Shown here: positions 1 through 64,000 of the stretch, one piece after another
How positions within the stretch are numbered: position 1 is the first letter of the stretch
Layout of the letters: each line of letters begins with the position of its first letter
IMG/VR virus record: IMGVR_UViG_3300021426_000077
Span: 36,428 to 100,427 of that record
Source: a virus
Lineage: Duplodnaviria > Caudoviricetes
Direction: 5' to 3' (one strand)
DNA length: 64,000 bases
Made by a program: the position numbers and the translations under genes
Notes under the pieces: model-generated
Databases searched by the model: none
Seen by the model: only the letters and a program-made list of their open reading frames with translations
Told to the model about the DNA's origin: nothing

Positions 1-1557
1 AGCATTATTAGAAAGACGAGTTTGTCTTTTAATATTTTTTAAAATAGTAGATTCAGTTAGTTGTGAAACTAAATTTATATTTTTATCATTTTCTTCTTGG
101 TCTGTTAAAAATATTTTATTACCATTATTATCTATTATACATCAATTATATATATATTCGGGAAATAAATCATACTGTTCATTAAATCCTTTTTCTATAA
201 AAGTGGAATCTCCTATATCTTTTATTTTTATAGATATAGTGGGTAGCCCAGCATCAAAAGAAAATTTAGTTCCTAAATCTGATTCTAATTTTAATAATGG
301 AGTGTTTAACTCATTATATATAGAAAATTCATATTCTAATATAATATCATTATATTGAGCTATGCATTTATAATTATTTTTATATGCTGTATTTTCTTCA
401 ATTGTAGTAGAAAAAATTTCGTTTGTATTAAAATTATTTAATTCTTCTCATCCTATTCCCGCAAGAGTATTACTATTATTTGAAAAAGATTCTTTAAATC
501 AATAAAATTTAGTATTAATATTTGAAGAAAGATCTTCATAAAATTTTCTTAAAAAAGTAGCTTTAAATTGAATAGGATCAGTAGAATTTTCTGTAATAAT
601 AGAATTTGAATTATTATAAGGCTCTATTTTTAAACTGTAATCATTTATTTCTTGTATCTTTTTTAAAGGATATAATTGAATATTTTTAACTAAAATATCC
701 GGACCATTCGGATTACTAGGAGGCCAAATTTGTTCACGATTATAATCTTGAACAAATCCTTCTTGAAAAAATACAATACTATCTAAATAACTCAATGTTT
801 TTGTATTTAATTGAATAATATTATATTGATTGGATCATTGATTAAATAGAAAAGCATTTCCTATCATTTTATCTGAAGTTAAAATAAATTGTTCATATTT
901 ATAACTATTTTCAGAAGTATTTAAATTATCAAAAGCAAAATTAAAAATTAAACCATATTTTGCATTAGATTGTTGTCTTTGTAATAAATCTAAATTAGTT
1001 TGAAATTCTGCTTGAATCATTAAAGCGATTGCTTCATTTTTATATATATCTAAAATATTTTTATTAAAATTAATATCGTTATTATCACTATCTTTTTGAT
1101 AAATATATTGATAATAATGCGCAGTATTTGTATCATTTGAATTATTATTATCATGTCATGAATGTAATCCATATACATTATCTTTAATTGAAGTTAATAA
1201 ATTATGACTTAATTTAGCATAAGAATTAGATTCTGAAATAACAATTTGTTTCTGCATTTCATTCTGAATAGTTTTTGTGGCTCCAATAATAATTTTTTCA
1301 TTTGAAAAATTACCTTGTGGAATTAATACATAGACAGAAGTATTAGGAAGATATACGTCATCTACGCTTTGACAAATTGCATCAAAGGTACCACCGCTAT
1401 AATATACTTGATATACAGGCTTTCCATTTTTTTGTCCAAGATTTTTCTTAACTATTGCTGTAATAGTTTTATCTAATTCTAATTCATTGATGCGCTGCGT
1501 GACAATAATATCGGCAGCTTTTAGTAATGATTCTTGCATTGCTTGCATATTTGCCAT
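1..1557 (-). CDS. tail protein (distal tail/baseplate region), TGA=Trp, truncated at window edge
   Basis: Track fragments 1156-1557, 835-1020 and 499-795 share one frame and are separated only by TGA; the frame stays open to position 1; lies directly downstream of the tape measure. Confidence 0.7.
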
Positions 1558-1687
1558 ACTGCGCTTCCTTTCTGTATAAAAAAAGAGGGAAGAGTTAAAG
1601 CAATATTAACTCTTCCCTTAATATTCGCCTTATATCTCATTCTTTAATAATTAAAAAACAAAATAAAGACTTTACTGTTTTCTACCC

Positions 1688-4600
1688 TTAAATCTTTCTG
1701 TGGGCATATTGATAAGCTGTGTCAGCTAAATTAGTTAAAGCAGTTTCAATCTCGAAAGAATCTTTGACATTCGGGAATTCAGCTTTAATTTCTACTCTTT
1801 GATCAACAGTACCTCCAAAAGCAGAACTCATAAAGTTAGCTTTCATACCACTGGAAGAATAATTTGTTAAAGCACTACCAAGAGTAGAAGTCATTTGTCT
1901 AACAATATCAACCGCGGAAAGGATATTGCGTGTATCCTGAGCATTGAGAACAAGTTCTTTCTGATGAAGAACTGCAAGGCGTCCGTCCTTACCTCATTCA
2001 CCAGTGTATCCGCCAGTGTCAAATAGTTGATCTTCTTTAATTCATCCTAAATCGCCGCCATCTAGAGTTTCTATATGGATATTATATGAGCCATATCCAG
2101 AACCTCTTGAAAAACTTGAAATCCTAATTTTATTTGCTTGTCCAGATAAACTGTTACCGAATCCGCCACCGCCTCAAGAATTTCCATAATATGAACCTTT
2201 ATATCCAGCAATTGAGCCATTTGGGAAAGTTTTTTTCGTAGTTGCAGATTCCATCGTAGACGTTGAAGTAGAAGTCGGTTTTTCTTCTGCAGGTTTAGCA
2301 TCTTCAGGTAATGGAGCCTTTGTTTCATATACTAAATTATCTGTATTAATTTTTTGTAAATCGTTAATAGCTTCTTGAGCTTTACTTAATCAATCAACAG
2401 CTGCGGCTAATTCTTCAGTATATTTTTTAATATTATTCATGCCTTCAGTTAATTTTTCATTTTGATTTTTAAAACTGTCTGTTAAAGAATCCATCGCATT
2501 GTTTAATCCATTTTCGCCAGTAATAGCATTGGCAGCATCTTCTAATGCAGGCCTTAAACCAGTTTCTTCATCAATTAAAGCTTTCTTAACATCTGTAATA
2601 ACACCATCTGGACCAGTTAATTTATTACGAAGTTCTTCTGCTTCCGTTTTTAAAGTATCATTCATAGTAGAAGTTGCATCTTGTATATATGGGAATAATT
2701 TCTTTGCTAAATTATTTCCAAAATCCCATCATGCAATATCTGTATTTTCTATTAAGTTGCCTTGATCATCAAATAATTGTCCAAGCATTTCTTGAGCAGC
2801 TGCTGCAATATCTGCGGTACCATTTTCTACCATGAAGTTTAATACATCTGACATACCTAATTGACTATCTGCTAAATCTTCATTAAGATGCTTCATATAA
2901 TTTAAGAATTTTTCTGTTAATTCTCGACTTTGTTTTATGCGTTCTTCTTCAGTTAGATTCATATTTTTATTTAAATCTGCCCATTGACTAGCATAATCTT
3001 TTAAAGTATTTCCTAATTCTTCTGCTGTTTTTTGCCTTTGTTCTTTTGTAAGTTCATAAGCATCTTGTACTGCTTGCATATACTCTTGACGAGCTTTTGC
3101 AATATCATTTTGATTTGCACGATATACATAACGATAATTACCTTGACTATCTCGACGTAACTGCATTTGGTTTTTATTTTGTTGAGCATCCTCAAGGGCA
3201 ATCTGTTTTTGAAGAATTAGAAGTTTAGAATTAGCTAATTCAACATCATATTCAGACATAGATTCTTGATTCTTTAATAAATCTAATTGTTCTTGCATTT
3301 GTTTGCGGATTTTGTTTTGAGTAGCTAAAGATGAACCTTGAGCATCATTAAGTAAATCATTATATTTGCTACGAAGCTGTTCAATTTCAAATGTCTTTTC
3401 AACTTCATCTCGGTAATTATCAACTATCTTCTTATTTCATTCTCAATTTTGATTAATATGATCTAGATTATCTTCACGGATAGTCGCATTGTACATTTGC
3501 TGAACTGCCGCATCAATAGCATTCTCATAAGCTTCAACGAAAGTCTCCGCAGACTCTTGAGCTATATCGCGCATTTCATCTTGAACATCATTCATACGAT
3601 CTTCAATAGAATTTGCTAATTCTTCGTTTCCAGTATCTAAAGCTTCTTGATATTTTTTTTGTCAATACTTATAAATATTAACATATTGACCTAATTGAGC
3701 TTTTAATGTTTCAGCTTGACGTTTATTAATGTCGCTTAAAGCTTTATAACTTTCGTCTCCATATGATAAAGCATATATATCAGCTAGATTTTCGAGCTCT
3801 TCTGCAAGACGTTCATATTTTTCAAGTTGACGATCTTGCTTATCAGCTATTTCATCAAAACCATCAATAACAGTATCAACAATATCTTCTTGTAAATCCT
3901 GTCAATCTTGACTTAATTCAAGAACTCTTTCATATCCTTCTTGATATGCTTCTGCTAAAGCTTTTTGATTATCTCCAAATGGATTTTCACCAGCTGTTGG
4001 ATCATTTCTATATCATTTTTCAAGTTGCTCTAAATCAGTTGTTGCAAGGCCAAGAAGACCATTCTTTAACCTATCATCTGTTAAGCCTTCTTTTAATCCG
4101 GTAAAATAATTAATTGAAGCTTGAATTGCTTCTTTTTCTGCTATATCATCTGTAGCATCTTGAGCTGCAAGTTTACCATTAATAATTTCTTGATAATATT
4201 TCTCTGCATCTTCTCGTCCAATTTCAAAACTAGTATTTAATTTAAGAAGATCAACAGTTAATTCTCTAAATGGAGAATCACTAGGCATACCAGTTAAGAA
4301 ACCTTGAAATTCTGCTCATTTTTCATTTAAATCTTTAAGATTATCAATAGCTTCCATAGAAGTTTTATAAAGTTCAATATTAATATCTGTAATAGAATCT
4401 TTAAGCTCTTGAATTTTATTCTTAGTAGATTCAATTTCTTTTTGAATATCATTTTGTCTTTGAGCATTCTCAAGGATTGCTGCAGAATAATCATCATATT
4501 TCTTAATAGCTTCATCAATAGTTTTTGTTAGATCTTCATTACCCGCAGCTGCCGCAGCATTATATTGGTCAATTAATTTATTATGTGCTTCATCAATTTT

Positions 4601-7600
4601 TGCAGATATAGTTTCATAATTAGTAATGATACCATTTTCATCATATTCTGGAGCAGGAATATTAAAGTTAATACCACGACCTTTAAGAATATCTTCAGCA
4701 AGTTTGTCCTTAGCTTCCATCGCGGCTTTTACATCTTTTAGCTCGCTATCGGCCGTATCTTGAAGAATTTTTAAACGTTCTTCTTCAAGTTTAATTTCTT
4801 GCTGAATTAAATTAATTTGCTTTTGCTGATTTGCTCGAGCTTTATCACCAATTAATTTATCTTCTTGCTTTTCAATTCCAGAAAGTTGTTCCTTAAGTTT
4901 ATCTAATTGAGAATCAACTTTCTCATAATAGTTCTTTTTATGTTCTTTCTTTTCTTTTGGCTGAATGGTTTTAGCTTTGCCACCGCCACCGCCACCACCT
5001 TTGTTGTGGGCAAGAATTTGATTATGACCAACATAGTAATTGTGGTTATCAGAAACTTCAAAGTTATATACTGTAGTAGTTTGAATCTTAACATTAATAT
5101 TAGAAATTACATGTCAATTTCCATCGGCAAACAATACATAATCTCCAATATTAAGTTCAGAAGCCATGATTCATTCGATATCATGCTTACGTCTAATATA
5201 GAATCTGTGGATACCTGTTACGCTAAGAGTTTCATCTTCAATATATAAATCATAAATTTCTTCTGTAGTATTATGAATCATTGTTTGAAGAACTCTGCTG
5301 TATTCATTCTGATGATTTTCTTCATTATATGAAAGAACAATATCACCAACTTGAATTTTTTCAATTTCTTTAAATGAATTTTGGAGAGAGACTAGAGTGC
5401 CTGCAATAAAACAGCTACCGCCACCTCCGCTAGAACGAGGTGCAGCACTACCAGAGCGTTTTTGACTTCCACTGCCACCGGTTTTACGAGCAGTAGAACG
5501 ATTAATATGAAGATTACCTCCAGAACTGTAACCTCCTGAAGTAGTTTTCATTGAAAGTGCTGTTGTAGTTGAAGTCGCAGTATCTGTCATTGGCACTGGC
5601 TCCATACGAAATCCACCTATATGAAAAGATCCTGTAACAGTATCTAATCCAGTTCCAGCTTCATTTAATTTTACCGGAGCACTAACAGGAACATTTATAC
5701 CACCAGTTTCAACTGGTCTCCAGCCATAAGCTTCTTTTTCATCTTCAGTAATTTCACTTTCTTCTTTAACCTCTGCATCTACACCCATTGAAGATAAATA
5801 TTGTTGAGCTTGATCAGCTGTCATTCCAGCTGCATTAATAATATCTTCAAAAGCAGCTAATAATTCTTCTTCTCCACTTAAAGAAGCGCCTATTTCAATA
5901 TCATCTCAACCATTATCATAAAGGATTGATCGAAGATTTGCTGCAGCTTCATAGGCTTGAGTATCATCCATTCCAGCTTGAATTAAAATATCGGTTTGAG
6001 CTGCTTCTCATAAATCTCAATAAGCATCAATATCGCCATTTATCGCAGCTTCTAATGATTCAAGATTATCAGGATCAACAATAAAAGCATCAGACAAACT
6101 ATCCGTATCTAAATCTAACAAATCTTCATAAGTATTTCTTAATTCTTTAGTTGTTTTAGCTAAATCTTCTGGATTAGCATTTTCAAGATCCTCTAAAACT
6201 TCTTTTCAATCATCTATATTATCAACAGTCCGTTCAACAGCTTTATTATATCTTACTTGAGCCTCTGCTGCTTCTTTAATAATACTAGGAAAGTCCTCTA
6301 TATCATCTGCATATTCTGCTAATTGATCATTATATTCATAAATTGCTTTTGCTGTATCTTGTAATGTTTCATTATCCACATCACTATCTGAAGAAGTAAT
6401 TGTTGAAAGATATTCTTTTGGATCAGTATTTAATCCATTTCCTGTACCTGCTAAAATATCGTCAATAGAAATACCATTTTCTAAGCCTTCTCGAATTTGG
6501 CGCAATAATTCAGCAACTTTAGTATCAACTTCCGGATCAGATCAATCAATTAAACTGACAACAGAAGCTTTTTGTTCTGCAGTTAAGTCATATTGATCAC
6601 TTAAAGTATCAATCATCGCTAAACCACGATCACCTTTTTGAGCTCCTCAACTATTTGTGCCATTTTGAGAAACTTGATATTCTGCCAATGCCATTTGTGC
6701 TTCTGCTGCAGCGTTTAAATTATCTGTCCATTCTGCAGCTTGTTGAGCTAAAGCTATTTGATCTTCTAAGACCAATCCAGAAAAACCATCTATAATTTGT
6801 AAATCAGCGATAATTTCTTCATAAGACTGAGCTTCTCTTAATGCACTATCTTTAGACAAAGCATTCGCTTGTACTGCAGTTTCTACTGTTTGTTTATTAT
6901 AATCATAACTATCTTGATTTTGCTGGATGATTGTATCATAAAGACCAATTCTTCTCTCAAGCTCTGTGTTATTATCTAAAAGATTTTGATAATCTTCTGT
7001 AGATAATGTATTTGCTTCACGCATAAGACGATTTTGATTTTCTAATAATTGATTAGCAGTTTCTTCTCTCATTTCTTTAGCAGTTTGAAGCATTTCTGCT
7101 GGATTATTAGAAGTATATTCTGTATCTCTTTGACTTTGAGCGCCTCTTCCACCACCTCTATGCGTTGTGGTTGTGGTTTCGATGCCTAATCTTTCTCTAT
7201 CTTCTGCACTTAATCTATAAGCATTAGAAAAATCATATTCAGTAGCTTCTGTATTTTGTCCTCGTAAAACTGCATTATAATTTAATTGAGCCGCAGTAGC
7301 TTCTTCAATTTTTTGTCTTAAAGTTTCATAATCATCAGCTGCGGTTACTACAACTTCAAGAGCTTCAGCTTGTTCTTCTAGTGCCTGACGTAACTCATCT
7401 GCGCCTTCTCCAGTTTGCTTTCATGATTCATATAATTTATCAATATTTTTTAACCCATCTTTTAAACTGGCAGTATATTCATCTGAAGCACTTATTTGTT
7501 CTTCTAATAATCTTTGTTGTTCTTGGCTTCATTTTTGATAAGCAAAACTCATAGCTACTATTGCGGCTAACCCAGCTAATGCTGCAAAAGTAGCTAATTG

Positions 7601-10498
7601 TATGGCTGTTGCTTTAGCTGTTTCTGCGGCAGTAACTGCTTTAGCAGCTGCTTCATGCTCTATTTCTGCATCTTTTAACGCTTTTTCAGCCATTTGACTT
7701 TTTTCTAAAGCTTGTGTAACTCCAATCTGCTTTTTTTCTAAAAAGAAAGCAGAAGCACCACTACTTTTTTGAGCATCTGCTAATGCTGCTTGAGCTTTTG
7801 TAAGATTCTCAGAAGCATTCTTTACCCTTTCTTGTGCTTCTTTATATTTCTCCATAGCTTGACTTGCTTTATCTTGTAATTCACCAATTTTTGATATAGA
7901 TGAAAAATCAATACCTTTTAAATTTTGAAAAACAGAAGATAAATTTAAACCAGTTATTCTTTTAAAAGATTCATATAAAGTAGGAAGCGAAAAACTCAAA
8001 TTTGTAACTATCTGAAGTAATTTTTCACCCGTTGTTAAATCTGCATTATTTCAAATAGAAGGTAAATTACTTAAAGATTGCATTGCAAAACTTAACTGAC
8101 CAAGTGCTCCAACAATATTAATAATTTGTTGAACACCATCTTGAGAACTCATTCCCTGTTTAAAAGATTCAGCCAATTTACTTGAATCTATTGCTGCTGT
8201 ATCCGTATTTAATTGATTAAGATTAGCTTGATCTAATTTTTTAAGATCTATTTGACTTAAACGTTCTAACTCTTCTATTAACCTTGCAGTTTTTCCTGTA
8301 AGTGCAGCTGTTTGAGTCCCAGCTTCTTTTTGATTTTTTCCAATCTGTTTTATTGCTGCATTATATTCAGTATATTGCTCTCCACTTAAATATGGTTTTA
8401 ATTTTTCTAATGATTGTTCTAATTGTTGAGTAGACCCAGAAAATATTTGGCCACTTTTTTCAGCATTTCTTAATTGATTTTGATATTCTTGCAAAGCTTT
8501 ATTAAATTCAAGTAAGCCTTCTTTTGCAGGCTCTAATTTAGATTTTAAATTAGCAAAAAGATCTTTCTTTTCTTCTTCAGAAAGTTCTTTTAATTTTTCC
8601 ATTAATTGTGAAACATTTACAATACCTTCAGAAAGAAAAGGCGTAAAATCTTTATCTAATAAACTAGCAATTCCAACACCAGTTGCAGACAAAGCTTGAT
8701 CTAATTTTTCCGCTGCAATTGTAGCAGCATTTCCATTCTGAATTAATTCTTGAAGAATAGTATTTGCTTGATTTAATTGATCTGGACTAAAATTTTGAGC
8801 ATTAACTTGCATATATTTAGCAAAATCTAAAGCATTCTGACTGTATTGATTATCTGGATTAGGATTAACCATTCCTAAATTTGTTAAAGCAGCTTCTGAA
8901 TGTTCTAAATTAGCTATTTTTTGCTGTTGAACTTTTTGATTTAAATTAAAATCATTAATACTTTGAGCAAGATGTTTACTAAATAATTGAGTAAAAGCCG
9001 AAGCTAAGCCAAGAATAACAGTTGATCCTCCACCCACAGATTTAAATAATGTATCAAAAACTTCTGCTAATTTGGTTAAAGTATCAATTAATGGATAAAC
9101 CATATCAGTTGTAAATACATCATTAAATAAACCTTCTAAAGTAGCTTGTAATTTAGCTGTTCTACCTTCTAAAGAATCTAAATATTCTTGATTCATTTGT
9201 TCAAGAGTACCAGAAGCATTTATACCAGTAGCTCCAAGATATTCTTGATACATATCAGAATTATCCATTAAAGCAGTAAAACGATTAACTTGATGTTTAC
9301 CTGCCAGTGTCTGTGCGACAGCTTCTTGAGTGGTATCGTCTAAATCTTGTCAAATTACCATTAAATCTTCCATGATATCGTCCATATTACGGACGTTACC
9401 AAGAGAATCTAATACTTGAACTCCAATATTTTGAAGTGTCGAAGTAACTTTGCCAAGACCAATACCATCTTCATCTTCTTTACCTAATTGCAAATCAGAA
9501 AAACGAGCATATAATGTTTTAAGACCATTACCAATTTGTTCTGGCGCTTCTCGTGTTACAGACTCAATTGTAGCAATTTGCGCAGCAAGTGCTTCGCCAC
9601 TAACACCAACTGCATTGGCCATCGAAGCAGCTCTCTGAGATGCCAACGCAATTTCTTCAACATCAGCCGCGGAAATATTAGCAATTAACGCTCAATTATC
9701 CATTGCTTGACTGAGCGCTTCCATGTCATCTTGTAATCCATATGCATTCATATATGCGGTAATTTGATCAGAAGTCGCCGCAGTATCTTGTTGAGAAGCA
9801 TTTGCAAGTTTAGCAGATAAAGTGGCTAATTGCTGAGACTGATTTAAATCATAGCCTTGCTGAGCAAAAATTAACGAAGCATTAGTCATACCCACGGTAG
9901 TTTGACCTACAGCTTTTGCTGCTTCATTAGCTGCTTTAGCATATTCATTCATGCTATCACGGCTATAATCGGTAACAAGCATGATTTGAGTTAGTGAATC
10001 ATCTAATTCTTTAGCATATTCTACTGAACTATGAATTGCATTCATAAATTGACTAAAGAAACTTGAAATTAACCCTCAACGAAATGTATTTTGAAAAGTA
10101 ACAAACATTTTATCTAATTGAGAACTAGTACGAATAATACCAGTATCTAATTTTCCAAGCTGCCCTATTAAATTATTAAATGCAACTTGTCCTTCTGCTC
10201 CCATTTGACCAAAAGCTGTTTTTAATCCTTGGGCTGTAACACCATTATTTTTAAGTTCTTGATTAAATTTAGCTAAATTTAACATTCCAAGAGAAGGATT
10301 AAAAGCTTCTGTTAAAGCATCTCCTAAACCATGAATTTGATCTCGAGCATCAGAAAAGGTTTTTTCTTCTAATAAACCTTTATTACCCATATTCTGCAAT
10401 TTTAATTCTAAATTTTGTAATTCAGTTTTTAATTGAGTTATACCTTTAGAATCTAATTTAGTAGAAATATTATATTCAATACTATTAGAATATTTCAT
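1688..10498 (-). CDS. tape measure protein (~2,936 aa, TGA=Trp) with internal Hint domain
   Basis: 13 track fragments fall in one frame (8811 nt); TP901-like core (AKELDDSLTQIMLVTD, TREAPEQIGNGLKTLYARF); coiled-coil body; C-terminal FDTGGYTGEW...AVLHQKELVLN motif. Confidence 0.93.
5003..5413 (-). other. Hint (intein-like, BIL-type) domain, 137 aa, inside tape measure
   Basis: CFIAGT...IEKIQVGDIVLS...TGIHRFY...W(TGA)IMASELNIGD...VYNFEVSDNHNYYV...ILAHN then Lys; flanked by Gly-rich linkers. Confidence 0.9.
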
Positions 10499-10639
10499 TA
10501 ATTATTTCACCTTCCTCTCGGAAATGTAATCCTTATATCTCCTTTAGAGATAACAATATCTATTATTAAGTAAAAAACATTGTATAAAGATAATAAAAAA
10601 AGACCCTACAGCACATCGCTATAGGGTCTTTCTTATTAA

Positions 10640-11182
10640 TTATTTTACAAATAAACTATCTAATACTTCTGTAGAATCGACAGGGTTTTCTGCTTTTGGA
10701 GGAACTCTATTCATTCCCCACTCATCTGCGATTCTAAGTGCTTCTTTAATATCTTGATTAGTTGTTAAATTTTGTACTTGTCCTGCCATATTTTGAAGAA
10801 CTTCTGAACTGAAAATTTCAGCCTTATTAAGCACCCCTCCAATAGAAAGAAGATACTTTTCATACGCTTCAAAATACTGTGCGGCAACCTGTCCTACGTA
10901 CTCGACAGTATCTTTGTGATTGGCAATTAATTCATCAATCTGTCCTTGCTTGAGGAACTGATCAAACGCGGTGAGTGGATTTTCCGCAACACGAGATCCC
11001 GCGAGGTCATCTAAATCCTCAACTAAATTAAGAATTTCGTGACAAACTAATGCACGTTCAAATACAAACTGATTAAGAAATCCATTATCCTCCGCGGCTT
11101 CAATACATGAATTAATCATATCGTACATTTCTTGGGAAGTTAAAGGACAATTTTTGACTTGTTCTAAGTTAATCATAATCAA
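10640..11182 (-). CDS. hypothetical protein upstream of tape measure
   Basis: Intact ORF with RBS and an upstream sigma70-like promoter near 11213-11242. Confidence 0.7.
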   Translation of the reverse strand: MIMINLEQVKNCPLTSQEMYDMINSCIEAAEDNGFLNQFVFERALVCHEILNLVEDLDDLAGSRVAENPLTAFDQFLKQGQIDELIANHKDTVEYVGQVAAQYFEAYEKYLLSIGGVLNKAEIFSSEVLQNMAGQVQNLTTNQDIKEALRIADEWGMNRVPPKAENPVDSTEVLDSLFVK

Positions 11183-11246
11183 CTCCTTTTGTCTCTTATA
11201 TATTTACTATTTAAGTATAGCATATTTTTCAATTTTTGTCAAGATT

Positions 11247-12854
11247 TTATCCAGATATATATTGAGATAAATTAGCTAAAGAAATGCTTATAGCAACTTT
11301 AGTATTATAAAATTCATTCATTACTGCTAATTTAGTTTTTTTAGATCTTTCTTCAGCAGCTTCTCTTGGAGTTTTAAAATTATCTGATATGTCAACATAA
11401 GATTGCGCATTAATTAACTGTAAATAATCTCTATCTAATCCATGTCCAGAAATGGTTGCATGTGCTGCTACTCTTTTACTTGTAACAACTTCTAACATAC
11501 TTGATAAAACTTGCTGTATAGTAAAAATTCGACCATTTAAGCTCATATAAAAAGCTTGATCATTAGCTCCATCAAATCCCGCCAATGCAGCTAAAGTTGC
11601 TCTGTAAGGAATAGTTTCTTTAAAAGCATTTCATGATCCATACAATAAATCACTTTCTCCAAATGCTGGTAATGTAGCTCCCATATTAATTAAAGTAATT
11701 AATTCACTAGGAGTTAAGTTAGCTTCTCGTGTTAATAATGTTAATAAAGGAGTATTGTCTTGAATGTGAATATTTATCAAATGACCTTCATTATTGAAAG
11801 AAATTTGTTCATAATCTTTTATTGTTATACCTACAATACCCTCTATTGAACTATCGGAAGAACGAATTTGAATATCAGAGACATTTGTTTTATTATTTTT
11901 AACATTGTATATACTTCCAGCTTCTCTTTTATCTAATTTTAATTCATCCATTCTATATTTTTTTAATTCTTCATATCATTCTCCGAATTCACCATCTTTT
12001 GAAAATCTTCTTTCAATATCTATGCCAACGCCAGACGTTTGACTACCAGATAAAGTAGCATTCTGTAAATTTACATGTAAAGAATTTTCTAAAGCAGAAA
12101 AAAAATCTGATTCTCCTTTAACATAAGCTTTTAATATAGCTCATTCAGTAAGCATATCTTTTATATCGCCCATTCAGTCATTAATTTTATCTCCTATGCT
12201 ATTTCAAAAATTCTCATTGTCTTTAACAAAATCAGAATCTAAAAGTCCTCTTAACATATATAGACGTAGTAAACTTTGATTAATACCTTCTTTAGATTCT
12301 GTTCCTAATGGATACCAAAAAATTTTTCCTTTATATGTAGAGCTCATAATTGATTCATAAATACGTTCTTCTTCGGTTTTTCCTCACGATTTTTTTACTC
12401 CAGTAGTATTTCTAGCAATAAATTGATATTTAATCGCTTTATAATAAGCATCTCTTATTGTAGGATTATATTTATCAAATGTATTTAAAACTTCATCAAT
12501 TTTTTCTTTGACCTCTTGAGCATTTTGTCCCATAGATTTTATTTCTGGTACTAATTTCGCTATTGCTTCTCTTGCTCCTGGAAAAGCCATATCAATAGGA
12601 GAAGAATCTAATACAGATGCATTTAACTTTTTTATTAATTCTTCACTATGAAGAATATCGTGTAAATTTTGCATATCTTCGCCTGAAATTTCACTAAAAC
12701 GCATTTCTTGCCTTTTTGTTTGTTGTTTTATGGCATTTTTTAATATATCTGTTTTTGTTTCTGCTATTAATTTTACAAAATTATCTCCTCTTTGTTTAAG
12801 AAAATCTTTTTGTCTAAGAAAAATATAATCATTTACAGCTGTCAAAATTTTCAC
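11247..12854 (-). CDS. hypothetical tail-module protein (TGA=Trp)
   Basis: Three track fragments in one frame joined through TGA codons. Confidence 0.7.
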
Positions 12855-12872
12855 CCCTTAAAATCTCTAATA

Positions 12873-12905
12873 AAAAAGAGGGGCACCCGCAAGGGTACCC
12901 CTCAT
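12873..12905 (-). terminator. rho-independent terminator after the tail-tube frameshift extension
   Basis: GAGGGGTACCC-TTGC-GGGTGCCCCTC followed by a T run on the - strand. Confidence 0.75.
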
Positions 12906-12927
12906 TATGGAGACTATAAGGGTCTCC

Positions 12928-13212
12928 TTACTCTTTAGTTATCTCAGAAGAGTCGTCTTCACTAGGAAGATTTACTGGATCAGTAATCGAGTTATCAAAA
13001 AGAGATATATCTTCAACAACTTCTGGCTCTTTAACAGACGGTTCTACTTCTTCGGTAGATTCTATATTATTTTCAGTAGTCTCTTTATTTAAAGACTCTG
13101 TATTATCAGAAGTGTCTGTATTTTCATCTTCTGGATCATCGGCTACTGAGGTTTCTTCTAAGGTGCCCGCACTAACCTCAGGTTTTAAATTTAATTTAGT
13201 GGGGCTATTTAA
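12928..13212 (-). CDS. predicted -1 frameshift extension of tail tube protein (94 aa, acidic)
   Basis: Start-less open -1 frame begins at the A AAC CCT TAA end of the tail tube gene and ends just before the terminator. Confidence 0.6.
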   Translation of the reverse strand, partial: LNSPTKLNLKPEVSAGTLEETSVADDPEDENTDTSDNTESLNKETTENNIESTEEVEPSVKEPEVVEDISLFDNSITDPVNLPSEDDSSEITKE

Positions 13213-14363
13213 GGGTTTGATGTTTCACCCTCAGCGCCGCCAGTTTCACCTTCAGCACTGTCACTACTTACCGCAGTATCAAAGATGCTGTTGGTATAAG
13301 GATTATCAGCAACCGCGGTGCTAGTTACACCTTCGCCGTAAATATCGGCACCCTGAGTACGATTGGCGTGGCCAAGAATAGTCTTATCCTCGTAATTGTG
13401 TCCACCAGCCTCAGTAGGATCAACGATCTGGAGAGCAGCCATAACCTTCTTAGACTTATTAAACTTAGTATAAGCGGGGAAGGCGTCAATGGTAAAGGTG
13501 AAGGTGGAAGGATCACCAGAGTTAGCCATTGTAAAGGTGAAGTTGGACTGAATCTTACCACGAGGAATGATAAACTGAGCAGGTAGATCCTGACCAGTAA
13601 CTTCATCACGGAAGAGAGTGTCAGCTTCAATGTAGTAATACCCACCAAAACTCTCAGCGTCGATCTGGATCTCTTGAGCACCATCAGTGTGAACTGTGTA
13701 GCAGTCAATACGGACAGTGTTACCACCCTTTACCTGAGAATCAGTATAGTTGGTAGCGTCAACATCAGAAATCTGGAAGTAAACAGAATCAGAAGCTCCA
13801 AGTTGAATCTCGCTATTAGTAACTGTAACAGCAGCACTAAGGGCCTTATCTGTAAAGATTTCCGCAGCCTTAACGGCAGAAAGGAAAGTCTTAGGACCAC
13901 CAGCACTGTCTAAAACAGTAGCATAAATAGGAGCTTCCTTAGAAACAACGATTGTCTCACCATTACGAATATCCGCAGGAAGTTCAACGAAGAACTTGTC
14001 ATTGGCAGTCTCAACAACTAGATCGTAAACTTGGTGAGTGTAGATCTTCTGACCAGCATCGGCACCTTGAGCCTTACGACCCTTAACGATACCAGCACCA
14101 GAAAGCATGGAGAAACTAACGGGAGAAATTAAAGCATCTTCGACAGTGAATGTTACAGTCTTCTCGCCGTCCCAACCGATTAGACGGGGATTACCCTTGC
14201 CGCCCTGAGCGTAAACTGTGGTAGAAGCACCCTCAAGAGAGCTGGTCTTAGCTGTATCTAAGTAGAGAACAGGCTGACCCGCATCAAAGTGCTGATTACC
14301 AATATCTACAGCGGTTAGAGGACGAAAGACAACATCACAGATCTCGCGTACACCCATTCGCAT
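13209..14363 (-). CDS. major tail (tube) protein
   Basis: MGVREICDVVFR...VYAQGGKGNPRLIGWDGEK...FTMANSGDPSTFTFTIDAFP; high-expression codon bias; synteny. Confidence 0.8.
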   Translation of the reverse strand: MRMGVREICDVVFRPLTAVDIGNQHFDAGQPVLYLDTAKTSSLEGASTTVYAQGGKGNPRLIGWDGEKTVTFTVEDALISPVSFSMLSGAGIVKGRKAQGADAGQKIYTHQVYDLVVETANDKFFVELPADIRNGETIVVSKEAPIYATVLDSAGGPKTFLSAVKAAEIFTDKALSAAVTVTNSEIQLGASDSVYFQISDVDATNYTDSQVKGGNTVRIDCYTVHTDGAQEIQIDAESFGGYYYIEADTLFRDEVTGQDLPAQFIIPRGKIQSNFTFTMANSGDPSTFTFTIDAFPAYTKFNKSKKVMAALQIVDPTEAGGHNYEDKTILGHANRTQGADIYGEGVTSTAVADNPYTNSIFDTAVSSDSAEGETGGAEGETSNP

Positions 14364-14494
14364 AAGCGGACCTCCTTTTGTCTAAAAAACGAACAGAAAA
14401 AAATTGTATACAGTCTTTTCCTTTTTTGATATTATTTAGGTTCGCGCTCCTATCTAATATCTCTTATATTCACCCTATCAAGGCTTAGGGAGAA

Positions 14495-15271
14495 TTAATA
14501 TAATGAACGATGCCATTCAAGAGGTTCTTCCATTTTTGAAGTATCCATTAAAGGCATTGTGGATACCCGCATATAGAAGTCAGATTTAACTTTTTCAAAA
14601 TATCTCTTATATACATCATATAATTGAAATGGGGTATAATTAAAAAAGATATTTATATCCATCTGTAATCCAACAGCTAAAGTAGAACATTGATCACAAA
14701 AGATTGAACGAGGACCATCTGATTCAGCCTGCATAGCATGAACCTTTTCTCGTCCTGCTTTAATCTTATCTGCAATTTTCTTTGCCGCATCATTCGCAGG
14801 ATTATAATCTGGTTCTCTTTCATTATCTATATGTGGAAGAAAAGCATCATTTAATACAATTTGAAAATCTTCAAAATTAAAAGGATGAATTCTTCCAACT
14901 ATTTTAGTCGTCTCTTCTTCTTGTTCTATTGAAAAATCTATTGAATTTTCTTCAACAGAAACAATATAATCTGGAAAGATTAAAGTAAAAAGATTTAAAA
15001 TTAAAGTTTTTACTGTTTCATCTTGATTGATCATCATCATTAATAACTGAAAATCTGATATAATCTCTAAATCAAGATTACCCTTTTTTACCATGTCAGT
15101 AAAATATTCCATTTTAGCTAACATTTGAACCGCCGATAAAAAATCATTTTCACCAAATAGCACTATATCTTTTATCTTAGGCTGAGTAATAAATATGTTC
15201 GCACTCTCAATTGGCAATGGTTGCCCAGAGAGAATTAAACCTAATTTTGTTTTATCTCCTTGTATACTCAT
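14495..15271 (-). CDS. tail-module protein (possible assembly chaperone)
   Basis: Intact ORF in tail module. Confidence 0.55.
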   Translation of the reverse strand: MSIQGDKTKLGLILSGQPLPIESANIFITQPKIKDIVLFGENDFLSAVQMLAKMEYFTDMVKKGNLDLEIISDFQLLMMMINQDETVKTLILNLFTLIFPDYIVSVEENSIDFSIEQEEETTKIVGRIHPFNFEDFQIVLNDAFLPHIDNEREPDYNPANDAAKKIADKIKAGREKVHAMQAESDGPRSIFCDQCSTLAVGLQMDINIFFNYTPFQLYDVYKRYFEKVKSDFYMRVSTMPLMDTSKMEEPLEWHRSLY

Positions 15272-15286
15272 AAAACAACACACCTA

Positions 15287-15907
15287 TTAATAAGAACCAT
15301 TTAAGTCCTGATGTGAAGGTAGTGTAGGATCAAGATTTACGCTATCATCTGCATTAGAATGAGTTGCAATATACCTTAAAACAATTCCTCCTAAATATTC
15401 GTTCATTACAATTTCGCTAGCACCCATAAATTGTAAAGTACCAATACCAGAAAGTTTAGTGCCATTTAAAATACCATCAATATATCCCGCAATTTGATAA
15501 GGACGAAGTTTATAATCATCTAATTCCCAATAGTCTAAATGACAAATAATAGAAAAAGTAATTGTACAATCACGATATTGTGGATTACTTGTAGGAATAA
15601 AATCATCAAATTCTAAAAGAATATATGCTTTAACCTCTTCATGCTCACCAAATTCAAGTTTAGGAACATTTTTAAGATACTGCTTATCTTTTAAATCTTG
15701 AAGATTCATACCATCAATAATTTCTTGATATTGTATCTGAGTATCATCAAGACAATCCGCAGTATTAAGCACTAAAAGTCGTTTTAATTTATCAGAATAT
15801 GGGCGACTTTCAATAAAAAGTCGCCGCCAAATCGTTTCTTGATCTGTTTCGCAGGAGAGAAAAGTAGATTTAAAATTATTAGCTAACAATACCGATGCTT
15901 TTTTCAT
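15287..15907 (-). CDS. neck/tail completion-like protein
   Basis: Start MKKAS with RBS; position between head closure and tail tube genes. Confidence 0.55.
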   Translation of the reverse strand: MKKASVLLANNFKSTFLSCETDQETIWRRLFIESRPYSDKLKRLLVLNTADCLDDTQIQYQEIIDGMNLQDLKDKQYLKNVPKLEFGEHEEVKAYILLEFDDFIPTSNPQYRDCTITFSIICHLDYWELDDYKLRPYQIAGYIDGILNGTKLSGIGTLQFMGASEIVMNEYLGGIVLRYIATHSNADDSVNLDPTLPSHQDLNGSY

Positions 15908-17027
15908 TCTTATCTCCTGTAAATGATCCAATAGTAACAGGTAAAGTATAAGTTTCATTATCTTCAGTAACACACGTTAAAGTAAACTTACCTTTGCGAC
16001 CAGTTAATACTTCAAGTTCGCACTTAGTACCATCTTGAGAATTAATACGAACTAAAGAAGAGTCTACACTAAATGTACCATTAGCTTCATAAGTATAAAT
16101 ACCATATGGAGCAACTGTATCTGGTCCATTAATATATCCTCTTTGTCAATCTATTGTTACTTCTAAACTATACTCACCATAGTTAATAGTGTAAGTACCT
16201 ATTGCGCCATCATGAATTCTAACTTTACACATATTTCCATCATTCATAACATCTACGATTTCTACTCTTGGGTTGCCAGTAACAAACCAAGAGAAAGAAC
16301 TTTGTAAATAAGATTTTGGAATATAATATCCGATAGTAGTATCTTGCGGGACTAGTGTTTCACCAACGATAACAGATTCAATATCGTCAGCTTTCTTAAT
16401 TTCCGGAAGTTCTGCAATTGGATTGTCATAATATTCTTGAACTTCTATTTCAAGAATGCCTGGGACAGAAATACTATCTGTAACTTGGACTTCTCAAATA
16501 TGTCCATCAACTTTAATATGTGTAAAACGTTCAAAAAATTCACGAGTTTGTTTATTTAATTTTATAAAAATAGTACCAGAAAGATTTAATTCATTAATAT
16601 TAATTCCACGTTTTTGAAATCAACGAATATCTGTCTCTGTCGGACCTTGAAAATAAATTCAGTATTCTGTATCATCAATTGTAATAGTATATCTACAACG
16701 AATGATTTCTGAACGGAGATATGCTGTTTCTGTTAAAATTGGAAGATATACCATCCAATGGGTACAATCATCTAATATTTCAAAAACATCCCCAGCTTCA
16801 AGACCTGCATCATATTCAACAGATAGAATTTTTTTGTCATAATCTGGTTTTAAATTATTTAAATTTATAAGTGCGGGCCAAGCTTCACAAAGAGGAGTTT
16901 TAATTAATCTACTATTATAATCGTTTTTTAATGCGGCCCGCAGACTATTTAATTTTTGTTGATTAATTCGACCTAATGCATTTCCTCCTTGATATTGAAG
17001 TCGCGCACTAAGAGTCTTTAATGACAT
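15879..17027 (-). CDS. head closure/neck-like protein with beta-rich (Ig-like?) C-terminus (TGA=Trp)
   Basis: Frame reads through several TGA to TAA at 15879; track shows only the first 122 aa. Confidence 0.65.
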
Positions 17028-17274
17028 GGTCGTCTCCTACTTCTTCTCTTGACTGTTGCGCTTCAGCACCCTCTGAAAAAGCTAAAATTGCTCCAATTGA
17101 TAATATTAGAATATGAAAAACTAACATTGTGTGATTAGCTGTTGTTATTCCTCATAAAGGACTGAATCCTTTTACAACAATCGCGCTAAGAGGGCAAACA
17201 ATAAGTCCTATCCACTTTAAAGTGTTATATAGTCTATTATTAACTTGAGAATTAATAATATTTATTTCCTCCAA
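17008..17274 (-). CDS. holin, Dp-1-like (TGA=Trp at codon 41)
   Basis: MEEINIINSQVNNRLYNTLKWIGLIVCPLSAIVVKGFSPLW*GITT...VFHILILSIGAILAFS; two hydrophobic segments; YxxLKWI...WG pattern of Dp-1-type holins; TTG start after AGAAAGGGG; absent from the ORF track. Confidence 0.7.
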
Positions 17275-17302
17275 AATTTGCCCCCCTTTCTAAAATTTTT
17301 AT

Positions 17303-17614
17303 CTAGCTAAAATAAGTCCTTATCTTATCTATTAATCCGCAGCATTCAAAAATTGTTCTGCGGTAAAGCATAAAATCTGCTTCATCACTCATTTCAATTA
17401 AACCTTGTAATTTACATACTAGAGCAACTAAATATTCTAAATTAGAAAATAATCCTTGCATTCCCAAAAGCTCAAGGATAATAGTTTCTAATGGTTTACT
17501 TCACTCTTGATGTTCTTCCCGCATAGGTAGAAGTTTAAAAATTTGTGACTGTAATCTTATTAGATTATTATCAATTGCTCTGTTGTCTATATCAATATCA
17601 TACACGCTAATCAT
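17303..17614 (-). CDS. hypothetical head-module protein (TGA=Trp)
   Basis: MISVYD...LLPMREEHQEW*SKPLETIILEL...TYFS; start overlaps the upstream stop. Confidence 0.65.
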
Positions 17615-18101
17615 AATACTGTGTATCAGATGTATCCATGATTCTAGCAAAAGTAGAACCGTATCCTCCACCTTCTCGCTTTTTACGGCGATTGTATAAT
17701 CTCTGTAAATGGAAGCCTTTTGTTTCATATTCCTTTTTTAGAGCCACAAGCTGTTTAATATGACTTGCTTGTGAAGTAAATTTAAAATCACTTCCACTAT
17801 ACTTTTGACGAACAAGATCAATATTAGCTAATTGATAACCTAACCATTCGCTAATCATATATTGACGAATAATCATCATTTCTTCTTGAGTTAAAGTAAC
17901 AGTAAAAGTTTTAGATTCTAAATCTAAATCAAAAAGACTCTTTTTAGGAAACTCAAAATGCGGAATAGCGGCCATTAGAATTTCTTCTAATAAAGCTTCT
18001 GTATCTTCTTTTGTCATTTCCATAAACATATCATCTGTAATCCCCGCAAGGAAGAAATCATACATTTCTTCAAAAGAAGTAAAGGAAGAAGTATCTGACA
18101 T
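17607..18101 (-). CDS. head-tail adaptor-like protein
   Basis: Synteny; YSGSDFKFTSQASH motif. Confidence 0.55.
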   Translation of the reverse strand: MSDTSSFTSFEEMYDFFLAGITDDMFMEMTKEDTEALLEEILMAAIPHFEFPKKSLFDLDLESKTFTVTLTQEEMMIIRQYMISEWLGYQLANIDLVRQKYSGSDFKFTSQASHIKQLVALKKEYETKGFHLQRLYNRRKKREGGGYGSTFARIMDTSDTQYYD

Positions 18102-18117
18102 TTTGGCCTCCTTCCTA

Positions 18118-18675
18118 TTAACTTTGAGTTACACGACGTCCTGTTCTATTAGCCTTAGTTGCGCTAACGCGACGGTGAGAAGGAGCTTCATTTTCAGTTC
18201 TTACATTCTCTGTCGCTTCCGCAAATTCAATTTGCTTGTTTATATCAATACCTGTCATTTGAGAAATTACTCGTCTGCGATTAGTATCAGGAATTTTCCA
18301 AATAACAGCGTAATCAATTATCATCTCACGGATTCCTTCTGGAGCAAAATCTAAAGCATCTTGTAAAGACTCAATTAATGCATCATTATCTAGAAGAAGA
18401 TGCTTAATATCTTTTAACTCCCAATCATATTCAATTTGATCTTTGGGAATATTAAATTCTGCTCTTAAATCGTTATTTTTTACACAAAGATATTCGTGAA
18501 GAAGCGTTTCTCCACCACTAGTGTAATGTAGTCCACGAAGTTCTCCCGCACTAATCTTTCTCTCTTGGAAGGGTTCAAAAACTACTCGACGATTTTGATC
18601 TGGAATTGTATAAACCACTTTATGGTTTACCATATTACGTACTGGAACTAGTACATGATCTTGTAAATTACTCAT
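18118..18675 (-). CDS. hypothetical head-module protein
   Basis: ORF with AAGGAG RBS before MSNLQ. Confidence 0.65.
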   Translation of the reverse strand: MSNLQDHVLVPVRNMVNHKVVYTIPDQNRRVVFEPFQERKISAGELRGLHYTSGGETLLHEYLCVKNNDLRAEFNIPKDQIEYDWELKDIKHLLLDNDALIESLQDALDFAPEGIREMIIDYAVIWKIPDTNRRRVISQMTGIDINKQIEFAEATENVRTENEAPSHRRVSATKANRTGRRVTQS

Positions 18676-18750
18676 TTTATCTCCTTTTATCTCTATAATA
18701 TACAAATAAAGGAGGAAGCATCTAATTTAATGCTTCCTCCTTATTAATGT

Positions 18751-19398
18751 TTAAACTTTACAAGTTTCAATTTTTCTAATTAGATGACCACATCCAACTC
18801 GTGTATCAACATAACAAGGAATATTGTTTTTACGAAGTTGTTCACAGAAAAATAAATCTTCTGATAATACTCCTTTATGAGAATTATTATAATTTACTCA
18901 ATCAAATCAAGGATAACTAATTTTATTAAAAATAGAGGTTTTAATGAGAATACACCCCATTCCTCCACCGTGAATTTTTACTAAATATTTATTATCATTA
19001 TGGAGTTTTATTAATTCTTCTTTAGTATATGCACTTTCTTTAGAATAATTAAAATATAATTTATTATACTCATCTTTAAGTTTATATACACAAGTTTTAT
19101 TTAAAGTTTGATCATCTAAATGCCTACGCACATAAAAGCCACTTACAACGTCAACATTATGAGAAAGAAGATTGAGAAGAGCATCTTTTGGAGGAGTTAC
19201 ATCATTGTCAATCATGAATACATAATCATAATTACCATCTAATGTTAATTGCGCAATTTTATTACGTGCAGTTGCACAATCATATCCTCGCACAAAGTTA
19301 AAAGAGCATTCATTATCACCCTTATCTAAATCTCAAATAGATTTAAAAGTATCTGGTGTAATATTTTCAAAAGTTGGAACCGCAATTAAAATTTTCAT
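18751..19398 (-). CDS. glycosyltransferase family 2-like (TGA=Trp)
   Basis: MKILIAVPT...ARNKIA...VFMIDND...GMGCILIK...PW*FDW*...SEDLFFC...VDTRVGCGHL. Confidence 0.85.
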
Positions 19399-19399
19399 T

Positions 19400-20131
19400 T
19401 TATTGCGCTCTCTTTGAATGTTCTTCTAAAACTGTTTCTCAATCCATCTCTTTATATTTTTTTATATATTCACGTCGTGGGACTTTGATTGAATTTTGTC
19501 ACTCTCTATATCCTGCAAAATGCACAATTGCAGGTGAATCAGTATAGCCAGTAACTTTAGTTTCATTATAACAAACAGGAATCTCAGAAACATGATCAGC
19601 AAAATAATTTACCGCATCTTGATCTACATAAGGTACTTTTTTATTATTTAAAAAATCAATTAATTTTTCATCTTTTTTAAATTTACGCATCTTATCTAAA
19701 TCAAATAATGCGACTCCAGCATTATAATACAATGGACCGTAGGGTTTGTAAGTGGACAATGTTTCTTCCACCATTGCGACTCAATCATCTTTTCTTAAAA
19801 AATCTCAAATAGGATTAATATCTCTTACACAAATAGTATCTACATCAAGTTGAAGTATTCTACTAACTTCTGGTAATAATTGAGTATAACAAACTCTAAT
19901 CATAGCCATATAAGTGAATTGTGTTCTCATATTTGGACCGTCTTTAGGAAAAAACTTTTGCCCACTTACATTATGACATTGAATTATATCTGGAAGTTCA
20001 TGCGGAAAATTATTATCTTCAATGAAAAAATGAACTGTATCTACTGAGCTATTCGCAATAAGTGATTTAGCTGCAGTTTCCATTGAATCATATAAGTTTC
20101 TTGTACCTGTATATGCCGCATGCTTTTCCAT
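19400..20131 (-). CDS. glycosyltransferase family 8-like (TGA=Trp)
   Basis: RILQLDVDT, YYNAGVALFDL, VDQDAVN, IVHFAG motifs across two track fragments in one frame. Confidence 0.88.
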
Positions 20132-20154
20132 TTAAATTAATTTATCTTATTAGA

Positions 20155-21252
20155 TTACTCGCCAGATTCGCCTTCAGCGCCAGATTCACCCTCGGGCTCG
20201 TCAACAGGAAGATTATGTAAACGAGAAGCCTTCTTAAGATCGGTGTTGCGATAGCTGAAGATAAAGTTGGTGAAGAAAGTAGCTACGCCAAACTTCTTGT
20301 AAGCCTGGAAGTCGGTGCTCCAATCATCGTTATCTTCAACAGTACGAACCGCAGTTTGACCCTCAAAGACAATCTTAACAGGCTTGTTGTCTTGACCAAC
20401 GGGGAAGATATAAGCCTGAGCAGGATCGATTACCTTCTCAGTATTAGTTTCATCAACCATGGACTGAGGAAGAATAATTACATTGTGACCCTTGTAGTTG
20501 CCAAGCCAACCTTCGGCCCAGAGACGATTCTTCATATCATCAGAAACCCAATTGGTCTGGGGAAGCATCTTAGCAGCAAACTCAAAGGTACAGTAAATAG
20601 AAGCCTTGCCATAGCTATCAGCAATAGCAAGTAGCTCGTCCATAGTGGCCTCGTCAAAGCCCGCAACCTCAGCGCGCTGAACCGCAGGTAGAGAAGCAAC
20701 TACAGCTGCAAGAGCCTTAGCAATCTCGCGATAAATAAATTCGTCCATGCCTTCCATGACAAGACTGGTTAACTCAGAGAACTGAATGCGGCCATCAAGC
20801 ATTTCCTCGAAGCCAATACGAGCCGCGCCACCGATAGCGCTAGTCTCAACAGTCATGGACTTACCATCAAGCATGAAGACCTCATAACGGCCGGCAAGAC
20901 CGACACGAGTAACGAAAGTCTTAGCGCGCTTACGAGCAGACTCAGTGATGCGAGTACGGAAGACCGCCTTATCGCCCTGAGCTACATTGCGAATCTCTGC
21001 GAATTGGGCATATTGAGCCTCAACACGAGCAGGAAGAACCTCGTCAATAGTCTGCTCAATTAGACGGAAAATAAGATTCTTGTTCTCACGGTAATCACTA
21101 TAAGAACCAGCTAGTTTACGGAACTCGGTTGCAAGAGCCTCATTAACCTGATCGAGAGTGTAGCTCTCGTCATTGAAGGAATAGGCTGTAGGAGCAGAAG
21201 GATCTGCCTTAAGAGCAATACGAGCTAAAGATAATAGATCTTTGTATTCCAT
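20155..21252 (-). CDS. major capsid protein
   Basis: Position after scaffold and decoration genes; strong codon bias; ~365 aa; no in-frame TGA. Confidence 0.85.
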   Translation of the reverse strand: MEYKDLLSLARIALKADPSAPTAYSFNDESYTLDQVNEALATEFRKLAGSYSDYRENKNLIFRLIEQTIDEVLPARVEAQYAQFAEIRNVAQGDKAVFRTRITESARKRAKTFVTRVGLAGRYEVFMLDGKSMTVETSAIGGAARIGFEEMLDGRIQFSELTSLVMEGMDEFIYREIAKALAAVVASLPAVQRAEVAGFDEATMDELLAIADSYGKASIYCTFEFAAKMLPQTNWVSDDMKNRLWAEGWLGNYKGHNVIILPQSMVDETNTEKVIDPAQAYIFPVGQDNKPVKIVFEGQTAVRTVEDNDDWSTDFQAYKKFGVATFFTNFIFSYRNTDLKKASRLHNLPVDEPEGESGAEGESGE

Positions 21253-21269
21253 TCTACATCCTCCCTTCA

Positions 21270-21764
21270 TTAAGCCTTAATGCACTGAAGCTTGACCGCA
21301 GGTTGACCATCGGGTAAAGTATACTCTTTAACAACCTTGAAAACAAGATCGCCAGAATTACCCGCAGTAAGAATACCATCATTACCAGGAACAACGGTAT
21401 CGTTAACCTTTAGGCTAGTGCCATCAGCAAACATGTTAGTAGTAAAAATATCACCAGCTACAAGGCCAAAGACGCGAGGATAAATCTTGCCATCATAAGA
21501 ATCCTCAACCTTTTGAGCCCAATCCTTGTGCATCTGATGACGCTCATCATAGAGCTTTTCCTCGTTGTAGACGAGCATCCAAGCGCCGTCGCCTGTAAAG
21601 TTAACCTCGCCAGCAGCGTAGTCATACTTTACAAACATGCCATTCTCAAGAATGGTAATATTTTCAGCAGCAGGGAGCTGTGCATAAACACGACCGTCAC
21701 GAGGAGCAGAAAGATGGTTAGGCTCAACCTGGCCGTAACCCTCTCGTTTAAATGTAATAGCCAT
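21270..21764 (-). CDS. capsid decoration/minor head protein
   Basis: Between scaffold and capsid; GYGQVEPNHLS...LENG...GDIFTTN...TLPDGQPAVK. Confidence 0.65.
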   Translation of the reverse strand: MAITFKREGYGQVEPNHLSAPRDGRVYAQLPAAENITILENGMFVKYDYAAGEVNFTGDGAWMLVYNEEKLYDERHQMHKDWAQKVEDSYDGKIYPRVFGLVAGDIFTTNMFADGTSLKVNDTVVPGNDGILTAGNSGDLVFKVVKEYTLPDGQPAVKLQCIKA

Positions 21765-21784
21765 ATTACATTCCTCCTTTTACT

Positions 21785-23119
21785 TTAAAGATTTTTAGTT
21801 TGACGAAGTGCTTCAAGGAAAGCAGGAACGCTCTCAGATGCTTCTTCGTCGAGAGAGAAAGTCATAGCAGGAGCTGTCTCGGATTCAGATTCAACTTCTT
21901 CTTGACCATCAATCATGTCAAAGTTAACATTTTTCTCAACATAAATAACAGCTAGTTTAGCCTTAATTTCATCAAGACTATACTCGCTCTTATGAGCGAT
22001 AACGTCAGCCTTATCCTCGTCAGAAAGCATATGATAAGAAGCAATTAATTTATCCTTCTTTTCATTTTCAATATTTAGCTTAAAATCACGAAGTTCAGCA
22101 ATCTCTGCGCGAAGAGATTCATTTTCGCTAACTAAAGCCGCATATTCTTCTTCTGTACGGGTAAACTGAGTCTGCTCTTCTTCAGTCTCGGCCTTGTCTT
22201 CGACTTCTTCTTGAGCAAACTCTTTAGAATTAGCTTGATCATCAGCTGTTTCTTCGACCGTTGTATCAACAGCCGCAATATCATCTACAGATTCCTCTAC
22301 AAAATCCGCAGCAGGCTCTTCTTTAGGCTCTTCCTCAAGAGCATGCTCAAGCTCTGCTTCTTCTGTAGTCTCTTCTGTTAGATCAACATTTTCGTCAGAC
22401 ATGTTCAACCCTCCTTTACTATTGAGCGCTGTTTGTAAATCGTTCATCATCGTAAATAAGGTTTGCTGGAACTCCACGCCTTGAGTAAAGTTCTTACTTA
22501 CCTCTGGAGATGTAACCGAAGCGCCTTCATAACAAGGTTCAACATCATCCCCAAGAATGCACAACTTACTAAAAGTTGCGTCATTAATAATGAAGAAATC
22601 TACACCAAGATTATTATCAGTTGCCCAATGACCTTCTAGAGTTTGATCATCTAGTTCCATTGATTGCGGCTGACCTTCGCGAAGTACCTTGGTAAGTTCT
22701 TCAAATTGACCAACTCATAAATAACCAGTTGTCATTAAATAAGTGCGTTCAACTTGATTACCAAATTCATCTGTATCAATGAAATTTTGGAATCAAACTT
22801 CTGCATCAGGTGAAACGAAACCATAAGGAATAGTTTTGCAAGAGAATGTTAATTCACCATCCTCGATATGCATTATATGCCCATGATCGCCAAAATCTTC
22901 TTTATCTTTATTAAACGCCGCTACGATAGGTGTGCCACGTAAAGTTTTAGCCATACCTTCCGCAGTCTCACGATTAATATAAGACCCATTGCGATTATGT
23001 CCCAGATAAAAAACTTTAATCTCGCACTTAGACATTAAAGGGTTAATATCAAGGGGTTGTAAATTAATAAACTCAGGACCTTGAATCATATCTACCTCAG
23101 ATTTATTTTTTAATGCCAT
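21785..23119 (-). CDS. prohead protease/scaffold (TGA=Trp)
   Basis: NRNGSYI...QSMEL...LCILGDDVEPCYEGAS protease-like motifs followed by an acidic coiled coil; two fragments in one frame. Confidence 0.8.
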
Positions 23120-23134
23120 TTTCCCCCCTTTCTA

Positions 23135-24694
23135 TTAACCCTCAGATTCTTCATTTGCGATTGTTTTGTCTGATTTTTCATCTGGTGAAAGCTCTGGGCG
23201 TCCACCTTGCTCGTCCGCAGATGCGTTTCCATCATTATCGCCACCAGACTGTTGAGTTTTGCTAATGGTAGAAGACATCTGAGGAGGAGTAAATATCTCA
23301 ACAAGCTCCATAATTTGATTCTCAAATATGGCAGTAGCAAGTACTGTACTTGGAGATTGTCCAAGAGCAACTTGTGGTAAAAGTTTAGAGAAGCCAATTT
23401 GAGTTTGCTCTTTATAAAGCTTGGAAAGATCTTTGTAATTATAAATTGTTGTGGGTAACATTTGTACCCTATATAAAAGACGCTTTGGATTCTTGTTAAA
23501 CATCTTTAACAAAGACTCCGCATAATCTTGGAATTGTAGAACTAAATCAAACATTGTAGCTTCATCATTTGCAATTGACTTTTCAAGCGCTAAATTACCA
23601 CTTGTATTAAATTGCATTTGACTAACGCCAGCTTCATTATAGACTGTTCTTTCCACTTTCTCGAGCTGGTCGGCCGCAGACTCATTACTGTGATCAGATA
23701 AGTCTTCAACTTTAACATCTGCAAAAGTAGTAAGAACATTAATACCAATTGCTTTGCCTAACATTTCAACTGCATTCTTATGAAGTTCTCGAGCTTCATC
23801 TACGTCAAATATTAAGTCACCATTTTTATCAATTGGCATCTCTTGGATGATTAATCTAAGAAGTTGTTGTTCCATCTTTTGTTTATCTAAATCTTGAGCA
23901 TCTTCAAGATCCATTAATTTTGGAACAATAGAAATAAATAATGGAATATCTGAATTGTTTAAATTAAATTTAACAGTACATTCTGGATCTAGAGTAAACC
24001 AGCCTTTTCCACTACCAACGTAATCTTCATCCATTTTTCCATGCTTATATTTAATATAAGCTTGTTGGAATTCTTTGGGGAACATTTTTAAAACTTTAAT
24101 GCGATAGTCTACATCTTTAAATTGTTCATCAAAGAATTTAACATTAAATTCTATAATATAATGCCCATTTAATTTATATCTTGAACGACAATAATCAATA
24201 GGAAGTTCTTGTAGGTAGGCCGCATCTTTTTGTTCAATTTTATATCCATAATAACAGCCGTTCCGGAGTACCTTAAGTGCAATTTCCCCAAAGGTGCTCT
24301 TTAAACGACAATTATCTAAGAATGTATTAGTCTTTAGTCAACCTTCAATAACTTTATCATCTTTAATTTTATCATCATATCTGATAGGAGTAATTATCCA
24401 ATCATACCGATATAGATAAGCCATATAACGACAAAGGCGAGAGTAAATACCACTTTTAACAAAGAAATAATTGGAAATGGAACGGAGTTCTTTTGTTTCA
24501 TTATTCTCCAAAGCCCTCATTATATCATGTTTTTTAATTCTGTGATGATGATTACGATCAACAAATTCAGATGCTTTAATTACAACATCATCTCGATAAA
24601 TTTGCCCGTTAATTCTCATTTTATTAAATTCATGCGGAGACCGTGTTGAGTTATTTTCTGAGGCAATTAAACGGAAATCTTTTGTATCACTCAA
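23135..24694 (-). CDS. portal protein (TGA=Trp)
   Basis: ~519 aa after readthrough of TGA at 24338; between terminase and protease. Confidence 0.8.
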
Positions 24695-24706
24695 TATTCG
24701 ACCCCC

Positions 24707-25063
24707 TTAATAACCAGCTGCTTTCATAATATAATCATATGATAATTTGGCTTCATCATAATAAGGAATACAAATTAGTTTTATATTATGAGCTAAACAA
24801 TATTTACGTTTTTGCATATCATTATATTTTTGCCGTCCTACACCTTTTTTCCCACCAAATTTATCTACTGCTGTGTAGTGTTGTTTACCCTGAGCTTCTA
24901 TTAAAAATTCAAGCTCACCATCCTCCGTAAAAACGGCAAAATCAAATCTTAGATGCCTGCCACTAGAAGCAACTAAATCATCAAACTCATATTCTTCTTC
25001 AAAGGGAATATCATAATCAGTTAAAATATTATGAATTTTAACTTCCATAGTAGAACTCATCAT
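24707..25063 (-). CDS. PD-(D/E)xK/Vsr-like endonuclease (DUF559/DUF2726-like)
   Basis: LRFDF...LIEAQGKQHY...NDMQKRKYC...IKLICIPY. Confidence 0.75.
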   Translation of the reverse strand: MMSSTMEVKIHNILTDYDIPFEEEYEFDDLVASSGRHLRFDFAVFTEDGELEFLIEAQGKQHYTAVDKFGGKKGVGRQKYNDMQKRKYCLAHNIKLICIPYYDEAKLSYDYIMKAAGY

Positions 25064-25144
25064 AATATACCCCTTACGTCAAAATATTTATTCAATTAAA
25101 TATGAATCTCTACAATATGTAATTTTCTAATTTTGCCCCAAAAT

Positions 25145-26893
25145 TTAATTATAAAACATAAAGTCTTTAATATTTCTTCTTTTAATTTTCTTTGAACGAT
25201 CTTCTTGTAATTTACAATAATATAAACCATAAATTAGAGCAGAAAACTTATCTTTTTTAATCTTTTTTGAATTCTGTTTTAAAATAATATTTGCACCTTC
25301 ATTATCTGTAATTAAATTAGCCATTTGTTCTTTTAAAATAGAAGTTTGAACAAATGGCATCAGATAATCTGCACGTTGAGATTGAGACATTTTCTTACCT
25401 TGAGCTTGTGACATTAATTTATTCTTCGCGGTAGTCTCGTCAATTAGAAATAACACGCGGCCCGCATTAATCTCTGACTGAGTATAAGAATACATTTCTG
25501 AGTTAAGACCAACATTAGCTTTCATTATATACATAGCTTCATATATTGTATTTTCAGTTTTCATATTTTTGTAATGATTATCTTCATCATTCATAACGCC
25601 CCAATTATAGAGCGTTTCTCCCGTGTCTGGATCTACAGTATCCATTGTCAACATATCAACAAGACCTGCGCCTAAACCGTTACCGTCGATAACCGCAACT
25701 TTACAGTGATATTGCTGGAATAAACGCTTTAATTTAAGAGCTTGCATACCAAAATGCTCTTCCTCAAAACTGTAAATATTAACAACTCGTTTGCGGGGAA
25801 TATCGCCAGAACTAGGAGTGACCTTAATAATAACTGCTTCTGTAGAACAACCAAATCTACCAACGTCAACACCAATTACATAATAACCATCTTTAGATGT
25901 TTTGCTAGAATATTTTCATTCCGGAAGATTAATACGGCGATTGCGATCAAATCTTTCTGAATTAAAGAAGGCAGACTCTACATCGCCTGACCAATGAGAT
26001 TCATACTCACGTTCAAAAGAATCCTCATTAAAAGTACCATCTTCGCGTAAATCCCGCACGAAATTCTTACTAAGAAGACCTTCCATTACAGGAACTCTCC
26101 AAGAGCCACCTAAAATCATAGCTTCTTTTGGACGCGCTACAGACATGCAAAGTAACTGAATAAGTTTCTCATAGCTAAATGTGCCTTTATAGCCTGCTGA
26201 AGTTACAAAAATTTGTGATTTATTTAATTGCTCTTTTGGATCAGTCTGACCTTGAATCATACGGTCAACATTAAGTGTAGGAAGTAAAACTTCATTAAGA
26301 AGATCTTGATCTAAGCTTACACATTCCTCCGCAAGTAAACTTTGAAAACGACGTCCACGAGTCTTTTCACTTTGAGCAACATTTTCTAGAGAACTGCCAT
26401 TTTTAAAAGTATAAATAACAGTATCTTTTGTGCGGGATGTTCGAGCACGTGTACCTCTAGTATCTCATATAATTTCTCGTTCCATTGCTGGAATAAGTTT
26501 ACAAATTTCGTCTACTTTTCCGCCAAGAATTTCTGCAGATTGTCCTTTACCGCCCGCAACAGTAGCTATTTTAGCACCAGGATAAAGAACACATCGCAAC
26601 ATTAATGCCATAATAGAAATAAAAGACTTGGATCAAGCACGAACGAAAGTCGCATAGACATATTTATGTCTAAAAATAATTCGTAAAAACATTCTTTGAT
26701 AAAAATAAAATTTAAAATTATATGGATTTCCAAGAGATAGATAGTAATCAACTAATTTATCTGGATAAAGACGTCAATAAGCAATTAATTTTTGATATTC
26801 TGATAAATTATTATGTACATGTAATTTAATTGTTTCATCATCTAAATCTATATCTTTTTTATTAGATGTTTTTAATATATCTCTAAGAGCCAT
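25145..26893 (-). CDS. terL: terminase large subunit (TGA=Trp)
   Basis: Walker A-like RAW*SKSF, RGRRFQSLLAEEC, VTSAG motif, nuclease GVDVGR / IDGNGLG / KDKFSAL; all in one frame. Confidence 0.92.
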
Positions 26894-28134
26894 TAAATAT
26901 CACCTGCTAAGAATCTTTCAAGAGCTTCGGCTTCAGCTTCAACTTCATTATCAATGAAATTACCCCAATCTTCAGCTTCTTCATCTGTGAGTGTTTCTGC
27001 CTCAGCCTCTTCCGCAGACGTTACAAGGCCCGCATTTAAATCAATTTCTGAATTTTCAGCTTTCTCAAGCTTCTCAATATAAGATTCAATTAGATCGCCA
27101 AGACCTAATTCTTCACTTACAAGAGCATAATTATAAGCTTTAAGGTCTTTAATAGTAAAGTCTATTTTATCTTGCGGATACTGGTCTGGATCAAATTGTG
27201 GTAAATTAGGAATTATACCTCCATCTTGTTCACAAAGACGTACTAATTCTCCAATAGAAGAGAGAACTTGCTGTCTATCTTCTTTATTTTGAGCTTCAGT
27301 AAACTTACCGCCTTTGCGGAGTTGGTCAAACACGCCCGCGAGATTCTTATATCCTGTTAAATCTCCAACATCTAAACATTCATCCATTTTAAGAGATGTT
27401 TTGCACATCTTTTTTAAAACTTCTTCTCGGTCTGTATTTAATTCGTACTCTTGGGCATATTTATTATACATTGTTTCCATTTTAATTCATTGTTCTGGAG
27501 TATAAACAGTACCTCATTTTAGCATTAAATAATTTATATCTTCTTCTGTGAGTTGATCTGTCCAATAAGTAGCTGAGATTTGATATTGCGGCGTCTGCTC
27601 TTGCGGTGTAGAGGGCTCAGCCGCATCTTCCATTTCTACAAATTGAATATTTTCAGAATAAGGTACATCTTTAGCATTAGTACGAGTTAGAGTATCATAT
27701 TGACCTTGAGAAATTTCTCCAGCTTGAAGTTTTTCTAATAGCTGTTTCTCATAGTCCTCATCATTTGTAGATTCTTCGTTTTTATCTTCTGCAGGATCGG
27801 GCTGTTTTAAGTGGTCGGAATCCGCAAATGTGTAATCCGCATATTGAACCATATTCATTGTGCGTAAGTAAGTACCTATTACAGATTTGGGTCCAAATTT
27901 AGCTGGATCTTTTAAATAGCGTTCATTTGTAATTTGAATTCACTTTTTTTCAAAATATGGAACATCAAACATTTCTAATATTCAAAGAAAAGTTTCAGGC
28001 TTGCGATTATCTATATATTGTGTTAAACAATCTTTACATAGATCGCATCGTTCACCTGTTTTCATTTTAAAGAAGTCAGTCTCTTTTAATGAGCGCCCGC
28101 ATTTACTGCAAGTTTTTTTACCTACAGTTGGCAT
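26893..28134 (-). CDS. Zn-finger protein upstream of terminase (possible small terminase; TGA=Trp)
   Basis: CSKC...CKDC N-terminus; track fragments in one frame; stop overlaps terL start. Confidence 0.7.
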
Positions 28135-28146
28135 ACTTCCTCCTTT

Positions 28147-29223
28147 CTATTTATTTTTAGCGCGGCTTGCGTTTTTGCAATCTTTACATTGAGAATACCA
28201 GCCATCTTTGCTCGAATTCTTCGCATAGAATAGCGGGTGTCCTAATTTCACTCGGCCGCATTTACTACATTTTTTTCAATATCCTTTTTCTTGATAAGTA
28301 TAATATCAAATAACATAATCTTTCGCATATTGTTCTGAAATTAATTTAGGAATTCTTTTGCGCCATGTAGTTGAATAATATTGTTCGCTATGTCATTCTC
28401 CAAATTGATCATATAGCTTCTCTTGGATTTGTTCATTAGTAAGACCATCTATCTTATAGATTAAAAGTCACCATAGAACAGGATATTTATATTCAAGAGC
28501 TTTAGCTGCGGTATTTTCTAAGTCAATTAAATGTCAGTGCATATCAGAATGAAGATCTTCTCAACATTCTTGTTTTAAAATCTGGTAGTATTGAAGAAGG
28601 AAAGATATATGCTCTGAATTGAGAAGAGATAGGGGCATATCAGAATGCGGCATTTGCTCTTCATCAAAATAAATTTTTTCTGGGATGGGGATATTAGCTA
28701 ATGTTCTTATCTGAGATGCAGATTTAATTCTACCAATTTGGTTAAATGACCCTTTAATTAAATAAGCTTGTTTTCAAGTATCAATGATAGCTTGATTTAA
28801 TTGCTTGCGTTTGTATTTAGATGCAGTAGTAAGTTGATTTTTTAAAGAGACAATTACATCCATACATTCTTTAAGACCTGGGATAGTATCTATATCTTCT
28901 TCTGTAATAGGGTCTTTAGGGTCTAGAATTTGGCCTTTATCTACTCGGATAAGATTATAAATACCATCTTCGCCATTTTCTAGCTTATCAACTAAACCTT
29001 CATAGGATACTTGCCTCTTATCAATTGTAAACTCTCTATTGGGGGTTAATATAGGATATTTTTCTACTCGTTCTTTTTTAGTTTGGTTGCGGTCGTGTGT
29101 AAATAATATGTAATCTGCTAGTATTTTTAAAGTTTTACTATCATTAAGAGGATGATTTCCTAGAAGATCTTTTACGTAAGCTACTCTTTCTTCTGGAGTA
29201 GTAAGTGAGTAATCTAATTCCAA
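28147..29223 (-). CDS. HTH plus C-terminal Zn-finger protein, candidate late transcription regulator (TGA=Trp)
   Basis: KIDGLTNEQIQEKL...HSEQYYSTTWRKRIPK HTH-like segment; CSKC...CKDC; at least 7 in-frame TGA. Confidence 0.65.
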
Positions 29224-29397
29224 TGGAAAACCTCCTTTAGTAAAAATTTTTTACCTTTGTTAAAAGTATAACATATATCTAAGAGGTTGTCAAGGGGAAT
29301 TCCTGAAAAGATTAAAATTTTTTTGATAAAATAAATAATTTATATCGACAAAATAAATTTATTTTGGTAAAATATAATTAAAGAGAAAGGAGGAAAT

Positions 29398-29565
29398 ATG
29401 GGACGAAGAATGTTAACTAAAGGCCTTAAAAGTACACTTGGTGGAAAGAAAGGATCAGCAAAGAAAAAATTGATTAGTGAACTTAGTGGTGTAGGAATTA
29501 ATGATTCTAAACTAAATAAAGGAACTAGTAGACAACGAAGAATTAAAGATACTCTAGATTGGTAG
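29398..29565 (+). CDS. small basic hypothetical protein
   Basis: AAAGGAGG RBS, MGRRMLTKG... Confidence 0.5.
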   Translation: MGRRMLTKGLKSTLGGKKGSAKKKLISELSGVGINDSKLNKGTSRQRRIKDTLDW

Positions 29566-29571
29566 AATAAG

Positions 29572-29769
29572 ATGATTTGGGCGATTTTTAGTTCTGATAA
29601 GCGATATATTATTGATTTTTTCAAGGGAAATTCTGATGATTGTTGGAAATATGTGCAGAAGCATAGCTATAATTGTGGGATGATTGGATCTATAAATGAA
29701 GATGTTGTAGACCTATGGAATGATGGATGGGAATATCTTGATGGAATGTGGATAGCTCCGAAATCATAA
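29572..29769 (+). CDS. hypothetical protein
   Basis: ORF track; follows the previous gene. Confidence 0.5.
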   Translation: MIWAIFSSDKRYIIDFFKGNSDDCWKYVQKHSYNCGMIGSINEDVVDLWNDGWEYLDGMWIAPKS

Positions 29770-30041
29770 TTGAAAATTGCTCTTGACATTTTTTTGGACG
29801 TGGCAAATCTATATCCTACCTCGCAGGTAGGAAATAACCCACAACCATGCGCCCAGTCGCAGCGTTTTAAATCCAGGTCAAGCATGGAGGTAATTGCTTA
29901 AATAATTTATTCAACTAATGAGCAATGTCGAACTGTGCCCCCGTCTTTGAGAAATGTGATGATTTTGTGAAAGTACTATGCAAGCCGGTCAAAGAGTGCT
30001 ACTCTTTAACTAAAGAGAGGACCAGAGAGAAAGGCAAGACA

Positions 30042-30242
30042 ATGACAACCATTAAGACAAATAAGGCCTATGAAACAAAGGCTTACGAGGGTTTCGCTAC
30101 CTATTTCCCTGCAGGCGACACCGCTACTATCACCGCAGAGTACACTACTAAGTGGGGTAAGATGTATGACGTAACCACCGCACACAATGGCAAGTATAAC
30201 GTATCCGAAACGGTTCTGAATCAGATTTTGAATCTGAACTAA
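30042..30242 (+). CDS. early hypothetical protein
   Basis: GAAAGG RBS, MTTIKTN..., downstream terminator. Confidence 0.6.
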   Translation: MTTIKTNKAYETKAYEGFATYFPAGDTATITAEYTTKWGKMYDVTTAHNGKYNVSETVLNQILNLN

Positions 30243-30439
30243 AAAGGGAATTTCATTCCCTTTTTTTAAATTGGCAGAGTTAGAATGCGGTAACTTTTTC
30301 CAGGAGATAAAAGGTTAAATAATTAAATGTTTGATGAGCGGGATCCAAGAGAGTAAGAAGATCTCACAGAGTAAGGACGTGCGGCCGCTGCTCTTGTCAC
30401 GCTCGCCTAGCTGTCCGAGCGGCTGGCGTGGCTGGCTCG

Positions 30440-30540
30440 CTGTGCGTGCTATGTGTGTAGTGTTGTGCATGTGTGCTATGTGTGTTGTGTTGTATCATGC
30501 ACATGTGTATCATGTGTGTATGTATGTGCAAATGCACAAC
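30440..30540. repeat. TG/CA-rich low-complexity tract
   Basis: atgtgtgtagtgttgtgcatgtgtgctatgtgtgttgtgttgtatcatgc... Confidence 0.8.
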
Positions 30541-30729
30541 CGTGGTTGGCCGAAAATTTTAGCACTACACGCAGAGCAATGCAAGCGACAATCGCAAGAT
30601 TCTTAGAAAATTTCTGTATGTGTAGGAAATGTGGAGAGTCTACAATTTTGTCATTCTCACGTGCGGCCGGCCTAAATAAGCGTATTATATTAATCAAGGA
30701 AAGGCACACCAACCCGAAAGGACAAGACC

Positions 30730-31005
30730 ATGACCGCCTACGCCAACCTCCGCAACGTCCTCGCTACCATGTACGCTGCTAACTACTTCGCTGATGATGC
30801 CGATGTTTCTAACGACCTTATTGATGCCTACACCAACGCACAGTTCGACCTCGAGGACCACCTCTTCGACACCTGCCGCACCTCTGCAGACTTTGACCAC
30901 GTGCATGAGCGTTTCGATAAGATGGTAGAGCGCGCAGCTCGTACCGCTTCTAAGGGCGATGCAAACTTTATCGCCGCTGTGATGGACGACATTCATCAGT
31001 GGTAG
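30730..31005 (+). CDS. early hypothetical protein
   Basis: GAAAGGA RBS, GC3-rich codons, terminator 31007-31035. Confidence 0.7.
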   Translation: MTAYANLRNVLATMYAANYFADDADVSNDLIDAYTNAQFDLEDHLFDTCRTSADFDHVHERFDKMVERAARTASKGDANFIAAVMDDIHQW

Positions 31006-31521
31006 AAAGAAAGAGCCAAACGGCTCTTTTTTTCTTTGTTTAAAAAGTTAGCCTAAACTAACATTCTAAAGCCTTTTGCGGTTTGGCTTATTTAAATAAG
31101 CCTTTTGACTTATAAAGCCTTAGAATAGCTTAGAATGGCCCAGACGGCGTATTTTTTTAGTTAGGTGCCTTATTATCGCATGTAATTATGTAGTATTTAT
31201 GAACCCTTAAAAAGGCTCTGAGAGTTTGACATTTGCATTAAAGTATGGTATAATTAAAATGAATGTCCAGTATGGCCGAAAAAGTTAGCCTAGGTTAACT
31301 GTAGAAAAATCGAACACCAGTTCGCGTGTATGGCCGAAAATTTTAGCACAGTGCGCGGCAAAAGTCAAGAACTATTTTGTGTCTCCACAAAATCTACACA
31401 ATTCATCCAGGTTTCCTAAAATGTGGAGATTATGTGTAGATTATTTCACAACTCTTTACTCCAGGCTGTTGACCTGCGAAAATAATAATTGACCAAAGGC
31501 CACGACCACTTGGAGCACACC

Positions 31522-31980
31522 ATGAACGACCTCACACTCCACACCAACTTTTGCGACAACTACACGCGCGCGGCATTTACCCATGATTATATTTTTGCTT
31601 TCACGCTTGACCACATGTTTTACGCGGTCAAGATGGACAATGTAGACGCTCGAACGCTTGTTCTGTTTACCACGCTTGACCGCGCCGCAAAGTCTAAGGG
31701 CGGTGCCGTGTCCCTGCGTTTCCGTCCCACGAACGCTATAAAGCGCGCTATCGTGGAAATGGGCAATGTAGTCTATAAGTGCACCGCCGCTAGTTTCGCT
31801 GCCCTTTGCGAAAGCAACAAATACAATAAGGGCGAGAACGCAGAAAAGCTCGTTACCGAAAAGGTTTTTGGTGAAACGTGGCATAAGGATAGCGTACCGT
31901 TTACCGATGGCGCAGACGTGAGCCATTATCAGGTCAAGTTTCAGGGCGCTACGTTCTGCAAAGAAACGCAGCTCTTCTAA
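31522..31980 (+). CDS. early hypothetical protein (possible nuclease fold)
   Basis: NKGENAEKL...DSVPFTDGADV...YQVKFQGATF. Confidence 0.6.
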   Translation: MNDLTLHTNFCDNYTRAAFTHDYIFAFTLDHMFYAVKMDNVDARTLVLFTTLDRAAKSKGGAVSLRFRPTNAIKRAIVEMGNVVYKCTAASFAALCESNKYNKGENAEKLVTEKVFGETWHKDSVPFTDGADVSHYQVKFQGATFCKETQLF

Positions 31981-32081
31981 TAAGGGCAAATGTGGAGAGT
32001 TTGTGGAGAACTTGCACAAACCCTTCATATCTGTTATATTGGTATCGTGGAAGAGTGGCCGCATAAGAGAAAGGCGCTATA

Positions 32082-32351
32082 ATGGGAAAGAAGAAGAAGA
32101 AGATTACGCCCGTTGAAGAGAGAGCAGTACAAGCAAAGGCTAATGCCGAGAAACTTGCTGATGTGTTTCGTGCCCTTGGTCTTACTGTAGAAACCTATGA
32201 GTATAACCCTACTTGGCAAGTCAACGCAAAAGAAAAGCCTGAAGTTATTTCTGTAGTAGAACTTCCAGAATTGCTTGACAGTGACGGAGAACTTCTTTCA
32301 TTTTGCTTTTCTCATGACACAGGACGCATTATCAAAAATAGCATCTTCTAG
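32082..32351 (+). CDS. early hypothetical protein
   Basis: RBS and promoter upstream. Confidence 0.6.
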   Translation: MGKKKKKITPVEERAVQAKANAEKLADVFRALGLTVETYEYNPTWQVNAKEKPEVISVVELPELLDSDGELLSFCFSHDTGRIIKNSIF

Positions 32352-32568
32352 CGTCAAGGAGTTATGGAGTTCTCCACAAAAACTCCACATCTTGTGCCGG
32401 CGGATCTCCCGAACAAATGTTCGACTCCAGGCAAATGTGTAGGAAATATGGAGACAAAATTCTCGTTGACAGAACCACTAAAGGAGCGTATTATATTAAT
32501 TGTCAGAGGGAGAGCAAAAGGCAATCCCCAAAACCGAGACGAGGAACGTCTCAGAAAGCAGGTGCCAA

Positions 32569-32904
32569 ATGGCAGAGAAGATGACCCGCAAGCAGGCTCT
32601 CGAGTTCGCAATCTCCAACCTCGAGAACGAGGAAGTCACTGAGGTTCTTGGCAAGATGCTTGAGTCTATCAGCAAGCCGCGTGCCAAGCAGATTAGCAAG
32701 GCTCGCACGATGAACGAGAACACCGCTCATGCACTGTGGGAGGTTTCGCCCGAGACTCTTACCACGAAGGCCGCTACTGAGATGGGTATCCCCGAGATTA
32801 TGACCACTCAGAAGGCTTCAGCAGTCCTTCGCGTGGGTGTGGAGCTTGGCCTTTTCGAGAAGGTCACCGAGGGTAAGAAGGTCACCTATCGCAAGATTGG
32901 GTAG
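32569..32904 (+). CDS. small wHTH-like DNA-binding protein, paralog 1
   Basis: TRKQALEFAI...KPRAKQ...TTQKASAVLR...GKKVTY shared with 37831 and 40145. Confidence 0.7.
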   Translation: MAEKMTRKQALEFAISNLENEEVTEVLGKMLESISKPRAKQISKARTMNENTAHALWEVSPETLTTKAATEMGIPEIMTTQKASAVLRVGVELGLFEKVTEGKKVTYRKIG

Positions 32905-33578
32905 CCATGCGACCCGAGCAAGTCGTTAAAAGGCTCACCCTTGCGAGGGTAAAAATCCTGCCAACCTTTGGGGTAACAGGTAGGCGCTAGTTGGCTTCGG
33001 TCGCTAGCGCCTTTTCTTTTAGCTAAAAATAGAACACCAGTTCGATGTAGATCGCCGGCCGCATTTATGGAGATTTTATGAATTTGAAAATAAGGCTTGT
33101 ATCCTAGATCGAAAAATGCTAAAATGAAAATGCTATTTATCTTCTCTTGGAAATAAAAATCATTTGTGAAGAAAATGTGAATTGAAATTTAGACTTGATT
33201 CCTAAAACTAACAAGAGTATATTATTAATTGAAGAGAGGAACCAAGAGAAAGGAGAAAATTATGGTTCTTGGGTTCGGCTCGGGAGGCGTTCCGCTTCTA
33301 TAATTTGCGGCAGTAGCGAGCCGCATTAAAAATTAGTCGCTACCTTGCAAATGAGAATTCTAGATGCCCTCATTTGCAAGCGAGATTAAAAAACAAAAAT
33401 TAAGACTGTTTCCTCGCCCACGTACTGCCTAGCGCTGCGTGGGCGAGATTGTTTTTTGAAATTTAAAATCGAACTAGTGTTCTGTTTCCTGCGGCCGGTC
33501 GCATTTGTGAAGAAATTGTGAACTGTCCAAAAGTATGATATAATAAGTATAACGAAGTCCAAGAGAAAGAAGAAAACA

Positions 33579-33764
33579 ATGACCATTTACACAAATCTCC
33601 TTCCTATTCTTGATGAATGCAACGACCGCATTCCTACAAAAGAAGGTCGCTACATCATTGTTAAAACTCGCAATGACATGGTCTATCTTATGAACATCGA
33701 CAATGGTGCGCAAGGCGCAATTGCTAAAGATTACTTCGAGAAAGAGTTTGAGCCTTGCGAGTAA
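33579..33764 (+). CDS. early hypothetical protein
   Basis: Cassette promoter plus RBS. Confidence 0.55.
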   Translation: MTIYTNLLPILDECNDRIPTKEGRYIIVKTRNDMVYLMNIDNGAQGAIAKDYFEKEFEPCE

Positions 33765-34566
33765 GATTTTTAATTATTTGGTTAATCAGTTAACCTGCGA
33801 AATCTGCTAAAGTTAGTCTAGGCTAACTCTTTGTGCCGGCTACGCTTATGAAGAAATTGTGAATTGAAAATTATGCTTGACACCGATGCCACACTATGGA
33901 ATAATAATAGTTGAAGCGGATGGGGCACAAAAGCACCAAGTGCGCCGCAAAAGAGTGGTAATCGCTCCACTAAAAAAATTGCGAGGACTGACCCACCTTA
34001 CGGGTCTTTTTTCTTTTTTAAAAAATTTTTGTGACAAAAAAATTTTTTTATGATATAATATAATTATCAAAAGAGAGAAAGGAAAATTATGATTGAGATT
34101 ATGACAAACGTCTACATTGCTTTTAGTTGGTTTTGTCTCATTGTTTTTGGTACTTATGTTCTTTGTTGGCTCGATGAGCACAATTACTGGATGCCACCTA
34201 TCTATGTCGGTTGGGGTGCTATCCTGTTCATTCTTACTCTTATTGTTAACTTCATTAGTTAGGAGAAGACATGACTGTTACAGAACTTATCTTCAAGCTT
34301 CAGCAGGCTTACTTTAAGTATGGAGATGTACCCGTTTATCTTCATTTAGATGAAGAACCCGAGTGCACTGACGTTATTTATCTAGCTGAGGGAGAAGAAG
34401 AAGGCCTACACAATGAAGCGCATTTATGTCTAATGAATTAACCGAACACTAGTTCGGTTTTTTGTGCCGGCCTAGGTTATGAAGATTTTGTGAAGATGGT
34501 TGACAATTCGCTAAGAATAAATTATTATTTAATTGTCGCGTAAAATCAGCAAAAAAAGGAGTAACT

Positions 34567-34791
34567 ATGTTTGACCCCATTTGGTATTGTACTTATGAAA
34601 CTCAAGATGGGTGCTACTATTTTGCAAACAAAGATATTAAAATACTTTGTTCTGCTCTTGAAAAATTTTTTACAGAATTAAATTTGACTTGGGAACGAAA
34701 AGAAGTGCTGAATGCAAATAAAGAACTTTGCAGTATTCTTTATCGTCCTAATGATGATGATGATGGATGGGTTAGCATTCAACTACGATAA
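34567..34791 (+). CDS. early hypothetical protein
   Basis: TTGACA promoter plus AAGGAG RBS. Confidence 0.55.
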   Translation: MFDPIWYCTYETQDGCYYFANKDIKILCSALEKFFTELNLTWERKEVLNANKELCSILYRPNDDDDGWVSIQLR

Positions 34792-34929
34792 AACTAAAGA
34801 GTTTAGCATTTCTCTACAAAAAATGCACAACTTTAGCCGGCGGTAAATTGTGAAGATTTTGTGAAGAAACTTGCATTTTTAAAATGAATATTCTAAAATA
34901 GTAACCGTCAACCAAGAGAAAGGATAATC

Positions 34930-35775
34930 ATGCAGGCTGTTTACTTTGATATGGATGGTACTATTGCTGACCTCTATGGCGTTGACGGTTGGCTTGAATC
35001 TCTTCACAATGAAGATGTTACCCCTTATGAAGTTGCAAAGCCTCTCTGCAAAGAAATGATGATTCTTAAAAGCATCTTGACTACTCTTCGCAGCTTTGGT
35101 ATCACTGTTGGCGTGATTAGCTGGAGCGCTATGGATGGCTCTAAGTCTTACAATAGTAAGGTGCGACAGGCTAAAAAGGAATGGCTCAATAAGTACTTTG
35201 GAAACGTGTTTAATGAGATTCATGTTGTCAAGTATGGCACTAACAAGAGCCGCATTGCAAAGATTAAAGACAGCATTCTTTTTGATGATAACGCAGACGT
35301 GCGGGCAACGTGGCACGGCAACGCCTATGACGAAAAGAATATTGTCAATGTTCTTTGCGGGATTATCGCGCAACTGAAAAGTAAAGGCATGAAGAAGAAG
35401 AACTATGAAGAAGATTCTTCTGTGCCCTCTGCAAATGGTCACTATGCTTACATTGACAAGATTTGTCTTGCAGATTTGTCTATTATGACAAAGGTAGGCA
35501 AAGCTAGCAACCTTAGAAGCAGGCGTAATCAGCAAGCATCCTATCACTATGCTGACATGGCTAAAACTAGTAATGTAGAGATTAAATATTACTTTGTGTG
35601 CAAAAGCAATGAAGATGCTTTAGCTATGGAGAACGTTCTGCGTGGCGCTATGATGATGGTTTGCCCTTACAAGTTTAAACTAAATGATAGACTTCTTTAT
35701 TGGGATGATGAAATAGTTGAAAAAATTATTAATCATCCTGACGTAAAACGCTGGGCAAAAATTCTTTGTATTTAA
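34930..35775 (+). CDS. HAD-family hydrolase fused to a T5orf172/GIY-YIG-like C-terminal domain
   Basis: YFDMDGTIAD, ILFDDN HAD motifs; C-terminal YAY...KVGKASNLRSR...AMENVLR. Confidence 0.75.
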   Translation: MQAVYFDMDGTIADLYGVDGWLESLHNEDVTPYEVAKPLCKEMMILKSILTTLRSFGITVGVISWSAMDGSKSYNSKVRQAKKEWLNKYFGNVFNEIHVVKYGTNKSRIAKIKDSILFDDNADVRATWHGNAYDEKNIVNVLCGIIAQLKSKGMKKKNYEEDSSVPSANGHYAYIDKICLADLSIMTKVGKASNLRSRRNQQASYHYADMAKTSNVEIKYYFVCKSNEDALAMENVLRGAMMMVCPYKFKLNDRLLYWDDEIVEKIINHPDVKRWAKILCI

Positions 35776-36164
35776 AAGTCAAGTGAGAAAGGAGACTCCA
35801 CAAAGTCTCCACATCTCACGCCGGACGCAATTGTAGAGATTTTATGGAGACACTTGCGTTTTAATCAATTAAAAATTATAATATAATTGTCAAGAGGGGA
35901 CGAGGAAAGGAGTCATCTTCTAGTACTACAAAGGCAAAAGCAGAGGTTTAGGCGTGCGAATGTGAGTAGCCACAAGAAAAGAAACGCCTACCCCGTGGTC
36001 GTCCTAGGCAAGACCACGGGGTTTTATTTTAGGCTTTAAACCGAACTGTTGTTCGATTAGATCGGCCGGCGCGAATTGTGGAGACTTTGTGAATTTAAAT
36101 TTTCTCGAACAAAAATAAAATTATTTGGTATAATTTTATTGGTCCAGAAAGAAAGGAGCATGGC

Positions 36165-36386
36165 ATGGCAAAAATAAATACAAAACGAATGAGCGCAGAG
36201 CAAATTTGTTGCTATCATGCAATAGATAATTGGATGCGCTGTCCTTCTGTTGCAACTTTTAAAAAGTTGTATCGTGATGGCTTTCGTTATCGCTATCCTT
36301 TCAATCCTATTTATAGAACATGGCGTATCTTTTGTAACACTATTTTTGGCAGGTATGCACAAATTCTAGAACAGGGTTACATTTAA
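36165..36386 (+). CDS. early hypothetical protein
   Basis: GAAAGGAG RBS. Confidence 0.55.
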   Translation: MAKINTKRMSAEQICCYHAIDNWMRCPSVATFKKLYRDGFRYRYPFNPIYRTWRIFCNTIFGRYAQILEQGYI

Positions 36387-36523
36387 AAATCAAGTAGTTT
36401 GAGAGTATCTACACAAAAACTCCACGTTCTTAGCCGGCCACAATTGTGAAGATTCTGTGAAGGTATTCACATTCTTTCTATTCTGTGTTAAACTATGTTT
36501 GTCCAGGAGAGAAAGGAAAAAAT

Positions 36524-36743
36524 CATGAATTGGAATCGCACTGTTTATCTCGTTCTCGCTCTCACCATCCTTGGTCAAATTATCGTGCGGGGTAGCTACA
36601 TTTGGGGACAAAGCGCATGGCTTATCGCTAACAGCCTGACTCTTATTCGAGATTTTGCGCTTGACCGTCCCGCTGCTGACAAGGTAAAAAACTCTTGTAT
36701 GCTTGCTATCACTGTCGGTCTAATCGTTCTCTATTTCCTTTAA
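36524..36743 (+). CDS. small membrane protein
   Basis: Hydrophobic segments; RBS before MNWNR. Confidence 0.55.
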
Positions 36744-36811
36744 AAAAGTTCTTGACTTTGTAAATGGAATCCTCTACAATGGAATCATCCAAGAAAGAGA
36801 AAGGAACTGCA

Positions 36812-37027
36812 ATGACTCTTGACAACCTCATTTCCAAGCTTCAAGACGTGCGTGCGGCAAATGGTAATGTTAACATTCAACTGCTTGAGCTGTATGGTAC
36901 TAAGCAGCGCAAGGGAAAGAAAAACTCTATCTTCACCAACGACATTCATCTGTCGTATGCTGAAGATGAAGATGAGCCGATTGAGCAGGCTCCGCAGGTC
37001 AAGTCTAACCCTATTGGATTTTGCTAG
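36812..37027 (+). CDS. early hypothetical protein
   Basis: GAAAGGA RBS before MTLDNL. Confidence 0.55.
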   Translation: MTLDNLISKLQDVRAANGNVNIQLLELYGTKQRKGKKNSIFTNDIHLSYAEDEDEPIEQAPQVKSNPIGFC

Positions 37028-37260
37028 AAAGGTGGTTTCTTTATGCGGGACTACATCGCAGCCTTTGCCATTCTTGTAAATCTTCCTTTGTCTCTTGTTC
37101 TGTTTGTAATTCCAATTCTTGCGATCATTTTTGGCTAACCGAACACTTGTTCGGTTGGCCTGGATCGCCGGCGCCTTTTGTGGAGATTTTGTGAAGACGT
37201 TGACAAATTCCCTGGAGTAGATAATAATATAATTGTCCTCCAAGAGAAAGGAAAAAGAAA

Positions 37261-37464
37261 ATGACTCCCATTCGTGAAAAGTTCAATTTCTACTTTGTTG
37301 GTGAGACTATCGAGGACGAAATTTTCTATCATGAGCCTGACCGTCCTATGTCTCAGCTCCACGCCGAGCTTATCGCGAAAAAGTTCCTGCAGGAATTGGG
37401 TGGCGGGCATCTTGACGCATTCAATTCTGACACAGACGAGTTTGTCTTTGATGTAGAAATCTAG
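37261..37464 (+). CDS. early hypothetical protein (similar to 47684-47866)
   Basis: KKFLQELGGGHLDAF vs QELLETLDGGSFDIY. Confidence 0.55.
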   Translation: MTPIREKFNFYFVGETIEDEIFYHEPDRPMSQLHAELIAKKFLQELGGGHLDAFNSDTDEFVFDVEI

Positions 37465-37830
37465 CGTAGACCGAACTAACGTTCGGTCGAACGCGCCGGC
37501 TTCAAATGTGGAGATTTTGTGAATTTGAAAATGATCATTGCAATGTGATTCCTTTATGTGTTATAATAGAAATGCTAGCCGCTTGCGGCCGAAAAATTTT
37601 ACCACACCGCGCATAAAAAGTCCAGAGGAATCCAGGGTTGTCGGTGAACGGTAGAAAAAGAGCGGCGAACGGTTTTCCCGCAACCTAGATGATCAAATGT
37701 GAAGGAATTGTGAAGGGGCAAGTTTTCTCTTTACAGGTTAGGGGAACAAGCGTATAGTAATAGTCAAGGAAGGGGAACGGAAAAGCCGAACCCCACAACC
37801 GCGGGGACGCCCCGCAGAAAGAAGGTAGTC

Positions 37831-38181
37831 ATGTCTGAGACCACCATCACCCGCAAGGCCGCTCTTGAGTTCGCCATCGCCAACCTTGACAATGCTGAGG
37901 TCTGCGCTGTGCTTCAGAAGATGCTTGACAGCATTTCCAAGCCCCGCAAGGCCACTGAGAGCAAGGCGCGCAAGGTCAATGAGAACCTTGCTAACAAGGT
38001 CGCTGAGCTGATTGCGGATAACCACGCTACGGCTATCACTACCAAGGACGTTGTGGCGCTTGGCATCCCTGAGATTGCTACGACGCAGAAGGCGGCTGCT
38101 GTGCTGCGTGTCGCTTGTGAGCTGGGTAGGTTTGAGAAGGTCGTGGACGGTAAGAAGGTCGGTTACCGCAAGCTGCACTAG
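37831..38181 (+). CDS. small wHTH-like DNA-binding protein, paralog 2
   Basis: Similarity to 32569 and 40145. Confidence 0.7.
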   Translation: MSETTITRKAALEFAIANLDNAEVCAVLQKMLDSISKPRKATESKARKVNENLANKVAELIADNHATAITTKDVVALGIPEIATTQKAAAVLRVACELGRFEKVVDGKKVGYRKLH

Positions 38182-38427
38182 TCCCAAGGGTGAGCGGGGC
38201 ACCCTAAAAACCCCGCATTTTTCTTTTGCTCAAGAGTTAGCCAAGGTTAACTTTTTCCTGGATCTGCCAAAAGTTAGCCTAATCTAACTTTCTGTGCCGG
38301 CGCGAATTGTGAAGAAAATGTGAAGGAAACTTTTTCCAAAAAACTATTGACCCCAGGAGCTAACAAGAGTATATTATTAGTTGTCGGGCGGGCAAGGGGT
38401 CTGCCCTCGGGGCCTTGGAGGTCTATC

Positions 38428-39120
38428 ATGCGTAAGGTTTTTGCTATTCTTGACATTGAAACCATCACGGACGCGCGTCTCGCGTTTGACGTGGCTTGGA
38501 TTGTCTGCGATTCTCACGGTGCGGTTCTTGAGCGTTACAATGCGCTCGTCTCTGAGATTGCAAACGCGCCTTTTGGTTCAACTCTGATTGCCCGCGATAG
38601 CTTCATGCGTAACAAGTCTGATTTCTATCGTGACGCGCTAGTATTTCACTCTGTCCCCGTCAAGTCATTCGCTGAGATTGCGGCAGACTTCGCGGCGATT
38701 TCTGAGCGCTACAATGCTACTACTGTTATGTGTGCCTACAATGCCCGATTTGATTACTCTGTGCTGAATGATAACGCTAACATGTATTATGGTGAGAACT
38801 TCTTTAGCGCAGACGTTGAGGTTGTGGACATTATGACCATGGCACTCGCTACCATTTGCGATACTAATAAGTATGTGCGTTGGTGCATGGTTAACGGTTG
38901 CATGACTGATAAGGGCAACGTAAAGACTAACGCTGAAACCGTGTATGCTTATCTTATGCAGGATAAGGACTACACGGAAGCGCATCACGCGCTGCAGGAT
39001 TGCGAAATTGAATCTGAGATTTATTTTAAGGCGCGTAAGCGTAAGCAGAAGCACCACAAGCAATTTGCATGGCCTGTTTTTGGTTGCGAGGAATGGCACA
39101 AGGTACAAAATCGTAAGTAA
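38428..39120 (+). CDS. DEDDh 3'-5' exonuclease
   Basis: ILDIET, AYNARFD, HHALQDCEIE motifs. Confidence 0.88.
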   Translation: MRKVFAILDIETITDARLAFDVAWIVCDSHGAVLERYNALVSEIANAPFGSTLIARDSFMRNKSDFYRDALVFHSVPVKSFAEIAADFAAISERYNATTVMCAYNARFDYSVLNDNANMYYGENFFSADVEVVDIMTMALATICDTNKYVRWCMVNGCMTDKGNVKTNAETVYAYLMQDKDYTEAHHALQDCEIESEIYFKARKRKQKHHKQFAWPVFGCEEWHKVQNRK

Positions 39121-39426
39121 GGGTAAGGGCGCGCAAGCGCCCTAACCTTTGCCGCAAATGTTAACCTGGGGTAACTTTCCCTGGATCGCGCCGGCCAAGG
39201 TTATGTTTTTTCAAAAATTTTGAGATTGAGTATTGACTGCAGGACTCCAAAGCATTATCCTTTTAAGGGAGGGAGGGAGGGATAGACCTAAATAGTTAAA
39301 TGATTTATGTTCCAGGTCTTCAAAAAAAAACTATTGACTCTCATGCTCAAAGTAGTATCATTAATAGTGAGCAAGGGGACATTGAGAATCGAATAAAGTC
39401 AATCCACTAACTGGAAGGAGTTTAAA

Positions 39427-39651
39427 ATGTGCGACTTTTGCAAGCCTATGACCGTCGAAGAGTGGAAGGAGTTCAAGGAGTGGAAGGACTGCAATCCCTA
39501 CCGTGGGGATGAGCAGGTTGAGTATGAGGGCATCTGGTATGCTCTGAAGCACCGTAAGTTCTTTATTGGTGCAAAATTTGATGGTGGGTACCTCTCTGAT
39601 GAGGTTGAACTCAAATTCAAGTTTTGTCCTATGTGCGGGCGCCCTCTGTAA
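39427..39651 (+). CDS. small Zn-ribbon protein
   Basis: MCDFC...FCPMCGRPL. Confidence 0.7.
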   Translation: MCDFCKPMTVEEWKEFKEWKDCNPYRGDEQVEYEGIWYALKHRKFFIGAKFDGGYLSDEVELKFKFCPMCGRPL

Positions 39652-40144
39652 AGAGGGCGTTTTTCTTTGTGTAAAAAGTTAGCAAAGGTAAATTTTTTGC
39701 GCCGGCTAAAACCTCTGATAAAGTATCTTATGTAAAGTAGATTCTCACGCATTCCCGCAGGTAAAAAGCTTGTATCAGCCGCAAACTCTGATAAAGTATC
39801 TTATGTAAAGTAACCAATTGTTAGTCCGGCCATCGCAGATGGCCGAAAATTTTACCAGGCCTGCAATCAAAAAACAAGACTTGACTCGGCGAACGGTAGG
39901 AAAACAGCGGTAAACGGCACCCAAAACTTGATCGACCGCTCATCCCCAAAAACCTACCGTTCGCCGACCTTTTCTAGCTATTCAGACCCTACAAGCGTAA
40001 TATTATTGGTGGGGAGAGGAAGCGTCCCCGCGAACCTTGAAACTAGAATTTTCTCAAGACCTAAAAAAGGTCTAAAATCTGCCAATTAGCTAGGCACAGG
40101 GTCTAGCTAGAAATAACCCCTACGGGGGAGAAAGGTGGGACACT

Positions 40145-40498
40145 ATGACCACCAAGCAGAACAGCATTACCCGCGCCGATGCCCTCGCTTTTGCTATCGA
40201 GCGTTGCGAGGATAACCCCGAGGTTGTGGAGGTGCTGACCAAGATGCACGCGAGCATTACCAAGCCGCGCGCCAAGCAGGTTTCTAAGGCTCGAGTTGGT
40301 AACGAGCACCTTGCAACCCTCGTCCGTGACGCAGTTAGCGCTCACGGCGATGGTATGGGTACCAAGGACATTGTCAACCTCGGCATTCCCGAGATTACCA
40401 CCACGCAGAAAGCTGCGGCCGTTTGCCGTGTTGCGTGCGAGCTCGGTTATCTGCACAAGAACGTGGACGGTAAGTCGGTTACGTATTCCCTCGCGTAG
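40145..40498 (+). CDS. small wHTH-like DNA-binding protein, paralog 3
   Basis: Similarity to 32569 and 37831. Confidence 0.7.
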   Translation: MTTKQNSITRADALAFAIERCEDNPEVVEVLTKMHASITKPRAKQVSKARVGNEHLATLVRDAVSAHGDGMGTKDIVNLGIPEITTTQKAAAVCRVACELGYLHKNVDGKSVTYSLA

Positions 40499-41251
40499 CC
40501 GCGCGACCTAGGCAAGTCGCTAAACTGCCTAACTAACTTATTCCCGCGCCCTAGGTTGACTAAATGAGAATGAGAGGTCCCTAGGGCGCGGATTGTTTTC
40601 AATTAAAAGTTAACCAGGGTAAACTCTTCGGACGATCGTGGCCTGGAGCGAACAAGTGTTCTAGTTGGCCGGCATGATCGAACAAATGTTCGATTTGCCA
40701 TCGATCGTTCTAAAACTACCGTTCACCGACCCGCAAAGAATTTTGATTTTGACTATTGCATTCTGCCCTCGTAATAGTATCATGGAATTGTACTCAAGGC
40801 GGCGACCAAATAGGCCTAACCGAACCAGGTAGGGTACCTAATGCGCATTATGCGGGGAGGACAAAACAGGTGTACTACCAACACCCCTACCTAAATTACA
40901 GAACAAACGTTCTATCGAACTGGTGTTCGATTTTCAAAAACCGAACTGGTGTTCTATAACGTACTCCAAATCGAACTGGTGTTCCATGTTCGGTCCTGCC
41001 GAGCCGTGCGCACGCATACGGCTTTTTCCCGTGAATTCGCGACTCGCATACGCCCATACGCAAAATTCCTAGAATTTTCCTAAAACCAGCATACGCAAAA
41101 TATAGCATACGGCGCATCTGTAGATTTTCACTTGACAGAACCGCATTTTTATGGTATAATTAAAGTGACGGCCTTTTTTTGCCCCGCACTTTCCTAAAAA
41201 AAGACCCGCACGCCAATCGGCATACGGGCCTTCATGCTAAAATCGCTATAC

Positions 41252-41620
41252 TTAAGCGCGCTTCTGGACGAGAGTTACCTCATACGTTTTACCATCGATT
41301 TCGAAGTGGAGCTGACGCTCAGCATTAGTAATCTCCACTCCATTCTCCGCAATTGCCCCAAGAGAAGAAGCAATAGTATCAATGATCATCCTCTTGGTAT
41401 CATTAGGCTTGCGGGTTCTTGCTCGGGATGACTTGGCCTTCGTGGTTTCTTCAACCTCAGTCTGATCCTTGTATCCCTGCTCTCCCAGGTAGCGCGCAAT
41501 AGCGACCGCATTACTAATCTTTTCTCGGCGAGCCTGCCTAAAGACGTCAGCCGGAATAACGACAGTCTGCGGGGTTCCGTTCTTGTCAGTGAAAGAATAT
41601 TTGACGTCTCCAGGATTCAT
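41252..41620 (-). CDS. hypothetical protein
   Basis: RKPNDTKRMII...ITNAERQLHF...VTLVQKR; RBS present. Confidence 0.65.
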   Translation of the reverse strand: MNPGDVKYSFTDKNGTPQTVVIPADVFRQARREKISNAVAIARYLGEQGYKDQTEVEETTKAKSSRARTRKPNDTKRMIIDTIASSLGAIAENGVEITNAERQLHFEIDGKTYEVTLVQKRA

Positions 41621-41715
41621 GCGGCTCTCCTTAATAGCACATGGGGTGGACCAAGCCCGCCACCCCTCGGGCGTTAACTAGCTATTTACTGTGGCGTTTA
41701 ACAGGCCGCCGCAGC

Positions 41716-42067
41716 CTAGGCGATCTCGAAGGTAGCGGGATCGCTCTTCTTCTCGCCGTCGTGACGGATAACGCGACCCTCACGGCCAAGGTAACGGAGG
41801 GCGGCGCTCATCTTCTGAGCAGAGCAACCAAACTCCGCAGCCATGTCCTTGTTGGTGACAGGCTCATCGTGGTTAGCGAGGGCGTTGTAGACGTTCTCAC
41901 GGAACTCGACAACCTCTGCGTTCACCTTAGGCTTGCGGGGACGAGCAGCGTTCTTCTCGATCTGCGCGATCTTCTTCTCGCAGAAGGCAACGATCTCGGG
42001 GTCGTCAGCCATGTACTCAGCGATGCGGGCGTAGAGGTCCTTCTGGGTGGTCTTGGTCTCGGTCATG
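41716..42067 (-). CDS. wHTH DNA-binding protein (distant member of the same family)
   Basis: VTNKDMAAEFGCSAQKMSAALRYL. Confidence 0.7.
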
Positions 42068-42379
42068 GTAGTTCTCCTTTTCTGCCTTGCGGCTGTCCTT
42101 TGGTCAGCCCCTTTGGCTGACTCTTTGTTTATTGAGGAGGTCATCCTCTCAGGGTTTGGACTTTTTCCTCTCCCTTTTTTCTAATTATATTATATCATGT
42201 TTTTATGTCTGCTGTCAAGTACTTTCTTTTGGTTTAGTTCACTTTATTTTCACGTCTCGTTCATGATTTCCTCCTTCTCCCTCTCTCTTTATATATATTA
42301 TAGCATAAAAGTAGGGCAGCTGACAAGTTTTTTCTTTTGTTTTAGCCATATTTTTTATATATTTTATGCTTTTTTATAT

Positions 42380-42560
42380 AAAAATGAGATCGAAAATGAA
42401 AATTTTATGCAAGAAACGTTTGAAAATGAAAATTGAAAACGAAAATTCAAAATGAAAATTCATTTTTGAAAATGAAAACCAAAATTTTATTCAAAAATTC
42501 TTTTGATTTTCAAAATTTTTTAACAAAATATGCAGAATTTTTAGTTGAAATTTTGATTTT
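42380..42560. repeat. A-tract repeats (GAAAAT)n
   Basis: gaaaatgaaaattgaaaacgaaaattcaaaatgaaaattc... Confidence 0.75.
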
Positions 42561-42737
42561 ATACGCTTTTTCCAAGAGAAGAGATAGAAATGCGGCCACT
42601 TGCAAATGAAAATTGTAATTAACAATGCTTAAACATACGCGGGGAATCCAGTGATTTTCGGTCGAAATACCTGAGCTCAGGAGAGGTGAGTGGCTTAGAG
42701 GTTGTGCGCCACAGCTCCGCTGTCATATGTAGCCATT

Positions 42738-42926
42738 CTATGCTTTTTCTACTGGATTTTTAATAGTTTTCCGTTTTCTGTTTCTAATAGCATATAGATA
42801 TGCTTGAATTGCTCGTCTAGCCATTCCAGATAACGATTCTCCACGCTCTTCTGCAAGAACTTGTAATTCTTGCTTTTCCATTGGAGAAATTAAAATCGAA
42901 ATTTGTTCTTTAGGTATTTTACTCAT
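42738..42926 (-). CDS. ribbon-helix-helix (CopG-like) protein
   Basis: QISILISPMEKQELQVLAEERGESLSGMARRAIQAYL. Confidence 0.7.
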   Translation of the reverse strand: MSKIPKEQISILISPMEKQELQVLAEERGESLSGMARRAIQAYLYAIRNRKRKTIKNPVEKA

Positions 42927-43734
42927 TATATACCTCTTTATACGCATCTTGATATTCTTTTTCATACGCTTCTAAAAGTAAACCACGATCTAATCCAGAC
43001 TTTACTTTATCAGCTAGTATTTTCACATTATTTTTAACAGGCGCCGCAAGTTCATTTAATACTTCTTCGTTAATTTCTCTACCTTGTTCAAGAACAGAAG
43101 TAATATATTCACTATCAGCTCTGATCTGTGTTTTACTATATTGCTTTACCCAATATAACTCATGATAATAACCTTTATGTCCAGGTCTTTGATAAGATTT
43201 AGATATTTTAATTAATCCTACATCTTCCAATACAGCTAATGCTCTTTGAATTAACAAAATATTCTTTTCTTGCTTAGTATACCCTAATGCTAAAGCAATT
43301 TCTGTTTTTGAAAAAAAATAATTTTCATTTTTACCATATGTTTCTTTTATATATAAATGTTTAATATATTTACTCATTAAATAACAATACACTTTAAAAG
43401 GTAATTCAGTTAAATAATCTAAACAAAATTTTACATTATCAGCAGTTAAACCAACAAAAGGTTTATCTACTGCATTAAATACATAAAACTCATCTGTTTC
43501 AGTAATTAATCCAAGATCTATATAAGTTTTAATTAACACATTACACTTATAATAAGTTTTATGTAATATGCTCTTAATAGAATCTCTTAATTCTTTCTTA
43601 TCTATATAATGATATGTATTTCCATTCTCTTCTATAATATATCCTTTATTAAAAGAGGCTAAATATAATTGAGGATCATATTGTTTATTTTTCATATGTT
43701 CATTTGAAACACTTATAAGTAAATCATTTTTCAC
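42919..43734 (-). CDS. HTH replication-initiator-like protein
   Basis: FKVYCYL...FSKTEIALALGY...LEDVGLIK wHTH; adjacent to iterons. Confidence 0.5.
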   Translation of the reverse strand: MKNDLLISVSNEHMKNKQYDPQLYLASFNKGYIIEENGNTYHYIDKKELRDSIKSILHKTYYKCNVLIKTYIDLGLITETDEFYVFNAVDKPFVGLTADNVKFCLDYLTELPFKVYCYLMSKYIKHLYIKETYGKNENYFFSKTEIALALGYTKQEKNILLIQRALAVLEDVGLIKISKSYQRPGHKGYYHELYWVKQYSKTQIRADSEYITSVLEQGREINEEVLNELAAPVKNNVKILADKVKSGLDRGLLLEAYEKEYQDAYKEVYNE

Positions 43735-43798
43735 AACTATCCTCCTTTCTATAAATAAAAATTCTTATCTATATATCTATTATCTATATCTATTAGGC

Positions 43799-44046
43799 GT
43801 ATTACTTTTTTAAAAAAATAAGCTTATCTAGTATTACTTTTTTAAAAATCTAGTATTACTTTTTTAAAAATCTAGTATTACTTTTTTAAAAATTATTAGA
43901 TATAAAAAATATCTGGTATTACTTTTTTAAAATTCTTGATAGACCTTTTTAATATAGATAGACATTTTTTAACTATAGATAGACATTTTTTTAATATAGA
44001 TAGACATTTTTTAATCTACAATATTCTTGATAGACTTTTTTTAATT
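43799..44046. repeat. two iteron arrays, putative replication origin
   Basis: 22-bp CTAGTATTACTTTTTTAAAAAT x3 perfect tandem (43828-43893) plus 2 variants; GATAGAC(A)TTTTTTAA x5 (43938-44046). Confidence 0.8.
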
Positions 44047-44151
44047 CTTCTTTTTCTTTTTGTTTCCTTACTATTTCGCACAAACAATCATCACATTTAA
44101 TTTTAAGTCCACAAATCTGTTTATAACTACATATAGAATTAATTTCAGCCA

Positions 44152-44538
44152 TTAAACAACACCTACAAATTCACAATCAAAACCATTAGCATTAAACATA
44201 TAATAATTAATTGAAGGATCAGGTTGATAAAGATATCCCGCATCAATTAACTTTTTTATTGATAAATAATATTGATTGTGTTTCATTCCAAAAGTTCTTT
44301 CTACTGCAATCTGACTTAAATTTAAACCACATTCATCACCAATGCTACAACTAATAAGATATACATATAATTTAAATGGTCCTGCATCCAATATTTGTGC
44401 AGCTCTTTGCAAAACATCTCTTTTAAAATAAAAATAGTTTTCACTATAATCTTCAATATTTTTAAAAATAACTCGTTTCTGATTTGGATACCTTACTTGT
44501 TCATCATAAAAATGATTTGGTAACTTATTACGTGGCAT
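44152..44538 (-). CDS. wHTH replication-type protein
   Basis: FKLYVYL...LSQIAVERTFGM...YYLSIKKLIDAGYL. Confidence 0.55.
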   Translation of the reverse strand: MPRNKLPNHFYDEQVRYPNQKRVIFKNIEDYSENYFYFKRDVLQRAAQILDAGPFKLYVYLISCSIGDECGLNLSQIAVERTFGMKHNQYYLSIKKLIDAGYLYQPDPSINYYMFNANGFDCEFVGVV

Positions 44539-45564
44539 AAATATAAATCCCCTCATTCAATTTTTTAATGATAATTAATTCATCCACAACTAAAACACTT
44601 ATATTGATATTGAATAGGATATGTTGTAAGTACCATCTTTGTATTCCTATACAATGGCTCTTCGCAGTTAGGACACATGATTTCAGTACCAACTCAATCA
44701 GCAGGCATAAACATACCTACTTTATTATCTCTATTCACAAAATCTTCCCATTTAATCACTGCGGCCACCCGTCCTTTTCATATGACATAATACGCCACGA
44801 ATCGTAGATAGATCCTCGTACTACTATACGGCTCCTAATTTTCTACAATTCGTAGCTGTTTTTGTAACAAAAATTAACAAAAATCTATACCAAATCTAGT
44901 ATTAAATTTTAAATTCCTATACAAGATTTAGTATGATTTTTGTTAAAAAAATGACACTCACAAAAATCTAATTTTTGTTCTACCAATCTTCTCCAATATA
45001 GCCAGTGTGCGGCCGTCCGTGATCATCATTGTCTCCGTCTAAAAAGAAAAAGGCAATTAAAACCACGATTAAAACAAATGCAATACTAGACATTTAATCT
45101 TTGCACCCCATTCTATATACAGTTCAAAAGTAAGAAAAATAGTAACATAATGATATATTAAATTAAGAATAAAAGAAAATCTTTCTTCGTCCACATCAAA
45201 AATCCAAGATATTTTATCTAATCCATCACAAAAAGCATAACCAACTAACAGAGATATTAAGTAACATACTAAAAAATCTAAATTAAACATGTTGATCTTT
45301 TCTATAAGTATCTGATATATAATACACATTATCTAAATCTTTATCAATTATTATTTGAGTATTAAAATCACTGAGTGTATGCGATAACCTATCGTTTTCT
45401 TCAAAAAAATAACCATATAAAATTCATACATATACACAAACCGAAAATAAAAAAGGTAAAAAAACTAACAAAAGAAATAATAGTAATAACATGCGGCCGT
45501 TGCCTTTCTCATATGACAATATCTAGCAGCTCATGCAATTGACAATCACAGTCGCCGCATTAAA

Positions 45565-46395
45565 TTATTCAAGCTCTCCACAATTAACCTCTGAATAAAA
45601 TTCTTGCATATCATCTAGTCTAAGCATACCTAGACAATTGCGGCCAGTATCAATACAAATTTTCTTAGTATTGTTTGGCATAGTTAAAGTAATTATTCTA
45701 TTGTTATCACTTTTAATTTTAACATTATCATAATGTGAATCCATTTTTGCAATATCTATAATATTATCATGCCAATATTTAGTAGGAGTATGTCCAAATA
45801 TTACATTATAAGGAAGATCTTCTATACCATATATCCAACATTCACGCACCCATAGTAGAGTCTGACTAAAAACTTCCCCATAATCTGGAATGTCAATCTG
45901 TTTATAGATACCATTAAAATAAGCATCATCATCAGACATATGCCCACCTATACTAAGTCCCGCATGCACCATCATATAACGATTTTCTCCAAGAGTAACA
46001 TCAAAATAAAAAGGAAGTCTCGTAAGCCAAGGAATCAGCACATCATATCTCCATTGCGGAGTCGTTAGATCATACAGCGCTTGCATGGTTTCTCCTCCGC
46101 CATTCCAGCTCCAAGCATCATTCCATTCCCAAGCTTGATCTTCCTCTATTGTAAAAGCATTAATATCTCTTCTAAGAACACTAAGCATCATATCTTCGTG
46201 ATTACCCATTAAAAAATGAATATTGCGGGGTGCTTCCTCAATAGCCCAAATAATAGCCTCAGCAGATTGCGGGCCCCTGTCTATAACATCGCCAAGAACA
46301 AACAGCTCATCACCGTCGCCAAAGCTGACCTGCCGCAGCAAATCAGATACTCTGTTTAAGTATCCATGAATATCGCTCATAACATAAGTAGCCAT
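45565..46395 (-). CDS. calcineurin-like metallophosphoesterase (Ser/Thr phosphatase type)
   Basis: SDIHG, LGDVIDRG, GNHE, VHAG, FGHTP, IDTG. Confidence 0.92.
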   Translation of the reverse strand: MATYVMSDIHGYLNRVSDLLRQVSFGDGDELFVLGDVIDRGPQSAEAIIWAIEEAPRNIHFLMGNHEDMMLSVLRRDINAFTIEEDQAWEWNDAWSWNGGGETMQALYDLTTPQWRYDVLIPWLTRLPFYFDVTLGENRYMMVHAGLSIGGHMSDDDAYFNGIYKQIDIPDYGEVFSQTLLWVRECWIYGIEDLPYNVIFGHTPTKYWHDNIIDIAKMDSHYDNVKIKSDNNRIITLTMPNNTKKICIDTGRNCLGMLRLDDMQEFYSEVNCGELE

Positions 46396-46412
46396 TTCTC
46401 TCCTCTTAGTTT

Positions 46413-46742
46413 TTAATAATCAGTTAATATACGCACTATTTCTGGACGTATATTATTCATCTCAAAAACATGATCGTCATCTGCATACGTATAATAATGC
46501 TCAAAAAATCTAAGAGCATCTTTCTTACTCTTGGCAAAAACAATAGCTACATCATCATTAAAAGAATGATCAACCATTTGGTTTGCTCTAGCATACACAA
46601 ATAGTTTATATTTATTAGTAAAGAGTTTATGCCTGCGGCCCTTGATCTGACGACGGTACTCATCTATATCATGTTCATATAGCCAGCCAGTTCCAGGATA
46701 AAGCGCAGCTCAATCTGGTAATTGAAAATGCTTTTTAGTCAT
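46413..46742 (-). CDS. hypothetical protein (one in-frame TGA)
   Basis: MTKKHFQLPDW*AALY... with AAAGGAG RBS. Confidence 0.5.
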
Positions 46743-46815
46743 TCTTTTCTCCTTTAAATAGAAGAAGTGTACCTCAAAAAATTGAGGTACACTTTTAACA
46801 ATCTTTTAGATTAAA

Positions 46816-47184
46816 CTATTTCTCAACAAACCAGCGGAGCCAATTTGCATCCAGCTCATACCGATACTCATGCGGAGCTACGAGCTTATCATACGCAAAA
46901 TTCTTCTCAACCGCAGGTTTAGTAGGAGGACGATTAATAGTAAACCACTCCTTACCATCATATTCATGACGGCTGAACCAGCATCCATCCTTCATTACAA
47001 TAATGAGGTCATATGGAATAAGAGCCATTCCGTACCCATTATCATAATCAGTATCCTCTGCTACCGAGAAAAACCAGTTAATGTTAACTCGAAACTCGTA
47101 ATTTCCGATCCAATCAATATCGGTACGATCATACCCATAATGATTAAGCAACTCCATAACTTCGTCGCCCAGATTAATCATCAT
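46816..47184 (-). CDS. hypothetical phage protein
   Basis: DYDNGYG...WFSRHEYDGKEWF. Confidence 0.65.
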   Translation of the reverse strand: MMINLGDEVMELLNHYGYDRTDIDWIGNYEFRVNINWFFSVAEDTDYDNGYGMALIPYDLIIVMKDGCWFSRHEYDGKEWFTINRPPTKPAVEKNFAYDKLVAPHEYRYELDANWLRWFVEK

Positions 47185-47674
47185 ATTCTTTATCCTCTCT
47201 CTTGAGATCATCTACGTTTCCATCCTTATAATGGAATCTGCCAATCTTCTTGAAATATTCATCTGCTCTATCTTCGCCAAGATTCTGAGCATAATCTTGA
47301 TAAATAGCTCTGCGGACTCTGCTCTCCCACTCAAGGTACTCTTTCTCTCCAAGCTCTTCCCGCAGCCACTCCTCACCCTCTTCTCCAAGATCAATATTGC
47401 CGAGTCGATAGGACATAAGAAGATGAGTAATGATATAGCTGCGGATCCAGCCAAACTCTTCGTTAACGTAGTCCTGCATAGTTTCAATTGCGTTATCCTT
47501 AAGGAGAGGGATTCTATCTTCTCGTTCATTTGCCATGTAAAGAATATCACGCTGATGATCAAAAAGATTCCAAGACACTCGCCGCATAGTCTCTTCTACA
47601 AAAGTATTAAGAAGATAGTCGTCCTCAGCGTAGGGACGAGTAAAGACGTGATCGTAAACTTCATGAACCTTCAT
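47174..47674 (-). CDS. hypothetical protein
   Basis: ORF track; RBS. Confidence 0.6.
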   Translation of the reverse strand: MKVHEVYDHVFTRPYAEDDYLLNTFVEETMRRVSWNLFDHQRDILYMANEREDRIPLLKDNAIETMQDYVNEEFGWIRSYIITHLLMSYRLGNIDLGEEGEEWLREELGEKEYLEWESRVRRAIYQDYAQNLGEDRADEYFKKIGRFHYKDGNVDDLKREDKEYDD

Positions 47675-48412
47675 TTTATCTCCTTAATATTCCACAGTGT
47701 CAAGATATACATCTTCACCGTCAGTAATTATGTAAATATCGAAACTTCCACCATCAAGTGTCTCAAGAAGCTCTTGACATTCTCTCTTTACATCTTTCAA
47801 ACAATTACTTGCGGGCGCGAATTCGTAATACTCACCATCGCAGCTTTCTCCCATAACATAGAACATTGTTACTCCTTCACCACCTTAAGGGGCAGAATAG
47901 TATAGTAATTACACCAAGTCTCCGCAGCTTCCGCATACTTCTCTGCGGCTTCTCGAGTACTAAAAACATGCTCACAAGCGAGAACAGGAGAATATGACTC
48001 ATCATCTAGAGAAATCTCGTCTGCGATGATCGCGTAAACCACGTCGTAAGTCATTGTTAGCTCCTCTTACATCTCTTGGGATCGAGAAACGGTACCCCAC
48101 CACGAATTACCTCGCCAGACAAAGATCTGCTCAATTTCCGGATGCCTGCGGAGCATCTCAAAGCAGATCCTCTCAAGCTGATACCAAGAACGCTGCGAAT
48201 AATTAGGACGAGTAACAGCGCCATCTTCCCAGCGAATGCTCAGTTCCCAATCGAAAATTTCAGAATCATCATGGCTCTTGGAACGATCAGAACGATAGAC
48301 ACGAAACTCTGCCATATTACCCATCCTTTCTTCTTTTTCTTTAATTATATTATAACATAAAAAATGGGCACCTGTCAATACTTTTCTTCAATATCAACAG
48401 GTGCCCACTCGG

Positions 48413-49609
48413 TTACTTAGCCTTGAAATTCCAAACAGGGTACATATGAGCTATAATATCTGCATTAGGATGAATTGCCTGGATGATCGCCTCCGCATCC
48501 TTATATGCCATAGGAGCCTCATCGAGAGTCTCCTCGACTACAGAAGAAGAAGCAATACCATCCATTGCATTCTGAAAATCCTTAAGAGTCAACTGATTGC
48601 GGGCCTGCCCTCGCGACATGACACGACCAGCACCATGCGGCAATGAGCAGTTCCAATCCTCATTTCCAAGAGAACGAACAATGAGAATTCCATCGCGCAT
48701 ATTCAGAGGGATAAGACCAATCTGACCCTTATATCCCTCAATAGCGCCCTTGCGGATAATGTGATGATCAACATCTACATAGTTATGAATACAAGTAATC
48801 TTCTGCGGATCAAATGCCCATCCCATATACTTAGCAACCTCACGATAGATTGCCATATGAGAGCGATAAGAAAACTCGTTGCAAATCTTCATATCATGGA
48901 GATAGTGCTCCATATCTTCACCCTCAAGATAGCAAAGATCATCCGCAGGCTCAGCCGCAATTATCTCACGGCAAAGCTCAATCCATCCCTGGATACGATC
49001 AACACGATTAATTGCGCGAAGCGCTGCAATTCCCATCTTCTGATGAAGTCGATGCTGTTCTATACGCTCATTGCGACGATCGATTGCAATCTGCTGATAA
49101 TACTCAGCAATCTGCTTTCCAAGGTTGCGGGATCCGCAATGAATTACAAACCAATACTGATTATACTCAGAATTATAATCAAGCTCGAGATAGTGATTTC
49201 CACCACCAAGAGTTCCCATAGACTTGCGGAGACGATCATGATTCTGCAGGTAGTCCCAGCAGTAAAGATCCTCATATGGAAAATCTACAGAAAGCTCATG
49301 CTCAACAGAACGAACATCAAAGCCAGTCGGGATATACTCTCGACAAACCTGATCCAGATACTCGCAATCAATATTATCAGAGTTAACAAGAAAAGCAGAC
49401 ACACGGCAAGCAATATCTACGCCTACGGTGCCAGGAACAATCTTATCCTTAAACTCAATGGTCGAGCCAACAACCGCACCCTTCCCCGCATGAGCATCAG
49501 GCATGATGCGAATCTTAGAATCTCGATACGCAGGAGAATTAGCAAATGCGTCAATCTGCTCAATGGTAACAAGGTCATTACCAACCATAAAGTTCTTAAG
49601 ATCAGCCAT
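48413..49609 (-). CDS. rtcB: RtcB RNA ligase
   Basis: IMPDAHAGKG, VGVDIAC, GTLGGGNHYLE, HCGSRNLG, HNY, RKGA, SLPHGAGR, LDEAPMAYK. Confidence 0.96.
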   Translation of the reverse strand: MADLKNFMVGNDLVTIEQIDAFANSPAYRDSKIRIMPDAHAGKGAVVGSTIEFKDKIVPGTVGVDIACRVSAFLVNSDNIDCEYLDQVCREYIPTGFDVRSVEHELSVDFPYEDLYCWDYLQNHDRLRKSMGTLGGGNHYLELDYNSEYNQYWFVIHCGSRNLGKQIAEYYQQIAIDRRNERIEQHRLHQKMGIAALRAINRVDRIQGWIELCREIIAAEPADDLCYLEGEDMEHYLHDMKICNEFSYRSHMAIYREVAKYMGWAFDPQKITCIHNYVDVDHHIIRKGAIEGYKGQIGLIPLNMRDGILIVRSLGNEDWNCSLPHGAGRVMSRGQARNQLTLKDFQNAMDGIASSSVVEETLDEAPMAYKDAEAIIQAIHPNADIIAHMYPVWNFKAK

Positions 49610-50209
49610 AATTCTCCCTCTTTTCTCATTTTCTTTAATTATATTATAACATAAAAAAAGAGCTTCTGTCAATAATTATCTTACCGACAAAAGCTCTACA
49701 ATTTAAAGATCAAGTTTATGAATAATATCTTCGTAAGTAAAATGATTATCAATCATATCTTTAATGTGAGGAATTTTACCTTGACTGTAGTAATCATTAT
49801 ACTTATCCCAAACCTTTGTAGTATCATTGAGACTATATCGTCCAGGGATTGGAACTGCATACCCCGCAGAGCCGTCACTTTCGGGAAAAAGCTGATAAAG
49901 CTGACGATTTTGCTTAATTGCATACTTCATTTTCATTTATTTTCCTTCCTATATGTGACGTTTAATTAGCTTCTGGTAGAAGATTACTTGGACTTCCATC
50001 ATACTGACTAATTGTAAATCCTTGCGGAAAACGCAACTTAATAATTACTTCAGTATTTGCCGATGCAGGAAATTGACATATATCTTCATCTTCCCTATAG
50101 ATTTCAATTTCAGATATTGCGCCAGAGTAAGCCTGATAAGTTTCATCTGAACCATCTGAAAAAGCTACTGCAACAATTGCATCTCTTACTCTCTTAAATT
50201 TCTTCATAC

Positions 50210-50773
50210 TTATCTCCATTGGCGACAATATTCATAAAGAACAATTCCACTTGCTACACTTACATTAAGAGATCGTACTGATCCAATATTTTTAATATAA
50301 ATCATACTATCACATAGATCAATATCAGATTTAGAAAGTCCTGCATTTTCTTCTCCAAAGACGAACGCACTCTTTTTTGGAAATGAAACATCCATTATAT
50401 TAATTGGATTGTATTCCATAATATTATCAACTGCATACACTATATATCCAAGAGAATGAAGATGATTAATTACTTCTTCAATAGTATCTGCATGATATAC
50501 GTTTTCAAAATGATTTGTTCCTACACAAGCTCGACTATCATATTTGCGGCGCCCGCAAATGTAAATTTCCTTACCTAGAAAAGCATTATTGCTTCTAATT
50601 GAACAAGCAATATTAATATTATAAGAAATATTTTGAAAAACCATAACAGCATCGTTACGATTTTCTTGAAGATCAGCTCTAATATCTGCGGTCTGCCATT
50701 GATGATAATAATCAATTACATTAGAACGATTAGACTGAATTGTGTCATTAGCATAACGATACTTTTCTATCAT
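50210..50773 (-). CDS. SPOUT (TrmH/SpoU-family) RNA 2'-O-methyltransferase
   Basis: NIACSIRSNNAF, FVFGEENAGLS, GSVRSLNVSVASGIVLYE. Confidence 0.9.
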   Translation of the reverse strand: MIEKYRYANDTIQSNRSNVIDYYHQWQTADIRADLQENRNDAVMVFQNISYNINIACSIRSNNAFLGKEIYICGRRKYDSRACVGTNHFENVYHADTIEEVINHLHSLGYIVYAVDNIMEYNPINIMDVSFPKKSAFVFGEENAGLSKSDIDLCDSMIYIKNIGSVRSLNVSVASGIVLYEYCRQWR

Positions 50774-52577
50774 TAATATTCCTTATCTATATTTAGTAGT
50801 TGGAATTAAATCAGTGGCGATACTAATATATTTATTGCCTTCTTTTTCTGAATGATGAACAAACTGATACCCGCAATGTTCGACTGTATCCAGAAAATCT
50901 ATAAATTGACCGTAAAAATCTATTTTTGTTTCTCGATTCCAATTTTCTGGCGGATAAGTCTGAATTCGTTGAAACCAATTATAGCGTTTAATTAGATAAT
51001 CTTTATCTACATAACGATCAATTTCTTCTTTATACGCCGCATCTATACGATTAGCAATCATATAAAGATATTTGTAAGGAGGACAACTTTTACTTTCTTC
51101 ATTCCTAATAAAATGATCTGCCCATTCCCGTAGCTCTTTTGTAATAATCATATGTGTACTCTTTCAATTTCCAGTGGTCACAAAAATTATCAAAACAAGT
51201 TGGTCTTCCAGTTCTCTCACAAGGAAACCAATAAAGATCTTTGCCTTTATCGTATTGAATGTGTCTTAATTGAAAGAAATGACAATTCTTACATGTTTTT
51301 TCCATCATTATAAATTTTTCTTGTTTTATGATTTAGTTTTTCTTCAATTTTGTCTAATCTTTTAGACAAACGTCTTATATTGTACCAAAGGTTATATACC
51401 TCATGGTTTTCTAGCTTTCTAACTCTGTGAGCTAATTCTCAGAAATCTCTATCGGTTATCATATGACACCTTCTCAAAATTACTTATAAAAAGCATAAAC
51501 TTCATTATTTCTTGTATCTGATATATAGTTGCTCTTCCAATAATTTCCCATTTTCCTTCAACATAAAAAATTGTAAGATCCTTATTAAAGCAATGGAAAG
51601 AAAAAGAATCAAATTCAAGAAACTCTAGAGAGCTACAATTCTTTGCAAACCAACTATAAATTTCTGAAAACTGAAAATCTGCCCAATCATTCAGAATAGC
51701 TTCTGAAAATTCATAATCATTCAGCATATCAAAAAATTTCATTATTTCAATAGGAGAAATGTTAGTTTCCATCTTTTTCCATTTCTTTCTTAATGTTGCG
51801 GATTTTGCGGGAAAGCTTACGAAGGACGCCATTGCCTTCACTGTTTTTACCATTTGCCATTAGTCGGTCATATCGGCTCTGAGTTGCCGCAAGTTCACTC
51901 TGTAGATTTTTAGAATTCATACTCATACTCCTCTTCAAACCAGAAATTCGTATAAAAATAATACATAGGGTCAGAACCAATCCATACATACTTACTCATA
52001 GGAACTCCTTTCCCTTTTTTTCTTTAATTATATTATACCATAAAATATAGTCATGTGTCAACTACTATTTACTACTTATTCGGCACATATTTTGAAAAAA
52101 AGTCAATCTTTTCTCTAAAGAAAGGAAGGCCAGAACGTTCTGCTTCATATTCAGTAAATCTGTCTTGAAGAAATACATTATCTATCTTGCCGCAAATTGG
52201 ACAATACGAACCCCGCACATAATGTACAGAATCACTATAATATCCATAAATAGTAAGGATACAATCAGTATAAAGATGCTTATGATCACTTTTCTTTATC
52301 TTTTTCTTAGACTTTTTCTTTCCTCGGATAGGTTCCTCGGGAAGTTCTGTGTATTTATATTTAAGTTTTTCTTCTTTCCATTCAGACGGCATTGTTAACT
52401 CCTTCTCTTGGAAATTATTGATTTTCTTTTTCTATTATATATTATAACATAAAATTTAATTTTTGTCTATATAAAAAAAGAGCCTTAGATAAAATAAATT
52501 TATCTAAGGCTTTTAATTTTTTTAAAATATATAGAATATTTTTTTATTTAATTTTATAGAATTAATTATTATTTATT

Positions 52578-53189
52578 TTACATTAAACAAGGAACAATTA
52601 CAGTATAATTATTTGCTGGCAAAATAAAATATCAGCGTCCTTCTTCTGTTTCAGCTTTTCCTACTCTAGATTGATAATCATAAATTAGAGAAGAATAATT
52701 TTTTTCAAGAAAATCTTCTTTAGAAGGATAAATGTTAATACCTAAATACGGCGAATATGTATTAAGTTTATGTGGACTTTCTGGTATATAACATATGATA
52801 CTACCTGGTTTAGCTTTGCCAATAAAATAAATACTAGAATCATTCATTAAATTTTTAGTCATTTCAATTGTGTTATCATTTTCATCTTTAAATTCACCGT
52901 ATATAGAGTCTGAATATTCAACTCCACCACCACCATACATATCTATTGTAACTGCGAATTCAACTAGTTCTTCTTGAGAATCGTTATTATCATTGTTATT
53001 ATTATTAATAGGATTATCTATATACATAACTCATTGATTATTGTTATTACAGATATATGTATCTCCTGTATCAGCCACGAGAGCAGTAGAAGCAGGTTCT
53101 GCTGGTAATTTTTTTAAATCTGCTATATTATCTACAAAAAACTCATGAGTTCCTAATACAGCATTGGCACTTAAGACTTTATAAGCCAT
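52578..53189 (-). CDS. constant-N/variable-C putative virion protein 1 (TGA=Trp)
   Basis: MAYKVLS...THEFFVDNIADLKKLPAEPASTALVADTGDTYICNN..W*VMYIDNPI. Confidence 0.75.
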
Positions 53190-53232
53190 AATATCACTTC
53201 TCCTTTATATATTAATTATATATTAAGAATAA

Positions 53233-53955
53233 TTAAGAAACGTCCACACGGAACTTGAACGCGAGGTGCAGTTGTTCGGCACCAGCCCTCCGCAAGAATG
53301 GAACCTTGTAGAAATATCCACTAGCGTTTTGTTCAATGGGATATGAACCGTCAAGGTCCCCCATTCCCTCGATGACGAACGTCCCGGTGCCCGTCGTTTT
53401 GTCATAGCTTGTCGGAAGCTCGATGACCTCGGAGACTTCCTCGTCCGCGTCATCGTTCTCGAATACGTTGAGAAGGAACGCTTTCTCGATAAAACTTAAG
53501 GTATTTGTACGGGGAAACACGGCGAAGGCATGTGGACAAGGGCACAAACCGGTATTGGTTGCGGATACACACGTGAAATAGTTACCGTTCCTGGCATCTT
53601 CGAGAGAAATGGAAAGTGCTCTAACCTTGCCGATCATGTTCTCCCTCAGAATATCGCCCTTTGCTGGATCGGCGTTCACGTAACAAAGCGGCGCATTGAC
53701 CCAGTAATCGCTCTTCTGAATAACAAAGCCGTCACCAGCATCCGTATCACTACTGCTGTCTGAAGTATTTTCAATAGGATTGTCAATATATATAACTCAC
53801 TTACCTGCATTATTACAAATATAAGTGTCTCCAGTAGCAGCAACTAGCGCTGTTGATGCAGGTTCTTGCGGCAGTTCTTGTAAATTTTCAACATTATCTA
53901 CAAGAAATTCGTGAGTATTTAATGCAACATTAGCACTTAAAGTTTTGTAAGCCAT
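53233..53955 (-). CDS. constant-N/variable-C putative virion protein 2 (TGA=Trp), GC-rich C-terminus
   Basis: Same N-module; TGA at 53797-53799; in frame with track ORF 53233-53679. Confidence 0.75.
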
Positions 53956-54074
53956 ATTATTTCTCCTTTATATATATTAATTATTTATTAAAAATAAAAT
54001 AGGTTTACGACGGACTTCTTTATCGCGTCGTAGAGCCAGTTGGGGAGAGGGTAGACTTTGGTCATGGTGCCTCC

Positions 54075-55046
54075 TTAGTTGGAGTACTTGATGTAGATTT
54101 CGGGGAAGGTGCCATCGCCCTCGTAGGGCGCTGGGATGTTCGCCAGATTGAGCGCGAGGAACTTGTTCCCCCCGAAGCCCGTCCGTACCTCGTAGGAGGT
54201 GTAGGCTGTCTGCTCGATGATGTAGCCACTCTGCTCGTCCAGTCCCGTGATGGTGCGGAGGTAGACGGCCTGCACGGTCTTGGTTGCGCCGAGCGGGATG
54301 TTCAGCGACGTGCCCTCGACAGCCATGTTGAGCGCGGCCATGTTGAACGTAGCGATGATATTGTCGGGAAGCGTCATTTGCCCTGCTGGTGGATAGTCCC
54401 CAGCATAAATTCTGTCGACGGGCACAGCGTCGCCGCCCATGTAGTCGCTCGGCTCGTCGGTGCCCATGTCGATGTTGACATAGTTGCCGAAGCTCGCACC
54501 CCCGCCGCCAGAGCCTTCCACTTCCACCTTGACGGTGTGGGTGCCTGCGATCTGGGTAGCGATGTAGTTCTCGTTGGTGCTATTGCTGGAAATGGAGAAT
54601 GGAATCGTGGAGAAGTCGACTCTGCCGTCGACAGTTGGAGCGCCGTAGTAGTTAGCGCCCTCTTCATCATCATGTCTCTTCTGGCATGTGTACGTCGTGC
54701 CGTCGAACGTCACGTAGATGGTGTCGGCGTCGATGTACTGCGAGTAGGCAAGCTCTGCCTGCGCGACTGGAAACTCGCCCTGCTGCGCTGTCGTAACCGT
54801 CTCCTCGAACAGCACGGTCTTGAAGTTATTGTCTGTATTATCGCCATTATCTGGCGTATTTCCAATAGGATTATCTATATACATAATTCATTGTTTATTG
54901 TTATTACAAATATATGTATCACCCGTGTTAGCTACCAGGGCAGTTGATGCGGGTTCTTTAGGTAAAATTTCTAAATCTGCAATATCATCAACAAAAAATT
55001 TATGTGTATTGTGAATTGGGTCTGTTTCTAAAATTTTATAAATCAT
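54075..55046 (-). CDS. constant-N/variable-C putative virion protein 3 (TGA=Trp), GC-rich C-terminus
   Basis: Same N-module; TGA at 54888-54890; in frame with track ORF 54075-54884. Confidence 0.75.
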
Positions 55047-55171
55047 ATAATTTTCCTTTCTGTTGGGGAAAAATAATTTTACTATATAAATTAAAAATTA
55101 AGTTTAAATTTTAATAAAAAAAGACCCTTATACGAAATGTATAAGGGTCAATATAAACAGAGTATCTTCTG

Positions 55172-55242
55172 AGGCCATATTCAGAATCGAACTGAAGACA
55201 GGGCATTACAAGTGCCTTATTATACCATTTAACTATACGGCC
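55172..55242 (-). tRNA. tRNA-Thr(TGT)
   Basis: Cloverleaf; GGCA-CTTGTAA-TGCC; TTCGATT T-loop. Confidence 0.8.
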
Positions 55243-55263
55243 GCAGAAGATACTCGATATACT

Positions 55264-55340
55264 TGGAGATAACGAGAATCGAACTCGTGTCCAGGCATTT
55301 TCACTTTGGCTTTCAATGCCTGTCGAACCCATCTATCCCC
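55264..55340 (-). ncRNA. mini-tmRNA (tRNA-like domain only)
   Basis: GGGGATA...TTCGAC AGGCATT-loop-AATGCCT GGAC ACGAGTTCGATTCTCGT TATCTCC A; G3:U70 pair. Confidence 0.75.
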
Positions 55341-55575
55341 ATTGGAGCGGGCCACGTTTCAGTACCATCTTACTAGTCGTATTCTAATCCTTTATAAAAT
55401 CATGTCTAGAATTAATTTTATAAATTAAGGTACACCCGCATATAAAAATGACAGGCCCAACCCTATCTGGCAGAGGATTACCCCTGGAGTTTCCCAGCTT
55501 TCACAGGTGACTAAAGTCATATATGCGACCAGGTGGAGAGCCCATTATACCTGCGGGCTCGCTGTTATTGTCATA

Positions 55576-55649
55576 TGGCTGGGACTGAGAGAATCGAACT
55601 CCCATTAGCGGAACCAAAATCCGCGGTCTTGCCGTTAGACGAAGTCCCA
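55576..55649 (-). tRNA. tRNA-Gln(TTG)
   Basis: GCGGA-TTTTGGT-TCCGC; encoded CCA. Confidence 0.92.
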
Positions 55650-55652
55650 ATT

Positions 55653-56156
55653 TTATTGATCAGAATTAATAGGTAGATCTGTACAGAAGAATACGCCAGA
55701 ATGCTTACCTTCAAACACATCTCGAGCGAGATCTTCGTAAAGAGTTGATTCAAAACCATGATAGTCATTTAGATTATCATTATAATATTGAACAACCTCA
55801 TTACGAAAAAGCATATAAGAAACAGGATTAGAGAAAATACTAGGAGTATCAATCATCCTTGACATAATAGGATTATTATGAAAAGCTGCTTCAAATAAAT
55901 CGGCATTAGTATTACCATTATTAGCAGGAACAACCTTAATTGAAAGTGTAACATTTCCAAAATTTTTAGTAGAAGGAAGAAGTTGACCTAATGCATCTGC
56001 TTTGGTTACACCTTCTACATAAAGTGTTAGAATTAGTTCGTCTTCATCAAACTTAATAGTAATATTTGGATCTGGATTAAATAGAGCTTCAATTTTATGA
56101 ACATAAGAGGTCCAAGGTGAAGCAAGTCCTACCGAAGAATTGATTGATTTAGACAT
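55653..56156 (-). CDS. hypothetical phage protein
   Basis: VVQYYNDNLNDYHG...LYEDLARDVF...VFFCTD. Confidence 0.7.
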   Translation of the reverse strand: MSKSINSSVGLASPWTSYVHKIEALFNPDPNITIKFDEDELILTLYVEGVTKADALGQLLPSTKNFGNVTLSIKVVPANNGNTNADLFEAAFHNNPIMSRMIDTPSIFSNPVSYMLFRNEVVQYYNDNLNDYHGFESTLYEDLARDVFEGKHSGVFFCTDLPINSDQ

Positions 56157-56181
56157 ATTCCATACCTCTTTCTATTTTAAA

Positions 56182-56255
56182 TGGAGCGGATAGCGGATCC
56201 CGAGACCGCATCTGGAGCTTGGAAGGCTCTTATTCTGCCTTTGAACTATACCCGC
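56182..56255 (-). tRNA. tRNA-Gly(TCC), atypical T-loop
   Basis: GAGC-CTTCCAA-GCTC; GCGGGTA/TATCCGC-TCCA. Confidence 0.85.
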
Positions 56256-56264
56256 ATATGCATA

Positions 56265-56341
56265 TGGCGCCCTTTGCGAGAATCGAACTCACAACTTTTG
56301 GCTTAGGAGGCCAACGCTCTGTCCTATTGAGCTAAAAGGGC
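56265..56341 (-). tRNA. tRNA-Arg(CCT)
   Basis: TTGGC-CTCCTAA-GCCAA; CCA end. Confidence 0.93.
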
Positions 56342-56377
56342 AAATATAGAAATTCTACATATTGTAGAAGTAATATG

Positions 56378-56453
56378 TGGTACATCCTGTGAGACTCGAA
56401 CTCACGCTCTTTCGATTAAGAGTCGATTGCTTTACCATCTAAGCTAAGGATGT
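56378..56453 (-). tRNA. tRNA-Lys(CTT)
   Basis: TCGA-CTCTTAA-TCGA; CCA end. Confidence 0.92.
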
Positions 56454-56454
56454 A

Positions 56455-56532
56455 TGGCTCCTCAAGTAGGATTTGAACCTACGACACGCGGATTAACAGT
56501 CCGTTGCGCTAACCAGGCTGCGCTATTGAGGA
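56455..56532 (-). tRNA. tRNA-Asn(GTT)
   Basis: CGGA-CTGTTAA-TCCG; CCA end. Confidence 0.93.
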
Positions 56533-56542
56533 ATTTATATAG

Positions 56543-56672
56543 TCGCGGATATATTTAAAACAGTATAATATCGTGCTCTACCTTTGAGCTAAGTAAACAT
56601 TTGTTTACTATTGGATTCGAACCAATAACATCGCCTTTAATCAGAGGAAGTAACTGTTTTACCATCACGCAA
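56543..56672 (-). ncRNA. YrlA-like RNA with circularly permuted tRNA domain
   Basis: T-arm, then loop-closed acceptor AGTAAAC-AAAT-GTTTACT, then D-arm, inside a TGAT..TACTTC terminal stem. Confidence 0.7.
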
Positions 56673-56675
56673 TAA

Positions 56676-57005
56676 TTAACTTATATATTTATTACCATCT
56701 CGTTTTCAAGTTATTTTAGGAGTTAGATTTATAGGTTCTTTTTGATAATCTTCTCTTCATAGCTTATTACTTAAATCTTTAAGAGCTTTTTTAGTTTCTG
56801 GCCCAAGAGGAAAACCATCTAAATCTTCCCATAATTTCTCAATATCTCGATCTTTAGAATGAAAATATCTATCTATGATTCCCGCATAATCATCATACAT
56901 AATTTCTAGAATTCCAATAGGAACCCAAATATTTTGATCTGCGGCTTCCATATCTTCAATTTCATGGATGATCATTATAAAATTATTCTTAGAAAATTTA
57001 GCCAA
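56676..57005 (-). CDS. hypothetical protein (TGA=Trp)
   Basis: Reads through two TGA to TAA at 56676. Confidence 0.55.
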
Positions 57006-57055
57006 ATCTACCTCCTTAAAAAAAAATAAGCCAAAGTAGATTTGGCTATTCTATT

Positions 57056-57718
57056 TTAATCTGTAGCATATTTTCATTCATACCCGTATGCAGTATGACG
57101 CTGATTTTGATTTTTACAAACTCTACCAATGCAAATACTAATATTATTAAGCTGACCTGTTGAGATTTTTTGATCATAAACCCATTGAGCAGCTTCTCTT
57201 TGAGAATTAAAACTTTTTATTATTTGCCCGTTTTTTAAAGCAATAACCTTTTTAGAATTTCTTTTATGAGCATTAATTTGTGTATTTTTAATACCAGAAT
57301 TTAATAATACTCTATGAACAGTATCAGAATCACATTCAAAAACATTACAAATTTCTTTAATTAATTTTCCTTGAGAAAACAAATCAATCATTTTTTGATA
57401 ATCTTCTAAAGAATAAGTCATTCTTCCATCTCCGCCTGGAGTGGCATTATACCCTTTAGAATAACTCCCATAATAATTTATTCAATAAATTTCTCTATCT
57501 GAAAGAATTGAAATATCGCATTCTTCAATTAATTCTATATAAAAATGTTCTGAACCATATTTATTAATTGCTCGATACAAAGGTCTATGTTCATAATCTC
57601 GTCTAGGAGCATCTTTAAGATGTTCTTTAAAACGATCTTCTATCGTAGGTAATAAAGTTTTACCAATATAAACCTTATCATTAATATCATTTTTTATGAT
57701 ATAAATTTTTCCAATCAT
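57056..57718 (-). CDS. GIY-YIG homing endonuclease with NUMOD1-like domain (TGA=Trp)
   Basis: GKIYIIKN...VYIGKT...RFKEH...REIYW*I...GYNATPGGDG...TAYGYEW*KY. Confidence 0.9.
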
Positions 57719-57819
57719 AAAATTTACCTGCCAATCTTTAATATTTTTCTTTATTTTAAATAAAAATTGGCAGGTTTTTATAATAAAAACTTGCCCAATT
57801 TTGGCAAGTTTGCCAAATT

Positions 57820-57911
57820 CACGCCCTGAAGGATTCGAACCCTCACCCGAGGTTTTGGAGGCCTCTACCCAGGTTTTGAAGACCTGTGTGCTACCATTAC
57901 ACTAAGGACGT
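57820..57911 (-). tRNA. tRNA-Trp with UCA (opal-reading) anticodon arm plus a second CCA anticodon arm
   Basis: ACGTCCT TA GTGT AATGGTA GCAC A CAGGT-CTTCAAA-ACCTG GGTA GAGGC-CTCCAAA-ACCTC GGGT GAGGG-TTCGAAT-CCTTC AGGGCGT G. Confidence 0.85.
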
Positions 57912-57914
57912 ATA

Positions 57915-57990
57915 TGGTCGCGAGATGCTGGTGTTGCTCCAGCTTTCTCCGGCTTATGAGACCGGATCAGATACTGACCTGCCATCCGCA
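57915..57990 (-). tRNA. tRNA-Met(CAT), atypical
   Basis: CCGGT-CTCATAA-GCCGG; T-loop AGCAACA; CCA end. Confidence 0.7.
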
Positions 57991-57993
57991 ATA

Positions 57994-58069
57994 TGGTAGC
58001 GTGTACCAGATTTGAACTGGTGATCACTGGCTTGAAAGGCCAGGGTCCTTACCGCTAGACGAACACGCC
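57994..58069 (-). tRNA. tRNA-Glu(TTC)
   Basis: CTGGC-CTTTCAA-GCCAG; CCA end. Confidence 0.92.
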
Positions 58070-58077
58070 ATATAATT

Positions 58078-58482
58078 TAATGTGGAAATTTTGTGTATTC
58101 TAAAATTATGCGACCCCGTAAAAAAATATCGCATATATATATTATAAAATAAGGGAGAGGTACACGAATCTAACATGTAAGAGGAGGAACTCTAGAAAGG
58201 AGAACAACAGATCCGCTTTATTATTCTTTCTTTAAGACTTAGGAAGTAAGAACACACCCATCACACATTATTAAAATCAAAAGGAGCGTGCGGAAATACT
58301 TAATTTAGTTTTTGCTATACCAAGCAATAAAAAGGCGGTATTAATATTTTTCATGAATATTTGAAGTAACTAAATTACAATCACGCACTTTAAATTTTAG
58401 AGGAAATTTTAGAAAACGTAGATTTTGCATTATCACCAACATAATATTATGATTTTGAAGTAACGTTTTCTCTATCACTCTA
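58078..58482 (-). ncRNA. three tandem TGAT/TACTTC-motif RNAs (58398-58482, 58288-58388, 58078-58270)
   Basis: Same covarying terminal stems as 56543-56672; preceded by a TTGACA/TATAAT promoter at 58487-58516. Confidence 0.7.
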
Positions 58483-58521
58483 TTTATATTATAACAAAAT
58501 ATTTCTATTTTGTCAAATATT

Positions 58522-58607
58522 TGGTACGGGTAGTGGGACTCGGACCCACAAGAGCTGTGCTCGGCAGATTTTAAGTCTGCTGCGTTTGCCAATTTCGCCA
58601 TACCCGC
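58522..58607 (-). tRNA. tRNA-Leu(TAA)
   Basis: GCAGA-CTTAAAA-TCTGC; long variable arm; CCA end. Confidence 0.92.
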
Positions 58608-58609
58608 AT

Positions 58610-58683
58610 TGGTTGCCGTGGATGGTTACGCTCCATCTTCTCCCGATTATAAGTCAGGTGCCCTGCTATTGTGCTACACGGCA
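58610..58683 (-). tRNA. tRNA-Ile(TAT), atypical T-loop
   Basis: CCTGA-CTTATAA-TCGGG; CCA end. Confidence 0.78.
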
Positions 58684-58689
58684 TTAAAA

Positions 58690-59791
58690 AACTGCGGCGG
58701 AGCGAGTCACCGCAGTAGAATTCTGTGTTTTCGGGTACACAGCAACCGCCCTTCCTCGGGGATAAGGTAGTGCTCTAAGTCACAATCATGGGCATCACAC
58801 CCTTCTTGTCAAGTGGTTTAATTTAATAAAATTAAAGCTTTAGACAATCAATTGCTACCAACTCCTTTTCAAAGAATTAAGCACCTATACCTATGACCTT
58901 AGAGAATTAGTTTAAATCCAGGTTCACCACGTGGAGGTTTCTCTATGAACCCATACGCTTTCTTTTGGTATCCTCATGCGGGATCACCTAGGGCAAGAAA
59001 GCTTAACTAGCCCTGACCTTGGGGATTTCCGGACTCCCGCAAGGAACCTTTATTCAGGTTTATTTTCCATCGCCCTGTTACGATGCGGTCATTTTTTTTT
59101 AAAGACGAGAAAGCCCCGTGTAAGAAAACTCGTCTATACGTTGCATCACCAATATCCTTTCTGGCACCATACCCGCTCTCGGGTAGGGGCGGACTCGAAC
59201 CACCAATGTATAGCAACGAGACACTACTGAGATCACGGATAAGGCGTAGCGTCCACACTCCTTAGCGACTCCATTTTTTTATTTTTAGTCCTTTGTCGCG
59301 CTCGGACTGACTTTGGTTTTACTTCCCACGTCAAAAGAAGGAGCTTTGGTCAGAAGCTCATAAAAACGACCTGCTAGCTAACATCATGCACCTGTTTTAG
59401 CTTAAAGGTTCTGCGCGGTAAGCATGATTTCCGCAGACGCCATCTGATTCCCTCAGTGAGTATAGATAAAATGCCCCACCAGCAATGTCGTCTTTCTTTT
59501 TTAGCTTAAAGTCTGAGGAAACAGGTTAATACTCAGACTTAGAAGTGATTTTAAAGACCTACGCTTCTCACGGTCTCAAAGGTGATATTATAGACCTACG
59601 CCTTCAACGGTCTTAATTGGCTTAGCAACTTTCTGTGCTGGTCCAGTCGTATCGTTCTATCCAGCCGCCGTTTCCGAAGGTAGCTACTCCTTCATCTGGA
59701 ACTGCTTATATGGGGACACGGATTTGTACCCCATACCTATATCGTAGGTGTTGCGTCTCTCAGAGAATTTCCGCGGTTACTCTGAGTCCCC
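58690..59791 (-). ncRNA. candidate large or multiple structured ncRNA(s)
   Basis: No credible ORF; elevated GC; many hairpins including a GTTCGAGT T-arm; strong promoter at 59828-59857. Confidence 0.55.
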
Positions 59792-60419
59792 TATTGCCAA
59801 TTTATTCTTTTTTCATTTTCTATATATATTATAACATATTTTATTGTCTCTTGTCAAGAACTTTTTTCTAGCTTTGATTATCTGTGTTTAGAAGATAATC
59901 ACCACCTTTCCTTGACTTTCTTTAATTATATTATAACATATTTTTTATTCTATTGTCAATCTTTATTTTTTGGATCAGATTGCCCTTCTTGTGAGACGAA
60001 AAGAAGATACCTGCGGCGCTTGATCCCCGCTCACTTTACTAGAATATTTATCGTCTACTAGTCTAGACTAGATGCCTTTCACATCAGATATTTCCTAAGA
60101 AGTCTCTCAACTTCTTTAATTATATTATAACATAAAATTATAACATATGTCAAATATAATTTTTTGTCTAATTGAAAATATAATATTTATCTAAGGTTTC
60201 TGGCGCTAGCATTGTGCCAATTTTTTCTATAGTATCTTTATTCATTACAAATAGATCATCTGTAAACATAGCAGATAAATCTTTAATCCATCTTTTTTCA
60301 TTAAAAGTACAATTTGGATGTCTTAAATTTTGCTTAAAACAATAATCAAATATATATTGTTGTTTTGCTATATTAAGAAGATTATCTACATCTTGAACAC
60401 TTAAATTACTCATAATAAA

Positions 60420-60866
60420 TTAAGCGATGACATGCTTAAAAAGTGGAGCAAGATCGTCTCCCCATACACTCTTAAAAGAATTAATTTTATCTAGAAGCTC
60501 TGAATAACGCTTATCTGAAAAATTAACCTTATAATCATCATCATTAGTTGCAGAGGTACAATAAACATCTTCTTTCTCGTATTTCTTTAGCCTATTCTCA
60601 AGATCAGTATTGCGAGCAGTTAGATTCTGAACTTGAGTAGTTAGATCATCAATCTTCTTAGTCATAACAGTAAGATCATCTTCTTGATCAGCTTCTGCAA
60701 AAGCCTCTTCAAGTTGATCTGCAATATCTTCTAGAACATCAGATAGATCTTGTCCAGTAGAATAAGCTCCAATATCTTTACCATCACTATCTTTATAAAG
60801 AAGCTCGAGCTCAATCTTTCCATTTTCATCACTTGAAAAAGTTGAATTAATACTTGCACTATACAT
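60420..60866 (-). CDS. coiled-coil hypothetical protein
   Basis: ORF track. Confidence 0.65.
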   Translation of the reverse strand: MYSASINSTFSSDENGKIELELLYKDSDGKDIGAYSTGQDLSDVLEDIADQLEEAFAEADQEDDLTVMTKKIDDLTTQVQNLTARNTDLENRLKKYEKEDVYCTSATNDDDYKVNFSDKRYSELLDKINSFKSVWGDDLAPLFKHVIA

Positions 60867-60872
60867 TTTAAC

Positions 60873-61694
60873 CTACTTTCTTTTCTGAGCCGCAAATTCA
60901 TTCTCTTTCTTATAAAGAATTTGCGCAATTTCTAAAAATTGAACACATTTTTTACATACGGATCCTTCTGCACATTTATACCCGCAATTCATCCTATATG
61001 CAATAAAATAAGGTAATAGATATTGATTTGGAATAAATATTTCTAGTAAAGGATATAGATAATTTAAACTATCTCTCCATTCCTTTTTTTCAAACCAAAT
61101 TCTATAAAGAGTATTTAAACGAGCTTTAGATGTATTTTCTGAAAATTCAAAAATATCAACATATTTAGCTAATTCCTCAATTACCTCTGGAACAAAATAA
61201 GGTGCTTTAGGATCATTATTTGCATTTTCTTTAAAAGAATTAACCCTATCCAAGAGAAGACGTAATTGAACATTATTTGTATGACAAATATTATGGACTT
61301 TCTCTAATTGATAACATAAATCATCTGCAATATATACATCTGATACGCCCATCTCAATTAAAGCTTCTAATTCACGAAAGTTAGTTGCGGCAAAATTAAA
61401 AGGAAAATAAAAACTAATATTTAAATTCTTTAAAATTTGTATATTTTCTAAGTATGGCTTTATCACAATATGAATATTAGGATTAATATCTTTTGCTCGT
61501 TTTAGTTCTTTTAAATCAAAGATATAATCATTTAAATCTTCATCAATTATAATATTAAATCTTTCAGTATTATGTTCTTGAAGAAAAATCAATAAAGAAT
61601 CAAATTTATCTTTTCTTGTATTTTGAAAAAAGATATTATATTCCCATGTATCTTGTTTGCGGGTATCAAATGCTCAAGGTAAAGCAATTTTCAT
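60873..61694 (-). CDS. hypothetical protein (one early in-frame TGA)
   Basis: ATG overlapping the upstream TAA; MKIALPW*AFD...; Cys-rich C-terminus. Confidence 0.6.
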
Positions 61695-63493
61695 TAATTA
61701 GAGCCTCCTTTCAAATATTCTAGTAGAGACATTCTCTCACCAAGATCGTCAATTTTCTGTCGAATTTGCTCAGTTCTTTGATCATGAGCATGATTACCAT
61801 TATATTGGAAAATCATTATGTCTCCAACTCTTGAATAATGATAACTATAAAAATCTGGAGTATAACGCCTTAAATTAAGAAAATTAACTCCACCCATTTT
61901 TTCAGATACTCTTTTAATTATAACTTTAGAACCGTATTCCTTTTTTAACTGCGTTATATAATTTAATACATCTTGATCTGAACTATCCCAACTATTAGGA
62001 TAATTATTCTTAATTTCTTCTGCTCTTTTCCATGACAATCCAGTTGTAAAAACAATGGTCTTAGAATAATCTTTAGGAACAATATCTTCTCGTGAAAGAG
62101 CTCGATTAAATTTTGGAAAATAAATCTGATTTGAACAACATTCATCACTACAGAATTTTCCAAAATTGGTACGGTATTTTATATGATAACTAGTAATACC
62201 ACATTCACAACATTGTCTATCATATCGACAATCACCGCATATTAAATCGGAACCAACATCCGCATAATCATAGATATTTTCTCGGCCTGCAATGGGTTTC
62301 CCGCAACAAATGCATGTAGGAGGTCCAGAAAGACAAAGTTTAATACTTTTAGGAACATAATTTCTATAGCAATAATAATATGGAACATGACTTTCTATAA
62401 TATCATTATACATACAATTAGTATATACAAAGATACAATGATGATTCTTTTTCTTGTCATACTCCAAATTAAAAAAATCTCTCATATAAAAATTTCCATC
62501 TAGATTTTTCATATCTTTGTACTCTTGGATTCCAAATTGATAATCCCAATTTAGATTCTTTTTTACAAGCTCTTTTAGAATATCTAGAATTTTAAAAATT
62601 AGATCTTCATTATGATATGGGTATGCCTTTCCACTTAAAAGAATATTTTTATGAACGTAGAAGAGACTTCTCCAGCTTTTATTTGGAATATTATATACTT
62701 CATTTTCATTAATATTTAGTTTAAATGATTGCGGCCCTTCTAGGTACGCGACAATAGCTAGATTACTATTCATCATTTCTAGAGTGCCACTACGATAACA
62801 TCCATTATGACTCCATGACATACAACTTGACCAATTACAAGTATTATCGCTCATAGACATAAAATCAATAGGATGAATGCTAAGAACTAGTTTAGTTTGA
62901 ATTTCGTTTCCAATACTAAGACAATTTACAGCATTGCGCCATTCGTCAAAAGATGCCATATCTGGATAATGAGTAAGATGAAGCATTCTTTGAATTGTTC
63001 TAATGGTTTTCATGCCATTTTTTATGCTACCTTTAAAACTAGTAAAAGTAAATTCACCTGGCTCAGAAATTGTTTCAATATATCCTAAAGAAACATTTTC
63101 ATAATTAAACAATTTACTTAAGTTATAGAGTTCATACTTTGTATAATTTTGATTTGCCCAATAATTCATTACAGAAGAAATAAAACTATTATTCGTTCTT
63201 AGATTTAATGTTTTTGTATCATTTTTAGCAATATTTAGTGCTCTTTCTCCCCACAAAACATACTCATGATAAATTGTAGAAAGTTGCTTACGCATTACAG
63301 AAATATTCTTAGGAATAGAAATTTGCCTTTCTACTCTTAGTTTATTTCCGAGGGCTTTAAATAGCGTTGTTTTATTCTTATTCCAAACAGAAAGCACCTG
63401 CGGCAGAGGGGCACTACGAGTTGCCCCATAAATCTCTAAATAGTATTGAATTGTTTTAATATCTTCATCTGTTAGAGCATCATATGGACGCAT
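61694..63493 (-). CDS. large hypothetical phage protein with Cys motifs
   Basis: LSIHPIDFMSMSDN..WSSCM...GCYRSGT; CxxC clusters. Confidence 0.7.
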   Translation of the reverse strand: MRPYDALTDEDIKTIQYYLEIYGATRSAPLPQVLSVWNKNKTTLFKALGNKLRVERQISIPKNISVMRKQLSTIYHEYVLWGERALNIAKNDTKTLNLRTNNSFISSVMNYWANQNYTKYELYNLSKLFNYENVSLGYIETISEPGEFTFTSFKGSIKNGMKTIRTIQRMLHLTHYPDMASFDEWRNAVNCLSIGNEIQTKLVLSIHPIDFMSMSDNTCNWSSCMSWSHNGCYRSGTLEMMNSNLAIVAYLEGPQSFKLNINENEVYNIPNKSWRSLFYVHKNILLSGKAYPYHNEDLIFKILDILKELVKKNLNWDYQFGIQEYKDMKNLDGNFYMRDFFNLEYDKKKNHHCIFVYTNCMYNDIIESHVPYYYCYRNYVPKSIKLCLSGPPTCICCGKPIAGRENIYDYADVGSDLICGDCRYDRQCCECGITSYHIKYRTNFGKFCSDECCSNQIYFPKFNRALSREDIVPKDYSKTIVFTTGLSWKRAEEIKNNYPNSWDSSDQDVLNYITQLKKEYGSKVIIKRVSEKMGGVNFLNLRRYTPDFYSYHYSRVGDIMIFQYNGNHAHDQRTEQIRQKIDDLGERMSLLEYLKGGSN

Positions 63494-64000
63494 ATCTCAA
63501 CCCCTTTAATAAACATTTAGTTCATCAATCATATCTTTACAAGACTGCGGCAAATATTCATATTTAATTCCCCAATCATCAAGTGCCATAGTCACCGCAT
63601 CAATTGGGACTTCATCATGTCCATATCGAAAGCTAAGTTCGTCAACAATAGACCTAACTTTAATTTCAATATCAGACATATACCAAGAAGCAAAAGCCGC
63701 GCCAGTTTGAATAGGATTAAAAAACATTTTTCTTCCTTTCTTTCTCTTTATATATATTATATCATATTTTATAGTCTAGTGTCAAATAAAATTATTTTAA
63801 TAAAATAAAAACCCCAAGTTAAAAGCTTGGGGTTTAGACAGAAAGGAAAAAGTATCTTAAATATTAACAATAACTGAAATTGTTAATATAAGAGAACAGA
63901 TCAATACCGCTTTCCAATAGACCAATAAATTTAAAGACTTGATCATTTAGAGCGGTAATATAATGGATATTATCAGTAGACCCTAGAATCTGCGTGTGAT

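What the first reader, a model, noticed from the sequence alone, without database searches (positions are those of the whole stretch)
56543..58482. Family of four modular Y-RNA-like ncRNAs sharing a covarying terminal domain; one carries a permuted tRNA
Seen: four RNAs fit [stem]-UGAU-NG-[9-bp stem]-UACUUC-(variable cargo)-[9-bp stem']-A/U-rich..UC-[stem']. The 9-bp stems differ completely yet pair: AGAAAACGT/ACGTTTTCT, TAATTTAGT/ACTAAATTA, GTGTGTTCT/AGAATACAC, TAAAACAGT/ACTGTTTTA. Lengths run from ~85 to ~190 nt. The cargo of 56543-56672 is T-arm, closed acceptor, D-arm, the architecture established for YrlA Y RNAs, which co-occur with Ro60 and RtcB. RtcB is present; no Ro60/TROVE gene is in the window. 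Inference: a common protein-binding handle with swappable effector domains.
Basis: partly seen in the sequence, partly recalled or inferred. Interest (0 to 1): 0.8.

Follow-up and report, generated by a model that had tools for sequence, protein, structure and literature searches.

The report
Four Y RNAs of a phage Ro60
A gut phage that reads TGA as tryptophan carries four small RNA genes in its tRNA operon that share one conserved "handle" but carry different inner parts. They are Y RNAs, the partner RNAs of the ring protein Ro60, whose gene starts at the very edge of the window, so this is a real but only moderately new example of a known RNA-protein system.

Summary
Four minus-strand RNAs share a closing stem, a bulged U, GAUNG, a 9-bp stem and an invariant UACUUC; these are E1 56541-56674, E4 58078-58270, E3 58286-58390 and E2 58396-58484. 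The 5' motif occurs 5 times against 0.04 expected.

In fact window 63867-63998(-) encodes the last 44 residues of a Ro60/TROVE protein cut off by the contig end. A 99.4%-identical metagenome contig continues into a 428-aa open TROVE frame.

A search with the RNA motif alone found three other viral records, and all three encode Ro60. A covariance model of the handle gave 26 hits in 79 viral contigs encoding Ro60 relatives. All 26 lie on the Ro60 strand and many sit directly upstream of the gene, including in Bacillus phage G.

Across 43 distinct handles, 14 of 15 pairs show compensatory changes. E1 aligns over the full Rfam YrlA model at 34.9 bits. That is below the cut-off of 69, as are CcrColossus, phage G and a Gordonia phage (31-42 bits).

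Verdict: these are Y RNAs, one YrlA-type tRNA mimic plus three paralogues. The handle is a variant (GUGAUNG...UACUUC) of the published GNCGAA motif and Rfam misses it at its threshold.

Earlier notes of this scan report similar UACUUC-handle arrays beside Ro60 in at least 22 other genomes. Function in infection is inferred, not shown.

The parts
56541..56674 (-). E1: YrlA-type Y RNA. It has the handle plus a V-like hairpin, T-arm, closed acceptor hairpin and D-arm.
   Evidence: Rfam YrlA 34.9 bits over model positions 1-114. R1 gives 61.7 bits. Fold. Orthologues in L225, L227 and L136 show compensatory changes in stem b and in the closed acceptor.
58396..58484 (-). E2: shortest Y RNA paralogue (about 85 nt), first gene of a transcription unit.
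   Evidence: R1 72.9 bits. Fold. In the L227 orthologue the handle is identical apart from one loop base and one flanking base, while the cargo has a 10-nt deletion.
58286..58390 (-). E3: Y RNA paralogue (about 100 nt) with a two-hairpin cargo.
   Evidence: R1 72.3 bits. Fold. The L227 orthologue is about 90% identical and all of its changes lie in the cargo.
58078..58270 (-). E4: long Y RNA paralogue (about 190 nt). Its cargo has conserved CU-rich blocks containing CCUCC.
   Evidence: It was not in the model seed and is found at 35.6 bits, E 1.3e-6, with filters off. Fold. The L227 orthologue has a G-C to A-U change in stem b and keeps the CU-rich blocks.
58488..58516 (-). Consensus sigma-70 promoter (TTGACA, 17 nt, TG-TATAAT). 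The predicted start coincides with the 5' end of E2.
   Evidence: 12 of 12 match; sequence.
57787..57811 (-). Terminator-like hairpin that closes the unit E2-E3-E4-tRNA-Glu-tRNA-like-tRNA(UCA).
63867..63998 (-). Last 44 codons of the phage Ro60/TROVE gene, cut off by the contig end.
   Evidence: tblastn with three phage TROVE proteins gives 39-55% identity, E down to 3.8e-7. Alignment A1 ends at the same stop. It is 73% identical to the Ro60 end in L220. Contig L226, 99.4% identical, continues into a 428-aa TROVE frame.
48413..49672 (-). RtcB RNA ligase, a candidate functional partner of the RNA-repair theme.
   Evidence: PF01139 200.6 bits.
50210..50773 (-). SpoU-family RNA 2'-O-methyltransferase, context only.
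   Evidence: PF00588 87.1 bits. It is conserved near Ro60 in L140, L141 and L144.

Best explanation
E1-E4 are four paralogous Y RNAs of a phage-encoded Ro60 ribonucleoprotein.

Shown: each RNA closes its 5' and 3' ends into a two-helix handle. The handle has a closing stem, a bulged U, an invariant G-C pair, an asymmetric internal loop (5' AUNG, 3' A-N-N-A-U-N-U) and a 9-bp stem, followed by an invariant single-stranded UACUUC.

Inferred: this handle is the docking site for the outer surface of the Ro60 ring, as in other Y RNAs. The variable interior acts as an adaptor or gate that decides what the ring is tethered to or admits.
- E1 is a permuted tRNA mimic of YrlA type.
- E2 and E3 carry short hairpins.
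- E4 carries a long cargo with conserved CU-rich CCUCC tracts.

Inferred from sequence: E2-E4 are transcribed from their own consensus promoter together with three tRNA-type genes, and are released by tRNA-operon processing. E1 follows a small ORF and precedes four tRNAs.

Inferred from gene content: in a phage that also encodes RtcB, a SpoU methylase, a tRNA set and a mini-tmRNA, the likely role is RNA surveillance or repair, or capture of a host exonuclease such as PNPase, during infection.
For: 1. Motif count is 5 against 0.04 expected, and four of the five have full architecture.
2. Covariation is strong. The 19-sequence seed is 98.2% paired with 14 of 15 pairs compensatory, against about 52% in slid controls. 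The 43 distinct handles give 96.9% and 14 of 15.
3. E4 was found by the model without being in the seed.
4. A scan with the RNA motif alone found true members in three other viral records, and all three encode TROVE+vWA proteins. TROVE was found in only 2 of 401 sampled genomes of the class of a MAG (labelled uncultured Bacilli) that carries a related contig.
5. All 26 model hits in 79 viral contigs encoding Ro60 relatives lie on the Ro60 strand, many within 300 nt upstream. There are six in tandem upstream of Ro60 in L219 and five in Bacillus phage G.
6. There were no hits elsewhere in 7 Mb of three genomes.
7. The phage's own Ro60 is shown. The synteny Ro60-p73-p599-p273 is shared with L220 and, without a detected p73, with L136.
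8. E1 aligns over the full YrlA model at a score like that of known Ro60-encoding phages, two of them cited as carrying Y RNA-like genes (31-42 bits).
9. Orthologues in L227 keep the handles and change the cargo.
10. A perfect promoter sits at the E2 start.
Against: - There are no expression or binding data.
- The published GNCGAAN0-1G motif is not literally present.
- Rfam YrlA scores E1 below its cut-off and does not see E2-E4.
- In this genome the RNAs lie 5.4-7.3 kb from Ro60, beyond the 4-kb criterion of Chen et al.
- Some Ro60 loci lack this handle: CcrColossus, a Gordonia phage and one bacterial contig. The handle is therefore a subgroup feature.
- Two conserved proteins of unknown function (p599, p273) always lie next to Ro60 and could be the real binders.
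Confidence: 0.85

Rival explanations
1. The handle is real and functional but docks a protein other than Ro60. Candidates are the cysteine-rich 599-aa protein or the 273-aa protein that always follow Ro60, or RtcB. On this view Ro60 co-occurs only because it belongs to the same gene module.
For: p599 and p273 are conserved next to Ro60 in at least nine related loci. They have no Pfam or PHROG match. The published Ro60 motif is not literally present.
Against: The handle also sits directly upstream of distant Ro60 genes (23-30% identity: L149, L150, L152, L153 and Bacillus phage G), where p599/p273 homologues were not detected. The handle aligns position by position with the Ro60-binding part of YrlA.
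Confidence: 0.08
2. The elements are cis-acting processing or stability modules of the tRNA operon, such as RNase entry sites or spacers, with no function as free RNAs.
For: They are embedded between tRNAs with 5-15 nt spacers and, apart from the promoter in front of E2, have no promoters or terminators of their own.
Against: Phage tRNA operons in general do not carry them. They track Ro60, not tRNAs, and in L138, L139, L141, L144 and L219 they sit in front of Ro60. An invariant hexamer plus two covarying helices, and a tRNA-mimic cargo, is far more than a processing site needs.
Confidence: 0.05
3. They are DNA-level repeats, either miniature inverted-repeat elements or homing-endonuclease targets, rather than RNA genes.
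For: GIY-YIG homing endonuclease genes sit inside the array and occupy different sites in two 99%-identical contigs.
Against: The copies share only short motifs. The inverted repeats differ in sequence yet stay complementary, including through G-U pairs that work only in RNA. All copies share one orientation with the tRNAs and Ro60.
Confidence: 0.02

Closest known systems
YrlA and YrlB, bacterial and phage Y RNAs bound by Rsr/Ro60 (Chen et al. 2014, PMC4201824; Rfam RF02553)
   Same: - Terminal stem with a conserved asymmetric loop as the protein-binding module.
- One member (E1) has a T-arm, closed acceptor and D-arm in the YrlA order.
- Further paralogues without the tRNA domain, like YrlB.
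- Same strand as Ro60.
- Association with RtcB.
- Two or more Y RNAs per genome.
   Different: - The 5' motif is G-N-G-U-GAU-N-G (bulged U, GAU) instead of GNCGAAN0-1G.
- An invariant UACUUC follows the second helix. I found no relevant paper in one full-text search.
- The Rfam score is half the cut-off.
- The genes are scattered through a tRNA operon 5.4-7.3 kb from Ro60.
- One cargo is about 140 nt long and CU-rich.
Yrl1 and Yrl2 of Thermus phage phiLo with phiRo60 (PMC12135203)
   Same: A phage-encoded Ro60 with two or more Y RNA-like genes upstream on the same strand. That paper proposes hijacking of host PNPase.
   Different: The phiLo RNAs were picked by a CGAA motif. There are two of them, directly upstream of the gene. 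No tRNA-operon embedding or UACUUC is described.
Bacillus phage G locus upstream of gp540 (TROVE); the phage is cited as carrying Y RNA-like genes (PMC12135203 citing Chen 2014)
   Same: The same handle type. Five model hits lie at L224:4072-4736 directly upstream of the TROVE gene, plus a YrlA-type RNA at 2581-2738. All carry CAGUUACUUC, with UGAAGCGG or UGAUGCGG on the 5' strand.
   Different: Its Ro60 is only about 25% identical. It is a jumbo phage of a different lineage, and the record annotates no RNA genes there.
Metazoan Y RNAs (hY1, hY3, hY4, hY5)
   Same: Several paralogues share a Ro60-binding bulged stem and differ in the loop, which includes pyrimidine-rich tracts.
   Different: No sequence relationship was tested here. 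The animal motif differs.

Membership tests
YrlA (Rfam RF02553) | Score at or above the Rfam gathering threshold (69 bits) | tested here: not met
   E1 scores 34.9 bits over the full model, E 1.7e-6 in a 156-nt search. E2-E4 give no hit. Three named phages with Ro60 genes also fail: CcrColossus 42.3, phage G 36.2 and a Gordonia phage 31.5. The first two are cited in PMC12135203 as carrying Y RNA-like genes.
YrlA (Chen et al. 2014) | tRNA-like domain in the order T-arm, closed acceptor stem-loop, D-arm | tested here: met
   E1 only. The alignment to the YrlA structure line is and the fold. The closed acceptor covaries between the window and L227. E2-E4 lack the domain.
YrlA/YrlB (Chen et al. 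2014) | GNCGAAN0-1G motif near the 5' end | tested here: not met
   All four have G-N-G-U-GAU-N-G. The positions align with the motif in the YrlA model, with an inserted U and A to U. Phage G copies carry both U-GAAG and U-GAUG, which suggests a continuous variant.
YrlA (Chen et al. 2014) | Encoded within 4 kb of Ro60 on the same strand | tested here: inconclusive
   The strand is the same. The distance here is 5.4 kb for E2 and 7.2 kb for E1. In relatives the same RNAs lie within 300 nt upstream of Ro60.
Y RNA (general) | Ro60 gene in the same genome | tested here: met
   The C-terminal 44 codons are at 63867-63998(-). A 99.4%-identical contig carries the rest of the TROVE frame.
Y RNA (general) | 5' and 3' ends pair into a long stem with a conserved bulged or looped protein-binding region and a variable interior | tested here: met
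Y RNA (general) | Physically bound by Ro60, with stability dependent on Ro60 | not testable with these tools
   This needs pull-down or gel shift.
tRNA | Cloverleaf with anticodon arm, recognised by tRNA finders | tested here: not met
   ARAGORN calls no tRNA in any of the four. The Rfam tRNA model gives 13.6 bits on E1.
Box C/D (kink-turn) RNA | UGAUGA paired with CUGA to give tandem sheared G-A pairs | tested here: not met
   The 3' strand of the loop is A-N-N-A-U-N-U-C with no GA. Only chance-level snoRNA hits appear, at 15 bits and E above 7.

The most novel reading that the evidence does not exclude
The phage uses one Ro60 ring with a panel of interchangeable adaptor RNAs to act on different RNA targets in the contest over the host's translation apparatus.
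- The tRNA-mimic E1 would recruit tRNA enzymes or PNPase.
- The conserved CCUCC tracts of E4 would address Shine-Dalgarno-like or ribosomal RNA partners.
- In relatives, handles enclose a whole tRNA-Lys(CUU) or an anticodon-arm copy. These could serve as decoys or sensors for anticodon nucleases, coupled to RtcB repair.

The invariant UACUUC would then be a second, undescribed protein contact common to this whole branch of Y RNAs.
Probability: 0.15. Interest if true: 0.8.

Novelty: new variant of a known kind. Interest (0 to 1): 0.5.

Why it matters
Y RNAs are thought to work as modular adaptors for Ro60, but few bacterial or phage examples are characterised. Rfam's single bacterial-type model (YrlA) misses this branch.

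This locus gives four natural variants of one handle with different cargo, plus orthologous sets in relatives that show which parts are under selection. That makes a compact system for testing three things: what the handle contacts, what the invariant UACUUC does, and whether the cargo decides the partner.

It also shows that Ro60 particles are part of the RNA toolkit of TGA-recoded gut phages, alongside RtcB, a SpoU methylase, tRNAs and a mini-tmRNA.

The covariance model built here could seed a new RNA family that would annotate dozens of phage loci.

Tried and rejected
- Megablast of the region against cultured phages gave no match.
- The 167-aa neighbour protein as a probe for relatives in viral contigs found nothing.
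Three cyanophage hits were the HIP1 palindrome. Only 3 loci were true members after a complement filter.
- TROVE by Pfam in the phage's own 100-kb record gave nothing, because only 44 codons are present. It was found later by tblastn.
- ROOL (RF03087) in the own genome gave nothing.
- Rfam at gathering threshold on 16 viral contigs encoding Ro60 relatives gave no YrlA.
- The genome-contig scan with the Ro60 alignment gave only 3 loci.
- The handle model found nothing in CcrColossus, a Gordonia phage or the one other TROVE-bearing contig found in that genome sample (G131).
- The cargoes of E2-E4 have no convincing similarity in the more distant relatives (one borderline 28-nt E2 match, E 0.004). 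They match only L225 and L227.
- A literature search for UACUUC with Y RNA gave only irrelevant papers.
- The supplements of Chen 2014 are not held, so I could not confirm the published phage G coordinates.
- The kink-turn (box C/D) reading and the hammerhead reading of UGAU were considered and dropped, because the partner motifs are absent.

Full report
**What is there**

The window is the right-hand 64 kb of a 100,427-bp IMG/VR virus record, 34% G+C and estimated 72% complete. The phage reads TGA as Trp. A 2,936-aa frame contains 25 TGA codons, and a GIY-YIG gene inside the finding is open only under code 4. All genes and ten tRNAs lie on the minus strand.

On that strand the four elements are E2 58396-58484, E3 58286-58390, E4 58078-58270 and E1 56541-56674. 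Each has the same layout:
- a closing stem of 4-6 bp;
- a bulged U;
- G, AU, N, G;
- a 9-bp stem;
- UACUUC;
- the cargo;
- the complementary 9-mer;
- a 7-nt A/U-rich strand ending in U;
- CC and the closing strand.

The 5' motif occurs five times in the window against 0.04 expected. The fifth copy lies in a coding frame, has no complement and is chance. Single-sequence folds recover both helices in all four.

**Ro60 is present after all**

Pfam TROVE finds nothing in the 100-kb record. I then made an exact-pattern scan of IMG/VR with the RNA motif alone and filtered for a complementary 9-mer. This gave true family members in three other viral records of 72-144 kb, and all three encode a 478-483-aa TROVE protein; two of the three also give sub-threshold vWA matches.

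tblastn with these proteins against the phage's own genome hits its very last bases. Window 63867-63998(-) encodes 44 residues that align with the Ro60 C-termini and end at the same stop.

A metagenome contig (L226) is 99.4% identical to window 59469-64000. It runs 1,154 nt further and carries a 428-aa open frame with a TROVE match of 38.4 bits, 48-52% identical to the other phage Ro60s.

The gene order is Ro60, a 73-aa ORF, a 599-aa ORF, a 273-aa ORF, then the tRNA/RNA array. This order is shared in full with L220, and L136 keeps it except that no 73-aa ORF homologue was detected there.

**The handle is under RNA-level selection and tracks Ro60**

An alignment of 19 handles from five genomes is 98.2% paired, and 14 of 15 pairs show changes on both sides. 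Partners slid by 1-3 columns pair at about 52%.

A covariance model (R1) finds E4, which was left out of the seed, at 35.6 bits.

In 79 viral contigs encoding Ro60 relatives (1.25 Mb) it gives 26 hits at E<0.1. All lie on the Ro60 strand. Many lie within 300 nt upstream of the gene, including next to Ro60s only 23-30% identical to the query and one in a 434-kb contig.

Further support for the link comes from these searches:
- Six copies lie in tandem in front of Ro60 on a contig binned with a MAG labelled uncultured Bacilli.
- Five copies lie in front of the TROVE gene gp540 of Bacillus phage G.
- In 7 Mb of three whole genomes the only hits are that one array.
- TROVE occurs in 2 of 401 sampled genomes of that MAG's class, so the co-occurrence is not a base-rate effect.

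With 43 distinct handles the structure is 96.9% paired and 14 of 15 pairs are compensatory. U8, G9, the G-C pair and UACUUC are invariant or nearly so. These alignments were partly selected or fitted by the structure. However, the 5' motif alone already picks almost only copies that have the complement.

**Relation to YrlA**

E1 aligns with the full Rfam YrlA model (positions 1-114) at 34.9 bits. The closing stem, internal loop, second helix, T-arm, closed acceptor and D-arm all fall in register. The score is below the gathering score of 69.

Three named phages that encode Ro60 are also below it: CcrColossus 42.3, phage G 36.2 and a Gordonia phage 31.5. CcrColossus and phage G are the two cited as carrying Y RNA-like genes. 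None of 16 viral contigs encoding Ro60 relatives reached it either.

The published motif GNCGAAN0-1G (PMC4201824) is replaced here by G-N-G-U-GAU-N-G. Phage G copies carry both U-GAAG and U-GAUG forms, which bridges the two.

UACUUC is present in all copies, including the YrlA-type RNA of phage G. One full-text search for it turned up no relevant paper.

**Orthologues show what is conserved**

L225 (99% identical) and L227 (neighbouring protein 55% identical) carry E2, E3, E4 and E1 in the same order.
- In L227 the E2 handle is identical apart from one loop base and one flanking base, while its cargo has lost 10 nt.
- All E3 changes lie in the cargo.
- E4 changes a G-C to A-U and a G-U to A-U in stem b, and keeps two CU-rich blocks with CCUCC.
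- E1 swaps U-A for A-U in stem b and replaces the whole closed-acceptor hairpin by another hairpin, keeping the T and D arms.

**Expression signals**

A 12-of-12 promoter with an extended -10 ends at 58488, so the predicted start is the first base of the E2 stem. The next terminator-like hairpin is at 57811-57787, after tRNA-Glu, a tRNA-like gene and the UCA tRNA.

E2, E3 and E4 are 5-15 nt apart, so they must be cut out like tRNAs. This is inferred, not shown.

**How it most likely works**

Established knowledge holds that Y RNAs bind the outer face of the Ro60 ring through their stem, and that their variable module gates the ring or tethers it to partners such as PNPase (PMC4201824, PMC12135203).

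By inference, the phage makes one ring protein and at least four adaptors. With RtcB and a SpoU methylase, tRNAs and a mini-tmRNA in the same window, the theme is RNA repair and surveillance during infection.

Which partner each cargo recruits is unknown.

**Novelty**

The kind is known: Ro60 with several Y RNAs, including in phages. The new points are these:
- the handle variant with its invariant hexamer, which Rfam misses;
- the dispersal of the genes through a tRNA operon;
- the range of cargoes.

Earlier notes of this scan describe similar UACUUC-handle arrays beside Ro60 in at least 22 other genomes. I treated these as leads only.

Noticed in passing
window 58690-60165 (-): A 1.4-kb stretch has no convincing ORF. 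It carries three further perfect 12/12 sigma-70 promoters (60153-60124, 59959-59930, 59857-59828). A strong terminator hairpin lies at 58716-58691, just before tRNA-Ile. Blocks 60165-59807 and 58952-58610 are 89-92% identical to L227, while the middle differs in length. Part also matches L220 and L136. There is no Rfam hit, so these are probably more unannotated small or large RNAs.
   Followed up: partly
L136:18139-18797 (IMGVR_UViG_3300031853_000004): A ROOL RNA (RF03087, 284 bits) lies directly after four Y RNA genes in the tRNA array of a complete 143.5-kb relative. No ROOL was found in the window's own genome.
   Followed up: partly
L136:17153-17263: In that relative one handle (R1 68 bits) encloses a complete cloverleaf, which ARAGORN calls tRNA-Lys(CUU) and Rfam scores as tRNA at 51.7 bits. 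Another relative (L122:1494-1581) shows an anticodon-arm look-alike with the same CUCUUAA loop. So the cargo can be a whole tRNA or an anticodon arm.
   Followed up: partly
window 57913-57993 (-): An 81-nt tRNA-like gene lies between the UCA tRNA and tRNA-Glu. It folds as a cloverleaf with anticodon loop CUCAUAA (CAU), a non-canonical T loop and an encoded CCA end. ARAGORN misses it. Its best Rfam hit is the Tymovirus tRNA-like element at 32.3 bits, below the cut-off.
   Followed up: partly
window 57056-57718 (-) and L225:3828-4472: A GIY-YIG homing endonuclease gene sits inside the array in the window but is absent from the 99%-identical contig L225. L225 instead has a different GIY-YIG gene between tRNA-Leu and the E2 promoter. 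These are mobile endonuclease genes hopping within the tRNA/Y RNA operon.
   Followed up: partly
window 58078-58270 (-), cargo of E4: Two CU-rich blocks (GUUCUCCUUUCU and AGUUCCUCC) are conserved with L227 while their flanks are not. They contain CCUCC, the anti-Shine-Dalgarno core, so they could pair with purine-rich leaders or mimic the 16S rRNA tail.
   Followed up: no
window 60873-63493 (-): A cysteine-rich 599-aa protein and a 273-aa protein with no Pfam or PHROG match follow Ro60 in this phage and in at least nine relatives. They may belong to the same functional module.
   Followed up: partly
window 57819-57912 (-): A 94-nt tRNA with anticodon UCA, which ARAGORN calls SeC, is the likely TGA-reading tRNA of this recoded phage. 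It is co-transcribed with E2-E4 according to the promoter and terminator scan.
   Followed up: no
window 55263-55340 (-): A 78-nt match to the tRNA-like ends of tmRNA (RF00023, 56.8 bits) with the whole middle deleted. It is a mini-tmRNA gene in the same array.
   Followed up: no

Follow-up and report, generated by a model that had tools for sequence, protein, structure and literature searches.

An opal-suppressor tRNA-Trp with a second, CCA-bearing anticodon-like arm in a recoded phage, and a possible role of this arm in charging by the host

Introduction

A change of the anticodon usually destroys the identity of a tRNA for synthetases that read the anticodon, such as TrpRS and GlnRS. Bacterial tRNA-Trp is identified by its CCA anticodon, by G73 and by the top of the acceptor stem (PMC9976931), so that one TrpRS identity element is lost when C34 is changed to U for the reading of UGA. 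How, then, would a phage that reads UGA as tryptophan in a standard-code cell get its suppressor charged? The question is raised by a tRNA gene in a 64,000-nucleotide stretch of a Caudoviricetes genome (the window; positions 36,428 to 100,427 of IMG/VR virus record IMGVR_UViG_3300021426_000077), in which an anticodon arm with UCA is followed by a second hairpin with CCA. A first-pass annotation had offered three models: the CCA arm supplies host TrpRS identity while the UCA arm decodes, the two arms alternate in decoding, or one of them is excised as a timed switch. Here we describe the gene and its relatives and weigh these models against published activity data.

Results

A 92-nt tRNA with two anticodon-type arms

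The gene occupies positions 57820-57911 on the minus strand, as do all its elements given below. It was recognised by direct reading, by ARAGORN and by the Rfam tRNA model RF00005, which aligns over its full length (model positions 1-71) with 57.5 bits against a gathering score of 29, in agreement with the first-pass description of a 92-nt tRNA with canonical acceptor stem, D arm, T arm and G73. The 5' strand of the acceptor stem, ACGUCCU (57905-57911), pairs with AGGGCGU (57827-57821; 57820-57827 with the discriminator G73 at 57820) over 7 bp, counting A1-U72 (57911 with 57821) and one U·G. AAU directly follows G73, the CCA end being unencoded. The D arm, GUGU-AAUGGUA-GCAC (57888-57902), is of the tRNA-Trp type. 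It precedes arm 1, CAGGU-CUUCAAA-ACCUG (57870-57886, UCA at 57879-57877), which the Rfam alignment takes as the anticodon arm, treating the variable region as a 22-nt insert. A linker GGUA (57866-57869) joins arm 1 to arm 2, GAGGC-CUCCAAA-ACCUC (57849-57865, CCA at 57858-57856). Then come GGGU (57845-57848), a variable-loop remnant of the canonical 4-nt class-I type (NGGU, with U48 opposite A15), and the T arm, GAGGG-UUCGAAU-CCUUC (57828-57844), identified by direct reading, by Rfam and by the helix count in relatives.

The earlier claim of two complete anticodon stem-loops holds for both hairpins and both loops, but the stem of arm 2 has four Watson-Crick pairs only, with a C·A mismatch as the loop-closing pair. 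The reported C-G/G-C swap between the arms is correct and lies at the first stem pair, C-G in arm 1 and G-C in arm 2. The arm 2 loop, CUCCAAA, is that of the tRNA-Trp anticodon (U33-CCA-A37), so that the variable arm is a hairpin whose 7-nt loop has U33, a purine at 37 and, between them, the cognate sense anticodon, the features by which we define a pseudo-anticodon. Two determinants of bacterial tRNA-Trp, G73 and A1-U72, are present in the body of the molecule, and the third, C34-C35-A36, is confined to the second hairpin, the anticodon arm having UCA (determinants from PMC9976931).

ARAGORN labels the gene 'tRNA-SeC (tca)', for the sole reason that its variable region is long. We rejected a tRNA-Sec identity: the stems have 7 bp (acceptor), 5 bp (T) and 4 bp (D), against 13 bp in acceptor and T stems together (8/5) and 6 bp in the D stem of tRNA-Sec. 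Genuine tRNA-Sec genes picked up by the scan pattern given below differ in appearance (GGAGGUGAC...). The minimum-free-energy fold of the unmodified window sequence contains neither arm 2 nor the T arm, and those of 68 of 104 relatives contain both hairpins; we treated such folds as uninformative for an unmodified tRNA. Metatranscriptome contigs from runs X15 and X16 cover only 57952-58472 and 58603-58700, outside the tRNA.

UGA codons of the phage align with tryptophan

The gene for the terminase large subunit (TerL; 25145-26893, minus strand, assigned by tblastn to TerL of Bacillota phages) contains four in-frame TGA codons and would be a client of such a suppressor. In the columns of these codons, homologues from related phages have W in 20 cells and Y or F in 19. 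The longest ORF grows from 600 to 2937 aa once TGA is read as sense. A UCA anticodon, in-frame TGA at Trp positions and a place in an IMG/VR virus record, by which we recognise a code-4 phage opal suppressor, were thus all found together. As judged from sequence, these data support the first-pass proposal that UGA stands for Trp in this phage and that the dual-arm tRNA is its opal-decoding Trp tRNA. The gene had been noted as the sole Trp or opal tRNA of the window, and our search of the window and of the complete 100,427-bp virus record found no second one. The gain in ORF length with TGA versus TAG as sense, calculated per locus, was too noisy to split the opal from the amber sets described below.

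The hosts of the TerL relatives are standard-code Bacillota. No member of the TrpRS/TyrRS family (PF00579) was found in the 29 phage records with a dual-arm tRNA, several of which are complete; the family occurs in 2 of 15 single-arm records, a difference in the predicted direction that is not significant (p = 0.11).

Both arms are conserved in 104 relatives

In DNA run X3 (bovine gut, 2024), which is independent and comes from a separate study, a contig covers 57706-57923 with zero differences from the window. The search for relatives with a conserved, covarying double arm, which the first-pass annotation had suggested as a check, returned 104 distinct ones from viral, metagenome and MAG contigs, 63 of them with a Trp-type D arm and 41 with other scaffolds, including class-II-like D arms. 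The closest, L014, shares 98% of its core with the window tRNA. Against GenBank phages, blastn with the window tRNA and with another relative, L004, gave half-tRNA matches only, mostly annotated tRNA-Trp, and no dual-arm UCA relative of the window tRNA. Bacillus phage records contain stretches with 87-94% identity to its 5' part, which runs from the acceptor stem into arm 1, and the majority of these stretches are annotated tRNA-Trp.

Over 63 of the relatives, the five-helix structure is paired at 98.4%, compared to 79.8% in shuffles. The acceptor helix is 100% paired with covariation at 7/7 pairs, and the D arm is invariant or nearly so. Arm 2 (helix 4) is 93.5% paired, with double, compensatory changes at 5/5 pairs; in the 104 relatives its stem sequences differ but pair, at 93% against 57% when shuffled. 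Arm 1 is 97% paired in the 104 relatives and its closing pair is invariably U-A or A-U. The arm 2 closing pair is mismatched in about 25% of relatives, and the C·A of the window recurs in the close relatives L013, L014 and L016. The inter-arm linker mostly has 3-6 nt of variable sequence, and the 3' linker is most commonly of the NGGU type (GGGU in 33, AGGU in 12, UGGU in 7, CGGU in 6). This covariation confirms that both stems are maintained, as first proposed, and supports selection acting on both arms.

The body of the molecule keeps its Trp features too: among the 109 parsed relatives, G73 is found in 104 and A1-U72 in 97. Acceptor pairs 2-71, 3-70, 4-69 and 5-68 are G-C in 51, 58, 46 and 45 of the 63 relatives, and the consensus of the family, AGGGG/CCCCU, is the same as the Trp determinants that PMC9976931 gives for B. 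subtilis. The window tRNA itself has C2-G71, G3-C70, U4·G69 and C5-G68, where the B. subtilis-type set has G-C at all four.

These data bear on two of the possible readings of arm 2. Arms and linker of the window gene form a 21-nt tandem repeat with 15/21 identical positions, as would be seen if a duplicated anticodon arm had so far escaped decay, or if the assembler had merged two alleles, an outcome that the first-pass annotation had named as fatal to its case. Recovery of the same sequence in the independent run, together with the 104 relatives, excludes an assembly artefact. Neutral persistence is contradicted by the diverged, covarying stems and fixed loop of these relatives, by the presence of the design on unrelated scaffolds and by the reciprocal specificity of the amber set described below, so that relic and artefact together are left with a negligible probability.

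A second reading makes the molecule a two-in-one decoder, in which two alternative stackings let either arm decode, one UGA and the other UGG. In its favour, each arm has one canonical junction: in the window tRNA and others on Trp scaffolds, arm 2 is followed by canonical NGGU and T arm, while arm 1 follows a canonical D arm and A26. Arm 2 also retains U33 and A37. However, G32 is found in 55 of 109 parsed second loops, the 31-39 pair is mismatched in about a quarter, the arm 2 stem of many amber analogues has 3 bp only, and on class-II-like scaffolds the junctions of arm 2 are non-canonical. Exchange of strands between the arms fares no better, inter-arm cross-pairing being 3.08 compared to 3.22 in shuffles and unconserved. 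U34 wobble-reads UGG, so a separate CCA decoder would add little. We therefore disfavour the toggle between UGG and UGA put forward in the first-pass annotation and consider it improbable. Strict conservation of arm 1 and relaxed conservation of arm 2 fit recognition of arm 2 by a protein, unlike decoding.

The second loop matches the amino acid of the suppressor

We scanned IMG/VR without bias as to the second loop, using a pattern of a stop-anticodon loop, then 28-44 nt, then a T loop. Among long-variable-arm UCA tRNAs, 27 of 29 contained U-CCA-R and none contained U-YUG-R. Among long-variable-arm CUA tRNAs, U-CCA-R was found in 0 of 36 and the glutamine loop U-YUG-R in 22 (Fisher p ~8e-20 for the contrast, uncorrected for relatedness). 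The CUA tRNAs also have acceptor features of tRNA-Gln (G73 and a weak 1-72 pair). As a control we took 18 phage tRNAs in which CCA is the real anticodon and the variable arm is long; none of them had UCCA in that arm. A scan for an ochre analogue gave only 6 tRNA-like UUA hits with a long variable arm, and no recurring loop. Within these scans the displayed loop always matches the amino-acid identity of the suppressor, CCA going with opal and Trp and CUG or UUG with amber and Gln, with zero cross-cases. The dual-arm design is, on this evidence, widespread and conserved, with a glutamine/UAG counterpart.

A fixed loop on covarying stems means that something reads the loop sequence. This reader could be a factor other than a synthetase, such as an enzyme of tRNA modification, a T-box leader that senses tRNA-Trp, or a protein of the phage; arm 2 could also be a decoy for an anticodon nuclease. 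Phage tRNA arrays have been linked to anticodon-nuclease defence, and an RtcB gene is present in the window, which agrees with the decoy version. Neither a decoy nor a generic factor, however, explains why the anticodon shown is always that of the suppressor's own amino acid. T-boxes are essentially a feature of Bacillota, yet contigs in Bacteroides, Parabacteroides and Prevotella bins contain the design too. One family member, L032, lies on a 1.48-Mb contig of Bacteroides neonati MS4, which may be a system open to culture. As for modification, we know of no single enzyme that reads CCA and YUG loops alike. A non-synthetase reader is, for these reasons, an unlikely explanation.

Full-length relatives suppress UGA in E. 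coli extract

Seki et al. reported the suppression of UGA in an sfGFP gene in E. coli extract (bioRxiv 10.1101/2025.10.30.685624); we sorted their table into arm types by eye, reading the supplement text without a script. As listed there, all 13 dual-arm tRNA-UCA were active without added aaRS, at 27-59k RFU, compared to a background of 5.4k (5,403) and 69k for wild type. Activity was recorded for 2 of the 18 other tRNAs, a contrast (Fisher p = 5e-7) that is confounded because many of these 18 are low-confidence or non-Trp. One of the 13, tRNAUCA-16, is identical to L014 and gave 33,990 RFU. In the same source, Trp was inserted by every tRNA-UCA that the authors examined by mass spectrometry. 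The AP1 and HF2 tRNAs, which are single-arm and adjoin phage TrpRS genes, were inactive without that enzyme. The table also lists tRNACUA-44, in which a CUA anticodon is combined with a pseudo-anticodon arm of the Trp type. Two single-arm, Trp-like tRNAs (tRNAUCA-12 and tRNAUCA-18) were active, so that in E. coli extract, according to this table, arm 2 is not strictly required.

The same data bear on the idea that one arm, about 21 nt, is excised from the transcript and the ends religated, for example by the phage RtcB, as a processing switch. The window does encode RtcB (48413-49672, minus strand), and its gene, being without TGA codons, could be expressed before the code switch. Of 16 records with a dual-arm tRNA, however, just 2 encode RtcB (PF01139), and none of the 7 near-complete ones does. 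Signatures of bulge-helix-bulge and group I introns are absent, and no Rfam intron family matched within 54000-60000. In the class-II-like and amber versions the arms do not form a tandem duplicate from which one copy could be removed cleanly. In the published table, moreover, unspliced, full-length in-vitro transcripts of relatives suppress UGA in this extract without phage factors or added synthetase. The excision model of the first-pass annotation is accordingly left unsupported, and we regard it as very improbable.

Discussion

The explanation that we favour, and hold to be probable, is that arm 2 is a pseudo-anticodon that supplies host TrpRS with its missing identity element. On the ribosome, arm 1 would do the work of the anticodon arm. 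Arm 2, in the position of a long variable arm, would present the ordinary tRNA-Trp loop and so restore the cognate loop to the anticodon-binding domain of host TrpRS, allowing efficient and specific charging with Trp. Contact of TrpRS with arm 2, and better charging through it, are what we infer from the sequence comparisons. Class I synthetases bind tRNA with the variable region toward the solvent, so that the anticodon-binding domain could read arm 2 only in an unusual conformation or through unusual docking. Possible routes are alternative stacking under the D stem, or a reach by way of the flexible 4-nt linkers; most likely the synthetase would meet arm 2, and the ribosome arm 1.

This is the first of the three models of the first-pass annotation. 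It is favoured by the match between loop and identity, by the control with true CCA tRNAs and by the absence of a phage TrpRS. It is not proven, and E. coli TrpRS accepts a UCA anticodon; the activity of two single-arm UCA tRNAs counts against it, as does the window's own arm 2, which has the C·A mismatch and is absent from the minimum-free-energy fold. With slightly better than even confidence, we extend the proposal to a general architecture in recoded phages, in which a stop-reading arm would serve the ribosome and a separate sense-anticodon arm the host synthetase. Codon reading and identity, which usually go together in these two anticodon-dependent systems, would then be physically uncoupled inside a single tRNA. 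Such an architecture may work by a change of conformation, with one form for charging and another for decoding.

If the proposal is true, it answers how a phage without a synthetase of its own gets a stop-codon tRNA correctly charged in a standard-code host, and one of the central problems of genetic-code engineering would have a solution from nature. There are also practical consequences. Suppressors were detected in only 35% of code-4 genomes by Borges et al. (10.1101/2021.08.26.457843), and dual-arm tRNAs mislabelled as SeC or missed may add to this low fraction. The prediction of phage genetic codes would become better with a covariance model of the dual-arm form.

The rumen phage studied here resembles the code-4 gut and rumen phages of that work in its standard-code host, in the TGA codons of late and structural genes and in its own UCA tRNA, and the habitats are the same (cattle, sheep and other guts). 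Those tRNAs were treated as ordinary suppressors, with the anticodon-like second arm unmentioned, and their charging by host TrpRS was left open (10.1101/2021.08.26.457843). Some tRNA sequences of such phages recur in the derived library of Seki et al. The first-pass statement that a natural tRNA of this design had not been described has held up: we found no published description in the literature searched, and examples sit unremarked in published data sets.

Other phages face the same task of charging a UGA-reading tRNA with Trp in a cell that uses the standard code, and meet it by different means. The Jade phages (TrpRS, RF1 and tRNA(UCA)) and the TrpRS:tRNA pairs of AP1 and HF2 bring their own TrpRS, and their single-arm tRNAs are, as far as the supplement text of Seki et al. 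goes, inactive with E. coli enzymes alone, unlike the dual-arm tRNAs, whose phages lack TrpRS. Class II tRNAs and tRNA-Sec share with the proposed design a long extra arm that follows the anticodon arm, precedes the T arm and serves recognition by a synthetase. SerRS reads the length and orientation of the class II arm and not its loop sequence, whereas in the dual-arm tRNA the loop sequence is conserved.

Hairpins with a cognate loop that are bound by a synthetase according to its usual identity rules are known from the E. coli thrS operator and from viral tRNA-like structures, and a change of the loop switches the synthetase (PMC9976931). Those mimics lie in mRNAs or viral genomes and serve regulation or 3'-end charging (PMC9976931); in the dual-arm tRNA the mimic would stand inside a working elongator tRNA, beside the real anticodon. 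The closest parallel is an engineered one, the V-arm tRNA of Mukai (2020; PMC7590224), an amber suppressor whose long variable arm was shaped as the cognate anticodon arm; this arm recruits the anticodon-binding domain of the synthetase and measurably enhances aminoacylation. That system is synthetic, built on allo-tRNA scaffolds and served by HisRS fused to an extra anticodon-binding domain. The dual-arm tRNA, in contrast, is natural and presumably served by unmodified host TrpRS, or by GlnRS for the amber analogues. If our explanation is true, it is the natural counterpart of an idea that has so far been purely engineered.

A tRNA with two anticodon arms in a genome reading UGA as tryptophan

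The minus strand, read over 57700-58050, carries the segments of a 92-nt tRNA with two anticodon arms (57820-57911), as the first-pass annotation had described. The acceptor strand ACGUCCU and UA are followed by the D arm (GUGU-AAUGGUA-GCAC), A26, arm 1 with UCA at 57879-57877 (CAGGU-CUUCAAA-ACCUG), a GGUA linker, arm 2 with CCA at 57858-57856 (GAGGC-CUCCAAA-ACCUC), GGGU, the T arm (GAGGG-UUCGAAU-CCUUC), the acceptor strand AGGGCGU and G73. The second stem had been taken as intact; it has four Watson-Crick pairs, because the loop-closing pair is a C·A mismatch that had been missed and is common to the nearest relatives. The Rfam tRNA model matched end to end (57.5 bits, gathering score 29); it aligned the UCA arm as the anticodon arm and needed a 22-nt insertion within the variable region. 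ARAGORN labelled the gene tRNA-SeC (tca), misled by its long variable region, since the stems of 7/5/4 bp are unlike those of tRNA-Sec. As first reported, no second Trp or opal tRNA was found in the window, nor in the entire 100,427-bp IMG/VR record of which it forms the 3' 64 kb. The double arm is not an assembly artefact of two collapsed single-arm alleles: DNA sequenced independently in a different study (run X3; bovine gut, 2024) yielded a contig that spans 57706-57923 with zero differences.

Reading of UGA as Trp was confirmed by ORF lengthening (the longest ORF, 600 aa under the standard code, reached 2937 aa once TGA counted as sense) and by the terminase large subunit (TerL). Four TGA codons lie in frame in this 582-aa protein (25145-26893, minus strand), which was identified by tblastn matches to TerL of Enterococcus, Geobacillus and SPbeta-like phages. 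When it was aligned with its homologues in six related records, the columns containing TGA held W in 20 cells and Y or F in 19, and one homologue used TGA seven times and TGG never. TGA is absent from RtcB and other putative early genes, and the hosts of cultured relatives are standard-code Bacillota.

About 100 nt downstream of the dual-arm tRNA is the start of a GIY-YIG endonuclease gene (57056-57718, minus strand; Pfam PF01541, E = 5e-7), which itself requires two TGA read-throughs. Directly upstream of the tRNA lies a tRNA-like element (57915-57985, minus strand) whose hairpin CCGGU-CUCAUAA-GCCGG presents CAU, whose T loop is non-canonical and whose ...GACCA end is encoded; it received no ARAGORN call, and its only Rfam match was a sub-threshold Tymo_tRNA-like (32 bits vs 40). 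A 78-nt RNA at 55263-55340 (minus strand) matched the tRNA-like domain only of Rfam tmRNA (56.8 bits, gathering score 47), with about 290 model positions missing, the tag ORF and pseudoknots among them. Contigs from two metatranscriptome studies (runs X15 and X16) cover 57952-58472 and 58603-58700 with a few shared differences, spanning tRNA-Glu and, upstream, a stretch with few ORFs. This hints at the presence of a relative's RNA island in RNA libraries, short of proof of transcription.

Conservation of the second arm

A pattern scan of IMG/VR with both loops specified matched 12 contigs; with the second loop unspecified, 13/13 contigs carried the design, 4 of them new. Many further matches came from metagenome contigs and from contigs assigned to bins of Bacillota, Coriobacteriia, Bacteroides, Parabacteroides, Prevotella and Treponema. 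Parsing left 104 distinct sequences that combine G73 and a UCA arm with a second N-U-CCA-A-A hairpin; 63 have a Trp-type D arm and the remaining 41 lie on different scaffolds, class-II-like D arms included. In a fixed-offset parse, pairing reached 93% in arm 2 vs 57% with shuffled strands (shuffle maximum 62%) and 97% in arm 1 vs 75%. A MAFFT alignment of the 63 members was 98.4% paired over the five-helix structure (79.8% in shuffles), with a covariation score of 0.49 (0.14 in shuffles) and, in the second arm, two-sided changes at each of the 5 pairs. The relatives thus bear out the conserved, covarying double arm suggested earlier. One dual-arm UCA/UCCA tRNA lies in the genome of a cultured isolate, Bacteroides neonati MS4 (NZ_HG726020.1, 1.48-Mb contig, 2951-3043, minus strand); the adjoining ORFs have 1-2 in-frame TGA codons, and the locus, possibly a prophage, may offer a test system that can be cultured.

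Across relatives, arm 1 keeps strictly to the canonical form, with the loop CUUCAAA and a U-A or A-U closing pair in every case. Among 109 parsed second loops, 55 have G at position 32, where working anticodon loops very rarely have a purine. Arm-2 closing pairs are mismatched in about a quarter, and many amber analogues have second-arm stems of only 3 bp. Arm 1 strict and arm 2 relaxed therefore fits a decoder role for the former and protein recognition for the latter.

Anticodons displayed by the second arm

We searched IMG/VR for stop-anticodon loops lying 28-44 nt ahead of a T loop, and retained only matches with paired anticodon, T and acceptor stems. Among 29 distinct UCA tRNAs (CUUCAAA), the variable region contained the Trp loop U-CCA-R in 27, mostly at positions 33-37 in a hairpin loop of 7 nt, and the Gln loop U-YUG-R in 0. 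The 36 distinct CUA tRNAs (CUCUAAA) gave 0 and 22, respectively; several more had YUGA minus the preceding U, and the set bears the Gln acceptor hallmarks, with G73 present and the 1-72 pair weak or mismatched. U-CCA-R was found in none of 18 distinct CCA tRNAs (CUCCAAA); phages thus do have long-arm Trp-like tRNAs, but UCCA is absent from the variable arm of all 18. Judging from these counts, the extra arm displays a sense anticodon matching the amino acid needed on the suppressor, only where the real anticodon became stop-reading. The dual-arm form is the main Trp-type opal suppressor in this collection, because only 15 distinct single-arm UCA tRNAs share the identical T loop, 3 of them with A1-U72 and G73.

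The reverse design, a real CCA anticodon with CUUCAAG (UCA) in the variable hairpin loop, occurs in 1/18 long-variable-arm CCA tRNAs (IMGVR_UViG_3300048580_000535, locus L534, ~1898-1949). A phage tRNA-Trp(CCA) lineage (loci L301, L357, L518, L546, L553, L564, L579 and others) has a class-II-like D arm, A1-U72 or G1·U72, G73 and a variable arm of 20-25 nt, although tRNA-Trp is class I as a rule.

CUA suppressor tRNAs of TAG-recoded phages (loci L682, L288-L401) carry a second hairpin with a Gln anticodon loop (CUCUGAA, CUUUGAA or UUCUGAG). One of them (L682), at 62456-62502 (minus strand) of the published phage Phass-1 (OQ749652.1, TAG = Gln), adjoins a single-arm CUA tRNA; the Phass-1 paper makes no mention of the second arm.

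Activity and charging of dual-arm tRNAs

Seki et al. assayed 31 phage tRNA-UCA as in-vitro transcripts on UGA-sfGFP in E. coli extract, with no synthetase added (bioRxiv 10.1101/2025.10.30.685624). All 13 that we classed as dual-arm, by eye from the supplementary table (UCA-1, 3, 4, 5, 6, 8, 9, 10, 14, 16, 17, 20, 26), were active, at 26.7-58.9k RFU (background 5.4k, wild type 69k; median 68% of wild type). Only two of the other 18 were active, and both of these have a single arm, A1-U72 and G73 (Fisher p = 5e-7, Mann-Whitney p = 1e-5, comparing whole tRNAs with a heterogeneous group). tRNAUCA-16 is identical to locus L014, the nearest relative of the window tRNA (98% identity outside both arms), and tRNAUCA-3, their positive control, is locus L003. 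Trp insertion was reported for 13/13 tRNA-UCA that the authors put through mass spectrometry, and the tRNAs of the phage 'code-change' operons AP1 (UCA-11) and HF2 (UCA-13), which lie beside TrpRS and are single-arm, were inactive without that enzyme (bioRxiv 10.1101/2025.10.30.685624). Amber dual-arm tRNAs were active in 18/23 cases vs 72/139 others (p = 0.014). These data, on whole tRNAs and not arm 2 alone, show that the full-length dual-arm tRNA functions on the bacterial ribosome and accepts Trp from a heterologous TrpRS, without phage factor or splicing. The proposal that RtcB excises the duplication and religates the tRNA is countered by the activity of unspliced full-length relatives in E. 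coli extract and by the occurrence of RtcB in only 2/16 dual-arm records.

Bacterial TrpRS recognizes the anticodon, G73 and the top of the acceptor stem; the listed B. subtilis determinants are G2-C71, G3-C70, G4-C69, plus A1-U72 and G5-C68 (PMC9976931), which the consensus of the aligned relatives (AGGGG.../...CCCCU-G) reproduces. No TrpRS/TyrRS-family enzyme was found in 29 dual-arm phage records, several of them complete, vs 2/15 single-arm records, one of which has it within 2.5 kb of its tRNA, a non-significant trend in the predicted direction (p = 0.11). The best-supported reading, which we consider somewhat probable, is that arm 2 is a pseudo-anticodon: changing C34 to U would cost the tRNA one identity element for the host TrpRS, and arm 2 would give it back. 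We infer two possible routes by which one anticodon-binding domain reaches arm 2. In the window's subfamily, the D stem and A26 give arm 1 a canonical junction on its 5' side, and an NGGU variable loop with U48, followed by the T stem, gives arm 2 one on its 3' side, so either arm could stack under the D stem. Alternatively, arm 2 might meet the domain by flexible reach through its 4-6-nt and 4-nt linkers. The docking geometry calls for caution, because the variable region faces solvent in canonical class I docking.

A hybrid in the supplement of Seki et al., tRNACUA-44 (Cattle_ERR2019381_scaffold_760851), combines a Trp-type scaffold and CUA anticodon with a Trp pseudo-anticodon arm (GAGGU-GUCCAAA-GCCUC) and is active on UAG (56k RFU; bioRxiv 10.1101/2025.10.30.685624). 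The amino acid it inserts would be a natural test of the pseudo-anticodon idea.

Relation to known systems

Suppressor tRNAs of recoded phages were already known (Borges et al., bioRxiv 10.1101/2021.08.26.457843). The pseudo-anticodon arm is not described in the papers searched, in line with the initial impression that no natural tRNA of this design had been described, and we know of no precedent for a natural anticodon-arm mimic within a working tRNA. Natural anticodon-arm mimics bound by synthetases are found in the thrS operator and viral tRNA-like structures (PMC9976931). The nearest idea is the engineered pseudo-anticodon V-arm of Mukai, which required fusing a second anticodon-binding domain to the synthetase (PMC7590224).
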